DNA of 58,146 bases, the filler included, from Deltaproteobacteria bacterium (lineage in GTDB: Bacteria > CG2-30-53-67), in the NCBI GenBank assembly GCA_013151235.1. It is 4 parts of 4 records of this genome, joined end to end, with 100 filler letters (N's around TTAATTAATTAA, not from the genome) between each part and the next. Parts side by side here need not be neighbours in the genome. Positions count along the whole stretch, not along the records: positions 50,497 to 54,730 come from JAADIO010000056.1; 3 more parts are not named here. One strand, given 5' to 3'. The notes under the pieces are model-generated. The model was not told the DNA's origin, did no database searches, and saw only the letters and a program-made list of their open reading frames with translations. Positions 1-58,146 of this stretch are shown piece after piece. Positions within the stretch are counted from its first letter, which is position 1. The number at the start of each line of letters is the position of its first letter. The position numbers were made by a program, and so were the translations under genes.

Positions 1-13
1 TGCATAAACCGGC

Positions 14-410
14 CTATAGTCCATCGAGCGGGCTCCGACGCCCTGCCCTCCTTTGTTCAATACATGAGTATAGATCATGGTTGTGCTTACATCTTTAGTG
101 TCCGAATGGTGTCGCCCTTCTTCCCCGGTTTTGGTGTTCTTCCATTGTTTTTCCTGCGGGAAAACCCATTGCCAGCGCCACTCTTTCGGAGCATTCGGAT
201 ATTTGCGATCCAAGGCACCGGGTATGGTGTGTGAGAAATGCGTTGATCTCCGGTTCGGCCATCTCTGCCGGGTGACGGACATTATGAAAATAGATGAAGC
301 TTGACCCAATGGCAATAGGTCTGTACCCTTCGGCGGCTGTAGTGGCGGACGCGCAGGACCTCCCGCATCCGGTCGAGGAGTTTCGCTTTCGGAGTCGTGG
401 ACGCTGCATG
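14..410 (-). pseudogene. intI: Integron integrase relic with two large internal deletions and frameshifts
   Basis: Minus strand, across frames, gives KLLDRMREVLRVRHYS...YCHWVK / FIYFHNVRHPAEMAEPEINAFLTH (N-terminal domain), then PGALDRKYPNAPKEWRWQWVFPQ...GEEGRHH (IntI-specific insertion), then [29 protein letters not shown] (catalytic Tyr and C-terminus). Confidence 0.9.
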
Positions 411-670
411 GCAAAAACGCTCAGGGTGGAGGCACAAACGATCGGAGGAAAAATAGTATCCGGCATTTTTGCACCTATTCTTTAGGATAAACATACGTGA
501 TACTATATTTTGGACTTTCTTCTGTCAAGGCTTTTCTGGAGGACTTCCGGCGGCAAGAATCAATCCAGGACAATTTTATTCAATATCACTGTCCGCTTAA
601 TCAGGGTAAAGTTTTTGATAGAGAGTCTATCGGCGGTCACTCAGAAAAGGGCTGGTACCGTGGGTCCCTT

Positions 671-703
671 CCGTTCCCCCTTCGACCCGCTCAGGGCGAA
701 CGG
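671..703. repeat. Solo internal module of repeat family A
   Basis: CCGTTC...CCCTTCGACCCGCTCAGGGCGAACGG matches modules inside the elements at 9641, 33774 and 56992. Confidence 0.7.
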
Positions 704-808
704 GGATCTGGTCCTGTATTTTGGTTGATGGGGTTTTCTCTGCGTTCTGCGCCTGGTGAATTCCGGCTTTCAGCAGCCGGCTTACTACAACGCAAGCACC
801 TGCGTTTC

Positions 809-850
809 GCCCCCTCAATCCCAACCTTCTCCCCCGAGGGAAAGAAGGGG
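809..850. repeat. CCCTCA-CCCAACCTTCTCCC hairpin repeat, copy 1
   Basis: Near-identical to 1677-1716 in the same orientation; CCTTCT...AGAAGG inverted arms. Confidence 0.7.
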
Positions 851-924
851 ATCTTTTGAATTTTCCCCCGTGACACCCCGTGTCCCCCGTGGTTCAATGC
901 TTTTCTTTTTTCATTTGTAACCGT

Positions 925-1578
925 TCATTTTTCCTCTACTCCCACCCGGTCGCAGTAGTCGTAGAGCCGGCAGGCCCCGCATTTCGGACCGATGGGGCGG
1001 CAGAGGTTCTGCCCGTAGGTGACGAGGAGGTCGTTGATGACCTTCCAGTGTTTCTTCGGGAGTTTCTCCCGGAGGGCGAACTCGGTCTTCTCCGGGGTCG
1101 CGGTCGAAACATACCCCCACCGGTTGGTGATCCGGTGAACGTGGGTGTCGACACAGATCCCGTACTTGCCGTAACCGATGGTGACAACGAGATTCGCCGT
1201 CTTCCTGCCCACGCCGGGGAGGGTCAGAAGCTCTTCGATCGTGTCGGGCACACGGGAAGCAAAGTCATCGATCAGCCGCTTGGAGATTGCCCGGATGTTC
1301 TTCGCCTTGACCCGGTAGAACCCGACGGGGTAGATCAGTTTCTCGATCTTTTTGACGGGGACCTTTGCCAGGGTCTCCGGCGTATTCGCCACGGCGAAGA
1401 GACGCTCGGACGCGGCGGCGGTCGTTCCGTCCTGGGTCCGAAGAGAAAGGACGCAGGAGATCAGGATCTGGAAGGGGTCCCGGGTCTTCTCGGCCACCAC
1501 CCCGACGATGGGGACCTTCCACTGCTTCACTTCCTTCTTCAGGATCCGGACAACAATGTCGATCTGTTGGTCATCCAT
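925..1578 (-). CDS. nth: Endonuclease III
   Basis: HhH motif LPGVGRKTAN, VDTHVHR, C-terminal FeS motif C-x6-C-x2-C-x5-C. Confidence 0.95.
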   Translation of the reverse strand: MDDQQIDIVVRILKKEVKQWKVPIVGVVAEKTRDPFQILISCVLSLRTQDGTTAAASERLFAVANTPETLAKVPVKKIEKLIYPVGFYRVKAKNIRAISKRLIDDFASRVPDTIEELLTLPGVGRKTANLVVTIGYGKYGICVDTHVHRITNRWGYVSTATPEKTEFALREKLPKKHWKVINDLLVTYGQNLCRPIGPKCGACRLYDYCDRVGVEEK

Positions 1579-1627
1579 TGTATTCTTGGTCTTCTTTCTT
1601 GATCATCGTAATCAGGAGGCAGAAATC

Positions 1628-1654
1628 GCCGTCCCGGGTAAACCGGGACGCTAC
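1628..1654 (-). repeat. GTAG-type REP-like palindrome
   Basis: Minus strand reads GTAG-CGTCCCGG-TTTAC-CCGGGACG. Confidence 0.5.
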
Positions 1655-1676
1655 TCATAAAACTTTCAGATCTTAC

Positions 1677-1716
1677 GCCCCCTCATCCCAACCTTCTCCC
1701 CCAAGGGGAGAAGGAG
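1677..1716. repeat. CCCTCA-CCCAACCTTCTCCC hairpin repeat, copy 2
   Basis: Matches 809-850; CCTTCTCCCC-CAA-GGGGAGAAGG stem. Confidence 0.7.
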
Positions 1717-1726
1717 AAATAACCGC

Positions 1727-2800
1727 TTAATACTTTTCAGGTTTGATTTTCTTCCCGATCTCCTCCATCAGGGCGTCGGCCAGTTCCTCTTCCCTGACCT
1801 TCCGGACAACCTTCCCCTTCCGGAAGACCAGCCCCACGCCCTTGCCTCCGGCGATCCCGAAGTCGGCCTCTCTTGCCTCGCCGGGGCCGTTGACGACACA
1901 CCCCATGACGGCGACTTCGAGCGGCTGTTTCATCTTTGTCAGACGCTCTTCCACCTCCCGGGCCAGTCCGATCAGGTCGATTTCGCAGCGTCCGCAGGTG
2001 GGGCAGGAGATCATGACCGGTCCCGCTTCCCGAAGCCCCAGGGACTTCAAGATCTCGATCCCGACCCGCACCTCCTGCACGGGATCGTCGGTCAGGGAGA
2101 CCCGGAGCGTATCCCCGATCCCGTCGGCAAGAAGAAGCCCCAACCCGACGGAGGACTTGACCGTACCGGAAAGGAAGGTCCCCGCCTCGGTGATCCCGAT
2201 ATGGAGGGGATAGTCGGTCTTGCCCGCGATCAGCCGGTAGGCCGCCACGGTCCGGGCGACGTCGTGGGCCTTGAGCGAGATCTTGATCCGCCGGAAATCG
2301 AGTTCCTCCAGGATCCGCACATGGCTCATGGCCGATTCGACCATCGCCTCCGGCGTGGGACCGCCGTACTTCTCCCACAGCTCCGGTTCGAGCGAACCGG
2401 CGTTGACGCCGATCCGGATCGGGATCTTCCGATCCTTCGCCGCCTCAACGACCGCTTCCACACGGTCCCGTTCCCCGATGTTCCCGGGGTTGATCCGGAG
2501 GCCGTCCACTCCGGCCTCGATCGCCATGAGTGCCAGACGGTGGTTGAAATGGATATCGGCAATGAGGGGAAGATCGGAGGCTTTTCTGATTTCGGACAAT
2601 GCCCGGCCCGCGGCTTCATCCGGGACGGCGACCCGGACGATATCGCATCCCGCATCGGCGAGCCGCTCGATCTGGGACACGGTGGCTTCCATGTCACGGG
2701 TGTCGGTGTTGCACATCGACTGGACCGATACGGGGGCCGCGCCGCCGACGGCGACGTTGCCAAGCTGCACGGTCCTGGTCTTTCTGCGTTCGATCTTCAT
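1727..2800 (-). CDS. ispG: HMBPP synthase (GcpE)
   Basis: [38 protein letters not shown]. Confidence 0.97.
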
Positions 2801-2828
2801 AACGACTCCGGGAGCAGACCTGATCGGA

Positions 2829-4454
2829 TCACTTGAAGACCCGCATGAGGTCGTTGTAGAAGGCGAAGATCATGAGGGAGATCAGGAGGAAGAGACCGAC
2901 CTGCTGGGCGATCTCACGTTTCTGCATGCTCAGGGGCCGTCCCAGCAACCCTTCGATAGCGAAAAAGAGGATATGCCCGCCGTCGAGGATCGGGATGGGA
3001 AAAAGATTGAGGATCCCCAGGTTGATACTGATCAGCGCCAGGAATTTGAGCAGCTCGAGCAGGCCGTATTGAATCTGCTGTCCCGCAAGCTGAGCGATCA
3101 GGATCGGACCGCCGATGGTGTCGGCGGGGATGACATGCTGAATCAGTTTGACCAGGCTCACGAGGATCAACTTCGTAATGTCCCAGGTCATTTGAAGCCC
3201 CTTGTAGAAGGCTTTGAAGGGGTTGTACCGCACGGAAATTGTCGGGCCGGGTTCCGGACGATAGGCGCTCAGGATTCCGATCTTTCCACGGATGACCTTC
3301 TTGCCCACGGGGTCTTTGGTTTCATAGGCTTCCGGCACCACCGGCAGGGTCAGGGTCTTTCCATCTCGAATCAGCCGTACGGAGAGGGAAACACCCGGAC
3401 TCTTTCCGATGATCTCCTGGAGATCGGCAAAGTCGTTCAGGACCTTTCCACCGATGGCAACAATCCGGTCCCCGGCCTTGATCCCCGCCTTCTCCGCCGG
3501 AGAGTCTTTCACGACTTCCTGTACGAAGAGTTCAGCGGAAGAAATTCCCAGCACCGCCAATGTCCGATCCGAATCGGCCTGCACTGCCTGCAATTCCCTC
3601 GGCGTAAACGACAAGGTCAATTCCTGCGGCTTGTCCTCCCGTTTGACTGTCAGATGGATCTTCGCCGCGCGGTTCCGCAGAAGCGCCGTTTCCAGTTCCG
3701 GAAAAGTATGCACCGCTTCGCTGTTGACCGTCACGATACGGTCGCCCGTCGAAAGCCCGGCACGACCGGCGGGAGAGGCCGGATCCGAGACCCCTGCAAC
3801 AGGCGCCAGGGTCGGATGGGAAATCCCGATGACAGAACGTTCTTCACTCTCTCCGAAGATGTTCTTCCGATCCCGCATCATCGGCCGGACCGTGATATCA
3901 AACTTCTTCCCCTTCCGGTCAAGGGTCAGGTTCAGGGGTGACCCGTCACTCTTCCGGATCCGGTCCGTCAACTCCTCCCACAACCGGACGGGCTCCCCGT
4001 TGACGGCCTCCACATGGTCCCCTCCCCGGATCCCGGCCTCCCAGGCCGGGGATCCCTTTTCCACCCGTCCGATGGTGCTGTCTTCCGAGGGATAGCCGGC
4101 CATGAACATCCCCATGAAAATGATCAGGGCAAATAAAATATTGAAAAAGGGACCGGCGGCAACGATCAGGAACCGGGAGAAGAGCGGCTGATTGTTGAAG
4201 GAACGGGCCTCATCCTCCGGCGATAAAGGTTCGTTTGGATCTTCGCCAACCATTTTGACATAGCCGCCTAGGGGAATGGCGGAAAGGCAGTACTCCGTCT
4301 CACCGATTTTCTTCCCAACCAACCTGGGTCCGAAGCCGAGAGAAAATTTCTCGACCCCTACCCGGAACCCCTTGGCCACCAGGAAGTGCCCCAACTCATG
4401 GACGAAGATGAGAATGCCCAGAACAACGATAAAAGCTACAAAACCGGATAACAT
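2829..4454 (-). CDS. rseP: RIP metalloprotease RseP with multiple PDZ domains
   Basis: [24 protein letters not shown]; position after dxr. Confidence 0.95.
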
Positions 4455-4538
4455 AACGAATTATAAACCTCTTGAAGGGTTGGAGACGATACTGCAAGAT
4501 GTAGATGTAAAGCATACGGTAACATACTGAAGTGTAAA

Positions 4539-5708
4539 TCACAAACGGCTGATCTCTTCCCGTGTCTTCTTCCGCGTCGCAAGGTCGGTCCGGAGGATCT
4601 CTTCGGCGGTTTCATAATCCCGGTGTTCGCTCTTTTCCATCACCGACCGGATCAGGCGGGGAATCCGGAGGAAGTCGATCCGGCCCTGCAGGAAAGCGTT
4701 CACGGCCACCTCGTTGGCTGCATTCAAAACCGCCGGCATCACTCCGCCCTGCCGCAAGGCATCCTCCGCCAGAGAAAGGGCGGGGAAACGTTCACGATCG
4801 GGCGGCTCAAAGGTGAGCGGTCCCTGCTCGATCACGTTTAAAAACTCCACTCCGCTTTCCAGCCGTTCGGGATACCCGAGGGCATAGGCAATAGGGACCC
4901 GCATGTCGGGCAGACCCATCTGGGCCAGAACCGACCCGTCGTGAAATTCTACCATGGAGTGAACGATACTTTCGGGATGGACGACGATATCGATCCGTTC
5001 GACGGGCATATCAAAGAGCCATCGGGCCTCGATCACTTCCAGCCCTTTGTTCATCAGGGTTGCGGAGTCGATGGAAATCTTCCGCCCCATTTCCCACCGG
5101 GGGTGCCGCAAGGCATCCTTCGCCCGGACCCGTTCCATCTCCCCGCGGGTCATCCGCCGAAACGGCCCGCCCGATGCGGTCAGGATGAGGCGCCGGACCT
5201 TTGCGGTCTCCTCCCCGGACAGACATTGATAGATGGCACTGTGCTCACTATCGACGGGAAGAATCCGGGCGCCGGACTTCTTTGCTTCCTCCATGACCAG
5301 GCGCCCGGCCATGACGAGGGTTTCCTTGTTCGCAAGGGCGACTCTTTTACCTACCCTGACTGCGGCGAGGGTCGGCACCAGCCCGGCTGCACCGACGATG
5401 GCCGAGACGACGATGTCGGCTTCCGGGAGTGTGGCGGCCTGAATCAGGCCCTCCACACCCAAGGCAATCTCGGGAGCAGATCCCTTCAGAGAGGAGATCA
5501 GTCGATCCCTCTCCTCACCGTCGGCCACCACGACCCGTTGTGGAACGCAGGCCGCTACCTGGTCCGCAAGAAGATCCATGTTCCGATAGGCCGTCAGGGC
5601 GATGACTTCAAATCGGTCGGGGTGACGGGCAATCACATCGAGGGTGTTAACCCCGATCGATCCGGTAGAGCCTAAAACAACAACCTTCTGTTTCCGTAAT
5701 GCCGACAT
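4539..5708 (-). CDS. dxr: 1-deoxy-D-xylulose 5-phosphate reductoisomerase
   Basis: LGSTGSIG, LANKETLV, PVDSEHSA, MNKGLEVIEA. Confidence 0.97.
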   Translation of the reverse strand: MSALRKQKVVVLGSTGSIGVNTLDVIARHPDRFEVIALTAYRNMDLLADQVAACVPQRVVVADGEERDRLISSLKGSAPEIALGVEGLIQAATLPEADIVVSAIVGAAGLVPTLAAVRVGKRVALANKETLVMAGRLVMEEAKKSGARILPVDSEHSAIYQCLSGEETAKVRRLILTASGGPFRRMTRGEMERVRAKDALRHPRWEMGRKISIDSATLMNKGLEVIEARWLFDMPVERIDIVVHPESIVHSMVEFHDGSVLAQMGLPDMRVPIAYALGYPERLESGVEFLNVIEQGPLTFEPPDRERFPALSLAEDALRQGGVMPAVLNAANEVAVNAFLQGRIDFLRIPRLIRSVMEKSEHRDYETAEEILRTDLATRKKTREEISRL

Positions 5709-5732
5709 GGGTCAGGACCTTTCCCTCAAGGA

Positions 5733-6536
5733 CTATCCGATCCCGGACTGGAGAAAATAGTAGAGTGCCGGCGCCGCAAAAAGGATACTGTCAAAACGGT
5801 CCAGTACCCCGCCGTGGCCGGGGAAGAGAACACCGGAATCCTTGATGCCGGAAGAACGTTTCAGAATCGACTCCGCCAGATCGCCGACCTGGCCGATCAG
5901 GCCGAGTCCGGCGCCCAAAAGGGCCGGCGCCACTAACCCCTCCACGGGAAGGGAGAAGACAAGCTTCCCCACCCCACCGGCAATGAGGGAGCAGAGCAAC
6001 CCTCCGGCCGATCCTTCGAGGGTCTTCTTGGGGCTGACCTTTGGGAAGAGTTTCCGTTTCCCGTAGCGGGTCCCGATATAGTAGGCGCCGGTATCGCCGG
6101 CCCAAACCGTCAGAAAGAGGAAGAAGACCCACGTCCGCCCGGAGGGAACCCCCCGCAGCAGGAGGAGATAACCGAAGAGATAGGGAACATAATAAAGGCC
6201 GAAACAGGTCACACTGATTTCCCGAACGGCCTGTCCCACGTCCCGTCCCGAAAAGGTCCGAAAGACCATGGCCAGGAGAATGAACAGGACCAGGATGCCG
6301 GAAACCAGAGCGCCGTCGCCGGCATAAAACCCGGCAAGGAGCAAAGCCCCCATGAGAAGACCCAGGAATTTCTGGAGGTGGAACCCCTCCGATTCCTGGA
6401 GGTGGTAAAATTCGTTCTGTCCGATGAGAGCGGTAACCAGAAGGGCAAGAAAAAAAATAAACGGCTCGCTGTAGAAGATCAGCAGCGCAAGAATCGGGAG
6501 ACCGACCAGCGCCGTAAATACCCGTTTCGGAGGCAT
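5733..6536 (-). CDS. cdsA: Phosphatidate cytidylyltransferase
   Basis: SPKKTLEG, KDSGVLFPGHGGVLDRFDS. Confidence 0.95.
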   Translation of the reverse strand: MPPKRVFTALVGLPILALLIFYSEPFIFFLALLVTALIGQNEFYHLQESEGFHLQKFLGLLMGALLLAGFYAGDGALVSGILVLFILLAMVFRTFSGRDVGQAVREISVTCFGLYYVPYLFGYLLLLRGVPSGRTWVFFLFLTVWAGDTGAYYIGTRYGKRKLFPKVSPKKTLEGSAGGLLCSLIAGGVGKLVFSLPVEGLVAPALLGAGLGLIGQVGDLAESILKRSSGIKDSGVLFPGHGGVLDRFDSILFAAPALYYFLQSGIG

Positions 6537-6537
6537 C

Positions 6538-7362
6538 TTACTCCCCTTCTTTGACCTGTTCGCCGGTCATCCCGTACCGTCGTTCCCGTGTCCGGTAATC
6601 GAGTAGTGCTTCGAGAAACGCCTTTCGTTTAAAATCAGGCCAGAGGATGGGCGTAAAATAGAGTTCCGTATAGACCGACTGCCAGGTCAGAAAATTGCTG
6701 ATCCGCTGCTCTCCGCTGGTTCGGATGATCAGGTCCGGGTCGGGACAGTCCCTCGTATACATCCGGCTGCTCAGGACCGCTTCATCGATCTCCGACGGTC
6801 GAATCCGCCCGTCGGCCACGTCCTGAGCCAGGGACCGCACCGCGTCGAGGATTTCAGCCCGTCCGCCATAGCTTAAGGCAAGATTCAGGGTCATGACCTG
6901 ATTCGCCGACGTCTCCCGCTCGGCCCAATGAAGAAGTTCCTGAATATTCTCCGGCAGGTCGTGAATCCTGCCGATGGCCTGAAAACGGATTCCATTCTCC
7001 TGCATCACCCGCACTTTTCTTTTGATATATTCCTTGAGGATCCCCATGAGCGCCCGCACCTCGGTCCGGGGCCGCTGCCAGTTTTCCACGGAAAAGGCAT
7101 AGAGCGTGAGAACCCGGACACCGGTTTCCCGGGCACAGGCGACCACTTCGTCGACGGAACGAACCCCTTCCTTATGCCCCATGATGCGGGGAATGGAACG
7201 TGCCCCGGCCCATCGGCCATTGCCGTCCATGATGATGGCGACATGGTAGGGAAGAGCGGCAGGATCAATCTGCCGAAAGAGTTCCGGATAGAGTTTTGCC
7301 GTTTCGTTGCATTCTTCCGCAGGAGGCAGGTTTTTGTTCATCGGGCTGGTTGTATCCGTCAT
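6538..7362 (-). CDS. uppS: Undecaprenyl diphosphate synthase
   Basis: HVAIIMDGNGRW, AFSVENW, IRTSGEQRISNF. Confidence 0.96.
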   Translation of the reverse strand: MTDTTSPMNKNLPPAEECNETAKLYPELFRQIDPAALPYHVAIIMDGNGRWAGARSIPRIMGHKEGVRSVDEVVACARETGVRVLTLYAFSVENWQRPRTEVRALMGILKEYIKRKVRVMQENGIRFQAIGRIHDLPENIQELLHWAERETSANQVMTLNLALSYGGRAEILDAVRSLAQDVADGRIRPSEIDEAVLSSRMYTRDCPDPDLIIRTSGEQRISNFLTWQSVYTELYFTPILWPDFKRKAFLEALLDYRTRERRYGMTGEQVKEGE

Positions 7363-7392
7363 GGGATGACATCATTTTGCAAGGGGACCTTC

Positions 7393-7950
7393 TCAGACCG
7401 TCATGACATCCTCTTCCTTGGTCTGGAGGACCTGATCCGCTTTCTTGACAAACCGGTCGGTCAGTTTCTGAATCTCATCCAGGATCTTATGGAGGGCATC
7501 CTCGGTAATCTCTTTCTCTTTTTCCATCTTCTTGAGCTTGTCATTCGCCTCTTTCCTGGCATGCCGGACCGCCACCCGGCAGTCTTCGGCCATATTCCGG
7601 ATTACCTTGACAATCTCCCGACGGCGCTCTTCCGTTAATTCCGGAATGGTAATCCGAATCACCTTCCCGTCGTTGGATGGGGTCAACCCCATGTCGGACG
7701 AAAGAATGGCCTTCTCGATCGACTTCAACGCAGACGCATCCCAGGGCTGAATAACAATCGTCCGGCTCTCCGGGACGGAGAGAGTCGCCATCTGGTTCAG
7801 ACGGGTCGCCGTCCCGTAGTAGTCGACCAGGATATGGTCCAGAATCCCCGTTGATGCGCGTCCCGTCCGAATCCGGGCATATTCTTTTCTCAAGGCTTCG
7901 ATCGCCTTCTCCATTTGTGCCTCGGTCTGTGATTTCAATTCCGCAATCAT
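7393..7950 (-). CDS. frr: Ribosome recycling factor
   Basis: [19 protein letters not shown]; synteny. Confidence 0.97.
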
Positions 7951-8672
7951 GAGTCCCCTCCCTGTACCAGGGTCCCGATCCGCTCACCGGTCAGGACCTT
8001 GTGGATGTTCCCTTCTTTCATCATATTAAAAACGATGATCGGAAGGTTATTGTCCATACATAAAGAGATCGCCGTGGCATCCATCACTTTCAGACGTTTC
8101 TGCAGGACATCGATGTAGGTCACCTCCGGCAGAAACTCCGCATGATCATCCTTCATCGGATCCGCCGTATAAACACCATCCACCTTGGTCGCCTTCATGA
8201 TGACATCGGCATTGATTTCCATGGCCCGGAGAGCCGCCGCCGTATCGGTGGTAAAGAAAGGATTGCCCGTTCCGCCGCCAAAGATCACCACACGCCCTTT
8301 TTCCAGGTGACGGGCCGCCCGCCGCCGGATGTAGGGCTCGGCCAGTTCCTTCATCTCCAGAGCCGAGAGAACCCGCGTATCGACCCCCACATGCTCCAGA
8401 ACATTCTGAAGGGCCAGGGCATTAAGCATAGTCGCCAACATCCCCATATAATCCCCCGTGGCCCGGTCCATCCCCTGGGCCACACCCGAGATCCCCCGGA
8501 AGATATTCCCGCCGCCGATCACCAGCGCAATCTCGACATGAAGCGACGTAATCTTCTTGACTTCCTCGGCAATGGTCTTCAGGGTCCCGGGATCGATCCC
8601 GTAGGCCTGTTGCCCCATCAGGGCCTCCCCGCTCAGTTTGAGCAGGACCCTCTTGTATTTCAGTTCAGCCAT
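7947..8672 (-). CDS. pyrH: UMP kinase
   Basis: [27 protein letters not shown]. Confidence 0.98.
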
Positions 8673-8687
8673 GAAGTCCGTTTCCTG

Positions 8688-9620
8688 TCATTCACCCTGC
8701 AACTGTGCCTGGATCTCCGCGGCAAAGTTTTCCTGTTTCTTCTCGATTCCCTCGCCCAATTCGTAGCGGACGAAGCGCCGGATCTCAAATCCTTCACCAA
8801 TTTTCTTTTGGCTCTCTTCCATCAGTTTGGAGATTTTGATATCGCCATCCTTGACGAAGGCCTGCTCCAGCAGGCAGATTTCCCCAAAATACTTCTCGAT
8901 CCGTCCGGAGACGATCTTCTCGATAATTTTTTCCGGTTTTCCCGATTCTACGGCCTGCTCCCGGTAAACCGTCTTCTCCCGTTCCAGCAGATCGGCCGCC
9001 ACATCCTTGCGGCCCAGATAGAGGGGACGGGCCGCGGCGATGTGCATGGTCAGGTCTTTGAGCCGTTCCTGAAACTCCTCTTTTCCCGCCATTTCCGCCG
9101 TCGGGCAGGCGACCTCCAACAGAACTCCGATCTTGCCCCCCATATGGATATAGGAGGCAACCCGGACCCCTTCGCCGGAATAACGGGTAAAACGACGAAC
9201 GGCCATGTTCTCCCCGATCGTGGCAATCCGCTCTTTCAAGTTCTCATCCACGCTGCGGCCGTCTTCCATCTTTTCCGCGAGAAGGGCCGCAAGGTCGGCC
9301 GGGGCCGAATCAAGAATCACCTGCGCCACCTGGTTGCAAAAACTTTGGAACTCCTGATTCTTCGCTACAAAATCGGTCTCGGAGTTGACTTCCAGAAGAC
9401 AGCCGGCGGAGCCGTCGTCCGTTAACGCAGCAACCACCAGACCTTCCGAGGCGACGCGTCCGGCTTTTTTGGCCGCTGCGGAAAGTCCTTTCTTCCGCAG
9501 AAAATCGATAGCCGCCTCCAGATCTCCATTCGTTTCCGCCAGGGCCTTTTTGCAATCCATGATACCGGCCCCGGTCCGGGTTCGCAATTCTTTCACCTGT
9601 CCAGCTGAAATGCCGCTCAT
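8688..9620 (-). CDS. tsf: Elongation factor Ts
   Basis: VKELRTRTGAGIMDCKKAL, EVNSETDFVAKN. Confidence 0.98.
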   Translation of the reverse strand: MSGISAGQVKELRTRTGAGIMDCKKALAETNGDLEAAIDFLRKKGLSAAAKKAGRVASEGLVVAALTDDGSAGCLLEVNSETDFVAKNQEFQSFCNQVAQVILDSAPADLAALLAEKMEDGRSVDENLKERIATIGENMAVRRFTRYSGEGVRVASYIHMGGKIGVLLEVACPTAEMAGKEEFQERLKDLTMHIAAARPLYLGRKDVAADLLEREKTVYREQAVESGKPEKIIEKIVSGRIEKYFGEICLLEQAFVKDGDIKISKLMEESQKKIGEGFEIRRFVRYELGEGIEKKQENFAAEIQAQLQGE

Positions 9621-9640
9621 ACTTCTCTCTCCTTATTATG

Positions 9641-9816
9641 ATGGTGTCGTAAAAAGTCACGAAGCCCTTCGACCCTTCGACCAGCTCAGGACAGGCCCTT
9701 CGGCATACTCAGGAGAGCCGTGCTCAGGGCGAACGGTGTAAGTGATTGATATTCCGTTCGTGGTGAGCTTGTCGAACCATGAACGGAATCCGGAAAACGA
9801 CTTTTTACGACATTAT
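9641..9816. mobile_element. MITE/REPIN-like element, family A, copy 1
   Basis: Terminal inverted repeats GTCGTAAAAAGTC (9646-9658) and GACTTTTTACGAC (9799-9811); internal CTCAGGGCGAACGG and GTCGAACCATGAACGG modules. Confidence 0.8.
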
Positions 9817-9823
9817 GCATCGT

Positions 9824-9853
9824 AAAAGCCTCAACAAGAGTCTCCTGTTGAGG
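9824..9853 (-). terminator. Hairpin with short U tract after rpsB
   Basis: Minus strand CCTCAACAGGAG-A-CTCTTGTTGAGG-CTTTT. Confidence 0.5.
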
Positions 9854-9864
9854 ATCGTATCGGA

Positions 9865-10674
9865 TTATTCCGGGGCCGGTTCACTCGCCGCTGGAGCCGG
9901 TTCGCTTGCCGCGGGGGCCGCCGCCGTTTCCGGACTTGCGGGGGAGACCTCGCCGGCTGCCGCCATCATCTCGGCTTCCACCTCGGGCATCCGCTGCTCC
10001 TTCGCCTCGCAGACGGCATTGGCAATCTTGGCCGCGACCAGCCGGATGGAACGAATCGCATCGTCATTTCCGGGGATGATATAATCGATTTCATCGGGAT
10101 CACAATTGCTGTCCACAATGGCGATGATCGGAATCCCCATGATCCGGGCCTCATGGACCGCAATTCGCTCCCGCTTGGGATCGACGATAAAGAGGGCGCC
10201 GGGCAGCCCCTGCATATCCTTGATTCCGCCGAGGTACTTCTCTAACTTAATCCGTTCTTTCTCGAACTTCAGCACCTCTTTCTTGTGGAAGCTTTCATAG
10301 GTGCCGTCCTCCTTCATTTTTTCATAACGTTTCAATTTGGCGATACTGTTTTTGATCGTATTGTAGTTGGTCAGGGTCCCGCCGAGCCAGCGCTGATTCA
10401 TGTAGAACATACCGCACCGTTTGGCCTCATCGGCAATCGACTCCTGCCCCTGCTTCTTGGTCCCCACAAAAAGGATTGACTTGCCGTCGGCGACGATCTT
10501 CTTGACGATATTGTGGATCTGCTTGATATTCCGAAGGGTTTTCTGGAGATCCAGGATGTAGATCCCGTTCCGCTCACCAAAGATAAATTTCCGCATCTTC
10601 GGGTTCCAGCGATTGGTCTGATGGCCGAAATGAACTCCGGCTTCCAGCAATTCTTTCATGGTAACGATCGGCAT
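9865..10674 (-). CDS. rpsB: 30S ribosomal protein S2
   Basis: [22 protein letters not shown]; low-complexity tail with PAASEPA repeated. Confidence 0.98.
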
Positions 10675-10689
10675 ACGTGGTTCCTCCTA

Positions 10690-10776
10690 TGGATTAGGTT
10701 TGACCTCCATACCCTTCCACTCCCTCCGGGAACACCGCTTCGGTGCACCACCCGTCAGGATCGGGGTATGTGTGGG
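10690..10776 (-). promoter_or_regulatory. rpsB (S2) autoregulatory leader
   Basis: CACACATACCC...GGTGCACCGAAGCGGTG...GGGTATGGAGG..AAACC directly upstream of rpsB, resembling proteobacterial S2 leaders. Confidence 0.6.
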
Positions 10777-11050
10777 ATTCCCGCCGGTTCGCCGGCCTCT
10801 CTATCGAGAGCCCCCGACTACCGTCGGTTGTGCTTTTGCACGGCAATACTTGCACAAACTTCAAACATGGAATGCTAACAAAATGATTCTTCGATTGCAA
10901 GAAAATTTGAGTGATCTTTTTGTATTGACAACCCTTCGTTGTTTTGATAATTTTAATAACATATTGTTTTTATTGATATATTCCTGCTTTTGTCCATACG
11001 GACAACTTTTGCAAACAAAATCCAAGGGGCCCTTCTCAAAGGAAACAGGC

Positions 11051-12742
11051 ATGCACAAAATTCCGGGAAAGCTTCTCAGCACCCTCTTTCTTGCCCTCCT
11101 TCTGACCTTTCCGACCGTCCTCCATTCCATACCGGCATTCGGACAGAACCCCGAAAGCCCGGACCAGTGGATGCAGGAAGGAAAGAAACTCCATGATCAG
11201 GGTCACGACCGGAAGGCCGTCTCCTGTTTTAAAAAAGCCGTTCAGGCGCGAAAAGGTTTTGCCGACGCCTACTTCGCCATGGGCGTCAGCTATTACAAGA
11301 TGGGCCGGACGAAAAAAGCCGCCGAAGCCTTCCGGAAAGTCCTCCGGATCGACCCCTCGTCCTCCGAGACCCACAACAATCTGGCCGTCCTCTACTCTCA
11401 AATGGGAAAAACGGACGATGCCGTACGGGAGTTGAAGGAAACAATCCGCCTGAATCCCGATTATCAGCAGGGTCACCTGAACCTCGGCGATCTCTATCTT
11501 TCACAATCAATCGAAGAATATCTCAAGGCGATCCGGAGCAAAGGACCGGACCATCCGAAGGTTCGGAAAAAACTGAGGGCACTGCTGACCGCCGATCCGA
11601 AGAATGCCGATTTTCAATTTGATCTCGGTCGGCTGAACAGCCTGGAAGGAAACCTCAACGGGGCGATCCATTCCTACCGGACTTCATTAAAACTGAAGGA
11701 TCAAGCAAAAGTTCGTTTTGCTTTGGGACAGGCCTTCAAGAAAAAGAAGGCCTACACGGAGGCACTCAAAGAATTTGAAACCATCCTCAATACCTATTCC
11801 GATCCCGGGAAAGTCCGGAAAGAAATCGTCGAGATTACTCGAATCCGCCTGGCCTCTCTCACCCCGGCAACCTCCGTCAAAGCTTCTCCCGCCGCAGGCC
11901 CGGTGCAACAATATCAACTTCCGGCCCCCCTGCTGGCCCTGGAACGGGAAGGCAGCTCCGCCCTCCTCGTCGATAAGTCGACACAGACCCTCCTGCTCTA
12001 CCGGAACTTGAAGGGGAAGATCCGCTACGTTCAATCCTTTGCCTGTTCCACGGGAGAGAAGAACGGGACGAAACGGAAGATGGGCGACAAACGCACCCCG
12101 GAAGGCATCTACCTCTTTACACGGAAGATCACGGACGGGGAACTCCCCCCGGAATACGGCGAGATGGCCTTTCCCATTGACTATCCGAATCCCTTTGACC
12201 GAACGCAGGGAAAGGACGGCAACGGGATCTGGCTTCACGGCACGAATGAGCCGATCCGTTCCTATCTGCCACAGAGAACCCTGGGGTGTGTCGTCGTGAA
12301 CAACAAAGATATCGAAACGCTCGCTTCATTCATCCGGCTCCACGAAACCCCGATCATCATCTACGACAAGATCGCCTATACCGATCGTTCGGCACAGGAC
12401 CGTGTACGTCGGGAGGTTTTCGATTTTCTCACAGCCTGGAAAACCAGTTGGGAACAAAAGGATATCGACCGGTTCATCTCCTTCTATGCGCCCGCATTTT
12501 CCAGCGGCAAATGGGACCGGACCGGCTGGAAGAAATACAAGGGGTATCTCTTCCGGCAGAACCGGCACATCACCGTAAACCTGACCCCCTACCGGGTCCT
12601 GCGTCACAAGAATTACCTGACCGTCACCTTCCGACAGGAGTACCGTGCCGACCATTACCGTGACACCGGGATAAAGCGGCTCTTCCTGGTCCGGGATCGA
12701 GGCCGATTGCGAATCCTCGCGGAGGAATGGCACAAAACATGA
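11051..12742 (+). CDS. Exported TPR-repeat protein fused to a YkuD L,D-transpeptidase/carboxypeptidase domain and a C-terminal NTF2-like domain
   Basis: Signal peptide from ATG 11051; TPR helices; GDKRTPEGIY; IWLHGT...TLGCV; AWKTSWEQKDIDRFISFY. Confidence 0.85.
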   Translation: MHKIPGKLLSTLFLALLLTFPTVLHSIPAFGQNPESPDQWMQEGKKLHDQGHDRKAVSCFKKAVQARKGFADAYFAMGVSYYKMGRTKKAAEAFRKVLRIDPSSSETHNNLAVLYSQMGKTDDAVRELKETIRLNPDYQQGHLNLGDLYLSQSIEEYLKAIRSKGPDHPKVRKKLRALLTADPKNADFQFDLGRLNSLEGNLNGAIHSYRTSLKLKDQAKVRFALGQAFKKKKAYTEALKEFETILNTYSDPGKVRKEIVEITRIRLASLTPATSVKASPAAGPVQQYQLPAPLLALEREGSSALLVDKSTQTLLLYRNLKGKIRYVQSFACSTGEKNGTKRKMGDKRTPEGIYLFTRKITDGELPPEYGEMAFPIDYPNPFDRTQGKDGNGIWLHGTNEPIRSYLPQRTLGCVVVNNKDIETLASFIRLHETPIIIYDKIAYTDRSAQDRVRREVFDFLTAWKTSWEQKDIDRFISFYAPAFSSGKWDRTGWKKYKGYLFRQNRHITVNLTPYRVLRHKNYLTVTFRQEYRADHYRDTGIKRLFLVRDRGRLRILAEEWHKT

Positions 12743-12773
12743 ATCAGTTAAAAATACTGAAGAAAAATTTTAT

Positions 12774-12803
12774 TTGACATTCATGGGCACAATCATATAG
12801 AAT
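12774..12803 (+). promoter_or_regulatory. sigma70 promoter of tusA
   Basis: TTGACA-N18-TAGAAT. Confidence 0.65.
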
Positions 12804-12857
12804 TGTACCTCTGTATAAACTGATATATTTCATTCAATACATTATAAGGAGGGAAAG

Positions 12858-13088
12858 ATGCCTACCGCCGACAAAACTCTCGATTGCCAAGGGTTGAACT
12901 GCCCGCTTCCGGTCCTGAAGACCAAGAAGGCCATGGATGAACTGAGTTCGGGCCAGGTTTTGGAAATGCTTTCCACGGACCCCGGCTCCAAGAACGACAT
13001 TACCGCCTGGGCCAAGCGGACCGGGAATGAACTGGTCGAATCCATCGAAGACGGAAGCGTTTTCAAGTTCTATCTCAAAAAATCTTAA
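12858..13088 (+). CDS. tusA: TusA-family sulfur carrier
   Basis: LDCQGLNCPLP motif, 76 aa, AGGAGG RBS. Confidence 0.9.
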   Translation: MPTADKTLDCQGLNCPLPVLKTKKAMDELSSGQVLEMLSTDPGSKNDITAWAKRTGNELVESIEDGSVFKFYLKKS

Positions 13089-13123
13089 TCCGCACCGCAA
13101 GGAATCCTGATTCCCGATCGATC

Positions 13124-13161
13124 AAAACCCCACGAAGTGAAGCTTTCCGTGGGGTTTTTTT
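13124..13161 (+). terminator. Rho-independent terminator
   Basis: AAAACCCCACG...CGTGGGG followed by T7. Confidence 0.8.
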
Positions 13162-13178
13162 ATGTGATGAGGCGGATC

Positions 13179-14018
13179 ATGTCTCCCCCGTTTCCGGTGA
13201 TCGGCAGACGCGCCCTCTTCCTGTACATGCTCTTCTTTTTATTGGCGACACAAGGATGTACGCTCCTGCGCCCTTTACCGGCCGGGGTTCTGGGAGAGTC
13301 GGCAACCCTCTCGAAGGTCCGGATTACCTTCCGCTTTCAACCTACAGATCGGCCGGCCCTGCCGCTCATCAAGAAAACCATCCAGGCAGCTCTCCCCCGC
13401 ATCAGGAAATGGGGCCGAATCACTCATCCCGTTACGGTCATCATCTGTCCCGACCATGATGCCCTGGAACGGGCGGTCCACCGGCACGGCTACCGATGGC
13501 TCAAAGCCTGGGCCACGGAAAAGACGGTGTATATCCAGTCGCCCCGGTCCTGGCTTCTGTTCAGCAGAAAACGGTTTTCCGAATTAATGACGCATGAGCT
13601 GACCCACGTCGTCCACTACCAGACGGCGGGGATTGCAGCAAGCCGCACCACCCGTAACGACCCCCTATGGTTCCGGGAAGGACTCGCCTCCTGGACCGCC
13701 GGCCAGGGATACCGTCGCTATTCCCGCAGGAACCTGCTGCGCAAGCTACGCGCACACCCCGGCTTCCATCCACTCCGGCCCACGTCAAGAGAGATCAAGG
13801 GGCGGCAGAAGCTGGTCTATTCCGCCGCCCACCAGATGGTCACTTACCTGATCGAGGAATACGGAGAGGAGAAAATCCGGGAAGTGCTGCACCGAATTTC
13901 AGAGGGTTGTTCCTTTCACCAGGCCTTCCGGGCGACCTATGGCCTTACCGAAGAAACGATGATGAAGGGATGGAAGAGGTGGCTTGACAAATCGCCGTGC
14001 AACGACCGGCGCATCTAA
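13179..14018 (+). CDS. Putative lipoprotein with peptidase MA-like (gluzincin) domain
   Basis: Hydrophobic stretch ending in TQGC lipobox; HELTH...WFREGLA; start codon uncertain. Confidence 0.7.
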   Translation: MSPPFPVIGRRALFLYMLFFLLATQGCTLLRPLPAGVLGESATLSKVRITFRFQPTDRPALPLIKKTIQAALPRIRKWGRITHPVTVIICPDHDALERAVHRHGYRWLKAWATEKTVYIQSPRSWLLFSRKRFSELMTHELTHVVHYQTAGIAASRTTRNDPLWFREGLASWTAGQGYRRYSRRNLLRKLRAHPGFHPLRPTSREIKGRQKLVYSAAHQMVTYLIEEYGEEKIREVLHRISEGCSFHQAFRATYGLTEETMMKGWKRWLDKSPCNDRRI

Positions 14019-14112
14019 CGAATTTCGTCGTTCGCCGATCCGGGACCGTTTCCGTCACATCGGATATCGTGCGGATTTTTCGTGCTGTAAGGACGGACGG
14101 ATGTCTCTACTT

Positions 14113-14580
14113 TCAAAAGATGGAGGCAAGCCGGTCAAAGGACTTGCGAAGCCGGAGGGAAACGGCGGCCAGCATTCCCTTCAGGAGTTTGCTGCCCAAC
14201 TCCGGGTTTTCCCGGATGATCGTCTCCAGATCCTCCCGGTCGAGGGTCAAAAGATCGGCGGCTTCGATCACCACGGCGCTTACAGCACGTTGGACATTGT
14301 TGAGAATGCAGAGTTCCCCTACGATAGACCCTTTCCCATAGAGGCCGACCACCACCTGTTTTTCTTTAAACTCAGTCGCCTTACGGACTTCGATCCGGCC
14401 GGAGATGATAAAGGCCACATAATCCTCTTCATCACCTTCCTTCCAGAGAATCGAACCGGCAGGCGCCTGCCGGCAATGAAAAAAAGGGGACAGCACTTCG
14501 ATATCTTGATCATTCAGAAAACTGAAAAACTGAAAATTCCGCTTCATTCTCCGGCAAATCGACTGTCTTGAATCCGTCAT
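14113..14580 (-). CDS. Stand-alone cyclic nucleotide-binding domain protein
   Basis: KEGD..IISGRIEV..GSIVGEL..RAVSAV; no HTH; overlaps the mlaC stop. Confidence 0.8.
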   Translation of the reverse strand: MTDSRQSICRRMKRNFQFFSFLNDQDIEVLSPFFHCRQAPAGSILWKEGDEEDYVAFIISGRIEVRKATEFKEKQVVVGLYGKGSIVGELCILNNVQRAVSAVVIEAADLLTLDREDLETIIRENPELGSKLLKGMLAAVSLRLRKSFDRLASIF

Positions 14581-15188
14581 GACGACCGCTTTGTCTCCTT
14601 CGGTTTCTTTAATTCCTCAATTTTTGCTTCCATCTTCAACAAAAGAGCAGGAAAACCTTCCTGTTTGACAATATCCCGATAACTGCTCCGGAAGTTCCGG
14701 ATCAGGCTAACCTCTTCCACCACGACATCATAGACCCGCCACTGCCCCCCCCGAAGGTGGAGCCGGTAGGTAATGGGAATCTTCACACTCGGGGTAATGA
14801 TATGGGTCTCCACAATGGCCTTTTTCTTCCTGATCCGTTCCTTGTCATAGACGACACGTTCATTATGGTAAGTCTCAATCCGCCCGATATAGGTTGCCTC
14901 TAAAAGTTCCGTAAAGAGTTTCACGAATTGTTCCTGTTGCCCGGGCGTTGCTTTTCTCCAGTTCATGGCCAGGGTCCGCTGAGACATGGAGTGGAAGTCG
15001 AACCGCTTCCGGATGACCTTGCGCAGAGCCGCTCTCCGGACGTCCCGGTCAAGATCCTTCTGTTTGAGAATCCCGATCACGGCATCAACGGTCCCCTTCA
15101 TCTGTGTCAGCGGGGAAGGATCGGCCGCCTCTGCAATCCGGCAACAAAAGAAAAGGACCAGGACGATCGACAGGGTTTTCTTCAACAT
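14577..15188 (-). CDS. mlaC: MlaC/Ttg2D periplasmic phospholipid-binding protein
   Basis: FDFHSMSQRTLAMNW, WRVYDVVVEEVSLIRNFR; GGAGGA RBS before MLKK. Confidence 0.9.
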   Translation of the reverse strand: MLKKTLSIVLVLFFCCRIAEAADPSPLTQMKGTVDAVIGILKQKDLDRDVRRAALRKVIRKRFDFHSMSQRTLAMNWRKATPGQQEQFVKLFTELLEATYIGRIETYHNERVVYDKERIRKKKAIVETHIITPSVKIPITYRLHLRGGQWRVYDVVVEEVSLIRNFRSSYRDIVKQEGFPALLLKMEAKIEELKKPKETKRSS

Positions 15189-15295
15189 TATCGACTCCTC
15201 CATGACAAGTCTGACGAAACCGATACCGATTCCCCGCTCCCTGTACCCGAATCCTATCACAAGAACAGGATTCGGGGAAACGATTCCCGGAAAAA

Positions 15296-16069
15296 TCATT
15301 TCTTGATAAATCCATCCCTTCTCTGGCCGTAGGCGTTCCGAATAAAGAGATAGGGATCCAGGGATTCCCTCTTGATGCTCTCATAGGTGTCTTGGTCGAG
15401 GGAGAGGGCATTGACGGAATAATACGCCCGCACCCCGATCTTCGCACCATCGCCGATCCCCAGGTAATAAATCGGGTTCAGGGCACCGTCGGCCAGCAGA
15501 CCGATCCCATCACGGAGGTTGCTCGGTCCGAGGAAGGGAAGAACAATGTAGAACCCTCCCCCGACGCCGTACCGTCCCAGGGTCTGGCCGAAATCCTCTT
15601 CCTTTTTCACCAAACCGGCATCGTTTCCGGCCGGGTCGAAGAAACCGGCACATCCCACGGTGGTATTCACAAGAAAGCGGGTCAGCTCGTTGCCGGCATC
15701 CTGGAATTTCAACTGCAATAGAGAATTTACGAACCGTACCGGTGTAAAAAGGTTGGAAAAGAAGTCCGCCACGGAGACCCGGGCCTGTTCCGGTACAATC
15801 CGGTAGGCCTTCGCCACCGGCTTGAAGAGGTAAAAATAAACCTTGTCATTGAACCGGAAGATCACACGGTTCACCGGTTCCAGGGGGTCGGGAACCTCCG
15901 TTTCCACCTCGTCCCCGAAGTCATCCTGAAAATCGGCATCGGATCCATCGTCCGAGGCCGTCTGCATTCGGAGGGTTTCCTCTCCGGAACGGACGGTTTT
16001 GACATCTGCTGCATGGGCAGGCAGGGTCAAAACGAAGAGAAAAAGCAGGACCACCATCATGGTTTTCAT
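15296..16069 (-). CDS. mlaA: MlaA/VacJ family protein
   Basis: DPLEPVNR, EDFGQTLG, LPFLGPSNLRD, DPYLFIRNAY. Confidence 0.92.
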   Translation of the reverse strand: MKTMMVVLLFLFVLTLPAHAADVKTVRSGEETLRMQTASDDGSDADFQDDFGDEVETEVPDPLEPVNRVIFRFNDKVYFYLFKPVAKAYRIVPEQARVSVADFFSNLFTPVRFVNSLLQLKFQDAGNELTRFLVNTTVGCAGFFDPAGNDAGLVKKEEDFGQTLGRYGVGGGFYIVLPFLGPSNLRDGIGLLADGALNPIYYLGIGDGAKIGVRAYYSVNALSLDQDTYESIKRESLDPYLFIRNAYGQRRDGFIKK

Positions 16070-16136
16070 CAGCTTTGCTCCCGGGTCATCATTTCGAAAC
16101 GGATCAGCTTGATTCTATCTTCCCATAGTCGGTCCG

Positions 16137-16586
16137 TTATTTCTTTTCAAAGATATACTTACTCACCAACTCCTCCAGGTTGATCGCCGATTCCGTCTCC
16201 GTAATCTCTCCGCCGGGTTTTATGTAATCTTCCGACCCCCCGGGGGTAATGCTGACGTAACGGTCTCCAATGATTCCGGCCGTACGGATCGATGCGATGC
16301 TGTCATCCTGCAGCTTGACCTTCTTGTTGATGGACATATCGACGACCGCTTCGTACTCCTTCGGGTCGAGCCTGATCGATGCGACCTTTCCCACCTTCAC
16401 TCCGCCGATCTCCACGTAAGCACCGACCTTCAGCCCGGCAATGGAATCAAATCTCGCATCAACGGTATAGGTCTTATTGTTTCCCCAGAGTTCCACGCCG
16501 CCCAGCTTGATCGAGAGATAGGCAAAACAGAGAAACCCAAGAATCACGAATACCCCCACCGCCGTTTCGATATTAAGTCGTTTCAT
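16137..16586 (-). CDS. mlaD: MCE protein MlaD
   Basis: N-terminal TM, GLKVGAYVEIGGVKVGKV, TAGIIGDRYV. Confidence 0.92.
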   Translation of the reverse strand: MKRLNIETAVGVFVILGFLCFAYLSIKLGGVELWGNNKTYTVDARFDSIAGLKVGAYVEIGGVKVGKVASIRLDPKEYEAVVDMSINKKVKLQDDSIASIRTAGIIGDRYVSITPGGSEDYIKPGGEITETESAINLEELVSKYIFEKK

Positions 16587-17373
16587 AGAGATCGGTCTCC
16601 TCCATCTCACTGGAATAGATCGGCCCCATCGTCGTCTCGACGAAGGAGCGGATATGTGGATTACCGGAAAGCTGAAACTCCTCCGGCGACATGCATCCCT
16701 GGATTTTGCAGTCGGCCAGCAGGGCAACATAGTCGGAGAGCTTAAAGATCTTCGGCACATCATGACTGACCATCACGGCCGTATATTTCAGGTGTGCCTG
16801 GGTCTTGTAAAAAAGCCGGTAGATCTCATTGCTCTTGTTTACATCCAGTCCCGTGGTCGGTTCATCGTAGAAGACCACCTTCGGATTCAGCACCAACGCC
16901 CGGGCCAGTCCAACCCGCTTCTGCATCCCGCCGCTGATCTGCGCCGGATATTTTTCTCCGGCCCCCTGCAAATCGAGCATCGAAAGCTTCTCTTCCACAT
17001 TCCGACGGATCTCCCCTTCCGTCGCCTTTGTCCGCTCCCGAAGCGGCAGGGCCACGTTATCATAGACCGTCATGGAATCAAAAAGAGCAACATTCTGAAA
17101 GAGAACACCGAAATTGCGGCGTACCCGGTTCATCTCCTTCTTGTTCAGCCGGGCCATATCCTCTCCGAAAACGAGGACCTTCCCCGCATCCGGACGCACC
17201 AAGCCGAGCATGTGCTTTAAAATTACGCTCTTTCCCTGACCGCTTGCCCCGACAATGACCGTGGTTGTTCCTTCCCGGACGGTCAGATTCACCTTATCCA
17301 GAACCTTCTGCGTTCCGAAAGATTTCTCCACGTCCACTAATTGGATAACTACATTTTTCTGATCTTCACTCAT
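16573..17373 (-). CDS. mlaF: Mla ABC ATPase
   Basis: GASGQGKS, ISGGMQKRVGLAR, DEPTTGLD. Confidence 0.92.
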   Translation of the reverse strand: MSEDQKNVVIQLVDVEKSFGTQKVLDKVNLTVREGTTTVIVGASGQGKSVILKHMLGLVRPDAGKVLVFGEDMARLNKKEMNRVRRNFGVLFQNVALFDSMTVYDNVALPLRERTKATEGEIRRNVEEKLSMLDLQGAGEKYPAQISGGMQKRVGLARALVLNPKVVFYDEPTTGLDVNKSNEIYRLFYKTQAHLKYTAVMVSHDVPKIFKLSDYVALLADCKIQGCMSPEEFQLSGNPHIRSFVETTMGPIYSSEMEETDLYETT

Positions 17374-17408
17374 TTAGCAGACCCGACACCGAATAAAGTC
17401 TGTCATCC

Positions 17409-17534
17409 ACGGCACAGTAAAAAGCTCCGGATGCAAGACACAAAGATTTTGAGGAGAGAGGCGTACTTTATTTTTACGTCGCAACGAACTCAAAATCCGA
17501 CAAACCCAGCAGACGGACTTTTTACGAAGCCGTC
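17409..17534. mobile_element. Structured intergenic element, family B, copy 1
   Basis: ACGGCACAGTAAAAAG...CTTTTTACGAAGCCGT imperfect terminal inverted repeats; collinear with 49084-49207. Confidence 0.75.
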
Positions 17535-18322
17535 TAAAGAAGAATGGCGCTGATCAGGTAATCCCACACCAGTATCGTCACCGATGCCAGCACCACCGCA
17601 CTGGTCGTATTCCGGCTCACACCCTCCGCCCCGAAACCACCGGAGCGGTCGAAATGGAGAAAATATCCCTTGGCCGCGGTCAGCCAGACGATCAGCAGGC
17701 CGAAGGTCAACGATTTTACCAGTCCCATCTCGATGTCCTTCCAAACCACGCTGGCGTACATCCCCTGAAAATAGGTCCCGCTGTTGACCCCCAACAGGTA
17801 GACCCCGACGAGACAGCCGCCGAAGATCCCGACCACGTCGAATATGAATGTCAAAAGCGGCAGGGAGATAATTCCGGCAATCAATTTCGGTACCATGAGG
17901 TATTTGTAGGGGTCGATGGCCATGCACTCAAGGGCATCGATCTGCTCGGAATTCCGCATGATGCCGATCTCGGCGCAGATGGCGGAACCTGCCCGGCCGA
18001 TCACCATAAGGGCGGTGAGCACCGGGCCTAATTCCCGGATCAGGCTCAGGGCCACGGCCGATCCCAAAAGCCCCTCCGACCCGAACTTGCGGAGCGTATA
18101 ATATCCCTGCAGTCCGAGGACCATTCCCGTAAAAGCACCTGTGAAGAGAATCACGAAGATCGACCTGGCCCCGATGAAATTGATCTGCCGAATGACGGGA
18201 AAGATTTTGTAGGGCGGTTTCAGGGCATTGACGATGCAGGAGAAAAGAAAGATCCCCATCCGCCCCGTATGTTCCACGAAGTATAGAAAACCATCACCTA
18301 ACTTTTCCAGTGGCTTTTGCAT
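17534..18322 (-). CDS. mlaE: Mla permease
   Basis: RELGPVLTALMVIGRAGSAICAEIG.M..SEQIDAL. Confidence 0.93.
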   Translation of the reverse strand: MQKPLEKLGDGFLYFVEHTGRMGIFLFSCIVNALKPPYKIFPVIRQINFIGARSIFVILFTGAFTGMVLGLQGYYTLRKFGSEGLLGSAVALSLIRELGPVLTALMVIGRAGSAICAEIGIMRNSEQIDALECMAIDPYKYLMVPKLIAGIISLPLLTFIFDVVGIFGGCLVGVYLLGVNSGTYFQGMYASVVWKDIEMGLVKSLTFGLLIVWLTAAKGYFLHFDRSGGFGAEGVSRNTTSAVVLASVTILVWDYLISAILL

Positions 18323-18342
18323 CGTATCTTTAATTAATGTTA

Positions 18343-18456
18343 ATGGTCTCGTAAAAAGCCATTCTCCGGGTTCCGTTCATGGTTCGACAGGCTTCCGAGC
18401 ATGGTGAGCTTGCCGAAGCCATCGAAGGGGCAGGTGGACTTTTTACGACTTCATCA
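18343..18456. mobile_element. Family A element, copy 2 (internally shortened)
   Basis: ATGGTCTCGTAAAAAG...GACTTTTTACGACTTCATCA with a CCGTTCATGGTTCGACAGGCT module. Confidence 0.78.
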
Positions 18457-18723
18457 ATGTTAATGGACCGGTGGGAAAAAGAAAAGAAGAGCAAAGACCG
18501 GAGAACCGATCGACCTCTCCTGCAAATATCCGTAACGAATTGTACTGTTCTTTTGTCGGAATAAAAAGTCTGGAACTTGAACATAAAATAGCACCACCCG
18601 TCCCTTTACGTCAACCGGAATCACCTCCAGCGAGGGAAAGAATAAAACGTTTCTTCTCCTTGATTTTCACCGCCTCTTATACTACTCTCCTTCCAGTCGG
18701 ACAGGCCCACACAAAGTAATTTC

Positions 18724-20445
18724 ATGGAAGGACGGAACAAGATGCCTCCATTGGAACCGAAAACTTCATCAGACTTTATTCGAACGATTATTGCGCAGGA
18801 CCTCCGGGAGGGCCGGTTTGACGGTCCCGTCCATACCCGTTTCCCGCCGGAGCCGAACGGGTATCTGCACATCGGGCATGCCAAGTCGATCTGCCTCAAT
18901 TTCGGGATCGCAGCGGAATATGACGGGGGGCTGTGTAATCTCCGTTTCGACGACACCAATCCCGCCAGAGAGGAAGCGGAGTACATCGAAGCAATCCGTG
19001 AGGATCTCCGCTGGCTCGGATTTGACTGGGGAGGCCGGGAATACTACGCCTCCGACTATTTTGACCGGCTCTACGAATTCGCATGCCGGTTAATCCGGGA
19101 GGAGAAGGCCTACGTAGACGACCTGACGCCGGAGGAAATTCGGGAATACCGCGGCACCCCCTTCGAAGCGGGGCGGGAAAGCCCCCACCGAAACCGGAGC
19201 GTGGAAGAGAACCTTGATCTTTTCGAACGGATGCGACAAGGGGAATTCCCCGACGGAAGCCGGGTCCTCCGGGCAAAAATCGATATGGCCCACCCGAATC
19301 TGAACATGCGGGACCCCGTCCTCTACCGGGTCCTCCACGCCCCCCATCATCGGACCGGGCACAAGTGGTGCATCTACCCCATGTACGACTTCGCCCACGG
19401 TCAGTCCGATTCCATCGAAGGGATCACCCACTCCATCTGCACCCTCGAATTCGAGGATCACCGCCCCCTCTACGACTGGTTCCTCGATGCGCTGAAGATC
19501 CATCACCCGCGACAGATTGAATTTGCACGGCTCAATCTCACCCACACCGTAATGAGCAAACGGAAGTTGCTGCGACTTGTCGAGGAAGGACATGTGGAGG
19601 GCTGGGACGACCCGAGGATGCCGACCCTTTCGGGACTCCGGCGCCGCGGCTATACCCCCGACGCCATCCGGAATTTCTGTACACGGATCGGTGTCGCCAA
19701 AAAGGCAAGCACGGTCGACATTGCCCTGCTGGAGCATTGCCTACGGGAGGATCTGAACAAGAGAGCCCGACGCGCCATGGGGGTCATCCATCCGCTGAAG
19801 GTCGTCATCGACAACTATCCTGAAGGAAAGGTGGATGAACTGGACGCCGTCAACAATCCTGAAGATCCCTCCGCAGGAACCCGGAAGGTCCCCTTCTCCC
19901 GGGTCGTTTACATTGAAAAAGACGATTTTATGGAAGATCCACCGAAAAAATTCTACCGACTGGCGCCGGGACGCGAGGTACGGCTCCGTTATGCCTACTT
20001 CATCACCTGCGTCGACCTGGTAAAGGATGAAAAAACGGGGGAAATCATCGAAATTCACTGCACCTACGACCCGGAAACCCGGGGGGGGGATGCACCGGAT
20101 GGCCGAAAGGTCAAAGCAACCCTCCACTGGGTCTCGGCCGTCCACGCCGTCTCCGCCGAAGTCCGGCTCTATGATCATCTGTTCAGCGAAGCCGATCCCG
20201 ACCGGGGAGAAGAAGGCAAGAATTTTCTCGACTGTCTCAATCCAGGCTCAAAGGAAATCCTGCGGGAATGCCGGATGGAACCGTCGGTAACGACAATGGA
20301 GAAAGGGAAGACGTTCCAACTGGAACGTCTCGGCTATTTCTGTGTCGATTCAAAGGATTCGGGCAATGATCATATCGTACTGAATCGTACGGTCACCCTG
20401 CGTGATACATGGGCCAGGATCAGAAAAAGAGGTTCAAAGCAGTAA
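18724..20445 (+). CDS. glnS: Glutamine--tRNA ligase
   Basis: [32 protein letters not shown]. Confidence 0.97.
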
Positions 20446-20544
20446 ATAACATAGAGTTCTCCTGCTGTAAGTATTCCAGCGGCCCGGTTTTCACCTTTGT
20501 GCCCGGGGCAGCCTCGCCCTTTACGGGTGACGAAGCCCTTTCCT

Positions 20545-20850
20545 CTATTCTCCCCTCAGAGTCGCCAGGAGGGTGGCGGCAAACTGATAGTCCACCCCCT
20601 CTTCCTCTTTGACTTTCTTGTAAAAGTTACACTCCCGGCAATTATCAAACTTCTTCGCGAAGGTCCCCTGGGTCTCACCCCCACACATCGTCCCGGCAAG
20701 AACCCAGCAGGACCGCCCCCCCTTGATCCCATCGTGGATACCGTCAAGCCTTTTCTCCATTGCTGCAGGACATTCTCCTGATTTAGAGACATTGGCCCCT
20801 CCCGGCTCCCGTCCGCATTCCTTGAACTCCCAACAATTGAGTTTGCTCAT
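20545..20850 (-). CDS. Small Cys-rich two-CW-type domain protein
   Basis: NCWEFKECGREPGG..CPA..CWVLAGTMC..CRECNFY; GGAGG RBS upstream. Confidence 0.75.
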   Translation of the reverse strand: MSKLNCWEFKECGREPGGANVSKSGECPAAMEKRLDGIHDGIKGGRSCWVLAGTMCGGETQGTFAKKFDNCRECNFYKKVKEEEGVDYQFAATLLATLRGE

Positions 20851-20905
20851 AAGGCCCAACCTCCATCGTAGAATCCAGAAGCATAAATGTAACTGTTCTA
20901 TTACA

Positions 20906-20934
20906 ATTTTACGTTTGAACCCCAGAACTGTCAA
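20906..20934 (-). promoter_or_regulatory. sigma70 promoter for the two-CW gene
   Basis: TTGACA-N17-TAAAAT on the minus strand. Confidence 0.65.
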
Positions 20935-21029
20935 TAATGACAAAGAGGAATATTTGACATTTACTTTACATATCGAATTAATATGAAATCGGTGTAGAGC
21001 CATTCATCCCTCTATAAAAGAGGATAATA

Positions 21030-22622
21030 TCAGGATTGCTCCCTTGGTGAAATCCCATACTTTTTGATCTTGTATCCCACCTGTCGCGGCGTAATTCCGA
21101 GGACACGTGCCGCCCGGGCCTGGACCCATCCCGCCTCTTTCAGGGTTGCGAGAAGGCGCCTCCTTTCCATTTCTTCAAGGATGGAAAGGTTCTCTCCGTC
21201 TTCCTTTCGTCCCTTTCCCGGCGCCTCGGGAGATGCAAAGGAGATCCCCTCCCGGACATAAGCGGGAAGGTCCTCCAGGCGGGCTTCGTTTCCACGCGCC
21301 ATGACGACCATCCGTTCGATATAATTTTCCAGCGCCCGGACATTCCCCGGCCAGGGATGCTCCATAAGGACCCTCATGATAGCCGGTGGTATACTCACAT
21401 CCTTACCATTCTCCTCGTTGAAACGGCGGAGGAAGTGCTCGATCAGCAGCGGCAGATCCTCACGACGTTCCCGCAGGCTGGGAAGGAATATGGGGATCAC
21501 GTTCAACCGGTAGTAAAGGTCCTCCCGGAATTTCCCTTCACTTACGGCCTTCTCCAGGTCACGGTTGGTCGCAACGATGATCCGGACATCGACCGCCAGG
21601 GTCTCCGTCCCCCCTACACGTTCGAATTCACGCTCCTGGAGGACACGGAGCAGTTTGACCTGGAAGGAGGGTGGAACCTCTCCGATCTCGTCGAGGAAGA
21701 GGGTCCCGCCGGAGGCCAGTTCAAAACGCCCCGGCCTCTGACGCTCGGCGCCGGTAAAGGCCCCCTTTTCATGACCGAAGAGTTCCGTCTCCAGCAGGGT
21801 TTCCGGCAGGGCCGCGCAGTTGAGCTTCACGAAGGGACCCCCGCTCCGGAGGCTGTTATAGTGAATCGCCCGGGCGATCAGCTCCTTCCCGGTCCCGCTC
21901 TCTCCCCGGAGCATCACCGTGGCGTTACTCCGGCTTACCTGCCCGACCGCCTCGAAGACCTCCTGCATCCGGTCGGACTCGCCGATGATATTCTCGAAAC
22001 GGTACCTGCCGGCAAGCTGCGTCCGGAGGGATCTGTTTTCTTCCTTCAGGGCGGCCTTCTCCGCCTCCACCATCCGCTGGATCCGGACCGCCTGGGCGAA
22101 GGTCCCGGCCACGATCGTCAGGAAACGGATCTCCCGGTCGAAGGAGGCGCTGTGAGAAAAAAGATGGTCCACGCTCAGGACCCCGATCACCTTTCCATCG
22201 AGTTTGATCGGCACCGAAAGAAAGGATATCTCGTCCTGGTTGAGCCGGCTCCGCGAACCGGTCCGGTCGAGGAACATCGGTTCGGCGCCGATCTTCGGCA
22301 CGATCATGGGAACCCCGGTCTTCACGACCTTTCCCGTCACCCCTTCGCCGATCCGGTAATTCCCTTTCTCCATCTCGTCCCGGGTCATCCCGTAGGCGGC
22401 CCGGATCACCAGTCTTCCCGTCTCCCCGTCGAGGAGGGTCAGGGTCCCGCGATTGAGACCGAGAAAGTCGGAGAGGAGTTTCAGTGTCGCCGCGGCCACA
22501 CGGTCGAGGTCGAACGTGGTCGAGACGAGCTTGCTGATCTCGTAGAGCGTGGTCAGCTCCAGCACCTTCCTGCTTCCGTCCGGGCCACTGTGCGTGCGCC
22601 CCCTTTCCGTCTTCATGATCAT
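21030..22622 (-). CDS. NifA-like GAF / AAA+ / HTH sigma54 activator
   Basis: GAF domain ([11 protein letters not shown]), [15 protein letters not shown]-terminal [24 protein letters not shown] as in NifA. Confidence 0.9.
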
Positions 22623-22653
22623 CCGCGGCCCCTTTCCCGCCCCGCAACTTTTC

Positions 22654-23412
22654 TCAGAAGGAATAGCTCACGTTCACACCGCCATAGAGATTGCCGTCAT
22701 TCTCGTAGAAACCGGCCTCTGCGGCGTCGGCGATATCACTGTTCACAAAATTGGAATAGTAAACCTGCGGCGTCACCGTGATCTTCTTCGTTACCGCACA
22801 GGCGAGGGCGGCGCCTATGTTGTAGTCACTCAGCGAACTCTTCTCAACTCCAAAATAGCCCTTGTGGTAGGCCCTGTTGCCCCAGCCGAGGGAACCGAAA
22901 AGGGAAAGGGTCGCCCGGTCGTTCAATTCGAAATCATGACCGACAGCGAAGGATATGTAGGTACCGTCGATGGCGTCCACGTCTCGGTAGAGGGTCAGGC
23001 TCGGCGAGAGGGGGGCGTCGAGGGAGACCCCGCCGTAGACCTCCTCGGTATGCCCCCCGCCGCGGGGAAAGTCGTAGAAGATATACCCCGCGGAGAGGCC
23101 GAAGATCCCCGCCTTGAACGAGTAGTCGAGCGTATAGTCGATCTCGTTGACGAGGTGGTTATTGGCATAACGGTCCTCGTCCATGTTGTAGTTCGACCAG
23201 AAACCGAGAGATAAACCGTTTTCAAAATCAATGGAGAAGTTCGGCTGGACCACGCCGTCTTTCCCGTAATTCTGACCCCGCCAGACGTAGTCGGTCAGGA
23301 CCGATACATCGGCGTTGACATCAGCCTTGATCTCTCCGGCCGAAGCAGGACCGGCGATGAGTAAACCCGTGAGCATAGATAAAATCATCCATGAGAAGAT
23401 TCGTCGTTCCAT
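22654..23412 (-). CDS. Outer-membrane beta-barrel (Gcw_chp/TorF-like)
   Basis: Signal peptide, DYVWRG, EIDY, terminal VSYSF; lies in the glnK-amt operon. Confidence 0.75.
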
Positions 23413-23479
23413 TCCTGTTCCCCTTTTCCATGTTCGGATTCAGGGGGCCGGGACACCCGCCCGGCCCCCATCCAGATTT

Positions 23480-24814
23480 CTATTGCAGCCCCGTGAGGCT
23501 GAAGTTCGAATAGGCCTCAAGGCCGTGCTCACCCACGTCGAGCCCGTCCTTCTCTTCCTCTTCCGTTACCCGGAGCCCCATCGTCATGTCGATCACCTTG
23601 AAGAGGATGAAGGTGGTCGGGAAGACCCAGAGGAAGTCGGCGCCGATCCCTAACAACTGCACCCCGACCAGCTTGACCGAGAACCCCGAGGCATTGAAGA
23701 GCCCCGCCGCCAGTGTCCCCCATGCACCGCAGACACCGTGTACGGAGACCGCTCCGACCGGATCGTCGATCTTCAGTTTCTGGTCGATGAAGACCACCGA
23801 CAGGACCACAAGGACCCCGGCGATCAGCCCGATCAGCACGGCGCTCGTAATCGAGACGTTGGCGCAGCCCGCCGTAATCGCCACCAGGCCGGCCAGGGTG
23901 CCGTTCAGCGTCATGCTCGCCTCCGGCTTCCCGAACATCACCCATGCGGTGAGCATCGCCGAGACCGCCCCGGCCGCCGCAGCGAGGTTCGTGTTGACAG
24001 CGATCCCCGCGATGTCGGTGTTCGCCGCCGTCGTGCTTCCGGGGTTGAACCCGAACCACCCGAACCAGAGTATAAAGACACCCAATGCCGCGAGGGGGAT
24101 GTTGTGCCCCGGGATCGCGCGGGCCTTGCCGTCGGAGGTGTACTTCCCGATCCGGGGACCGAGCACGATCGCCCCTGCCAGGGCCGCCCAGCCGCCCACC
24201 GAATGGACGACGCTGGAACCCGCGAAATCGATGAAGCCGAGATTCTCCAGCCACCCGCCGCCGTGGAAGAGACCGCCCCAGGCCCAGGAACCGAAAACGG
24301 GATAGATCACGGCGGAGATCACCGCGCTGTAGATCAGGTACCCCACGAACTTCGTCCGCTCCGCCATCGCCCCGGAGACGATCGTCGCCGCCGTCGCTGC
24401 AAAGACGACCTGGAACATCCAGAAGGCGAGTGTCCAGGGATCGCCCCCGCGGGTAAAGTCGGAGAGAAAGAATCCGCTCGTTCCGAACCAGCCGGTTTTC
24501 GTCACACCGAACATGATCCCGAAACCGACCGCCCAGTAGACGAGACTCCCCATGCAGAAGTCCATCAGGTTCTTCATTATGATATTGACGGCATTCTTCG
24601 CCCGGGTGAAACCGGTCTCCACCATGGCGAACCCCGCCTGCATGAAAAAGACCAGGAAGGCCGCCACCAGCGTCCAGACGAAATCGAGATGGTGCTGCAC
24701 CTTCGCGATCGCCACGGTGTTCCCCGCGACGGTGTGTGCCGTACCGGCGCCGAAGGCGGCCGGCGACAGCGCAAGAACAACGACCCCTGCAATCATCAAT
24801 CCTCTGCGAAACAT
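23480..24814 (-). CDS. amt: Ammonium transporter (FFMQAGF clade)
   Basis: MQAGFAMVETG, DFAGSSVVH, WFGWFGFNPGS, DDPVGAVSVHG. Confidence 0.95.
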   Translation of the reverse strand: MFRRGLMIAGVVVLALSPAAFGAGTAHTVAGNTVAIAKVQHHLDFVWTLVAAFLVFFMQAGFAMVETGFTRAKNAVNIIMKNLMDFCMGSLVYWAVGFGIMFGVTKTGWFGTSGFFLSDFTRGGDPWTLAFWMFQVVFAATAATIVSGAMAERTKFVGYLIYSAVISAVIYPVFGSWAWGGLFHGGGWLENLGFIDFAGSSVVHSVGGWAALAGAIVLGPRIGKYTSDGKARAIPGHNIPLAALGVFILWFGWFGFNPGSTTAANTDIAGIAVNTNLAAAAGAVSAMLTAWVMFGKPEASMTLNGTLAGLVAITAGCANVSITSAVLIGLIAGVLVVLSVVFIDQKLKIDDPVGAVSVHGVCGAWGTLAAGLFNASGFSVKLVGVQLLGIGADFLWVFPTTFILFKVIDMTMGLRVTEEEEKDGLDVGEHGLEAYSNFSLTGLQ

Positions 24815-24834
24815 TGCATGTCTCCTTATCCGGC

Positions 24835-25248
<414 letters not shown>

Positions 25249-25417
25249 CTATTTTCCAAAAATAAATTTGTAACACCCTGTTCTTACGGTCATTTACAGG
25301 GAGATCTCACGGCAGCCGGACTTGATTCAATCCTGTTCCGGTCGACGGGATTGAAGGAGACACGACAATCCCGTCGGCCGGTACGACAAAATCGTAAGGG
25401 ATCCATCCTCCCGGCGG

Positions 25418-26752
25418 TCAGTCGTGGTAACCATGCTCACCGTGCTGTGTCTCGTCGAGTCCTCTCAGCTCTTCTTCATCGCTGACCCGGATCCCCATGG
25501 TCTTGTCCAGGACCCACAGGATCACCAGTGTAAGGACGAACGCGTAGAGGGCCGTCGCCCCGACCGCCGTCAACTGGACGAGGAGCTGCCGTCCGTTTCC
25601 TCCGATCAGCCCCGTCCCGCCGACCGTGGCGAAGAGACCCGTGGCGATCGCCCCGAATGTACCGCCCACACCGTGTACACCGAAGGCGTCGAGGGAATCA
25701 TCGTAGCCTGCGCGGGACTTCAGCATCACGGCGAAGTAGCAGATGACCCCTGCGGCCAGCCCGATCACGATCGCCCAGGGAGGCGTGACGAAACCGGCGG
25801 CCGGGGTGATCGCAACCAGGCCTGCGACGATCCCCGAGGCGGCGCCTAAAGCACTCGGCTGTTTCTGCACCCGCCACTCTGTGAACATCCAGGAGAGCGA
25901 GGCCGCCGCCGCTGCGATCTGGGTGTTCGTGAAAGCCAGGGCCGCGCTCCCGTTCGAGGCAAGGGCCGATCCGGCATTGAAACCGAACCACCCGAACCAG
26001 AGCAGGCCCGCGCCGAGGAGGGTCAGGGTCAGGTTGTGCGGAAAGAAGGCGGTCTTCAAAAAGCCCTTCCGCCTTCCGAGGATCACGACCGCGGCCAGAG
26101 CGGAGATCCCGGAGGAGACATGGACCACCGTCCCTCCGGCGAAGTCGAGCGCCCCGAGGTTCAGAAGCCAGCCTCCCGTCCCCCAGACCCAGTGGGCGAT
26201 CGGATCATAAACGACCGTGGACCAGATCAGGATGAAGACGACGTAGGTGGAGAATTTCATCCGCTCCGCCACGGCCCCGCTGATCAGGGCCGGCGTAATA
26301 ATCGCGAACATCCCCTGGAACATGACAAATATATAGAGCGGAATGGTCCCGTGAAGCGTGGCCGGTCCGATTCCCTTCAGGAAGGCAGAACCGAGACCGC
26401 CGACGAAGTGCCCGACATCCGGACCGAAGGAGAGAGTATATCCGATCACGACCCATTGCAGCCCGATCACCGCCATCGCCACGAAACTGTGCATCATGGA
26501 AGAAAGGACATTCTTCTTCCGGACCATCCCGCCGTAGAAGAGGGCGAGTCCCGGCAACATCAGGAGGACCAGAGCCGTCGAGACCATCATCCAGGCCGTG
26601 TCGCCGGGATCGGGAGCGGCGGCCGCCTTCTCACCTGCAAAACTCAACGCCGGCAGGACGAGACCTGCCCCCATGGCAACCGGTACGTGCAAAAGCATCC
26701 TCCCGATGCGGCGGCCACACCGCAGACGGCTGAAAATTTCCGAATCGTTCAT
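25418..26752 (-). CDS. amtB: Ammonium transporter AmtB
   Basis: PGLALFYGG.VR.KNVLS, DFAGGTVVH, DDSLDAFGVHG. Confidence 0.95.
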   Translation of the reverse strand: MNDSEIFSRLRCGRRIGRMLLHVPVAMGAGLVLPALSFAGEKAAAAPDPGDTAWMMVSTALVLLMLPGLALFYGGMVRKKNVLSSMMHSFVAMAVIGLQWVVIGYTLSFGPDVGHFVGGLGSAFLKGIGPATLHGTIPLYIFVMFQGMFAIITPALISGAVAERMKFSTYVVFILIWSTVVYDPIAHWVWGTGGWLLNLGALDFAGGTVVHVSSGISALAAVVILGRRKGFLKTAFFPHNLTLTLLGAGLLWFGWFGFNAGSALASNGSAALAFTNTQIAAAAASLSWMFTEWRVQKQPSALGAASGIVAGLVAITPAAGFVTPPWAIVIGLAAGVICYFAVMLKSRAGYDDSLDAFGVHGVGGTFGAIATGLFATVGGTGLIGGNGRQLLVQLTAVGATALYAFVLTLVILWVLDKTMGIRVSDEEELRGLDETQHGEHGYHD

Positions 26753-26808
26753 CTCATCTCCCTTTCTGAAAAACGGTTTATATAAAAAGTAAGACACATA
26801 CCCATCAA

Positions 26809-26825
26809 AGCAATCCCTGTGCCTA
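26809..26825 (-). promoter_or_regulatory. sigma54 promoter of amtB
   Basis: TAGGCAC-AGGGA-TTGCT. Confidence 0.8.
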
Positions 26826-26956
26826 AAGGAAGACAAAATGGAAGCAGTGACAAAAACGAATCTGCAACCTGCTGAAATGAATCGTTTTTTCATTGCCGGA
26901 CAAAATGGTAGGAAGGCACGCGGAGGGAGATCCCGCCCACGGCGGAGAGGGAACAC

Positions 26957-26973
26957 TGCACAACAATTGTGCA
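26957..26973. promoter_or_regulatory. NtrC-like enhancer box
   Basis: TGCAC-AACAATT-GTGCA palindrome about 130 bp upstream of the -24 element. Confidence 0.6.
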
Positions 26974-27003
26974 TCCCACTCCCGGTCAGGTGAAAAAAGA
27001 GGA

Positions 27004-27669
27004 TCAGCAGGACGGGTGGAGACCAGGAAGCGTCCATTCCGGGCCGGGTTCATCGACGAAGATCATCTCCTCCCCGCGGGTGGGGTGAAGGATCGTGAGG
27101 GAGCGGGCGTGGAGGGCCAGGGCGCGGTCACCGAAGGGAACCCTCGATCCGTACCGGAAATCCCCGATCACGGGATGGCCGGTATGAGCGAACTGGACCC
27201 GAATCTGGTGGTGCCTGCCGGTAAGAAGCTCGACCTCGATATGGGAGATCCCTTTTGCATAGCCGAGACGCCGGAACCGGAGCCTCGCCTCCCGCCCCCC
27301 CTCTTCCACGACCACGCTTCGTCCTTCCCTGCGGAGCAGGCGATGCGTCAGGGTTCCTCCGGCGGCAACCTTTCCCTCGACCATCGCCCGGTAGATCTTT
27401 CTCACCCGGCGGTTCCGGAACTGTCCGGCCAGGCGCCCCGCCGCTTTCGAAGTGCGGGCAAAGAGAAGAACCCCCGAAACCGGCCGGTCCAGGCGGTGAA
27501 CTATTGCAAGGTAGACATTGCCCGGTTTGTGAAAGCGTTCCTTGAGGAAGGCACGGGCCATATCCAGGAGTGTCCGGTCCCCGGTCCGGTCCCCCTGCAC
27601 CAGCATCCCCGCCGGCTTGTGGACAATGAAAAGATGGTTGTCAAGGAAGAGGACCTGCAGATGATTCAT
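27004..27669 (-). CDS. RluA-family pseudouridine synthase
   Basis: HRLDRPVSG, TGRHHQIRVQ, GDFRYG. Confidence 0.9.
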   Translation of the reverse strand: MNHLQVLFLDNHLFIVHKPAGMLVQGDRTGDRTLLDMARAFLKERFHKPGNVYLAIVHRLDRPVSGVLLFARTSKAAGRLAGQFRNRRVRKIYRAMVEGKVAAGGTLTHRLLRREGRSVVVEEGGREARLRFRRLGYAKGISHIEVELLTGRHHQIRVQFAHTGHPVIGDFRYGSRVPFGDRALALHARSLTILHPTRGEEMIFVDEPGPEWTLPGLHPSC

Positions 27670-27745
27670 AAGTACCCCATGGAACAGGTTGCAAGAGGAA
27701 CTTGTCGGGCGCTTTTCGCATGCAAGGACTCTCTCCGGTGATACG

Positions 27746-28387
27746 TCAGGCAAGGCCGGGGAAGAGTTTCAGAAGGCCCATGACAATAAACTGTACGCCG
27801 ATCGCCGCCAGCAGGAGGCCCATAATCCTCGTCGCGATATTGAGCCCGGTTACGCCGAGTGCCCTGCCCAGCGGATCCGCCAGGTGCAAAACGGCCCATA
27901 CGATAATTGACACAACAGCGATCCCCAGGGTGAACAGCAGGCGGCCTTCCCAGGTTCCTGCCTGATGTGCGTTTACGATCACCAGGCTGATTGCCCCCGG
28001 ACCGGCCATCAACGGTATGGCCAGCGGCACCACGGCGATATCTTCTTTGCCCTGGGCCTCTGCCGCCTCTTCATCGGTATGACGGGCGCCGCTCATGCGA
28101 GAGTGCAGCATATCGATGGACATCAGCACAATCAGAAGCCCGCCGCCGATCCGAAGGGCCGATATGGTGATTCCGAAAAAAGCCAGGATGAACTCCCCGA
28201 TCCATGCCGAGAGTATCAGGATTACACCGACGGCTATGGCGGCGACACGGGCGATACGACTGCGTTCATTCCGGGATTTACTTTCAGCCAACGAAAGAAA
28301 AACAGGGATGGCTCCCAAAGGATTTACAATCGCCACGACGCCGATAACGGCCTTGACAAGTTTCATGTATTCTGATGGCAGCGGCAT
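27746..28387 (-). CDS. MarC-family membrane protein
   Basis: NPLGAIPVF, VPLAIPLMAGPGAI, RIMGLLLAAIGVQ. Confidence 0.92.
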   Translation of the reverse strand: MPLPSEYMKLVKAVIGVVAIVNPLGAIPVFLSLAESKSRNERSRIARVAAIAVGVILILSAWIGEFILAFFGITISALRIGGGLLIVLMSIDMLHSRMSGARHTDEEAAEAQGKEDIAVVPLAIPLMAGPGAISLVIVNAHQAGTWEGRLLFTLGIAVVSIIVWAVLHLADPLGRALGVTGLNIATRIMGLLLAAIGVQFIVMGLLKLFPGLA

Positions 28388-28408
28388 ACGCAGAAGCCTC
28401 CTTTATGC

Positions 28409-30958
28409 TCATGATGATGGTGATCGTTCCTGTTCTCCTCGTCCCGAAATGAGGGCGGTAATATCTATAAGGATCGACGGCAATGAGGCCCCGCGCGGGG
28501 AAGCAAGGTATTTCGCCTGCCAGACGGGGCCGAATTTATCCTTGTAACGGCGCAGCCCCTGAAAATTGTAAAAATGCGAACCATACCGAAATGCGAAGGC
28601 CCCCATCCGGTTCCAGAGCGGGGCGCAAGCATGGTCCGAAATGCCGGACAGAGGCGCCATCCCAAGACTGAACCATCGGAAACCCCGCTCTTTCCCCCAA
28701 AGAATGAGATGCGTAAAAAGAAAATCCATTACACCGTCCGGCGCCTCCGGACGGTACCTCATGAGATCGACGGAGAGTTCGCTCATGGAGGCCCCCTCCA
28801 GAACATTTGCAAAGGCATAGATTTCCCCGGCCCTTTTGGCGAGTCCGATGGGAAAGTGCCTAAGATAGGCCGGATCAAAGAATCCCATGGAAAATCCTTT
28901 TTCGCGGCTATGTTTCGCCGCAAGCCAGGTATCCGAAATCACCTGCAGGGAAGGCAGAACGGCAGGGACCTCCGCCGGATGGACAACCTCGAAGGAGTAC
29001 CCGTCTCTTTCCAACCTGCGCAGAGCGTAGCGAAGCCCCTTTCTCGTTCGTCCTTCCATGGAAAAATTCTGCAACGGTACACGCGCCTCCTCGCCAAGTT
29101 TAAAGAGCGCCAGCCCGATATCAACGTACAGGTGCAGATGTTCCTGCCCGACCTCATAAAAGACCGGCCATCCTCCGTAACGATCACACATCTCCCCGAA
29201 CTTCCAGATCAACTCACCCCACTCCTCTTCCGGCCCGACGGGGTCCCCCATGGCGACCCAGCTGCGTCCTTTTACGGCATACATAACAAAGGCGCTGCCG
29301 CTCCTGCTGTAGAGTATACGCTTATCCCCCGACAAGGCAAGATTGGCATAGGTTCGGGTCGACTGCCTGACAATATCACCCACCCGGTCCATATCGCCTT
29401 TCTCCCGGCTTGACGTATCTGGAGCCCGGGGCCGAAGCAATTTTGCCAAGGAAAAAAGCAGGACAAGGATGAGGACACCGACCATGGCACGGATGGATCG
29501 GGCCGCATCCGCCTTGATGGCAAACTGCCACCAGAGTTCATTGGAATATTGCACATGTTTATAAGAAAAGAAAACGAGCCACAGCGAAGAGATCAGGACC
29601 AGGCCGATGGCAAAGATCCAACCGGGGGTGAATCGCTGACTCAGGAGGGAGGCCCGCCGGTAGAAATATTTCCGGCAGGGGATGAGCGTCGCAAGCATAA
29701 CGCCCAGGAGTACCGCTTCCTCATAGTCCAGCCCCTTCAACAGGGAAAAAACAATCCCGGCTGTCAGTAAAAAAACGGTCAAGAGGTAGGCCGCGTCCAG
29801 ACGGCGTTGCAACCCCCGGGCCAGCAGGAGCAGACCGGCCCCCACAAGACTGGCAAGGAAGTGGGAAAGTTCCGTCACTGCGGGAGGGAAAAAGCGCCTC
29901 AGCCATTCAAGCCTCCAATGAACCACCGGCGTGGAAACGGAAAAGAGAAGAATCATTCCACCCCAGAAAGAGACAAGCGCAAGCAGCCATGGAACGGCAA
30001 CGGAGACCCAACTGTCCGCCATACGTGCCATATTCTTTATCTTATTCCTGTGCCGGAGAAGTTCACGACCGCCGAGCAGGGCCGCTGCAAGGAGGAGCGG
30101 CAGGAGATAATAGATCCCCCGGAAAACAACCAAAGCTCCGACAACGGACGGCACCGGGAGATAGGGCTTCAGGAGAAGCAGAGCAGTTGTTTCAAAAACG
30201 CCGAGTCCTCCGGGGAGTTGGCTTGCCACACCTGCAACTTGCGCCAGGAGAAAAATGCCCAGGAAGAGACCGAAGGAAAGAGATGAGGAAGAAGGCAACA
30301 GTACGTAAAAAACACTCCCCGCTACGATCCAGTCTAACGAAGCGATCATCGCCTGGGGAACCAGATGCCTCGGCCGCGGAAGACTCACAGTCCAATGATG
30401 GATGGTGAACGGTCTCCTGCGCATCATGCACACAACCAGATAGACCGACACGCAACCGAGAAACAACACCCCCAGGGGGCGAACCGTCGCAAAGCAAAGA
30501 TGAAACCCGGCGGGAACGGGCAGAGGATCCCACAGGAAGATCACACCGCTCAGAATGAAAAAACCAAGCCAGAGGGTGAGCGTACAAAAGAGGATTACAT
30601 TGCTGATTTCCAGTGCCGTCAATCCCCATGCGGAATACAAGGCATAACGCACCGAACCTCCGGCCAGCAGTGCGAATCCCATGTTGTTGCTGAAGGCGTA
30701 TCCGACAAAGGAGGCCAGGCCGACCCGACGATACGGCAGCGGATGATCGATACTGCGCAGGGCAAGCAGATCGTAACCGGACATGACAATGTAGCTCAAT
30801 ACGGTCAGCAAAAAGGCAATCGATAAATCTTCAATCGAAATCTCCCTGAGATGGCGAATGATGTCGCCCAAGTGATATAATGCCAGCTCATGATGCAGCA
30901 CCCAGAGCGCCCCGCCAAAGAGCAGCAGGCCCAGCAGGGGCGGAAGAGCCCGGAACAT
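28409..30958 (-). CDS. mprF: Bifunctional aminoacyl-phosphatidylglycerol flippase/synthase
   Basis: Multi-TM N-terminus with PGGLGVFE; EKGFSMG, DLMRY, FYNFQGLRRYKDKF; start uncertain. Confidence 0.93.
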   Translation of the reverse strand: MFRALPPLLGLLLFGGALWVLHHELALYHLGDIIRHLREISIEDLSIAFLLTVLSYIVMSGYDLLALRSIDHPLPYRRVGLASFVGYAFSNNMGFALLAGGSVRYALYSAWGLTALEISNVILFCTLTLWLGFFILSGVIFLWDPLPVPAGFHLCFATVRPLGVLFLGCVSVYLVVCMMRRRPFTIHHWTVSLPRPRHLVPQAMIASLDWIVAGSVFYVLLPSSSSLSFGLFLGIFLLAQVAGVASQLPGGLGVFETTALLLLKPYLPVPSVVGALVVFRGIYYLLPLLLAAALLGGRELLRHRNKIKNMARMADSWVSVAVPWLLALVSFWGGMILLFSVSTPVVHWRLEWLRRFFPPAVTELSHFLASLVGAGLLLLARGLQRRLDAAYLLTVFLLTAGIVFSLLKGLDYEEAVLLGVMLATLIPCRKYFYRRASLLSQRFTPGWIFAIGLVLISSLWLVFFSYKHVQYSNELWWQFAIKADAARSIRAMVGVLILVLLFSLAKLLRPRAPDTSSREKGDMDRVGDIVRQSTRTYANLALSGDKRILYSRSGSAFVMYAVKGRSWVAMGDPVGPEEEWGELIWKFGEMCDRYGGWPVFYEVGQEHLHLYVDIGLALFKLGEEARVPLQNFSMEGRTRKGLRYALRRLERDGYSFEVVHPAEVPAVLPSLQVISDTWLAAKHSREKGFSMGFFDPAYLRHFPIGLAKRAGEIYAFANVLEGASMSELSVDLMRYRPEAPDGVMDFLFTHLILWGKERGFRWFSLGMAPLSGISDHACAPLWNRMGAFAFRYGSHFYNFQGLRRYKDKFGPVWQAKYLASPRGASLPSILIDITALISGRGEQERSPSS

Positions 30959-30968
30959 CAACTTTCCG

Positions 30969-31030
30969 GATCCTCGTTTGGGGTCAGAGCTACACATTTG
31001 ATCCTCGTTTGGGGTCAGAGCTACACATTT
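30969..31030. repeat. Perfect 31-bp tandem duplication
   Basis: GATCCTCGTTTGGGGTCAGAGCTACACATTT occurs twice in a row. Confidence 0.95.
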
Positions 31031-31205
31031 GACATTTTCACCATTCGTTCAAGAACTCTCAACCGCCGGGCGAACCGTTTATCCGTAGCCCGCAGAACGT
31101 CAAGACGCCTCACTGTCTGGCTGACCGCCGAAACAGTCAGCCCACCAAAAAAATCTCCTATTTCACTCAAACTGCGTTCGCTGTACTTGCGGCAAAGATA
31201 GATCG
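31021..31205 (-). mobile_element. 3' fragment of a probable RAYT-like (HUH Y1 plus DnaA-C-like HTH) transposase
   Basis: IYLCRKYSERSLSEIGDFFGGLTVSAVSQTVRR...KMSNV* lacks the RDHTTV signature of DnaA; stop is followed by CTCTGACCCC; truncated by the contig end. Confidence 0.6.
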
Positions 31206-31305
31206 NNNNNNNNNNNNNNNNNNNNNNNNNNNNNNNNNNNNNNNNNNNNTTAATTAATTAANNNNNNNNNNNNNNNNNNNNNNNNNNNNNNNNNNNNNNN
31301 NNNNN
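31206..31305. other. Artificial contig linker
   Basis: N runs flanking TTAATTAATTAA (stops in all six frames). Confidence 0.97.
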
Positions 31306-32024
31306 CCGTACCGGATCGGCCTGGCCCCGGCCTGTTGAAGAAGCGCTGCAAGATGAAAGGAATTGATGTCCCGTACCTGACCCGGATGCGGGGTCTGATC
31401 GGGCGGAACAATCTCGTTGCCCGTCGGAATCACGGAAACCGCCGGCCTTCGATAGACAAAGATCTTCGTGACCCCCAGGCCGCAGAGGAGCCCGATATCC
31501 TGGGGGCGAATGCGCCGGCCGGACCGAAGAATCTCCTGCCCTTGCCGAACGTCGTCCCCGGTCCGGATCACATTTTCACCCGGTGCCACCGATCGAACCA
31601 CTTCGACCATCCCGGCATCTACGGATACGGTCTGTTCCAGCATCACCACGGCATCGGCACCTGCCGGCAACATTCCGCCGGTGGCAATCCGCACGGCATC
31701 CATTTCCCCCACCGAGATCTCCGGGACCGTTCCCATCGGAATTTCACCGATCACGTTCAGATAGGCGGCCATCGACTCCGAGGCGCCGAAGGTGTCCCGG
31801 GCACGCACGGCATACCCGTCCATCGTCGAGCGGGCAAAGGAAGGAAGATCCTCGGGAGAGGACACCGGTCGTCCGAGAATCCGGCCGAGTGCGGCCGGAG
31901 TCTCGATCTCTTCCATCGGTGGCACAGGAAAGCAAAAGGTCTCCCGAAGCCGCTGCTGGGCCTCTTGCCGGGAGAGGACCGCAGAACGACCGAGCATGTC
32001 TTTGGGGATTTCTGAAGGTTTCAT
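31306..32024 (-). CDS. moeA: Molybdopterin molybdotransferase (3' truncated)
   Basis: RSTMDGYAV, IATGGMLPAGADAVVMLE, TGNEI, DINS. Confidence 0.92.
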
Positions 32025-32090
32025 AGGAAAGATTTATATCATATCCGGAACGTCCCTGACAAACTGAACTTCTGAATGGGCTCCGGACAC

Positions 32091-32122
32091 AAAAAAACCG
32101 CTGCCCGAAAACCAGGCAGCGG
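32091..32122 (-). terminator. Rho-independent terminator of the cytochrome c gene
   Basis: CCGCTGCC...GGCAGCGG followed by T7 on the minus strand. Confidence 0.8.
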
Positions 32123-32146
32123 CGGCATAACAAGTTTGACTTCGAT

Positions 32147-32659
32147 TCAGTGCGCTTTTCTCAACTTGTAATGCTGGTGAGTCCCTTTGGCCTTGAACGT
32201 AGCAAAATCAAAGGTCTTATAGAACGGACTCTTTTTGTTGTGGCACTTCTTACAGGTCGTCGCATCAGGCAGGATAAACCCCTTGGCCTGAAGGTCGGCC
32301 AGTTTGAAGTCCCGGTTGGTCATCATGACCTTCATGTAGCCGGAACCCGGACCGTGACACGCCTCACACTGAACGCCGGGCATATCCGCCTTGCCGTTCG
32401 TCGTGTGACACCCCAGGCAGGTTGCGTCGGTGGTATAGTCCTTGGCACCATCAAGACCTGCTGCCTTCTTTTCCTCGGCTTTGACCCCCGGTTTCAGAAG
32501 TTCAAAGGCCTGGGCCATCTTGGTTGTTTTCCAGCTCTTGTACTCTTTCCTGTGGCACATCTTGCAACGTTTCACTCCCACATAATTCGCAGCAAAGAGG
32601 CTGTTGACTCCCACAAAGGAGAAGACGACCACCATCATGATCAACGTCATTTTTTTCAT
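32147..32659 (-). CDS. Periplasmic tetraheme cytochrome c (c554-like)
   Basis: Signal peptide; CKMCH, CLGCH, CEACH, CKKCH; YVG and GVQCEACHGPGS. Confidence 0.88.
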   Translation of the reverse strand: MKKMTLIMMVVVFSFVGVNSLFAANYVGVKRCKMCHRKEYKSWKTTKMAQAFELLKPGVKAEEKKAAGLDGAKDYTTDATCLGCHTTNGKADMPGVQCEACHGPGSGYMKVMMTNRDFKLADLQAKGFILPDATTCKKCHNKKSPFYKTFDFATFKAKGTHQHYKLRKAH

Positions 32660-32727
32660 CGCTGTTTCACCTCCTTTCGCATGGAATTTTATAGCACCTG
32701 AAACCCTGCTTAAGAAATTCGCAAAGC

Positions 32728-32757
32728 TTTATATCACCAAAGACGAGTGAGAGTCAA
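32728..32757 (-). promoter_or_regulatory. sigma70 promoter of the cytochrome c gene
   Basis: TTGACT-N18-TATAAA with an extended TG. Confidence 0.5.
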
Positions 32758-32888
32758 ATATATTCATGTAAATTCTCTTTAATATCATTCCGGGTTTTTT
32801 ACTCCGGTCGATGTGTTTCCCTCCCGGGAGGACTTGCATCATCGGACCGGACATACTATGATAGACCGGAAAGAGGGGAAGCAGGACT

Positions 32889-33728
32889 ATGTATCGTGAA
32901 AAACCGTCCGTCAGTGTTATTATTCCCACATACAACCGCTATTCACTCCTTTGTGAGGCAATATCGTCCGTTATCTCCCAGAATGATCAGGATTTTGAAC
33001 TGATCATTATAGATGACGGTTCGACCGATGGAACCGGCGACGTGGGGAAAAAATTTCAGGGGAAGCTGCAATACCATTATCAGAAAAGAAGGGGCGTCAG
33101 TGCCGCCCGGAATCAGGGGATCCGTCATGCACGGGGGAAGTGGATTTGCTTCCTCGATTCCGACGACCTCTGGCATCCCCGGAAACTGGAAATCCAGCGT
33201 TCAATCATGGAGAAGGATCCGTCGATGCAGATCTCTTACACGGAAGAGATCTGGTACCGCCGCGGTCTCCGCGTCAACCCCGGGAAGAAACACGCCAAGC
33301 AGACCGGCTGGATTTTCGAACACTGTCTTCCGCTCTGCATCATCAGCCCTTCCTCCGTCATGATCCGGAAGACTCTCTTCCGGGAAATCCCTCCCTTCGA
33401 CGAAAGTTTTCCAGTCTGCGAAGATTACGACCTCTGGCTCCGGATCTCTCAGCGGTATCCCGTCCATCTAATCCGGGAACCCCTGATCACCAAGCGGAAC
33501 GGCCATCCCGGACAGCTTTCAGCAAGCGGCTGGGGCTTTGATCGATACCGGGTCAGAAGTATCGCCCGTCTCCTCCGGTCGGGGCGGCTTTCCACATCCC
33601 AGAAGAAGGCCGCCCGGATCATCCTCCGGAAGAAATGCACCATTCTTTCTCAAGGATTTCATAAAAGGGGAAAGACGGCGGAAGGAAAATATTATGAACA
33701 GCTCTGCAAGACCGCAGAAGATGCGTGA
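32889..33728 (+). CDS. GT2 glycosyltransferase
   Basis: SVIIPTYNR, DDGSTD, FLDSDD, EDYDLWLR. Confidence 0.92.
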   Translation: MYREKPSVSVIIPTYNRYSLLCEAISSVISQNDQDFELIIIDDGSTDGTGDVGKKFQGKLQYHYQKRRGVSAARNQGIRHARGKWICFLDSDDLWHPRKLEIQRSIMEKDPSMQISYTEEIWYRRGLRVNPGKKHAKQTGWIFEHCLPLCIISPSSVMIRKTLFREIPPFDESFPVCEDYDLWLRISQRYPVHLIREPLITKRNGHPGQLSASGWGFDRYRVRSIARLLRSGRLSTSQKKAARIILRKKCTILSQGFHKRGKTAEGKYYEQLCKTAEDA

Positions 33729-33773
33729 AATGACACATTTCCTGTTGCCATCCTTAATGTGCCGTGCTATGTT

Positions 33774-33951
33774 TGACGAAGTCGTAAAAAGTCGTTTTCC
33801 GGATTCCGTTCATGGTTCGACAGGCTCACCACGAACGGTCCATTAAACTTTCCGAACCACACGAACGGAATTCAATCACTTACGCCGTTCGCCCTGAGCG
33901 GGCCTGTCCTGAGCCGGTCGAAGGGCCTCGTGACTTTTTACGACACCATCA
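33774..33951. mobile_element. Family A element, copy 3 (inverted relative to copy 1)
   Basis: GTCGTAAAAAGTC...GACTTTTTACGACACCATCA; internal CCGTTCGCCCTGAG..CCTGTCCTGAGC..GTCGAAGGG. Confidence 0.82.
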
Positions 33952-34044
33952 TGTTTCACTTATTATTTTTCATGGACATTCAGCGAGGTTGTCATTTTCA
34001 AAACGATCGATTCCTTTGCTTTCACCAACGACAAAACCACAACC

Positions 34045-35547
34045 ATGGGTATGTTCAACAAACTGAACCGGAGCCTGAAAGTACGCTTCGTCGTCTTTCT
34101 TGTACTGATTCTCACCCTTGCTATCGGTGCCTCTTCCTATCTGCACCTTCAGATTCAGTACAATCAGTTGATGGATATTGACCGTGAGAAACTGCGGGAC
34201 ATTGCCGGTGCCGTGGAGCGCAGCATCAAGACTTCCATGGAGGAAGGCAAGAGCCAGAATGTCAAGCAGATTATCGGCGACGTGGGAACCCTGCCGGACA
34301 TCCTGAAGATTCGGATCTTCTCCAAACGGGGGGTGATCCTGATCTCCAGTATTGAGGGAGAAAAAGGGACCCTGATCGACGAACATGATCTGCAACTTTT
34401 GCATAACCGGAAGTTTTCGACCGTCTACGACGCGGAAAACCTCCAACAGCCGGTCTTTTCCATCATCAAACCGATTTACAATCAACCCCGCTGCTTTCGT
34501 TGTCATGGCTCCAGTACGAACCAGATCAACGGAGTCCTCGAGGTTGAGGTCTCCATGAAAAAAGTTCGTTACCGCCTGCAGGCCATCCGAAACTTCATGA
34601 TTACCTCCACCCTCATCACCCTGCTCGTGCTGGTCCTGACGATTCTTTTTCTCCTTTCGCACCTCGTAAACCGGCCGATTCAACGGCTGATCACCACCAT
34701 GCGGAAGGCACAACAGGGAGACCTGACGGTTCGCGTGGGTCAGGAAGCCACGCTTGAATTTCGCGAACTGGGGTGGAATTTCAACTCCATGATCTCCCGT
34801 CTGGAAAAAGCGCTGGCCGACCTGAAGCACCTCCACGAAGAACAGATGGAACGGGTCGACCGCTTTGCGACCATCGGCGAACTGGCGGCCGGCATCGCCC
34901 ATGAGATCAAAAACCCCATCGCCGGGATCGGGGGAGCCATCCAGATCCTGATGGAAGATTTCCCTCTCCAGGACCCTCGCCGGGAGATCTTTGAAGAGAT
35001 CCTGAAACAGATCGACCGGATCGACCGGGACGTTAAGGATCTTCTGAGTTATGCCCGGACGGCCAAGCCGACCTTGTCCGAACAGGATATCAATCATGTC
35101 ATTCATCAGGCCGTCTTTCTGATCCGTGATCGGGCGGCCCAGCAACAGGTCGAAGTTGTTATGGAGCTGGATCAATCTCTCCCCAGGATCGAGGTCGACG
35201 GGAAACAGATTCAGCAGGTACTGGTCAACCTGGGATTGAACGGGATCCAGGCCATGCCCGAAGGGGGGCGTCTGCAATTCTCTTCGGCCATGATTGAACG
35301 GAGCGGGGGCAGCCGGTTCGTTGAGATCCGGGTTTCTGACACCGGTCAGGGAATCCCCTCCCGGACCATGGCCAAGATTTTCACACCCTTTTTCACCACC
35401 CGTCATACCGGCACCGGCTTGGGGCTCCCGATCAGCCAGAAGATCATTCACCAGCATCAGGGAAAGATCGAGGTACGGAGCAACCCGGACGAGGGGACCT
35501 GTTTTATCATCCAGCTCCCCCTGTTGAGAACGGACACGAAGGAGTAA
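34045..35547 (+). CDS. Membrane sensor histidine kinase with a periplasmic CxxCH and a HAMP domain
   Basis: Two TMs, CFRCH, AHEIKNP H-box, DTGQG, GTGLGL. Confidence 0.92.
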   Translation: MGMFNKLNRSLKVRFVVFLVLILTLAIGASSYLHLQIQYNQLMDIDREKLRDIAGAVERSIKTSMEEGKSQNVKQIIGDVGTLPDILKIRIFSKRGVILISSIEGEKGTLIDEHDLQLLHNRKFSTVYDAENLQQPVFSIIKPIYNQPRCFRCHGSSTNQINGVLEVEVSMKKVRYRLQAIRNFMITSTLITLLVLVLTILFLLSHLVNRPIQRLITTMRKAQQGDLTVRVGQEATLEFRELGWNFNSMISRLEKALADLKHLHEEQMERVDRFATIGELAAGIAHEIKNPIAGIGGAIQILMEDFPLQDPRREIFEEILKQIDRIDRDVKDLLSYARTAKPTLSEQDINHVIHQAVFLIRDRAAQQQVEVVMELDQSLPRIEVDGKQIQQVLVNLGLNGIQAMPEGGRLQFSSAMIERSGGSRFVEIRVSDTGQGIPSRTMAKIFTPFFTTRHTGTGLGLPISQKIIHQHQGKIEVRSNPDEGTCFIIQLPLLRTDTKE

Positions 35548-35561
35548 CCCGGAAGAACGCG

Positions 35562-35927
35562 ATGCGAATCGAGAAACGAACCTCCTTACGTCTTCCTCTC
35601 TCCATCCATGTCGCCTACTGGGTCCATCAGCAGGAACGACAAGAGGTTTACCAGGTCGAATCGGTCAATATCGGAGCAGGGGGAATCTTCATCCGGACGG
35701 AGCTGCCCCTCGGGATCGGAACTGAAGTCCATTTGGAGTTCACCCTTCCCGGCAGCCGGGAGCCAATCCGGATACAGGGGAAAGTCGTATGGTCCGGTGG
35801 AATCTCCACAAAGGGCGCTGACAAAATTCAGGGAAAAGGCATCGAGTTTACTGCCTGTGATGACCGGATTCGGAAACAACTGCTGGATTACATTGAGGCA
35901 AACAAAACAGATATAGAGACGGAATAG
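35562..35927 (+). CDS. PilZ domain protein
   Basis: RxxxR (RTSLR), NIGAGG, GKVVW, GIEF. Confidence 0.88.
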   Translation: MRIEKRTSLRLPLSIHVAYWVHQQERQEVYQVESVNIGAGGIFIRTELPLGIGTEVHLEFTLPGSREPIRIQGKVVWSGGISTKGADKIQGKGIEFTACDDRIRKQLLDYIEANKTDIETE

Positions 35928-35939
35928 GAGTTTGTTTAA

Positions 35940-37310
35940 ATGTCAAAAGCGACCATCCTTGTTGTCGATGACGAAAAATTAATCTGCTGGTCCCTGAAAG
36001 AGAAACTCGAAAAAGAGAACTACGAAGTCCTGACGGCCGGCTCCGGAGAAGAGGCGATGGAAATTATCAACCAGGCCCAACCCGACCTGATCCTGCAGGA
36101 CAACAAACTCCCCGGCATCAGCGGCATAGAACTTCTGGAAGAAATCAAGAAGATCCGGGAAGAGTCCCTGGTCATCATGATGACCGCCTACGGCGACGTC
36201 AACACCTCAGTGAAGGCGATGAAGTTAGGGGCCTACGATTTCGTGGAAAAGCCCTTTGACATCGACATGATCAAACTGACCATCGCCAAAGCCCTGGAAA
36301 CAGTCAATCTGAAACAGGAGGTGCAGGTTTACAAAAACCGTGAGAAAGCACAGTACGGAATCGACAATGTCATTGGAAAAACACCGGCCATGCAGAAGGT
36401 CTTTGAGATGGTTGGGAAACTCTCCAAGAGTGATGCCACCACCGTTCTGCTCCAGGGAGAGAGCGGAACCGGCAAGGACGTCATTGCCAAGGCCATCCAT
36501 TATCAAAGCCGCCGGGTGGAAAAACCCTACATGGAGATCAACTGCACCTCTCTGCCGGACACACTGATTGAGAGTGAACTCTTCGGCCATGAGAAAGGGG
36601 CCTTCACCGACGCCAAGGCAATGAAAAAGGGACTCTTCGAACTGACCGACGGGGGAACCATCCTTCTCGATGAAATCGGCGACATGCCGATGCCGACGCA
36701 GGCCAAGCTGCTTCGCGTGATCGAAAACAAGTCCTTCAAACGGGTCGGCGGTGTAAAAAATATTGTCGTTGATGTTCGAATCATCGCCGCGACGAATAAA
36801 GACCTGCATGAGGCGTCCCGCGACGGGACCTTCCGGGCGGATCTCTTCTACCGCCTCAAGGTCTTTCCGATCTATCTGCCTCCTCTGCGGGAACGGAAAG
36901 ACGATATTCCTCTGCTGGCCCGTCATTTCATCCAGTTCTTCAACCGGGAGTTCAAACGAAAGGTCAAGGGGATTTCCCGGAAAACGGAAGAGCTGATGAT
37001 GCGTTATGACTGGCCGGGGAATGTACGTGAATTAAAAAATGTGATCGAACGGGCGATCATCCTTGAAAGTTCCGAAATGATCCTCTCGGAACATCTCCCC
37101 ATGGAGATCACAATGCCTTCACAATCCTCCACACCTAAGGGACTCCCGGTCAAGCTGCCCGCAGAAGGGATTTCCATGTCGGAAGTTGAAATGGAGCTGA
37201 TCCGACAAGCCCTTGAAACGGCACAGGGAAACCAGGTTCATGCTGCGCGTCTGCTCAAGATGAGTCGGGATACACTACGATACCGCATGAAAAAATATAA
37301 TCTCCTCTGA
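35940..37310 (+). CDS. sigma54-dependent response regulator (AtoC/NtrC family)
   Basis: Receiver domain, GESGTGKD, GAFTDA, Fis-type HTH. Confidence 0.94.
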   Translation: MSKATILVVDDEKLICWSLKEKLEKENYEVLTAGSGEEAMEIINQAQPDLILQDNKLPGISGIELLEEIKKIREESLVIMMTAYGDVNTSVKAMKLGAYDFVEKPFDIDMIKLTIAKALETVNLKQEVQVYKNREKAQYGIDNVIGKTPAMQKVFEMVGKLSKSDATTVLLQGESGTGKDVIAKAIHYQSRRVEKPYMEINCTSLPDTLIESELFGHEKGAFTDAKAMKKGLFELTDGGTILLDEIGDMPMPTQAKLLRVIENKSFKRVGGVKNIVVDVRIIAATNKDLHEASRDGTFRADLFYRLKVFPIYLPPLRERKDDIPLLARHFIQFFNREFKRKVKGISRKTEELMMRYDWPGNVRELKNVIERAIILESSEMILSEHLPMEITMPSQSSTPKGLPVKLPAEGISMSEVEMELIRQALETAQGNQVHAARLLKMSRDTLRYRMKKYNLL

Positions 37311-37312
37311 AG

Positions 37313-38629
37313 ATGAACAAGCAACCGCCGCACACACATCCCGGATTGTGCATCCTGAATATCCGGTCGGGAACACCCGCACAAGCGCTGAGCCTGCTCC
37401 GCGGGGATCGGCTGGTCCGGATCAACGGTTACGAAATCCACGATCCGCTCGACGTCCGTTTTTACGGAAGCGAAGACGTGCTGACCCTGGAATTCGAACG
37501 GAACGGGAAGCGTTACAGTCTCTCCGTGGAGAAGGAGATCGACGAAGACCTCGGGCTGGAATTCGAGGCGCCGCCGACCCTGACCTGCAAAAACCACTGT
37601 CTCTTCTGTTTTGTCCACCAGATGCCTCGCGGCCTGCGGCATGCTCTCTATCTCAAAGATGACGACTACCGCCTCTCCTTTCTCCACGGGAACTATATCA
37701 CCCTGACCAATTGCGACGAGGCGGATTACGAACGGATTTTCCGGCAGCGGCTTTCTCCGCTCTACATCTCCGTACATGCCACGAACGATACCGTCCGAAG
37801 GAAGATTCTCGGCAATCCCAATGCCCCGCCCATCCTGCCGGCACTGAAGCGCCTGACCGAAGAGGGCATCCGAATCCACGTGCAGGTCGTCCTCTGCCGG
37901 GGAATCAACGACGGGAAGGTCCTGGAACGTACCGTCTCCGACCTCGCGGCCTTTTATCCGGAGATACAATCCGTCGCAGTCGTACCGGTCGGACTGACCC
38001 GGTTTCGGAAAAACCTCCCGCAGCTTTCTCCACTAACCGCCTCCGATGCGGTGAATCTGTTGTACCTTCTCCACCCTATGCAGGAAAGGTTCCGAAAAAC
38101 TTTCGGAGAAAGCTGGATCTTCCCTGCCGACGAATTCTACCTGATGGCCGGCCTCCCCTTCCCTCCGCTGGATACCTATGATGATCTTCCACAATTTGAA
38201 AACGGTATCGGCATGGTCCCCTTGCTGCAACAAGAGGTCAACGAAACAATCCGGGACCTTCCTTCCGGCCGGGTCAAAAACGAAATCACGATCGGGACCG
38301 GCCATCTGGCTTACCCCGTTCTACAGGAACTCCTTGTTGGTGTGTCAAAAAATACCGGAACAACCATCAATCTTCTGGCGATTACAAACCATTTTTTCGG
38401 CCCGGCCGTCACCGTCTCCGGTCTGCTCACCGGCTCCGATCTTCTCAAGGGCTTCGCGGACCGGAACCATGGAAAGACGATTTATCTCCCCTCCAACATG
38501 CTGGACTCCGGCGGTACACTCTTTCTGGACGGTTTGACCGTAAAAGATGTACAAAAGAAGCTGGATTGCCGACTCCGATTCATCACACCGTCTGCAGAAG
38601 GGCTCCTCTCCCCTTTCCGGAAAAGATGA
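37313..38629 (+). CDS. PDZ plus radical SAM-like DUF512 FeS protein
   Basis: CKNHCLFC, KDDDYRLSFLHGNYITLTN, VVPVGLT, QFENGIG. Confidence 0.88.
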   Translation: MNKQPPHTHPGLCILNIRSGTPAQALSLLRGDRLVRINGYEIHDPLDVRFYGSEDVLTLEFERNGKRYSLSVEKEIDEDLGLEFEAPPTLTCKNHCLFCFVHQMPRGLRHALYLKDDDYRLSFLHGNYITLTNCDEADYERIFRQRLSPLYISVHATNDTVRRKILGNPNAPPILPALKRLTEEGIRIHVQVVLCRGINDGKVLERTVSDLAAFYPEIQSVAVVPVGLTRFRKNLPQLSPLTASDAVNLLYLLHPMQERFRKTFGESWIFPADEFYLMAGLPFPPLDTYDDLPQFENGIGMVPLLQQEVNETIRDLPSGRVKNEITIGTGHLAYPVLQELLVGVSKNTGTTINLLAITNHFFGPAVTVSGLLTGSDLLKGFADRNHGKTIYLPSNMLDSGGTLFLDGLTVKDVQKKLDCRLRFITPSAEGLLSPFRKR

Positions 38630-38676
38630 AAAACCGACTTTTTAAAGGAAGACCCACCGTTTCCTTTTAAATCACC

Positions 38677-38706
38677 TTGACAATTTTGGGCACCCTAACA
38701 TAGAAT
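38677..38706 (+). promoter_or_regulatory. sigma70 promoter of the pil operon
   Basis: TTGACA-N18-TAGAAT. Confidence 0.65.
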
Positions 38707-38773
38707 TTTAGTATAGGTGGAAGCACATTATCCGCCCCTTGCAAACGCACTTTCCCTGAGGAGATCATTCCGG

Positions 38774-40471
38774 ATGGCTGGAAGACTCGGCGCTCTCCTG
38801 ATGAACGCGCACCTGATCAGCGAAGACCAGTTACAGCAGGCATTGGCAAAGCAAAAAAAAGAAGGCGGGAGGCTGGGCAGTAATCTCGTCCAGATGGGAT
38901 TTGTCCAGGAAGACAACCTGATCAGCTTCCTGAGTCAGCAGTATGGCATCCCTTCCGTGGATGTCACGAACTTCGAAATCGATCCCGAAGTCGTCAAGCT
39001 CATTCCATCCGAGGTCGCACAAAAATATATGATCATGCCCATCAACCGGACCGGCTCGACCTTGACCATCGCGATGGTCGACCCCTCAAACGTTTTTGCC
39101 ATCGATGACGTAAAGTTCATGACCGGCTACAATGTCGAACCGGTTGTGGCATCGGAAGGTTCGATCAAACAGGCCATCGATCAATACTACGATTCGGCCG
39201 ACATGCTGCAGACGGTTATGCAAGACATTCAGGATGAGATCAACATCGATATCATCGAAGATGTCGAAGAAGACCTTGATCTGGGCGAAATCAAACAGGC
39301 CGTGGAAGATGCCCCCGTTGTCAAACTGGTGAATTTAATTCTTTCGGAAGCCATAAAGAAGGGTGCCAGCGATATCCATATCGAACCCTATGAAAAGGAG
39401 TTCCGGGTCCGCTACCGGATCGACGGGGTCCTCTATGAAACCATGGCACCTCCGAAACGGCTGAAGGACGCCCTCACCTCCCGATTGAAGATCATGGCCG
39501 AACTCGATATTGCCGAACGGCGTCTTCCCCAGGACGGACGAATCAAGTTGAAAATGAAAAACAAGGAGGTCGATCTGCGTGTTTCAACCCTGCCGACCCT
39601 CTTCGGGGAGAAGGTCGTGATGCGGATCCTGGACAAGAGCAATCTTATGCTCGACATGACCAAACTCGGTTTTGATCCCGAGGCCCTGAAGAAACTGCAG
39701 GAAGCGATCTTTTCGCCCTACGGCATGGTCCTCGTCACGGGCCCGACCGGAAGCGGAAAATCGACCACCCTCTATTCCGCCATGGGGCAGATCAACAATC
39801 CCGAGATCAACATCATGACGGCGGAGGATCCCGTGGAGTACAACCTCTTCGGCATCAACCAGGTGCAGATGAAAGAGGAAATCGGACTGAACTTTGCCGC
39901 GGCACTCCGCTCTTTTCTGCGCCAGGACCCGGACGTCGTCATGGTCGGGGAGATCCGGGATTACGAAACGGCCGAGATCGGCGTCAAGGCCGCCCTCACA
40001 GGGCACCTGGTCCTGAGTACCCTGCATACCAACGACGCACCCAGTACGATCAACCGGCTGCTGAACATGGGAATCGAACCCTTCCTGGTGGCCTCTTCGG
40101 TCATCCTGATCATGGCCCAGCGCCTGGCCCGCCGGATCTGCCCCGAATGCAAGCAACAGGTGGAGATCCCTGAAAAAACCCTTATTGACATCGGGCTGTC
40201 ACCGAAACAGGCTGCCGGTATCACCTGTTACCAGGGAACGGGATGCAGCAAATGCAACGATACCGGCTACAAAGGCCGGGTCGGGCTCTATGAAGTCATG
40301 CCGGTCGATGAACAGATCCGGGAGTTGATCCTTGAAGGCGCCTCAGCGACGGAGATCAAACATCTCGCCATCAGCAACGGCATGGAATCTCTCCGGATGG
40401 CCGCGCTGAAAAAGCTGATGGACGGTCAGACCACGCTGGACGAAGTCCTCCGGGTAACCTTCGGAGACTAA
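38774..40471 (+). CDS. pilB: Type IV pilus assembly ATPase
   Basis: MshEN-like RLGALL repeats, ERRLPQDG, GPTGSGKS, LRQDPD, tetra-Cys motif. Confidence 0.96.
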   Translation: MAGRLGALLMNAHLISEDQLQQALAKQKKEGGRLGSNLVQMGFVQEDNLISFLSQQYGIPSVDVTNFEIDPEVVKLIPSEVAQKYMIMPINRTGSTLTIAMVDPSNVFAIDDVKFMTGYNVEPVVASEGSIKQAIDQYYDSADMLQTVMQDIQDEINIDIIEDVEEDLDLGEIKQAVEDAPVVKLVNLILSEAIKKGASDIHIEPYEKEFRVRYRIDGVLYETMAPPKRLKDALTSRLKIMAELDIAERRLPQDGRIKLKMKNKEVDLRVSTLPTLFGEKVVMRILDKSNLMLDMTKLGFDPEALKKLQEAIFSPYGMVLVTGPTGSGKSTTLYSAMGQINNPEINIMTAEDPVEYNLFGINQVQMKEEIGLNFAAALRSFLRQDPDVVMVGEIRDYETAEIGVKAALTGHLVLSTLHTNDAPSTINRLLNMGIEPFLVASSVILIMAQRLARRICPECKQQVEIPEKTLIDIGLSPKQAAGITCYQGTGCSKCNDTGYKGRVGLYEVMPVDEQIRELILEGASATEIKHLAISNGMESLRMAALKKLMDGQTTLDEVLRVTFGD

Positions 40472-40527
40472 CAAACAACCGGATCGAGAGAGCATCGATC
40501 GATCCACCCCTTTCCAAGGAGACCGGA

Positions 40528-41652
40528 ATGCCACTGAGCTTACACCAGTTACTCAAAACCATGATCGAAAAAGGTGCCTCGGATCTTCACATCACAACCG
40601 GTTCGCCTCCACAAATTCGCATCGACGGAAAACTGGCGCCGATGAACCTCCCCGATTTGGCTCCCGCAGAAACCAAACAGCTCTGCTACAGCGTCTTAAC
40701 GGACGCACAGAAGCACCGATTTGAGGACCAGAATGAATTGGATGTCTCCTTCGGCGTGAAAGGACTGAGCCGGTTCCGTGCGAACTTTTTCGTACAACGG
40801 GGGGCTATGGCCGCCGCCTTTCGAACGATCCCATATAAAATTCTCAGCTTCCAGGAGCTGGGCCTTCCTCCGATCGTCGAAAAACTCTGTGAGAAACCGC
40901 GCGGATTGATTCTGGTTACGGGACCGACGGGAAGCGGCAAATCCACCACCTTGGCATCCATGATCGACAAGATCAACCGTGAACGCCATGAACATATCAT
41001 CACCATTGAAGATCCGATCGAGTTTCTTCACCACCACAAGAATTGCGTGGTCAACCAACGTGAAGTCAACTCCGACACCAAATCCTTTAAAGACGCTTTG
41101 AAATATGTCCTTCGACAGGATCCGGATGTCGTGCTCATCGGCGAGATGAGGGACCTGGAAACCATCGAGGCCGCTCTGACCGTTTCAGAGACCGGTCATC
41201 TGGCCTTCGCCACACTCCATACGAATTCCTGTGTCCAGACCATCAACCGGATTATCGACGTCTTTCCTTCCCATCAGCAGTCCCAAGTACGGGCTCAACT
41301 CTCTTTTGTTCTGGAAGGGGTGCTGTCCCAACAGTTAATCGCCAAGGCCGGAGGAGAAGGACGTGTTCTCGCCCTGGAGGTCATGATCCCCAATGCGGCG
41401 ATCCGAAACCTGATCCGGGAAGACAAGGTACACCAGATCTACTCCACGATGCAGACCGGGCAGGGACAGTTCGGCATGCAGACAATGAACCAGTCACTCC
41501 TGGATCTCTATCAACGGCGGATCATCTCTTATGACGATGCCATCGGTCGGTCCACGGTCCCGGAGGAGCTACAGGCTATGCTGCAACATGGAACCACCAC
41601 AACCGATTCACGAGAACATGCCGGGGCCCGCCCCGCAAAGGTCCGCTACTGA
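40528..41652 (+). CDS. pilT: Type IV pilus retraction ATPase
   Basis: GASDLH, GPTGSGKS, AIRNLIRE, GMQT. Confidence 0.96.
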   Translation: MPLSLHQLLKTMIEKGASDLHITTGSPPQIRIDGKLAPMNLPDLAPAETKQLCYSVLTDAQKHRFEDQNELDVSFGVKGLSRFRANFFVQRGAMAAAFRTIPYKILSFQELGLPPIVEKLCEKPRGLILVTGPTGSGKSTTLASMIDKINRERHEHIITIEDPIEFLHHHKNCVVNQREVNSDTKSFKDALKYVLRQDPDVVLIGEMRDLETIEAALTVSETGHLAFATLHTNSCVQTINRIIDVFPSHQQSQVRAQLSFVLEGVLSQQLIAKAGGEGRVLALEVMIPNAAIRNLIREDKVHQIYSTMQTGQGQFGMQTMNQSLLDLYQRRIISYDDAIGRSTVPEELQAMLQHGTTTTDSREHAGARPAKVRY

Positions 41653-41703
41653 CCCGGTTCAGGCCCGGAGCCTTTATCATCCAGAAACTCAGGAGAATGA
41701 ATC

Positions 41704-42915
41704 ATGGAAGTTTTCAAGTACGCAGGAAAAACGAGTTCCGGCGGGATCAAGAAAGGGGTCATCGAAGCGGCTTCCCGCGACGCTGCGGTCGCTATCCTTC
41801 GCCAACAGGGTGTCCGTACGACCTCCATAAAACCCAAACCGAAAGACATTGAAATCAAGATCCCCGGCCTGGGGGGCGGCGTCAAAGAAGCCGAAATTGT
41901 TATCTTTACCCGTCAGTTCGCCACCATGATCGACGCCGGGCTTCCGCTGGTACAATGCCTCGACATCCTCTCGGCACAGACGGAAAACAAGAACTTCGCC
42001 AAGGTCATTTCCGCAGTCAAGCAGGATGTGGAAGACGGATCCACCTATGCCGACGCCCTTCGCAAACACCCAAACATTTTCAGTGACCTCTATGTCAACA
42101 TGGTGGAAGCCGGCGAGGTCGGCGGTATTTTAGACACCATCTTGAACCGCTTGGCCGGATACATTGAAAAGGCGATGAAATTGAAGAAAAAAGTGAAGGG
42201 CGCCATGGTCTATCCGGCAACGGTGGTCAGCGTTGCCGTCATTGTGGTGGTCATCATCATGGTCTACGTCATCCCGGTCTTTCAAAAAATGTTCTCCGGC
42301 TTCGGGGGGGTTCTGCCCGCTCCGACCCGGCTCGTGATTGCCATGAGTGAATTCCTGAAAGCAAACATCTTCTATATAATCATGGGGCTGTTTGCCTTCG
42401 TCGTTACCTTTTCCCAAACCTACAAGCGAAATTCAAAATTCAAAAAAGGGGTCCACATCGTCCTGCTGAAATTCCCCCTGATCGGTCCTCTGATCCGGAA
42501 GGTCGCCGTCGCCAAATTCACACGAACTCTGGGGACCCTGATCAGCAGTGGTGTACCGATCCTCGACGGGATGGACATCGTTGCACGGACGGCCAACAAC
42601 AAGGTGATCGAAGAAGCCGTTATGAAGACCCGTACCAGCATCCAGGAAGGGCGGACCATTTCCGAACCGCTTGCAGAGACCAAGGTCTTCCCACCGATGG
42701 TCGTACAGATGATCGGCGTGGGAGAACAGACGGGGGCCCTCGACTCCATGCTGAGCAAGATTGCCGACTTCTACGATGAGGAAGTGGATAATGCCGTCTC
42801 CGCCCTGACCTCCATGCTGGAACCGATCATGATGGTTTTCCTGGGGGGAACCGTCGGCTTTCTTGTCGTCTCCATGTATCTGCCGGTCTTCCGGATGGCA
42901 GACATGATTCATTAA
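41704..42915 (+). CDS. pilC: Type IV pilus platform protein
   Basis: FTRQFATMIDAG, AGEVGG, AMVYP, LEPIM. Confidence 0.95.
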   Translation: MEVFKYAGKTSSGGIKKGVIEAASRDAAVAILRQQGVRTTSIKPKPKDIEIKIPGLGGGVKEAEIVIFTRQFATMIDAGLPLVQCLDILSAQTENKNFAKVISAVKQDVEDGSTYADALRKHPNIFSDLYVNMVEAGEVGGILDTILNRLAGYIEKAMKLKKKVKGAMVYPATVVSVAVIVVVIIMVYVIPVFQKMFSGFGGVLPAPTRLVIAMSEFLKANIFYIIMGLFAFVVTFSQTYKRNSKFKKGVHIVLLKFPLIGPLIRKVAVAKFTRTLGTLISSGVPILDGMDIVARTANNKVIEEAVMKTRTSIQEGRTISEPLAETKVFPPMVVQMIGVGEQTGALDSMLSKIADFYDEEVDNAVSALTSMLEPIMMVFLGGTVGFLVVSMYLPVFRMADMIH

Positions 42916-43005
42916 TTCTCCCCCAGGCAGGATAACGATTCCCGCCATGGGGGGAAGAACTTCCTTCCCCTCGCGGCATAACCGCCGGAACACAATGATA
43001 TTCCC

Positions 43006-44718
43006 ATGTCTGCACGATTAACACCTCAGCAGGAAGACCTTTTCAGCCGCCTGAAATGGCTGATGTTCATGCGGATTGCGCTGGTCACCTTTCTGTTCGG
43101 AGTCACCCTCCTCGTCAGTCTGCGAAGCCCCCATAACGGAGTGATCTCCTCTTTTACCTCGCTCTATTTCCTGATCGGATATGCGTACCTCCTGACCGGT
43201 TTGTCCGCCTTTTTCTTCAAACAGATTCGTCATCCGGTACGCTTCGCCTACCTCCAGATTGCAGGAGATATCGTTTTTATCACGGGTGTGCTCCACATCA
43301 CCGGCGGTATTGAAAGTCCCTTTGTCTTTCTCTATTTCCTCTCCATCATCAGCGGGAGTCTGTTGCACTACAGGAAGGGAGGCATCACGGCGGCATTGCT
43401 CAGCGCCCTTTCCTACCTGGCTCTCCTTTATATAAACACCCTGGGCGCCGCCTTCTTTCATATCACCCGCACAACATTCGACCCGCTCCGGATCTACTAT
43501 CGGACCTTCCTGAACCTTTTTTCATTCTTTGTTGTTGCGTTTCTCAGTAATCAGCTTGCCCATCGGCTGAAAAAAGCCGGCGAAGAAATTCAGGAAAAAA
43601 AGATCGATATTGAAGACCTGCAGGCATTCAACGAGAATATCATCCAGAGTGTTACCAGCGGTCTGATCACGACCGATCTGTCCGGTTGTGTCACTTCGGT
43701 CAACCGTTCCGCAGAGAAAATCCTGGGCCTTCCGAAATCCGCTCTGTTGCACATGAATCTGGAAGAACTTTTCTCATTCGAAAAGATCACCCATTATCTG
43801 CATCGTAACCCCTTACAAGGAGCGCAGGAAGACTTCCGCCGGTTCGAAGTCACCTATACGAATCATGACAAAAAGGAGATGATCCTCGGGATGACACTGT
43901 CACTCCTTCGCAACAACCGAAAGGAATTGCAGGGTTACCTCTGCACCTTCCAGGACCTTACCCGGATCAAGGCCCTGGAAAAAAAGATGAAACGAAACGA
44001 ACAACTGGCCATGATCGGTGAACTTTCCGCAGGCATCGCGCATGAAATCCGGAATCCCCTGGCCTCCATCAGCGGATCGATTCAGATGCTGAAGGACGAA
44101 CTGGACCTCGACGATGCCAACCGGCGGCTGATGGAGATCATCCTGAAAGAAACAGACCGGCTGAATAACCTGATCGGGAATTTCCTGATGTACGCCCGCC
44201 CGAAACCGATCGAGCGGTCAAACGTCCTGCTGAAGGATCTCGTGGACGAAACAGTGACCCTGCTGCAATACAACCGGAGGATCCGGAAAAACCTCTCGAT
44301 CGACGTCAACCTGCCGGATAAGCTGGAACTGGATGTTGATTCTACAGCCATGCGCCAGGTCTTATGGAACCTGGCCGTCAATGCCATTGACGCCATGCCG
44401 GAGGGCGGAACGCTCACAATCTCCGGGCGGAAGATTGCAGGCGACCGCCCGCTGGCAAAAAGAAAAAAAGGAACCCCCATAATCCGGATCACCTTCTCAG
44501 ACACCGGCTGCGGCATCGACCCCGAAATCCGAGACCGCATCTTTTTCCCCTTCCACACGACGAAAGAAGGTGGTACCGGTTTGGGACTGGCCATTGTCCA
44601 CCAGATCATGCAACAACATGACGGCTGGATCGATGTTGTCAGCCTCCCCGGCGAAGAAACAAGCTTTCACCTCTATCTGCCGGAGAACGTGCCGACAACC
44701 GTTTTGCAGGAGGTTTAG
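43006..44718 (+). CDS. pilS: Sensor kinase PilS
   Basis: Multi-TM N-terminus (TGGIESPF), PAS domain, AHEIRNPL; synteny. Confidence 0.88.
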   Translation: MSARLTPQQEDLFSRLKWLMFMRIALVTFLFGVTLLVSLRSPHNGVISSFTSLYFLIGYAYLLTGLSAFFFKQIRHPVRFAYLQIAGDIVFITGVLHITGGIESPFVFLYFLSIISGSLLHYRKGGITAALLSALSYLALLYINTLGAAFFHITRTTFDPLRIYYRTFLNLFSFFVVAFLSNQLAHRLKKAGEEIQEKKIDIEDLQAFNENIIQSVTSGLITTDLSGCVTSVNRSAEKILGLPKSALLHMNLEELFSFEKITHYLHRNPLQGAQEDFRRFEVTYTNHDKKEMILGMTLSLLRNNRKELQGYLCTFQDLTRIKALEKKMKRNEQLAMIGELSAGIAHEIRNPLASISGSIQMLKDELDLDDANRRLMEIILKETDRLNNLIGNFLMYARPKPIERSNVLLKDLVDETVTLLQYNRRIRKNLSIDVNLPDKLELDVDSTAMRQVLWNLAVNAIDAMPEGGTLTISGRKIAGDRPLAKRKKGTPIIRITFSDTGCGIDPEIRDRIFFPFHTTKEGGTGLGLAIVHQIMQQHDGWIDVVSLPGEETSFHLYLPENVPTTVLQEV

Positions 44719-46116
44719 ATGCATTCGATTCTCATTGTTGATGATGAACAAAGCATGCGGGAATTCCTCTCCATTCTGCTGAAAAAGGAGGGCTATGCCG
44801 TTCATACGGCCTCCAACGCACGGGAGGCCCTACAGCAGATTGAAGAACGGATCTTCAGCCTGATCATTTCGGATATCAAAATGCCGGGGATGGACGGTCT
44901 GCAACTTCTGCAGAAGGTCCGAAAGATCTCACCCGACACCCTCGTCCTGATGATCACGGCCTTCGGATCCACCGATACGGCCATCGAAGCCATGAAGAAA
45001 GGCGCACTCGATTATATCATTAAACCCTTCAAGGTTGACAAAATCAAAATGATCATCCGGAATGCCCTGAAGAAGATCGACCTGGAACAGGAAAACGCCC
45101 TTCTCCGCCGGGAACTCTTTGCCCGTAACGGCCTGGACCGTATCATCGGTAGAAGTCCTCTGATGAAATCGGTTTTTGAAATTATCCGGAAAACCGCCGA
45201 CAGCAAGAGCAATGTCCTGATCACCGGAGAGAGCGGAACGGGAAAAGACCTGGTGGCCCAGGCCATCCACCGCCTGAGCCGTCGGAAGGACAACCCCTTC
45301 GTTGCCATCAACTGTGGAGCGCTTCCGGAAAATCTGCTGGAAAGCGAACTCTTCGGCTACCAGCAAGGGGCCTTTACGGGAGCGATGGAAAACAAAAAGG
45401 GTCTTTTCGAAGTCGCCGACGGGGGAAGCATCTTTCTCGATGAAATCGGAGAGTTGGAGCCGGCGATGCAGGTCAAACTTCTCAGGGTACTACAGAATCA
45501 GGAATTCCGACGCATCGGAGGGACCGACGACATCCAGGTCGATGTGCGTATCATTGCCGCTTCCAATCAGGATTTCAACAAGATCGTGGAAGAAAAACGC
45601 TTTCGCGAGGATCTCTATTATCGGCTGAATGTCATTCCGATCGAGATCCCGTCACTACGGGAACGAAAGGAGGACATCCCTCTCCTGGTCAACCATTTTC
45701 TAAAGAAAGTCGCTCCCGATCGAACGCTCACCATCACCGAAGAGTGTATGGAACGGTTATGCCGATACGAATGGAAGGGAAATGTCCGGGAACTGGAAAA
45801 CACCATCGAACGATCGGTGGTGCTTTCACAGAAAGACCGGATCACCACGGAACACCTTCCCCGTCACATCATGGAAGGACGGATTCTCGGACAATCTCCA
45901 AAGGTTGACCTGCCGGACAGCGGCATCGACTTTGACCGGATTATCCGTGACCTGGAACGGGATCTCTTGACACAAGCCCTGACAAAGGCCGGAGGGATTA
46001 AAAAGGAGGCCGCCCGCATTCTGAACATGAGTTTCCGCTCCTTCAGGTACAAATTAAGCAAATACGAAATCGGTCAGCAGGAGGACCCCCGAAAAGAGGA
46101 AGAGGTCCCCGGATAG
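44719..46116 (+). CDS. pilR: sigma54 response regulator PilR
   Basis: Receiver domain, GAFTGA, MSFRSFRYKL HTH; synteny. Confidence 0.88.
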   Translation: MHSILIVDDEQSMREFLSILLKKEGYAVHTASNAREALQQIEERIFSLIISDIKMPGMDGLQLLQKVRKISPDTLVLMITAFGSTDTAIEAMKKGALDYIIKPFKVDKIKMIIRNALKKIDLEQENALLRRELFARNGLDRIIGRSPLMKSVFEIIRKTADSKSNVLITGESGTGKDLVAQAIHRLSRRKDNPFVAINCGALPENLLESELFGYQQGAFTGAMENKKGLFEVADGGSIFLDEIGELEPAMQVKLLRVLQNQEFRRIGGTDDIQVDVRIIAASNQDFNKIVEEKRFREDLYYRLNVIPIEIPSLRERKEDIPLLVNHFLKKVAPDRTLTITEECMERLCRYEWKGNVRELENTIERSVVLSQKDRITTEHLPRHIMEGRILGQSPKVDLPDSGIDFDRIIRDLERDLLTQALTKAGGIKKEAARILNMSFRSFRYKLSKYEIGQQEDPRKEEEVPG

Positions 46117-46260
46117 GGCGCTTCCCTTCTCCCTCCGTCGAGACATTGGAGTGCCTGTACCGCACTTGTCTTTTCATTCCGCATGTGGTAACTTGCATTT
46201 CATCGCTGGGGTTTCTACTCCCCATTCCAGAGAAAAAACCTCATTCAAAGGGAGTGAATT

Positions 46261-46602
46261 ATGCTCATCATCAAGATGATCCTGGGCTTGCTGGTTTTTC
46301 TGATTCTCCTCTTTTTCTCCAATATCAACATGGAAAATGTCCGTCTTTTCTACACGCAGCAAAACTTTATCGAAGTCCCCCTTTTTCTCCTTCTCCTGAT
46401 CTCCCTCTTGATTGGAATGGTCGTAGCCCTGCTCATCAGCGTCTATGAAAAGCTGAAGCTCAAAGGACAGATCAGAGCCCTCAAAAAAACGCAGAAATCC
46501 ATGGAGGGGGAACTGGCTTCTCTACGCAAGATCCCGATCATGGAGAAAGAGAAGCCCCCGGTCCCGGTTCCCCCGGCACCGCACGCAGCGAAAGAACTAT
46601 AG
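46261..46602 (+). CDS. lapA: LapA-family membrane protein
   Basis: Two TMs plus a coiled coil, directly upstream of a lapB-like gene. Confidence 0.75.
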   Translation: MLIIKMILGLLVFLILLFFSNINMENVRLFYTQQNFIEVPLFLLLLISLLIGMVVALLISVYEKLKLKGQIRALKKTQKSMEGELASLRKIPIMEKEKPPVPVPPAPHAAKEL

Positions 46603-47763
46603 ATGACCCCAACGCCCACGGATACACTCATGCTTTGCGGTCTCGCCCTGGCAGGAGGGATCATTGTCGGCCGTCTGATTCCCGGAAAAAAGCGAACACC
46701 AAAATCGGATACCCCGGGCAGGACCAGTTTTTACAAAAGTCTGAACTATATCCTCTCCAACGAACATGACAAGGCCATCGAGGAGTTCACCCGCATGGTG
46801 GAAGTCGACTCTGAAACGGTCGAGGTCTATCTTGGGCTGGGGAGCCTCTTCCGTTCCAAGGGAGAGTTGGGGCGAGCCATCCGGATTCACCAGAGTATTA
46901 TCGTCCGGCCTTCACTGGATAAAAAAATCAAGATCCAGGCCTATTTTGACCTGGCCCTCGATTATCAGAAAGCCGGTCTTTTTGACAGCGCGATCGAAAC
47001 CTTTCAGACCGTAATTCAGTCGGACCCGCGCCACCTTCCCGCCTACCGTCATCTGGAAAGAATTTACGAAGAAGAAAAAAGCTGGGAAAAAGCCTTCGAC
47101 ATTGAAAAACAGATACAGAAACTGACCAAAGCAAAGGATACAATGGTGCTGGCTCACCTGCAAACGGAAAAAGGAAAATCGTGTCAACAACAGGGAGCGC
47201 TCGATGATGCCGTCCGAAACTATAAAAAAGCTATTCAGATCGATCCGAAGTGCGTCGATGCCTACCTCCACCTGGGGGATTATTACCATGAACAGAAAAA
47301 GTTCACCAAGGCAATTGAAATCTGGGAAGGGGTCGCGGAACGGACGCCGGAGTATGCCTTTCTCACCTACAAGCGGCTGGAAAGTTCTTATTACGAGTTG
47401 GGACGTTATGAAGAGATGGAACGGATCTACCAGGAGAATATCGCTCGCAACCCGGGAGATCTCCAGACCCGGCTTGTCCTGGGAGACCATTATCTTCGAA
47501 AAGGGAATCTACAGGATGCGATCGCCGAATTCCAGGAAATCATCAAGGCTCAACCGGGCTGCATCGAAGCTCACCAGAAACTCGGGGAAGCCTTTCTGAA
47601 AGCGGAAAACAGTGCCGAAGTTGAAAAAGAGCTGGGAATCCTGGCCCATCTTTTCTCAACAAAATATCTATTTTATCATTGTAAAGAGTGCGGTTTTGAA
47701 TCGAAGAATATTTTATGGCAATGTCCACAATGCAAGACGTGGGATACCTTTGTACATGGATAG
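46603..47763 (+). CDS. lapB: LPS assembly protein B
   Basis: N-terminal TM, TPRs (RAIRIHQ), C-terminal CKECGF..WQCPQCKTW rubredoxin-like domain. Confidence 0.9.
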   Translation: MTPTPTDTLMLCGLALAGGIIVGRLIPGKKRTPKSDTPGRTSFYKSLNYILSNEHDKAIEEFTRMVEVDSETVEVYLGLGSLFRSKGELGRAIRIHQSIIVRPSLDKKIKIQAYFDLALDYQKAGLFDSAIETFQTVIQSDPRHLPAYRHLERIYEEEKSWEKAFDIEKQIQKLTKAKDTMVLAHLQTEKGKSCQQQGALDDAVRNYKKAIQIDPKCVDAYLHLGDYYHEQKKFTKAIEIWEGVAERTPEYAFLTYKRLESSYYELGRYEEMERIYQENIARNPGDLQTRLVLGDHYLRKGNLQDAIAEFQEIIKAQPGCIEAHQKLGEAFLKAENSAEVEKELGILAHLFSTKYLFYHCKECGFESKNILWQCPQCKTWDTFVHG

Positions 47764-47779
47764 AAACCTGTTTCAACTA

Positions 47780-47815
47780 TCACTGAATGCGGCCCGGCCG
47801 GGCCGCATTCAGTGA
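47780..47815. terminator. Perfect 36-bp palindrome between convergent lapB and sat
   Basis: TCACTGAATGCGGCCCGG|CCGGGCCGCATTCAGTGA. Confidence 0.7.
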
Positions 47816-47833
47816 AACAAACAGATTGTCTTT

Positions 47834-49057
47834 TTATTCGCCGGTGGCAGCCTTGTGCAGTTTAATCTCCACCTTCTCCGTCAAGGAGGCATAATAGGCA
47901 CGAAGGATCTTCAGGACTTCAGGACGGCTGAAGTGATCCGGAACATCATCCCCTTCCGAAAGCATCTTGCGAAGCTTTGTCCCGGAGAGCAACATCCGGT
48001 CTTCCTTGCCGTGACAGCAAGTCCGCATGGAAGCCATCCCGTCACACTTGGTGCAGTAAAAAGTCCAGTCGATTTTAAGCGGCTGAGTCTCCAATGCCCC
48101 CTTGGGAATTTCGTCAAAGATATGATGTGCATCAAAGGCACCGTAGTAATCGCCCACTCCGGCATGATCACGGCCGACAATCAGATGGCTGCAACCATAG
48201 TTCTGACGGAAGAGTGCATGAAGCAGGGCCTCTCTCGGTCCGGCATAGCGCATATCGAGGGGATACCCCGCCTGGATGACGGTGTCGTCCACAAAATACT
48301 TGTCAATCAGGGTCCCGATCGCCTCGCTCCGGACATCGGCCGGAATATCTCCCGGTTTCAGTTTTCCTAAAAGCTGATGAATCAGGACACCATCACAGAT
48401 CTCGATGGCAATCTTGGCAAGATACTCGTGTGACCGGTGCATCGGATTCCGGGTCTGGAAGGCGGCAACGGTACTCCATCCTTTTTCGTCGAAGATCTTG
48501 CGGGTTTCCGCCGGCGTCATGTAGACCCCTTTGTACTTCGTCGGGAAATCTCCTTCGCTGAAGACCTTGACCGGTCCGGCGAGATTGACATCGCCCTGGT
48601 CCATCACCTTCGCCACACCGGGGTGCTCCATCTCCGTCGTTTTAAAGACATGCTGACACTCGAATTCCTTATCGGTTCGGGTCATGGCATACTTCTCATT
48701 GACCACCATGGTCCCCATCAACTCGCCGCTCTCGTCATCGACAAGAGCAACTTCCTCCCCCTCTTGGAGGGTATCGGCTTGTTCTTTACTGGTGGAGAGA
48801 GTAATCGGAATCGGCCAGAAGAGTCCGTCTGCCATGGCGAAATTTTCACAGACCCCTTTCCAGTCCGCCTTCCCCATAAAACCATTCAGCGGCGTAAACC
48901 CGCCGATACCGAGCATGATCAGATCGCCCGTTTCCCGTGAACTGATCCGGATCTGGGTCAGCGATTTTGCATTTTCCTTTGCCTTGGCAAGCTCATCCCC
49001 CTGAAGCAGCAGGGGTTTCAGTCCTTGACCACCGTGTGGCTGTACTAACTTCGACAT
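47834..49057 (-). CDS. sat: Sulfate adenylyltransferase (dissimilatory type)
   Basis: [37 protein letters not shown]. Confidence 0.96.
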
Positions 49058-49083
49058 ACCTTTCCTCCTTATCATAAATGTTT

Positions 49084-49207
49084 ACGGCGTCGCGATAAGC
49101 CCGTCTACTGCGTTTACCTGATTTCGGTTCGTTGCGGCAAACAAACAGATATGCCGCACGCTTCAAAACCTGCGCGCCTTGTATGCGGGTCTTAGGACTA
49201 TGCCGTG
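49084..49207. mobile_element. Family B element, copy 2 (diverged)
   Basis: Aligns end to end with the reverse complement of 17409-17534. Confidence 0.7.
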
Positions 49208-49248
49208 AAAGATCGATCTTTCCGCCGGCCCATAAGGCGTATGATTGA

Positions 49249-50394
49249 CTACTGCCGATGACTCATCTTGGCATAAACCAGCGCCGTCGTCCGGTAAAAA
49301 AGATGGGCGAATTTCGAATAGGGCGCATAGGCAAAGAGATAAAAAACAAGCATCAGATGAACAAAATAGGTCAGCTTTGCCACGAAATTCGGATCATGAT
49401 TGTCGACCCCCATATACCGGAAGATCTGCGCAAGCAAACCGGTGATCCCCACGAGGAGTACAACGGTCAGAAACCCCCAGTCAAAATAGGTTCCCAAGCC
49501 GGACTTCTCGTCCTTGGCCTTCCGGTTGAGATAGAGCAAACCGGCACCCACAATGAGCGCAACCGCACTGATATTCCCGATAAATTTCATCGCCATGAAG
49601 AGCATTTTCCCGAAGAGCGTTTCTTCTCCGGTAAAATACATGATGATAAAACCGAGGGTCGTGGTCACAGCCAGACCGATGAAGGCATAAAGTGTCAACT
49701 GGTGTGCCGTGGCCCGCTCCCGATTGATATCGCACTCCTTGAACTTGGAATGCGCCAGAACTTCCACAATGACATCCTTCAATCCGCTGATCAAGCTGCC
49801 CGAAGGCTGCTCCGGGGAATGTGCCTTCATATCGGCCCACATATTCGTAATCCCTTTGAATGCAGACCAGAGTGCAAAGAGTGCCGCAGAACTAAAGATG
49901 ATATCGACCAGCCAGGTGTTGATAAAGGTTCCGAATGCGCCCTTGTGCATCAGATGGGGGGGGAGGGCCTTGTTCAGCCCCGGCGTCGCCAGGGCGGCAA
50001 GAAAGAGAATCACGGCCGGAATAGCCAGGATCTTCAGAAGCTGACTTTTGTCGTTGACCGCCCGTGCGAAAAACTTCACCGGCGCATAATGCTGGATCGC
50101 CTGTTTCCGCACCGCCCCCAGGACCTCTCCGGGTTTGGCCCCGCGGGGGCAATAAGTCGTGCAGTCTCCGCAGTGATGACAGAGCCAGATATCCGGATCG
50201 GAGACAAGTTTGTCCTTTAGTCCCCATCCGGCCCAGATCATCTCTTTACGGGGAAAAGGTCTGTCGTCCGGAGACTGCGGGCAGATCACCGAGCAGGTCG
50301 CACACTGGTAGCACTGTTTCAGTGTATCTCCGCCGGATTCTTTCAATTCCCGAATAAAATTCAGGTCCGGTTTTACCATCACTGTATCGGCCAT
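49249..50394 (-). CDS. qmoC: Quinone-interacting membrane oxidoreductase subunit C
   Basis: CYQCATCSVICP and CHHCGDCTTYCP ferredoxin motifs, PFPRKEM, cytochrome b-like TMs ending PYSKFAHLFYR. Confidence 0.92.
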   Translation of the reverse strand: MADTVMVKPDLNFIRELKESGGDTLKQCYQCATCSVICPQSPDDRPFPRKEMIWAGWGLKDKLVSDPDIWLCHHCGDCTTYCPRGAKPGEVLGAVRKQAIQHYAPVKFFARAVNDKSQLLKILAIPAVILFLAALATPGLNKALPPHLMHKGAFGTFINTWLVDIIFSSAALFALWSAFKGITNMWADMKAHSPEQPSGSLISGLKDVIVEVLAHSKFKECDINRERATAHQLTLYAFIGLAVTTTLGFIIMYFTGEETLFGKMLFMAMKFIGNISAVALIVGAGLLYLNRKAKDEKSGLGTYFDWGFLTVVLLVGITGLLAQIFRYMGVDNHDPNFVAKLTYFVHLMLVFYLFAYAPYSKFAHLFYRTTALVYAKMSHRQ

Positions 50395-50396
50395 TC

Positions 50397-50496
50397 NNNN
50401 NNNNNNNNNNNNNNNNNNNNNNNNNNNNNNNNNNNNNNNNTTAATTAATTAANNNNNNNNNNNNNNNNNNNNNNNNNNNNNNNNNNNNNNNNNNNN
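50397..50496. other. Artificial contig linker
   Basis: N runs flanking TTAATTAATTAA. Confidence 0.97.
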
Positions 50497-50498
50497 TG

Positions 50499-50861
50499 AC
50501 CCGGTTTTACAGTTTTACCCTGGCACTGCAGAAAGAGGGGCGGTCGAGTACCTGCTCCCTGGGGGACCCGGATATCAGTTCCTGCCAGATCCGTTACAAC
50601 GGCCAGATGGTCCAGTGCAGCTACGCCATGGCCCTGCCGAAACCGAATAATATCTTCGAGCATGGCCTTGTCGGGGCATGGCAGCGCCTGCCTATATTCA
50701 AGAAGTTTCTCGACCCTGAGCGGCTCGAAGGCAAATGCGGCGCCTGTGAAAGAAAAAAGGTCTGCAAAGGAGGATGCCGGGCACTTGCCTATTTACAGGG
50801 GCGGGGGGAATGGGCTGAAGATCCGATCTGCCCCCATACACCCGTATTGCAGGAGGTATGA
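50499..50861 (+). CDS. C-terminal SPASM domain of a radical SAM enzyme (5' truncated)
   Basis: Frame open from the contig edge: CSLG..C.IRYNGQMVQC..NIFE..LVGAW..GKCGACERKKVCKGGCRALA..EDPIC. Confidence 0.88.
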   Translation, partial: TRFYSFTLALQKEGRSSTCSLGDPDISSCQIRYNGQMVQCSYAMALPKPNNIFEHGLVGAWQRLPIFKKFLDPERLEGKCGACERKKVCKGGCRALAYLQGRGEWAEDPICPHTPVLQEV

Positions 50862-50862
50862 C

Positions 50863-51069
50863 ATGACCGATCCCAAGATAAGGCAATGGATAAAACCGGA
50901 AATTCGTGACCTTGACATTACTCGAGGGAAAAAGTGCGAGCCCAAAGACGGCGGACCGGCAGGACGGCCATGTGGACCACACACACCGGGTCATCCCGCC
51001 GGGCCCGTCGGGCCACCCCCATTATGCGGACCTAAAAAACATCGCGGACCCGGCCCGAAATTCAGTTGA
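50863..51069 (+). CDS. Putative RiPP precursor peptide (68 aa)
   Basis: AGGAGG RBS at 50851-50856; leader WIKPEIRDL..T-R-G; Gly/Pro-rich core with three Cys. Confidence 0.72.
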   Translation: MTDPKIRQWIKPEIRDLDITRGKKCEPKDGGPAGRPCGPHTPGHPAGPVGPPPLCGPKKHRGPGPKFS

Positions 51070-51073
51070 TCCG

Positions 51074-51673
51074 ATGCCTCTTGATCGTTTTCTTCAGTGG
51101 GGGACCAAAACGCGGGACCGGAATTTCCCGGGAAGAGTCTTTGTAGGCGTGCTCTACCGGATCCTTCTTTACGGAATTTTCGATCCTCTTCTCTGGTTTT
51201 TCTACCGATTACGGTTCGCCCTTTCCGGTCAAGGATTGCAAACCTTCCGGCAACCCCGATTCCGCCTCCTCCGGGAGATCCGCAGCCGCTGCCCCCGCCC
51301 GATTCTGTTGCGTCTCTGGCTCCGTTCACATCCGGATCTCTGCGGCGCCTCCGGCTGGGTCGGCCTCCAGACGGCAATCCATACACTGAAGAAACGAACA
51401 AACACACTCCCCTGGCTCCTCCCCGAGGAAACCCTCCTGGCCCACTGTCTCGACTGCAAGGGGTTCGCCGTTCTCTTCTCGAGCCTGCTGACGATTTGCG
51501 GGTTCAATAACGAATTGTGGATCGGTCTTGCCGGAGACGGTGAAAACGGGCACGCCTGGGTTGTAATTGAAGACGGGGGGGGGCGAATTGCCGTGGACCA
51601 AATGAATGGTCTGGGGGTTCCTGAAGCGGTCTACCTCAAAGAACACCGTTTCGCGATGACGATCTCCCTCTGA
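51074..51673 (+). CDS. Transglutaminase-fold Cys protease (lasso B2-like leader peptidase candidate)
   Basis: CLDCKGFAVLFSSLL..G..LWIG..GHAWV..VD, a candidate Cys-His-Asp triad; starts 4 nt after the precursor stop. Confidence 0.72.
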   Translation: MPLDRFLQWGTKTRDRNFPGRVFVGVLYRILLYGIFDPLLWFFYRLRFALSGQGLQTFRQPRFRLLREIRSRCPRPILLRLWLRSHPDLCGASGWVGLQTAIHTLKKRTNTLPWLLPEETLLAHCLDCKGFAVLFSSLLTICGFNNELWIGLAGDGENGHAWVVIEDGGGRIAVDQMNGLGVPEAVYLKEHRFAMTISL

Positions 51674-51773
51674 GGCCCCACGACAATCCTTTCCGGTTCA
51701 CAATCATACAACAATCACGGCATACTGGAAGACAAAGTCTGATTGCCGTCATCACTCACGAAATCCCGACGAC

Positions 51774-52677
51774 TCAGGAGGACGTTTTTTTCACCTCTCC
51801 CGTTCGTCCGAAAGGACCGATGGTCTTGTCCCCGTACCGGATCAGCAGACCGCCTGCATTTCCGATATCCAGTTTCATCGATTCAACCATACTAACCTGA
51901 AGGTCCTCCCCCTTCCGGAGCGTGACGTCATAGTCCTTCTCTCCATCCACATTTACGGACAGCCAGGTCAGGTCCCCGGCAACCAGGTGAATGACGAGAG
52001 GAGCGGGAAGGGCCTTTTGCCGGGAAACGGGTTTCGGGGAGGAATCGGCCGCAGACGGAACCGACCGAGGCCTTCGGTGTCGTCCCGGCAGGGGACTGCA
52101 ACTCCCTGACCGGGAGATTCTCGCCATCTTCAGCCTCCGGTCCCGCAGTCATCGTCGGAGACGTCTCGTTTTTCTGCTCCGTCGCAGGGAACATCTCCTC
52201 AAAACCGACCTTGAACCGGTCTTTGGGCGAAATTTCCGGGTGGAACCAGAATCGAATCCCGAGATAGAGAAGCCCCCCGAGGAGCAGCAGGATCAGGAAA
52301 CCCCAGATCCACAGAGAACGGCCCCGGACCGGCTTCGCATCCATATTGGAAGAATCCTTTTGTGAAGCCGGATGCGACACGGCAGGTTCCGGCCCTTTTT
52401 GATACTCATGGTACCGAAGAAGCGCTTCATCAGGATCAAGACCGATATACCGGGCATAACTGCGAATGAACCCCTTGATAAAAACCGGGGCGGGAAGACG
52501 ATTTTCGTTATCCTCTTCCAGTGCCTCCAGGTATCGGAAACTGACCTTGGTGTCATCGGCGATCTCCCGCAGAGAGATCTCCCGCAGTTCCCGTTCCCGC
52601 TTCAGGTACTCTCCAAAAGAGGGTTTTGAAGCACCTTCCGTAATCTTACGCAACAACCGCTGTTCCTTCTTTTCCAT
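51774..52677 (-). CDS. rodZ: RodZ-like HTH / TM / DUF4115 protein (apparent frameshift near 52050-52120)
   Basis: FGEYLKRERE..ALEED..FIKGFIRSYARYIGLD in one frame; TWLSVNVDG..IGNAGG in the next. Confidence 0.8.
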
Positions 52678-52704
52678 GGGGGTATCCGATCCCGGCGGAC
52701 GGTC

Positions 52705-53523
52705 CTATTCCAGCAGGTCAATATATTTACGAGCATCCTCTTTCAGGGTACTGTCGGGAGACAGGTTCAGGGCCGCACGAAAATGCTCCAGTGCATTTTT
52801 CCCATCTGCATTCTTGAAATAGGAAAGCCCCAGCCCGTAATGAATATTTGCAAGATCTTTGTCTTTTTTCCGCTGCTTATCCGAATTCGTCTCCTCCGGT
52901 CTCTGCATTTTTGTATATCGATCCAGCGCCTCCGTCAACACCCGGATCGCCTCTCCCATCCGGTTGGAGCGATAGTAAAACTTCCACAAATCAAACGAGG
53001 CGGAGAGGAGTAGTGGATCAAGAGATAGAGCCCTTTTGAGCGAGGTCTCCGCCTGTTCCGGCTGTCCCATCAACTGTTGACAGAGACCGATATTCTGCAG
53101 GGCCAGCGCCGGGGTCCCGTAATAAGGATCTTTCAGCACCTTACGGAACTCTTTGACGGCATCGGGACAACGATTCTCTCCGGCGAACAGCGTTCCCAGA
53201 TTCATCCGCGCCTCCGAATAGCCCGGACGGATCGAGAGGGCCTTCCGGTAGGACTTCTCCGCCTCCCGGTAGCGTTTCGTATAAAAATGAACCAGGCCCA
53301 GGGCATTGTCAATCCGGGCATCCTTCGGATTCAGGGCCTGTGCCTTCCGAAGCTGAACCAGGGCCGCCTGGTAGTTCTCTTCACCGAGATACCCGATCCC
53401 CAGGTCATAGTAGGTCGCGGCAATCTGTTTTTTCTTCGTTTTTTTTGTATGATATGCCATGCAGGCGGGAAGTGTTGCGGCAAACAGGACGATGAGGGTG
53501 ACGGCAATGACCTTCCTGCACAT
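52705..53523 (-). CDS. PilW/PilF-like TPR lipoprotein
   Basis: LPAC lipobox, TPRs, DPYYGTPALA; upstream of rodZ. Confidence 0.8.
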   Translation of the reverse strand: MCRKVIAVTLIVLFAATLPACMAYHTKKTKKKQIAATYYDLGIGYLGEENYQAALVQLRKAQALNPKDARIDNALGLVHFYTKRYREAEKSYRKALSIRPGYSEARMNLGTLFAGENRCPDAVKEFRKVLKDPYYGTPALALQNIGLCQQLMGQPEQAETSLKRALSLDPLLLSASFDLWKFYYRSNRMGEAIRVLTEALDRYTKMQRPEETNSDKQRKKDKDLANIHYGLGLSYFKNADGKNALEHFRAALNLSPDSTLKEDARKYIDLLE

Positions 53524-54431
53524 CAGATATCCTCAAAATAAGTCAGAGTCTTGAACATTTTGAAACGTTTCTCGATATCCCGATAGGAAATTTCGCAAAG
53601 ACGTTTCACGCTGAAATCTTCCACATTGTAGGAAGCCATCACACTGCCAAAGATGATGGCACGGCGCAGGGTCTCGTCGTTGATATTCTGCACATTGGAA
53701 AGGTAGCCCATCATCCCGCCGGCGAAAGAGTCCCCGGCCCCGGTGGGATCGAATACGGCATCAAGGGGATAGGCGGGAGCGGAAAAGGTCTGCGAACCAT
53801 TAAACATGAGAACCCCGTACTCTCCCCGTTTGATAATCAGGATTTTCGGGCCATAGGAATGAATCTTCCGGGCGGCCTGAACCAGATTGACCTCCTCCGT
53901 CAACTGCCGCGCCTCGGCGTCATTGATGGTCAGCATATCCACCCGTTTCAACGCCTCGATCAGGGCATCCCGTTTCCCCCCGATCCAGAAATTCATTGTG
54001 TCAAGACCGACGAACTCGGGATTACGGACCTGCCCCAGGACCTTCATCTGAAGTTCCGGGTCGATATTCCCCAGGAAGACATACCGGCTGTCCCGATAGC
54101 TCTCGGGAATCTCGGGGGAGAAGGATTCAAAGACATTCAACTGGGTATCCAGGGTATGCGCCTCATTCAGTTCATAGCCGTATTCCCCTTTCCAGCGGAA
54201 GGTCCTGCCGGAAACCCGCTGCAGGCCCTCCGTATCGACATTGCGGTTTTTCAGAAGATCGATCTGTTCCTCGGGGAAGTCCTCCCCCACGACCGCCACC
54301 ATCCGGATGTCGTTGAAAAAACCGGCGGCCAGAGAGAAGTAAAAGGCCGACCCCCCCTGGGCCTCTTCCACCTCCCCGAAGGGAGTTTTCACGGAATCAA
54401 AAGCCACGGAACCGACAACCAGAAGACTCAT
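53523..54431 (-). CDS. PfkB-family kinase
   Basis: VVGSVAFD, DPTGAGDSFAGG. Confidence 0.92.
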   Translation of the reverse strand: MSLLVVGSVAFDSVKTPFGEVEEAQGGSAFYFSLAAGFFNDIRMVAVVGEDFPEEQIDLLKNRNVDTEGLQRVSGRTFRWKGEYGYELNEAHTLDTQLNVFESFSPEIPESYRDSRYVFLGNIDPELQMKVLGQVRNPEFVGLDTMNFWIGGKRDALIEALKRVDMLTINDAEARQLTEEVNLVQAARKIHSYGPKILIIKRGEYGVLMFNGSQTFSAPAYPLDAVFDPTGAGDSFAGGMMGYLSNVQNINDETLRRAIIFGSVMASYNVEDFSVKRLCEISYRDIEKRFKMFKTLTYFEDI

Positions 54432-54518
54432 AAAAACCTCTTTACATGTTCAGCACTCAGACCGTAAGACCACAGAAAAGAGGAAACAAACACTCCCTCC
54501 GGCACACCATTTCCAGCC

Positions 54519-54730
54519 TCACTCCGGCGGCTTTTTCAGCAGGAAGGCCAGGCTCTTTTTCGTCTCTTTCGGAAAAGAGTTCGGATCGGTGAGGATCGCA
54601 CCCTGTGCCGCCTTCCGGCAGTCACAACGAAACGTCAATATTTCCGTCGAAACGGCATGTGAGATCATCGCCTTCGCCATCGCCACATTCTGCCGGATAA
54701 TCTGCAGCACCGCTTCGGCGTTGACATCGT
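54519..54730 (-). CDS. mtnP: C-terminus of S-methyl-5'-thioadenosine phosphorylase (truncated)
   Basis: VNAEAVLQIIRQNVAMAK..CDC..AILTDP..PKETKKSL; usual neighbour of this PfkB kinase. Confidence 0.65.
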
Positions 54731-54830
54731 NNNNNNNNNNNNNNNNNNNNNNNNNNNNNNNNNNNNNNNNNNNNTTAATTAATTAANNNNNNNNNNNNNN
54801 NNNNNNNNNNNNNNNNNNNNNNNNNNNNNN
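54731..54830. other. Artificial contig linker
   Basis: N runs flanking TTAATTAATTAA. Confidence 0.97.
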
Positions 54831-54831
54831 G

Positions 54832-56946
54832 ATCAATCCCGGGGCGACGGAGGTCCCCTATAACGGGATCGATGAGGACTGCAGCGCGGTTGAAATATTC
54901 AAGTATAATATGGAACATGGGCTTGCAGGTCAGGATGCCCTGCCTGATCCTCATCCGGATGATGATCTCGATCATGATGGTTACACGAGAGATGAGGATT
55001 GCGATGATCTGAACCCGGATGTGAATCCCGCCGCTGTTGAGGTCGGTTCTTTGGCTTCGGACGGGATCGACAACAACTGTAATGGAAAGACCGATGAAGA
55101 ATGGAAAGACCTTCCCGATGGGAGTTTCGTCTTCATCGCGGATCCGGACCAGGAGCATATCGACTCCGGCAAGTCGGCAGGACTGCAGACCTATTTCTAT
55201 ATGGGGAGCAAGTGGCAGGCATTGACGGGGACCAACAACCTGCCGATGCTGGACAATCCGGATACGGGCAAAGACCTTATGCCGGCCGGCCTGATCTATT
55301 TTACATCGTCAGGGGATAACCTGCAGATCCTGGGGCAGCCGAAAACGACCGATTCCCTGGGGAATCTCGTTTATCCGGGAGATTACCGGATCGCCAAGTT
55401 TACTTCCCCCGGCGGGGAGTATACTTCCTATCTGCAGGCGCCTCTCAGTAAAGGCAAGTACAGTGGACAGGAGAGCGGTACGCCAGGGAAGCTGGAGTTT
55501 GACCTGCACACGGCGGAAGCGGATACGCAGTATGCCGGAATCAACATTCCCTTCCCCTACAGTCCGCTTGGGACGGAAGCCTATACGAACAAAAATGGTG
55601 AAGTCCACAGCGGGGTGCGGGCACAGTATCTGGGGACCTCGGCGGATATCGATATCAATGGTGACGGGACGAAGGATGGCAAGTTCGATTACTGGTCCGT
55701 AACCCTGGCGGCGGCCGGAAATGTACCGAATACGGTCCCCGGTTTTGCCGATGCGCCTTTCGGTCATGTCATGAAAGGATGGATCGTATATCTTGGTCCA
55801 AAGAAGAATGCTCCGCCCACGGCCGATGCCGGACCCGACCAAGAGGTTGAGGTCGGTACGGCCGGAACAACAGTTACCCTTGACGGTACGGGAAGTACCG
55901 ATCCGGAAGATGGCACCCCGGCAGTATATTCGTGGAGCCTTGTCAAGAAGCCCTTGGGAAGCCGGACGGTCATTCTGAATCCCGGCGATCCGTCTGTTGA
56001 TGTGACTTTGGACAAGATCGGATTCTATGCCTTTCAGCTTTCCGTGAAAGACAGCCAGGGGGCGGTCAGCCCGAATGATGAAGTTTCCGTCATTGCATTT
56101 GCGAAAACTTCTCTAACGGAATCGATTGATAGCGACCGTGATGGGATTCCGGATGATCAGGAATTAGGGACGGAATCGGCGAATCCCGATTCCGATGGTG
56201 ATGGGACTCTGGATGGAGAAGATGTTGCCGACGGGTCCTCCCCGGTGACAGTCGATTCCGACAATGATGGGATTACCGACGGCCTGGATTATTTTCCGGT
56301 GAACAGTGACCTCTCCTTTGTTACAGAGAGTCACACGCAGGTGATGACGAATATTGAGTCGGTCCTGGGTGAGAAAGTCCGTGTGCAGGTTGGAAAAACC
56401 ACGGGCAAGAATCGGGAAAATGGTGAGATCAGCACGCTCAGCAACCAGGCCGATATGAGCTATTTCAAAATCGTGGATCCTTCCGACCCGAGTCTGAGCG
56501 GGGTTGATCTTCCGGATGGCGCATTGGTCCTGGCATATAATATCGAGTACAATCTGAATACCTTTGCGCCCGGTGCCTCGGTGGCGGTGACGATCGATGT
56601 CCCCTCCGGGATTTCCAGTCCGGCGGTCTTCAAGGTCGTGGGGGGCGTACTTCAGAGATTCCCGGCCCGTGTTGATATGGCGGGAAGCGGCACGATCATG
56701 TTTAATGTTACGGATGGAGGTGCCGGGGATGAGGACGGAACCGCGAATGGTATTATCGTCGATCCCATTGTGCTGGGTCAGGCCGGGACGGGTGCAGATG
56801 TCGTCAACGTCTCAAGTAGTGGCGGTGGCAGCGGCGGTGGGTGTGCCGTTTCCGCACAGCCGGATGCAGCCGATGTCCTGCTTCTCCTTCTGCCGCTCTT
56901 TGCCTTGGCCGGTACGAGATGGGCGAGAAAACGGTTGAATAAGTAA
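54832..56946 (+). CDS. Large surface protein (5' truncated) with MopE-like repeats, PKD domain, DxDxDG repeats, choice-of-anchor-U-like domain and C-terminal sorting signal
   Basis: INPGATE..NGIDEDC; DCDDLNPDVNP..DGIDNNC; PTADAGPDQ..LDGTGSTDP; DSDGDG; TDGGAGDEDG.ANG.IVDP; GGGC then TM then basic tail. Confidence 0.85.
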   Translation: MNPGATEVPYNGIDEDCSAVEIFKYNMEHGLAGQDALPDPHPDDDLDHDGYTRDEDCDDLNPDVNPAAVEVGSLASDGIDNNCNGKTDEEWKDLPDGSFVFIADPDQEHIDSGKSAGLQTYFYMGSKWQALTGTNNLPMLDNPDTGKDLMPAGLIYFTSSGDNLQILGQPKTTDSLGNLVYPGDYRIAKFTSPGGEYTSYLQAPLSKGKYSGQESGTPGKLEFDLHTAEADTQYAGINIPFPYSPLGTEAYTNKNGEVHSGVRAQYLGTSADIDINGDGTKDGKFDYWSVTLAAAGNVPNTVPGFADAPFGHVMKGWIVYLGPKKNAPPTADAGPDQEVEVGTAGTTVTLDGTGSTDPEDGTPAVYSWSLVKKPLGSRTVILNPGDPSVDVTLDKIGFYAFQLSVKDSQGAVSPNDEVSVIAFAKTSLTESIDSDRDGIPDDQELGTESANPDSDGDGTLDGEDVADGSSPVTVDSDNDGITDGLDYFPVNSDLSFVTESHTQVMTNIESVLGEKVRVQVGKTTGKNRENGEISTLSNQADMSYFKIVDPSDPSLSGVDLPDGALVLAYNIEYNLNTFAPGASVAVTIDVPSGISSPAVFKVVGGVLQRFPARVDMAGSGTIMFNVTDGGAGDEDGTANGIIVDPIVLGQAGTGADVVNVSSSGGGSGGGCAVSAQPDAADVLLLLLPLFALAGTRWARKRLNK

Positions 56947-56959
56947 AGAGTGTCTGCTT

Positions 56960-56992
56960 TCCGGGCGGGGGATTTCTCCGCCCGGGATTTTT
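56960..56992 (+). terminator. Rho-independent terminator
   Basis: CCGGGCGG..CCGCCCGG followed by a T run. Confidence 0.65.
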
Positions 56993-57172
56993 GATGAAGT
57001 CGTAAAAAGTCCGTTCGACCCTTCGACCCTTCGGCCGGCTCAGGACAGGCGTACTCAGGGCGAACGGTGTAAGTCATTGANNNCCGTTCGTGTGGTTCGG
57101 CAAGCTCACCATGCTCGGAAGCCTGTCGAACCATGAACGGAATCCGAAAAACGACTTTTTACGAGACCATCA
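56992..57172. mobile_element. Family A element, copy 4
   Basis: TGATGAAGTCGTAAAAAGTC...GACTTTTTACGAGACCATCA. Confidence 0.82.
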
Positions 57173-57187
57173 TTTTTAAAGAGGATA

Positions 57188-57356
57188 AAATCCCCCCTCA
57201 CCCCCCTTTTGTGTACACAAGGCACAAAGGGGCAAAGGAACATAGGCACAAAGTTTAAGGCCAGGAACAACAAGACGGGGAATATAATGAAGGGGGACGG
57301 AGGGGGATGAGTCCTTTTTGCCTCCCCCTTTGTGAAAGGGGAATTGAGGGGGATTG
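57188..57356. repeat. AATCCCCC...GGGGGATT composite repeat with GGCACAAAG short repeats
   Basis: AAATCCCCCCTCACCCCCTTT at the left end, AAGGGGGACGGAGGGGGAT and AAAGGGGAATTGAGGGGGATT at the right. Confidence 0.55.
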
Positions 57357-57427
57357 AAGATATGTTTTTCATGAGGTTTGGTTTTATTGCCGAGATCTGA
57401 CGGCTGAATTAAGAGGGAGGGTGGAGG

Positions 57428-58146
57428 ATGAAAAGATTTTTAACAGGTTTTGCAGTTTTGTTTGTTTCCGTTCTGATGGCCTCCAGTGCCATGGCCACAA
57501 GGGGGCCGTCCCCCCATGCCTTCGGGACCCGGGAGACGGGTTTGGGCGGTGCTTTTGATGCGATTTCCGACGACGCCATCTCGCCGGCGGCCTACAACCC
57601 GGCCGGTCTGACCCAGGTCAAGAACAAGCGTTTCGACATGGATATGATCTTCCTCCGGTCCTACCAGAATTTTACGAACCGGAATAAACAATCCCCAGAA
57701 CGGACAGAACGGCATAGCTACATCAGGTGGATTCCTCCCGAAAGCTTACCTCCTGCTGAATAACAATACGGACGCCCGGACGGCGAAGAACAACTACTTC
57801 ATTATGGGGGGCATGGGCTATGCCATGCGTCTGAGCAGTAAGGCTGTTTTTGGGATAGGATTTATCGGGAAGGCCGGCGGCGGGGTGTTTTTTAAGCCGA
57901 AAGAAACGCCATTCTCTTTTATACGGCCCTATGATGCAGAACTGACCGCTAATCAAACCGATGATAGGCTGGTCCCGATAGTAAATACCAGGAGGACCAC
58001 AATCTCCGGTTCTGCGACGACCTTGAGTGGGTTTACGGACAGTACAGGAACAGCCCGTGTATCGAGGGAGGCCTATATGGTCAGTGCGGAGTATTCAACG
58101 GATTTAAAGATCCCTGAGATCGGGCCGGCCATCGGCTATAAGGTGA
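57428..58146 (+). CDS. FadL/TodX-family outer-membrane transporter (one apparent frameshift near 57685; runs off the window)
   Basis: Signal peptide, GLGGA..YNPAGL; the shifted frame stays open to the end (YFIMGGMGYAMRL..IGPAIGYKV). Confidence 0.75.

Follow-up and report, generated by a model that had tools for sequence, protein, structure and literature searches.

A probable RiPP operon that pairs a radical SAM/SPASM enzyme with lasso-type helper proteins

The window, by which we mean the whole stretch of 58,146 nucleotides that was analysed, contains three closely coupled genes on the + strand between positions 50499 and 51673. They encode the C-terminal 120 aa of a radical SAM (rSAM)/SPASM peptide maturase with an open 5' end (50499..50861), a precursor peptide of 68 aa (50863..51069), and a lasso-B2-like transglutaminase-fold cysteine peptidase of 199 aa (51074..51673; hereafter TG). 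All features are located where the original prediction had placed them, with gaps of 1 and 4 nt: the rSAM gene ends with TGA at 50859-50861, one nucleotide precedes the precursor ATG at 50863, and four nucleotides separate the precursor stop from the 199-aa ORF. Relatives keep the identical three genes in identical order, so the arrangement is more than chance. The contig that carries them in the source genome (contig C57 of G000, 4234 bp) begins at 50497, such that C57:578-1174 corresponds to window positions 51074-51670. Because the bases at 50397-50496 are an artificial contig linker without strand (N run, TTAATTAATTAA, N run; 50397..50496), the QmoC-like and sat genes to its left are not cluster neighbours, and we rejected the sat/Qmo genes as informative on the cluster since they sit on a different contig. 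A promoter and terminator scan of 50499-52000 returned nothing operon-relevant on the + strand.

The 5' part of the cluster had been taken as lost at the contig break. What is unassembled in the source genome is limited to the PqqD gene and the first 218 residues of the rSAM enzyme, whereas genes for a CPBP protease and for an HprK-like kinase are found in the same genome at the end of contig C11. Relatives carry PqqD and the rSAM N-terminus at the position corresponding to the C11/C57 gap, and the assembly is broken there because the end of C11 is a dispersed repeat of ~90 bp. In the source genus, the gene order is CPBP (myxosortase-type) protease, HprK-like kinase, PqqD-family RRE, rSAM/SPASM enzyme, precursor and TG, and we consider it likely that a RiPP operon has its 3' end at 50499-51673.

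The rSAM fragment displays CGAC-x5-C-x3-C and DPIC in a seven-Cys SPASM region. The presence of a SPASM C-terminus (CxxC-x5-C-x3-C...DPxC) was confirmed by NCBIfam model TIGR04085 (36.6 bits, cut-off 27); the Pfam SPASM model stayed under its cut-off on the fragment (15.7 vs 21.5). The full-length enzyme of the same-genus relative G001 has 336 aa, and the fragment is 81% identical to its residues 219-336. These enzymes form a clade of 21 protein clusters across several phyla (232-773 bits) with conserved CxxxCxxC motif and seven SPASM Cys, to which a metagenome scan contributed at least three loci (L105-L107). Below the clade, scores fall to at most 141 bits and identities to at most 33%, these being AhbD/NirJ-like proteins. 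The original prediction would have been undermined by a grouping with such cofactor enzymes, and both the scores and a quick ML tree place the rSAM enzyme in a separate clade instead. In the tree, a branch of length 1.69 (SH-aLRT 99) separates the 21 clade rows from 42 others, which include the source genome's own AhbD-like protein, and a long-branch warning applies to P0092, P0043 and P0044. The AhbD-like protein is encoded by a separate gene on contig C2 (446 bits). With full-length clade enzymes, the top model matches are the cofactor enzymes MftC (150-158 bits, cut-off 265), PqqE (132-150, cut-off 381) and AhbD (133-149, cut-off 500), all far under their cut-offs, as is NirJ (113-120, cut-off 515). 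The sactipeptide and ranthipeptide maturase models were not passed either (PapB 69-89 bits vs 340; StsB 74-90 vs 625).

The precursor gene starts 8 nt behind a strong AGGAGG ribosome-binding site (50849..50854, + strand), as predicted, and encodes a peptide with a leader of residues ~1-21, a core from residue ~22, three Cys and a C-terminal Phe-Ser. We scanned 20 clade loci for such peptides (at most 600 bp, on the rSAM strand, with the last residue unfiltered) and found one motif-bearing small ORF directly downstream of the rSAM gene in 19 of them, in agreement with the expectation that a conserved small ORF with a WxxPx[I/L] leader should follow the enzyme. At the high-G+C locus L034 the scan gave no precursor candidate, and the TG-like match there falls in an over-long ORF. 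A second motif-bearing ORF at L106, Cys-free, lying within the rSAM gene and ending in Ile, was set aside as spurious.

The leader motif W9-I-K-P12-E-I14 (50887..50904) reads WxxPx[ILMY] across the clade, W9 and P12 being invariant in 19/19 precursors. The precursor family had gone unrecognised in the original prediction; its leader carries the lasso-type RRE-binding motif [Y/W]xxPx[L/V/I/F/A] (PMC13381572). Within the core, Cys37 (50971..50973), Cys55 (51025..51027) and the C-terminal Ser68 (51064..51066) are invariant among the 19 precursors, Cys25 (50935..50937) falls in an alignment column with Cys in 16/19, and the remainder is highly variable. All 19 retained precursors end in Ser, as compared to 11% (276 of 2476) among ORFs of at least 40 aa at the same loci, and 18/19 have Phe or Leu in the penultimate position. 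The Gly/Pro richness is peculiar to the source species, and same-genus relatives are Lys-rich instead. Cleavage after Arg21, also suggested earlier, found no comparative support, as Thr20-Arg21 is not conserved. Both the kinase and the invariant C-terminal Ser had been overlooked in the original prediction.

Conserved Cys residues in the substrates of SPASM maturases are most often thioether donors. The rSAM/SPASM enzyme, which has no fused RRE, would modify the core at Cys37, Cys55 and usually Cys25, most likely by forming thioether cross-links of the kind known from sacti- and ranthipeptides, and this is the weakest step of the pathway that we propose. A less probable but still sizeable possibility is that the chemistry is of another kind (cross-links of the C-C or C-O type, epimerisation, or a reaction at the C-terminal Phe-Ser), with the Cys residues forming disulfides or binding metal. 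Such chemistry would fit the distance from every sacti- and ranthipeptide model cut-off, the fact that the best-matching enzymes, MftC and PqqE, make C-C bonds, and the recurrent penultimate Phe or Leu. Against this, no core residues other than the two Cys and the last Ser are invariant, and the usual role of such Cys, a prior only, speaks for thioethers.

TG carries catalytic-type residues Cys128 (codon 51455-51457, in DC128KGF), His160 (51551-51553, in GH160AWV) and Asp175 (51596-51598, in D175Q), all on the + strand. In line with the C..HAWV..D pattern noted earlier, the three residues, as well as the motifs DCKGF, GHAW and DQ, are invariant in 20/20 homologues. They are preceded by a helical N-terminal extension of ~100 aa. 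PF13471 is the commonest family among the homologues, with 19/20 matching at E <=0.1 (best 2.1e-5); TG itself scores 14.9, under the Pfam cut-off of 26, family matches in the window itself being weak throughout. A structure model (pLDDT 81.6) was compared with solved structures: among the VIA-align matches listed with Z >5, nearly all are transglutaminase or papain-like folds, and the first twenty have Z 7-9.7, while Foldseek against the PDB gave none at E <=0.001, the best being a putative Cys protease (3isr, 1.1e-3). The TG profile had one chance-level match among PDB sequences (E 0.48), there being no solved lasso B2 for comparison. The family is tiny, with 21 representative clusters at E <=0.001 among 1.84 billion, and turned up exclusively in genomes carrying the rSAM clade as well. 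TG adjoins the precursor also in Schekmanbacteria, Nitrospirae and Mcinerneyibacteriota contigs, and in distant phyla it directly follows the precursor with no CPBP gene (L024, L030, L033, L106, L107). At five clade loci (L025-L028, L031) no TG was present within the DNA examined around them. Furthermore, in three of the nine genomes of the Nitrospirota family (G003, G004, G007) TG lies beside CPBP and the kinase-rSAM-precursor-PqqD module is on another contig, from which we conclude that the link between TG and the module is not a strict one.

A profile of 10 of the PqqD proteins matches the lasso B1 protein TbiB1 (E 2.7e-13), 9x90 and TfuB1 before true PqqD. The predicted complex of TG with PqqD (the G001 pair) scored 0.55, against 0.01 for the best of three controls, and at least 81% of contacts are common to the runs, with a partner pLDDT of at least 84. 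Of 157 solved complexes 116 reached the pass mark, as did 2 of 215 mismatched pairs, but scores passing at <=0.60 comprise only 18 of the 157 solved complexes plus both passing mismatches; these calibration counts are only rough for the alignments used, and a passing score could stem from resemblance to complexes already solved. The predicted complex weakly favours a TG-PqqD pairing.

An alternative is that TG does not serve this peptide as leader peptidase, and acts elsewhere together with CPBP, for instance in envelope- or exopolysaccharide-linked protein processing or in transamidation, the RiPP module having been inserted between the two in the source genus. The CPBP-TG adjacency kept in the three genomes with a displaced module would be explained in this way, and it would fit the score of the CPBP protein on the myxosortase core-domain model, which is passed with 112-116 bits (cut-off 100); transamidation is another activity that the transglutaminase fold supports, and a solved lasso B2 is lacking for comparison. 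We nevertheless regard it as unlikely, because homologues follow the precursor where CPBP is missing in distant phyla, the tiny family is confined to genomes with the rSAM clade, PF13471 is the family most commonly matched by its members, and the complex prediction lends slight support to the pairing with PqqD.

The HprK-like kinase conserves H, GxxGxGKT and DE(D/W) motifs. Among solved structures its best match is HPr(Ser) kinase 3tqf (E 3.4e-4), it matches NCBIfam HprK_rel_A under the cut-off (E 1.3e-10), and the protein of the source genome had no NCBIfam match at E <=1e-20. Among the 13 clade loci on genome contigs, HprK-like kinase and PqqD genes were each present in 9, and a PF14907 nucleotidyltransferase gene in 7; in the source genome the sole PF14907 gene is on contig C22. 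An ABC-2 exporter adjoins the module in two sister genera and is encoded elsewhere in the source genome. The module is present in 9/9 genomes of the Nitrospirota family, a distribution closer to that of a housekeeping trait than to that of a sporadically occurring antibiotic cluster. In other phyla, the cassette lies between an XrtA/PEP-CTERM-type pair of ExeA-like ATPase and HD-GYP genes and Wza/Wzc export genes.

A pathway to a peptide-derived small molecule or cofactor like PQQ or mycofactocin, in which only the [F/L]-Ser end or the Cys matter and the rest is disposable scaffold, would suit the top MftC and PqqE scores, the variable core and the family-wide module, but is improbable given models far under cut-offs, no MftD/E/F- or PqqB/C-like genes among the ORFs scanned, an exporter adjacent in two genera, and a kinase, nucleotidyltransferase and B2-type peptidase that are tailoring parts of secreted RiPPs (PMC8498205, PMC13381572). 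Mycofactocin and PQQ precursors are marked by a C-terminal GVY and by Glu..Tyr, respectively; the precursor here ends in [F/L]-Ser and matches no model of that type.

The closest parallels are the phosphorylated and phosphoglycosylated lasso clusters (paeninodin, pseudomycoidin; PMC8498205). Shared with these are a WxxPxL-type leader and discrete B1 (PqqD) RRE, a B2 transglutaminase-fold Cys peptidase (a likeness predicted here from sequence and fold), an HPr-kinase homologue with a conserved C-terminal Ser, and, in many loci, a PF14907-type nucleotidyltransferase as well as an ABC exporter. It is the C-terminal Ser that the HprK homologues of lasso clusters phosphorylate, and beyond this Ser their precursors have little in common (PMC8498205). 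Unlike in the lasso clusters, rSAM/SPASM replaces the cyclase here, the core has invariant Cys, TG has its N-terminal extension, and the carriers belong to Nitrospirota and other uncultured phyla. No lasso cyclase (Asn-synthetase homologue) was found among the cluster ORFs scanned in relatives. The one Asn_synthase protein encountered in the source genome, encoded on C22, has a GATase domain and scores 558 bits on the EPS amidotransferase model and 208 on the lasso cyclase model (cut-off 525).

The LPP system (lppAKBSDN; Popov 2026, PMC13381572) also combines an HprK-like kinase, a discrete RRE and an NTP transferase with no cyclase, and shares the [Y/W]xxP leader and embedding in polysaccharide loci. 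LPP has its own SpI (SipW-like) leader peptidase and a YxxPxVLxHQxIxFETxxS leader, and it has no rSAM enzyme, the term 'radical SAM' occurring 0 times in the text of the paper. The system here differs in its B2-type peptidase, rSAM/SPASM enzyme, core Cys and terminal Ser; no signal-peptidase family was found among the ORFs scanned, and the leader has WxxP without HQ..FET.

With sactipeptide and ranthipeptide systems (PapB, StsB, AlbA) the operon shares a seven-Cys SPASM rSAM enzyme and an adjacent Cys-bearing precursor, but its RRE is discrete, not fused, and no equivalog model was passed; those systems, in turn, are without the lasso-type kinase and peptidase. The SynChlorMet (ScmC/D/E/F) and HPr-rel-A cassettes of NCBIfam share an HprK-related P-loop protein, a PqqD relative and a PqqE-like rSAM/SPASM enzyme. 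The operon has one rSAM enzyme as opposed to two in SynChlorMet, and its proteins fall far under the cut-offs for ScmC (16-21 vs 125), ScmD (25-36 vs 100), ScmF (99-116 vs 400) and HprK_rel_A (19-41 vs 200); the GeoRSP component models were likewise not passed. To our knowledge, the SynChlorMet and HPr-rel-A cassettes are themselves uncharacterised, and a literature search on SynChlorMet found no paper.

The conserved leader-bearing ORF and the separate rSAM clade both support the proposal of a RiPP pathway that pairs radical SAM chemistry with lasso-style leader removal. In our preferred reading, which we hold to be probable, the operon makes a small Cys-containing modified peptide, with an rSAM enzyme in place of the lasso cyclase and the lasso-type helpers kept. 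The discrete PqqD would bind the W9xxP12xI14 leader, as suggested by the lasso-type motif and by lasso B1 proteins being its closest solved RRE relatives. By analogy to the paeninodin-type lasso kinases (PMC8498205), the HprK-like P-loop kinase would phosphorylate the invariant Ser68, and in lineages with the PF14907 nucleotidyltransferase the Ser phosphate may then be glycosylated; the LPP kinase, which phosphorylates core Ser3 and not a terminal Ser (PMC13381572), counts against the Ser68 step. TG, through Cys128/His160/Asp175, would cut the leader off between residue 19 and Cys25, the RRE presumably presenting the substrate to it as lasso B1 does for B2. Export of the product by the ABC-2 exporter, and a role of CPBP in immunity or in a second cut, are speculative. 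Our literature searches, which had subscription journals outside their reach, found no report of this combination of rSAM enzyme, kinase, PqqD and B2-type peptidase, and within the literature searched no such pathway has been characterised so far.

If our preferred reading is true, lasso B1/B2 leader handling, a C-terminal Ser kinase and a nucleotidyltransferase would constitute a portable toolkit, which can be coupled to a core-modifying enzyme of an entirely different type, in this case a radical SAM/SPASM protein. Simple rules then define the precursor family (WxxPxL leader, two or three Cys, terminal Ser), so that its members can readily be mined and put to the test through co-expression and MS. 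A bolder alternative, to which we give only about one chance in a few, is that the operon defines a new RiPP class, a thioether-bridged peptide with a phosphorylated C-terminal Ser (phosphoglycosylated in many lineages) that serves as a conserved component or signal of exopolysaccharide and envelope biogenesis and not as a sporadic antibiotic. A cassette kept family-wide and, elsewhere, associated with exopolysaccharide loci raises the question of whether certain RiPPs, instead of acting as weapons, belong to envelope biogenesis as structural or regulatory parts. If that alternative is true, HprK/RRE peptide cassettes, including LPP in Bacillota capsule loci, would be linked to polysaccharide assembly generally.

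Translation of the plus strand at window positions 50499-51673 puts in place each of the three genes named in the original prediction. The first is the C-terminal fragment of a radical SAM/SPASM enzyme (rSAM; 50499-50861, + strand, 120 aa, open at its 5' end), which ends in CGAC-x5-C-x3-C ... DPIC and scores 36.6 bits on TIGR04085, the NCBIfam model of the SPASM domain, above its cut-off of 27. One base past its stop, and 8 nt past an AGGAGG, starts the 68-aa candidate precursor ORF (50863-51069, +), and 4 bases past the precursor stop begins a 199-aa ORF (TG; 51074-51673, +) for a putative transglutaminase-fold, lasso-B2-like Cys peptidase with DC128KGF, GH160AWV and D175Q. A public protein collection lists the window TG as a 255-aa product (P0004), which implies a GTG start at 50906 and overlap with the precursor ORF in a different frame. 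Since TG is 199-201 aa long in 15 of 19 relatives, this automated call (50906-51673) probably overextends the gene and is the probable reason why the precursor gene was missed.

The window consists of MAG contigs concatenated through N / TTAATTAATTAA / N linkers, and gene neighbourhoods spanning them are therefore artificial. One such artificial sequence linker lies, unstranded, at 50397-50496, and a comparable one is also seen near 54735-54790. Positions 1-31205 map to contig C42 of the window's own genome (G000), and the cluster opens the 4234-bp contig C57; sat and the QmoC-like gene, which precede it in the window, sit on another contig. Judged by eye, the minus-strand ORFs at 47834-49075 (sulfate adenylyltransferase-like) and 49249-50394 (QmoC/HdrC-like membrane iron-sulfur), off the cluster's contig, are consistent with a sulfate-reducing lifestyle.

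The 5' part of the cluster had been considered lost at the contig break, which holds for PqqD and the first 218 residues of the rSAM, both unassembled, but not for the first two genes of the operon. The complete order is found in G001, a genome of the same genus: CPBP protease, HprK-like P-loop kinase homologue, PqqD, rSAM/SPASM (336 aa), precursor, TG. With G001 queries, CPBP (82% identity) and the HprK-like protein (70%) were located at the extreme end of G000 contig C11, and the rSAM C-terminus (81%) and TG on C57. The break between these contigs is explained by the ~90-bp dispersed repeat in which C11 ends (G000:C11:127568-127658); copies occur on dozens of contigs, often terminally, and the repeat is probably REP/MITE-like and responsible for fragmenting the G000 assembly. 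One copy lies directly past the HprK-like gene.

A TG-like protein is encoded in 8/8 other genomes of the family and in 0/52 more distant genomes sampled. Genera g1 and g4 have the order CPBP-HprK-PqqD-rSAM-precursor-TG, and genus g5 has CPBP-PF14907 nucleotidyltransferase-HprK-rSAM-precursor-PqqD-TG; an ABC-2 exporter gene in convergent orientation comes next after TG in g4 and g5. CPBP adjoins TG in g2 and g3 (G003, G004, G007), and an HprK-rSAM-precursor-PqqD module is located on a separate contig there, with PF14907 detected in this module only in G004. All parts are therefore present in 9/9 family genomes, yet the linkage between TG and the module is not constant. In genus g3 a short ORF lies between CPBP and TG (locus L018 4238-4375 in G007; L021 185-370 in G004), and because by eye it looks like the C-terminus of HprK-like proteins, it suggests that the module was formerly located there and has since been deleted or moved. 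The CPBP intramembrane protease, the first operon gene in the family (L102, on G000:C11, 5823-6479; L014 9210-9869), scores 112-116 bits on the NCBIfam myxosortase core-domain model, above the cut-off of 100; it may confer immunity, make a second cut or have an unrelated role. A CPBP gene is seen near the cassette in L026 too.

An rSAM that grouped with the cofactor enzymes AhbC/AhbD or NirJ would have spoken against peptide maturation, and both the drop in search scores and a quick tree place it in a separate clade instead. A search of 5.8 billion clusters with the G001 enzyme found 21 relatives (232-773 bits, 37-99% identity), beyond which scores fall to ≤141 bits and ≤33% identity, for proteins whose names in their sources include heme b synthase and NirJ. 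In a quick ML tree, some of whose branches are long according to the tool's warning, the 21 clade members are split by a branch of length 1.69 (SH-aLRT 99) from 42 others, which include G000's own AhbD-like protein, itself scoring 446 bits on the AhbD model. The clade rSAMs lie far under all NCBIfam equivalog cut-offs, namely MftC (150-158 vs. 265), PqqE (132-150 vs. 381), AhbD (133-149 vs. 500) and PapB (69-89 vs. 340). Seven SPASM cysteines are conserved, and because the CxxxCxxC motif already begins at residue 17, the enzyme has no fused RRE.

Clade members also occur in 13 genome-contig loci from records titled Nitrospirota, Candidatus Schekmanbacteria, Zhuqueibacterota, Mcinerneyibacteriota, 'Cytophagia' and unclassified bacterium. 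Here tblastn found HprK-like genes in 9/13, PqqD in 9/13, PF14907 in 7/13 and TG in 5/13, several misses being contigs that end within ~1 kb of the rSAM gene. Profile comparison adds a TG in L033 (E 4e-5; DCK, GHA and D aligned) and Pfam a TG-like match in L034 (27.8 bits vs. a cut-off of 26), and metagenomes contain at least three further clade loci, PqqD being present in one of the three and TG in the other two. In L026 a search of 7 kb on either side of the rSAM turned up neither an HprK-like gene nor PqqD, and this locus may be a reduced cassette variant. The rSAM ORF of this locus (6818-8020) is extended by ~60 aa at its N-terminus.

Twenty clade loci were scanned for precursors, taking ORFs of 35-100 aa on the same strand and ≤600 bp from the rSAM with a Met ≤25 residues before [WY]xxPx[ILVMFYA], and leaving the C-terminus unconstrained. 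In keeping with the conserved small ORF that had been predicted, a WxxPx-type ORF lies just downstream of the rSAM in 19/20 loci, one per locus; within this range L034 gave no candidate. A second ORF in L106, inside the rSAM gene, without Cys and ending in Ile, was set aside as spurious. All 19 retained precursors end in Ser, while the share among the ORFs of ≥40 aa in the same loci is 276/2476 (11%), a contrast that is not a probability because the loci are related to each other. In the alignment of the 19 (window numbering), W9, P12, C37, C55 and S68 are invariant, S68 being the only invariant Ser; the first Cys is present in 16/19, and 18/19 have Phe or Leu just before the terminal Ser. Many distant precursors share the core form C-N-P-x-[WF]-...-C-...-G-[VI]-P-...-C. 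The window core is Pro/Gly-rich and the cores of its same-genus relatives are Lys-rich, both being lineage-specific variants. The proposed cleavage after Arg21 is unsupported, because Thr20-Arg21 is not conserved across the precursors.

The leaders carry the same motif as those of lasso systems: according to Popov et al. (PMC13381572), [Y/W]xxPx[L/V/I/F/A] is bound by discrete lasso RREs, and WxxPxL is the form seen in paeninodin-like lasso peptides. A profile from ten PqqD proteins of the cassettes first matches the lasso RRE (B1) proteins TbiB1 (E 2.7e-13), 9x90 (annotated 'lasso peptide biosynthesis PqqD family chaperone') and TfuB1, with true PqqD ranking behind them. The TG family is tiny: a word-indexed search gave 20 clusters, and of 1.84 billion representative clusters 21 reach E ≤0.001; PF13471 is matched by 19/20 members at E ≤0.1 (best 2.1e-5). 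Structural alignment of the AlphaFold model of TG (pLDDT 81.6) gives Z 7-9.7 against transglutaminase-like Cys proteases, PNGase, LapG, CPR-C4 and transglutaminases. The tool's note calls this range middling, but of the 39 matches listed at Z ≥5 almost all fall in this superfamily, two being fungal lectins. A hydrophobic stretch at TG residues 22-40 (19 residues, mean Kyte-Doolittle value 1.75) is possibly a membrane-associated helix. A predicted complex of G001 TG and PqqD received 'weak support' (0.55 vs. 0.01 for the best of 3 controls), a mark reached by 116/157 solved complexes and 2/215 mismatches, with scores ≤0.60 comprising only 18/157 solved complexes and both passing mismatches. The runs agree on ≥81% of contacts with partner pLDDT ≥84; the prediction used alignments of our own making, and the pass may reflect likeness to solved complexes.

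The HprK-like proteins retain the His, the GxxGxGKT P-loop and a DE(D/W) motif, and their best solved match, a weak one, is HPr(Ser) kinase 3tqf (E 3.4e-4), in agreement with a sub-threshold NCBIfam HprK_rel_A match. According to PMC8498205, HprK homologues of lasso clusters phosphorylate the C-terminal Ser, which is nearly all that the precursors paired with them have in common, and in a phosphoglycosylated lasso pathway a nucleotidyltransferase puts a hexose on the phosphate. For linear polyphosphorylated peptides (LPP), PMC13381572 gives core Ser3 as the kinase target, whereas the terminal Ser is the sole invariant Ser of the clade precursors.

In L024, L027, L028 and L030 the cassette is located between an ATPase/HD_5 side and a polysaccharide-export side, a setting that resembles that of LPP clusters, found inside capsular polysaccharide loci by Popov et al. 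(PMC13381572). One flank encodes an ExeA-like AAA_22 ATPase and an HD_5/HD-GYP-like protein, fused as one 779-aa protein in L027 and L028, with the HD_5 protein alone in L030; the best NCBIfam match of the ATPase is the XrtA/PEP-CTERM-associated ATPase (161-218 bits, under the 324 cut-off; L024, L027). The other flank has Wza-like export genes, plus Wzc-like chain-length/tyrosine-kinase genes in L027, L028 and L030. Glycosyltransferase and flippase genes adjoin the cassette in L031. In G000 a separate block on contig C72 (L104 4634-8268) comprises the genes for the ABC-2 exporter, the HD_5 protein and the ExeA-like protein, and the sole PF14907 gene is on C22 (L103), where glycosyltransferase genes and an EPS-type amidotransferase gene surround it.

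No protein of the system reached the cut-off of an NCBIfam model for a component of the sactipeptide, ranthipeptide, mycofactocin, PQQ, AhbD/NirJ, SynChlorMet, HPr-rel-A or GeoRSP systems, and we found no report joining an rSAM with HprK, B1 and B2 in the open-access main texts searched. The system resembles paeninodin-type lasso peptides in leader recognition and in its proposed kinase tailoring and leader cutting, and LPP in the first two, but among the cluster ORFs scanned neither the cyclase of the former nor the SpI peptidase of the latter was found, and it is therefore a member of neither. From the observed gene content, order, conservation, motifs and fold we infer each chemical step of a pathway in which the RRE would bind the WxxPxI leader, the rSAM/SPASM enzyme would install modifications, thioether bridges being the likeliest, at the conserved core cysteines, the kinase would phosphorylate Ser68, the B2-like peptidase would remove the leader and the product would be exported. 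Overall, we consider it likely that these genes make an rSAM-modified RiPP whose leader is handled as in lasso systems; on that reading, the chances of thioethers are about even, and phosphorylation of the terminal Ser is somewhat favoured.
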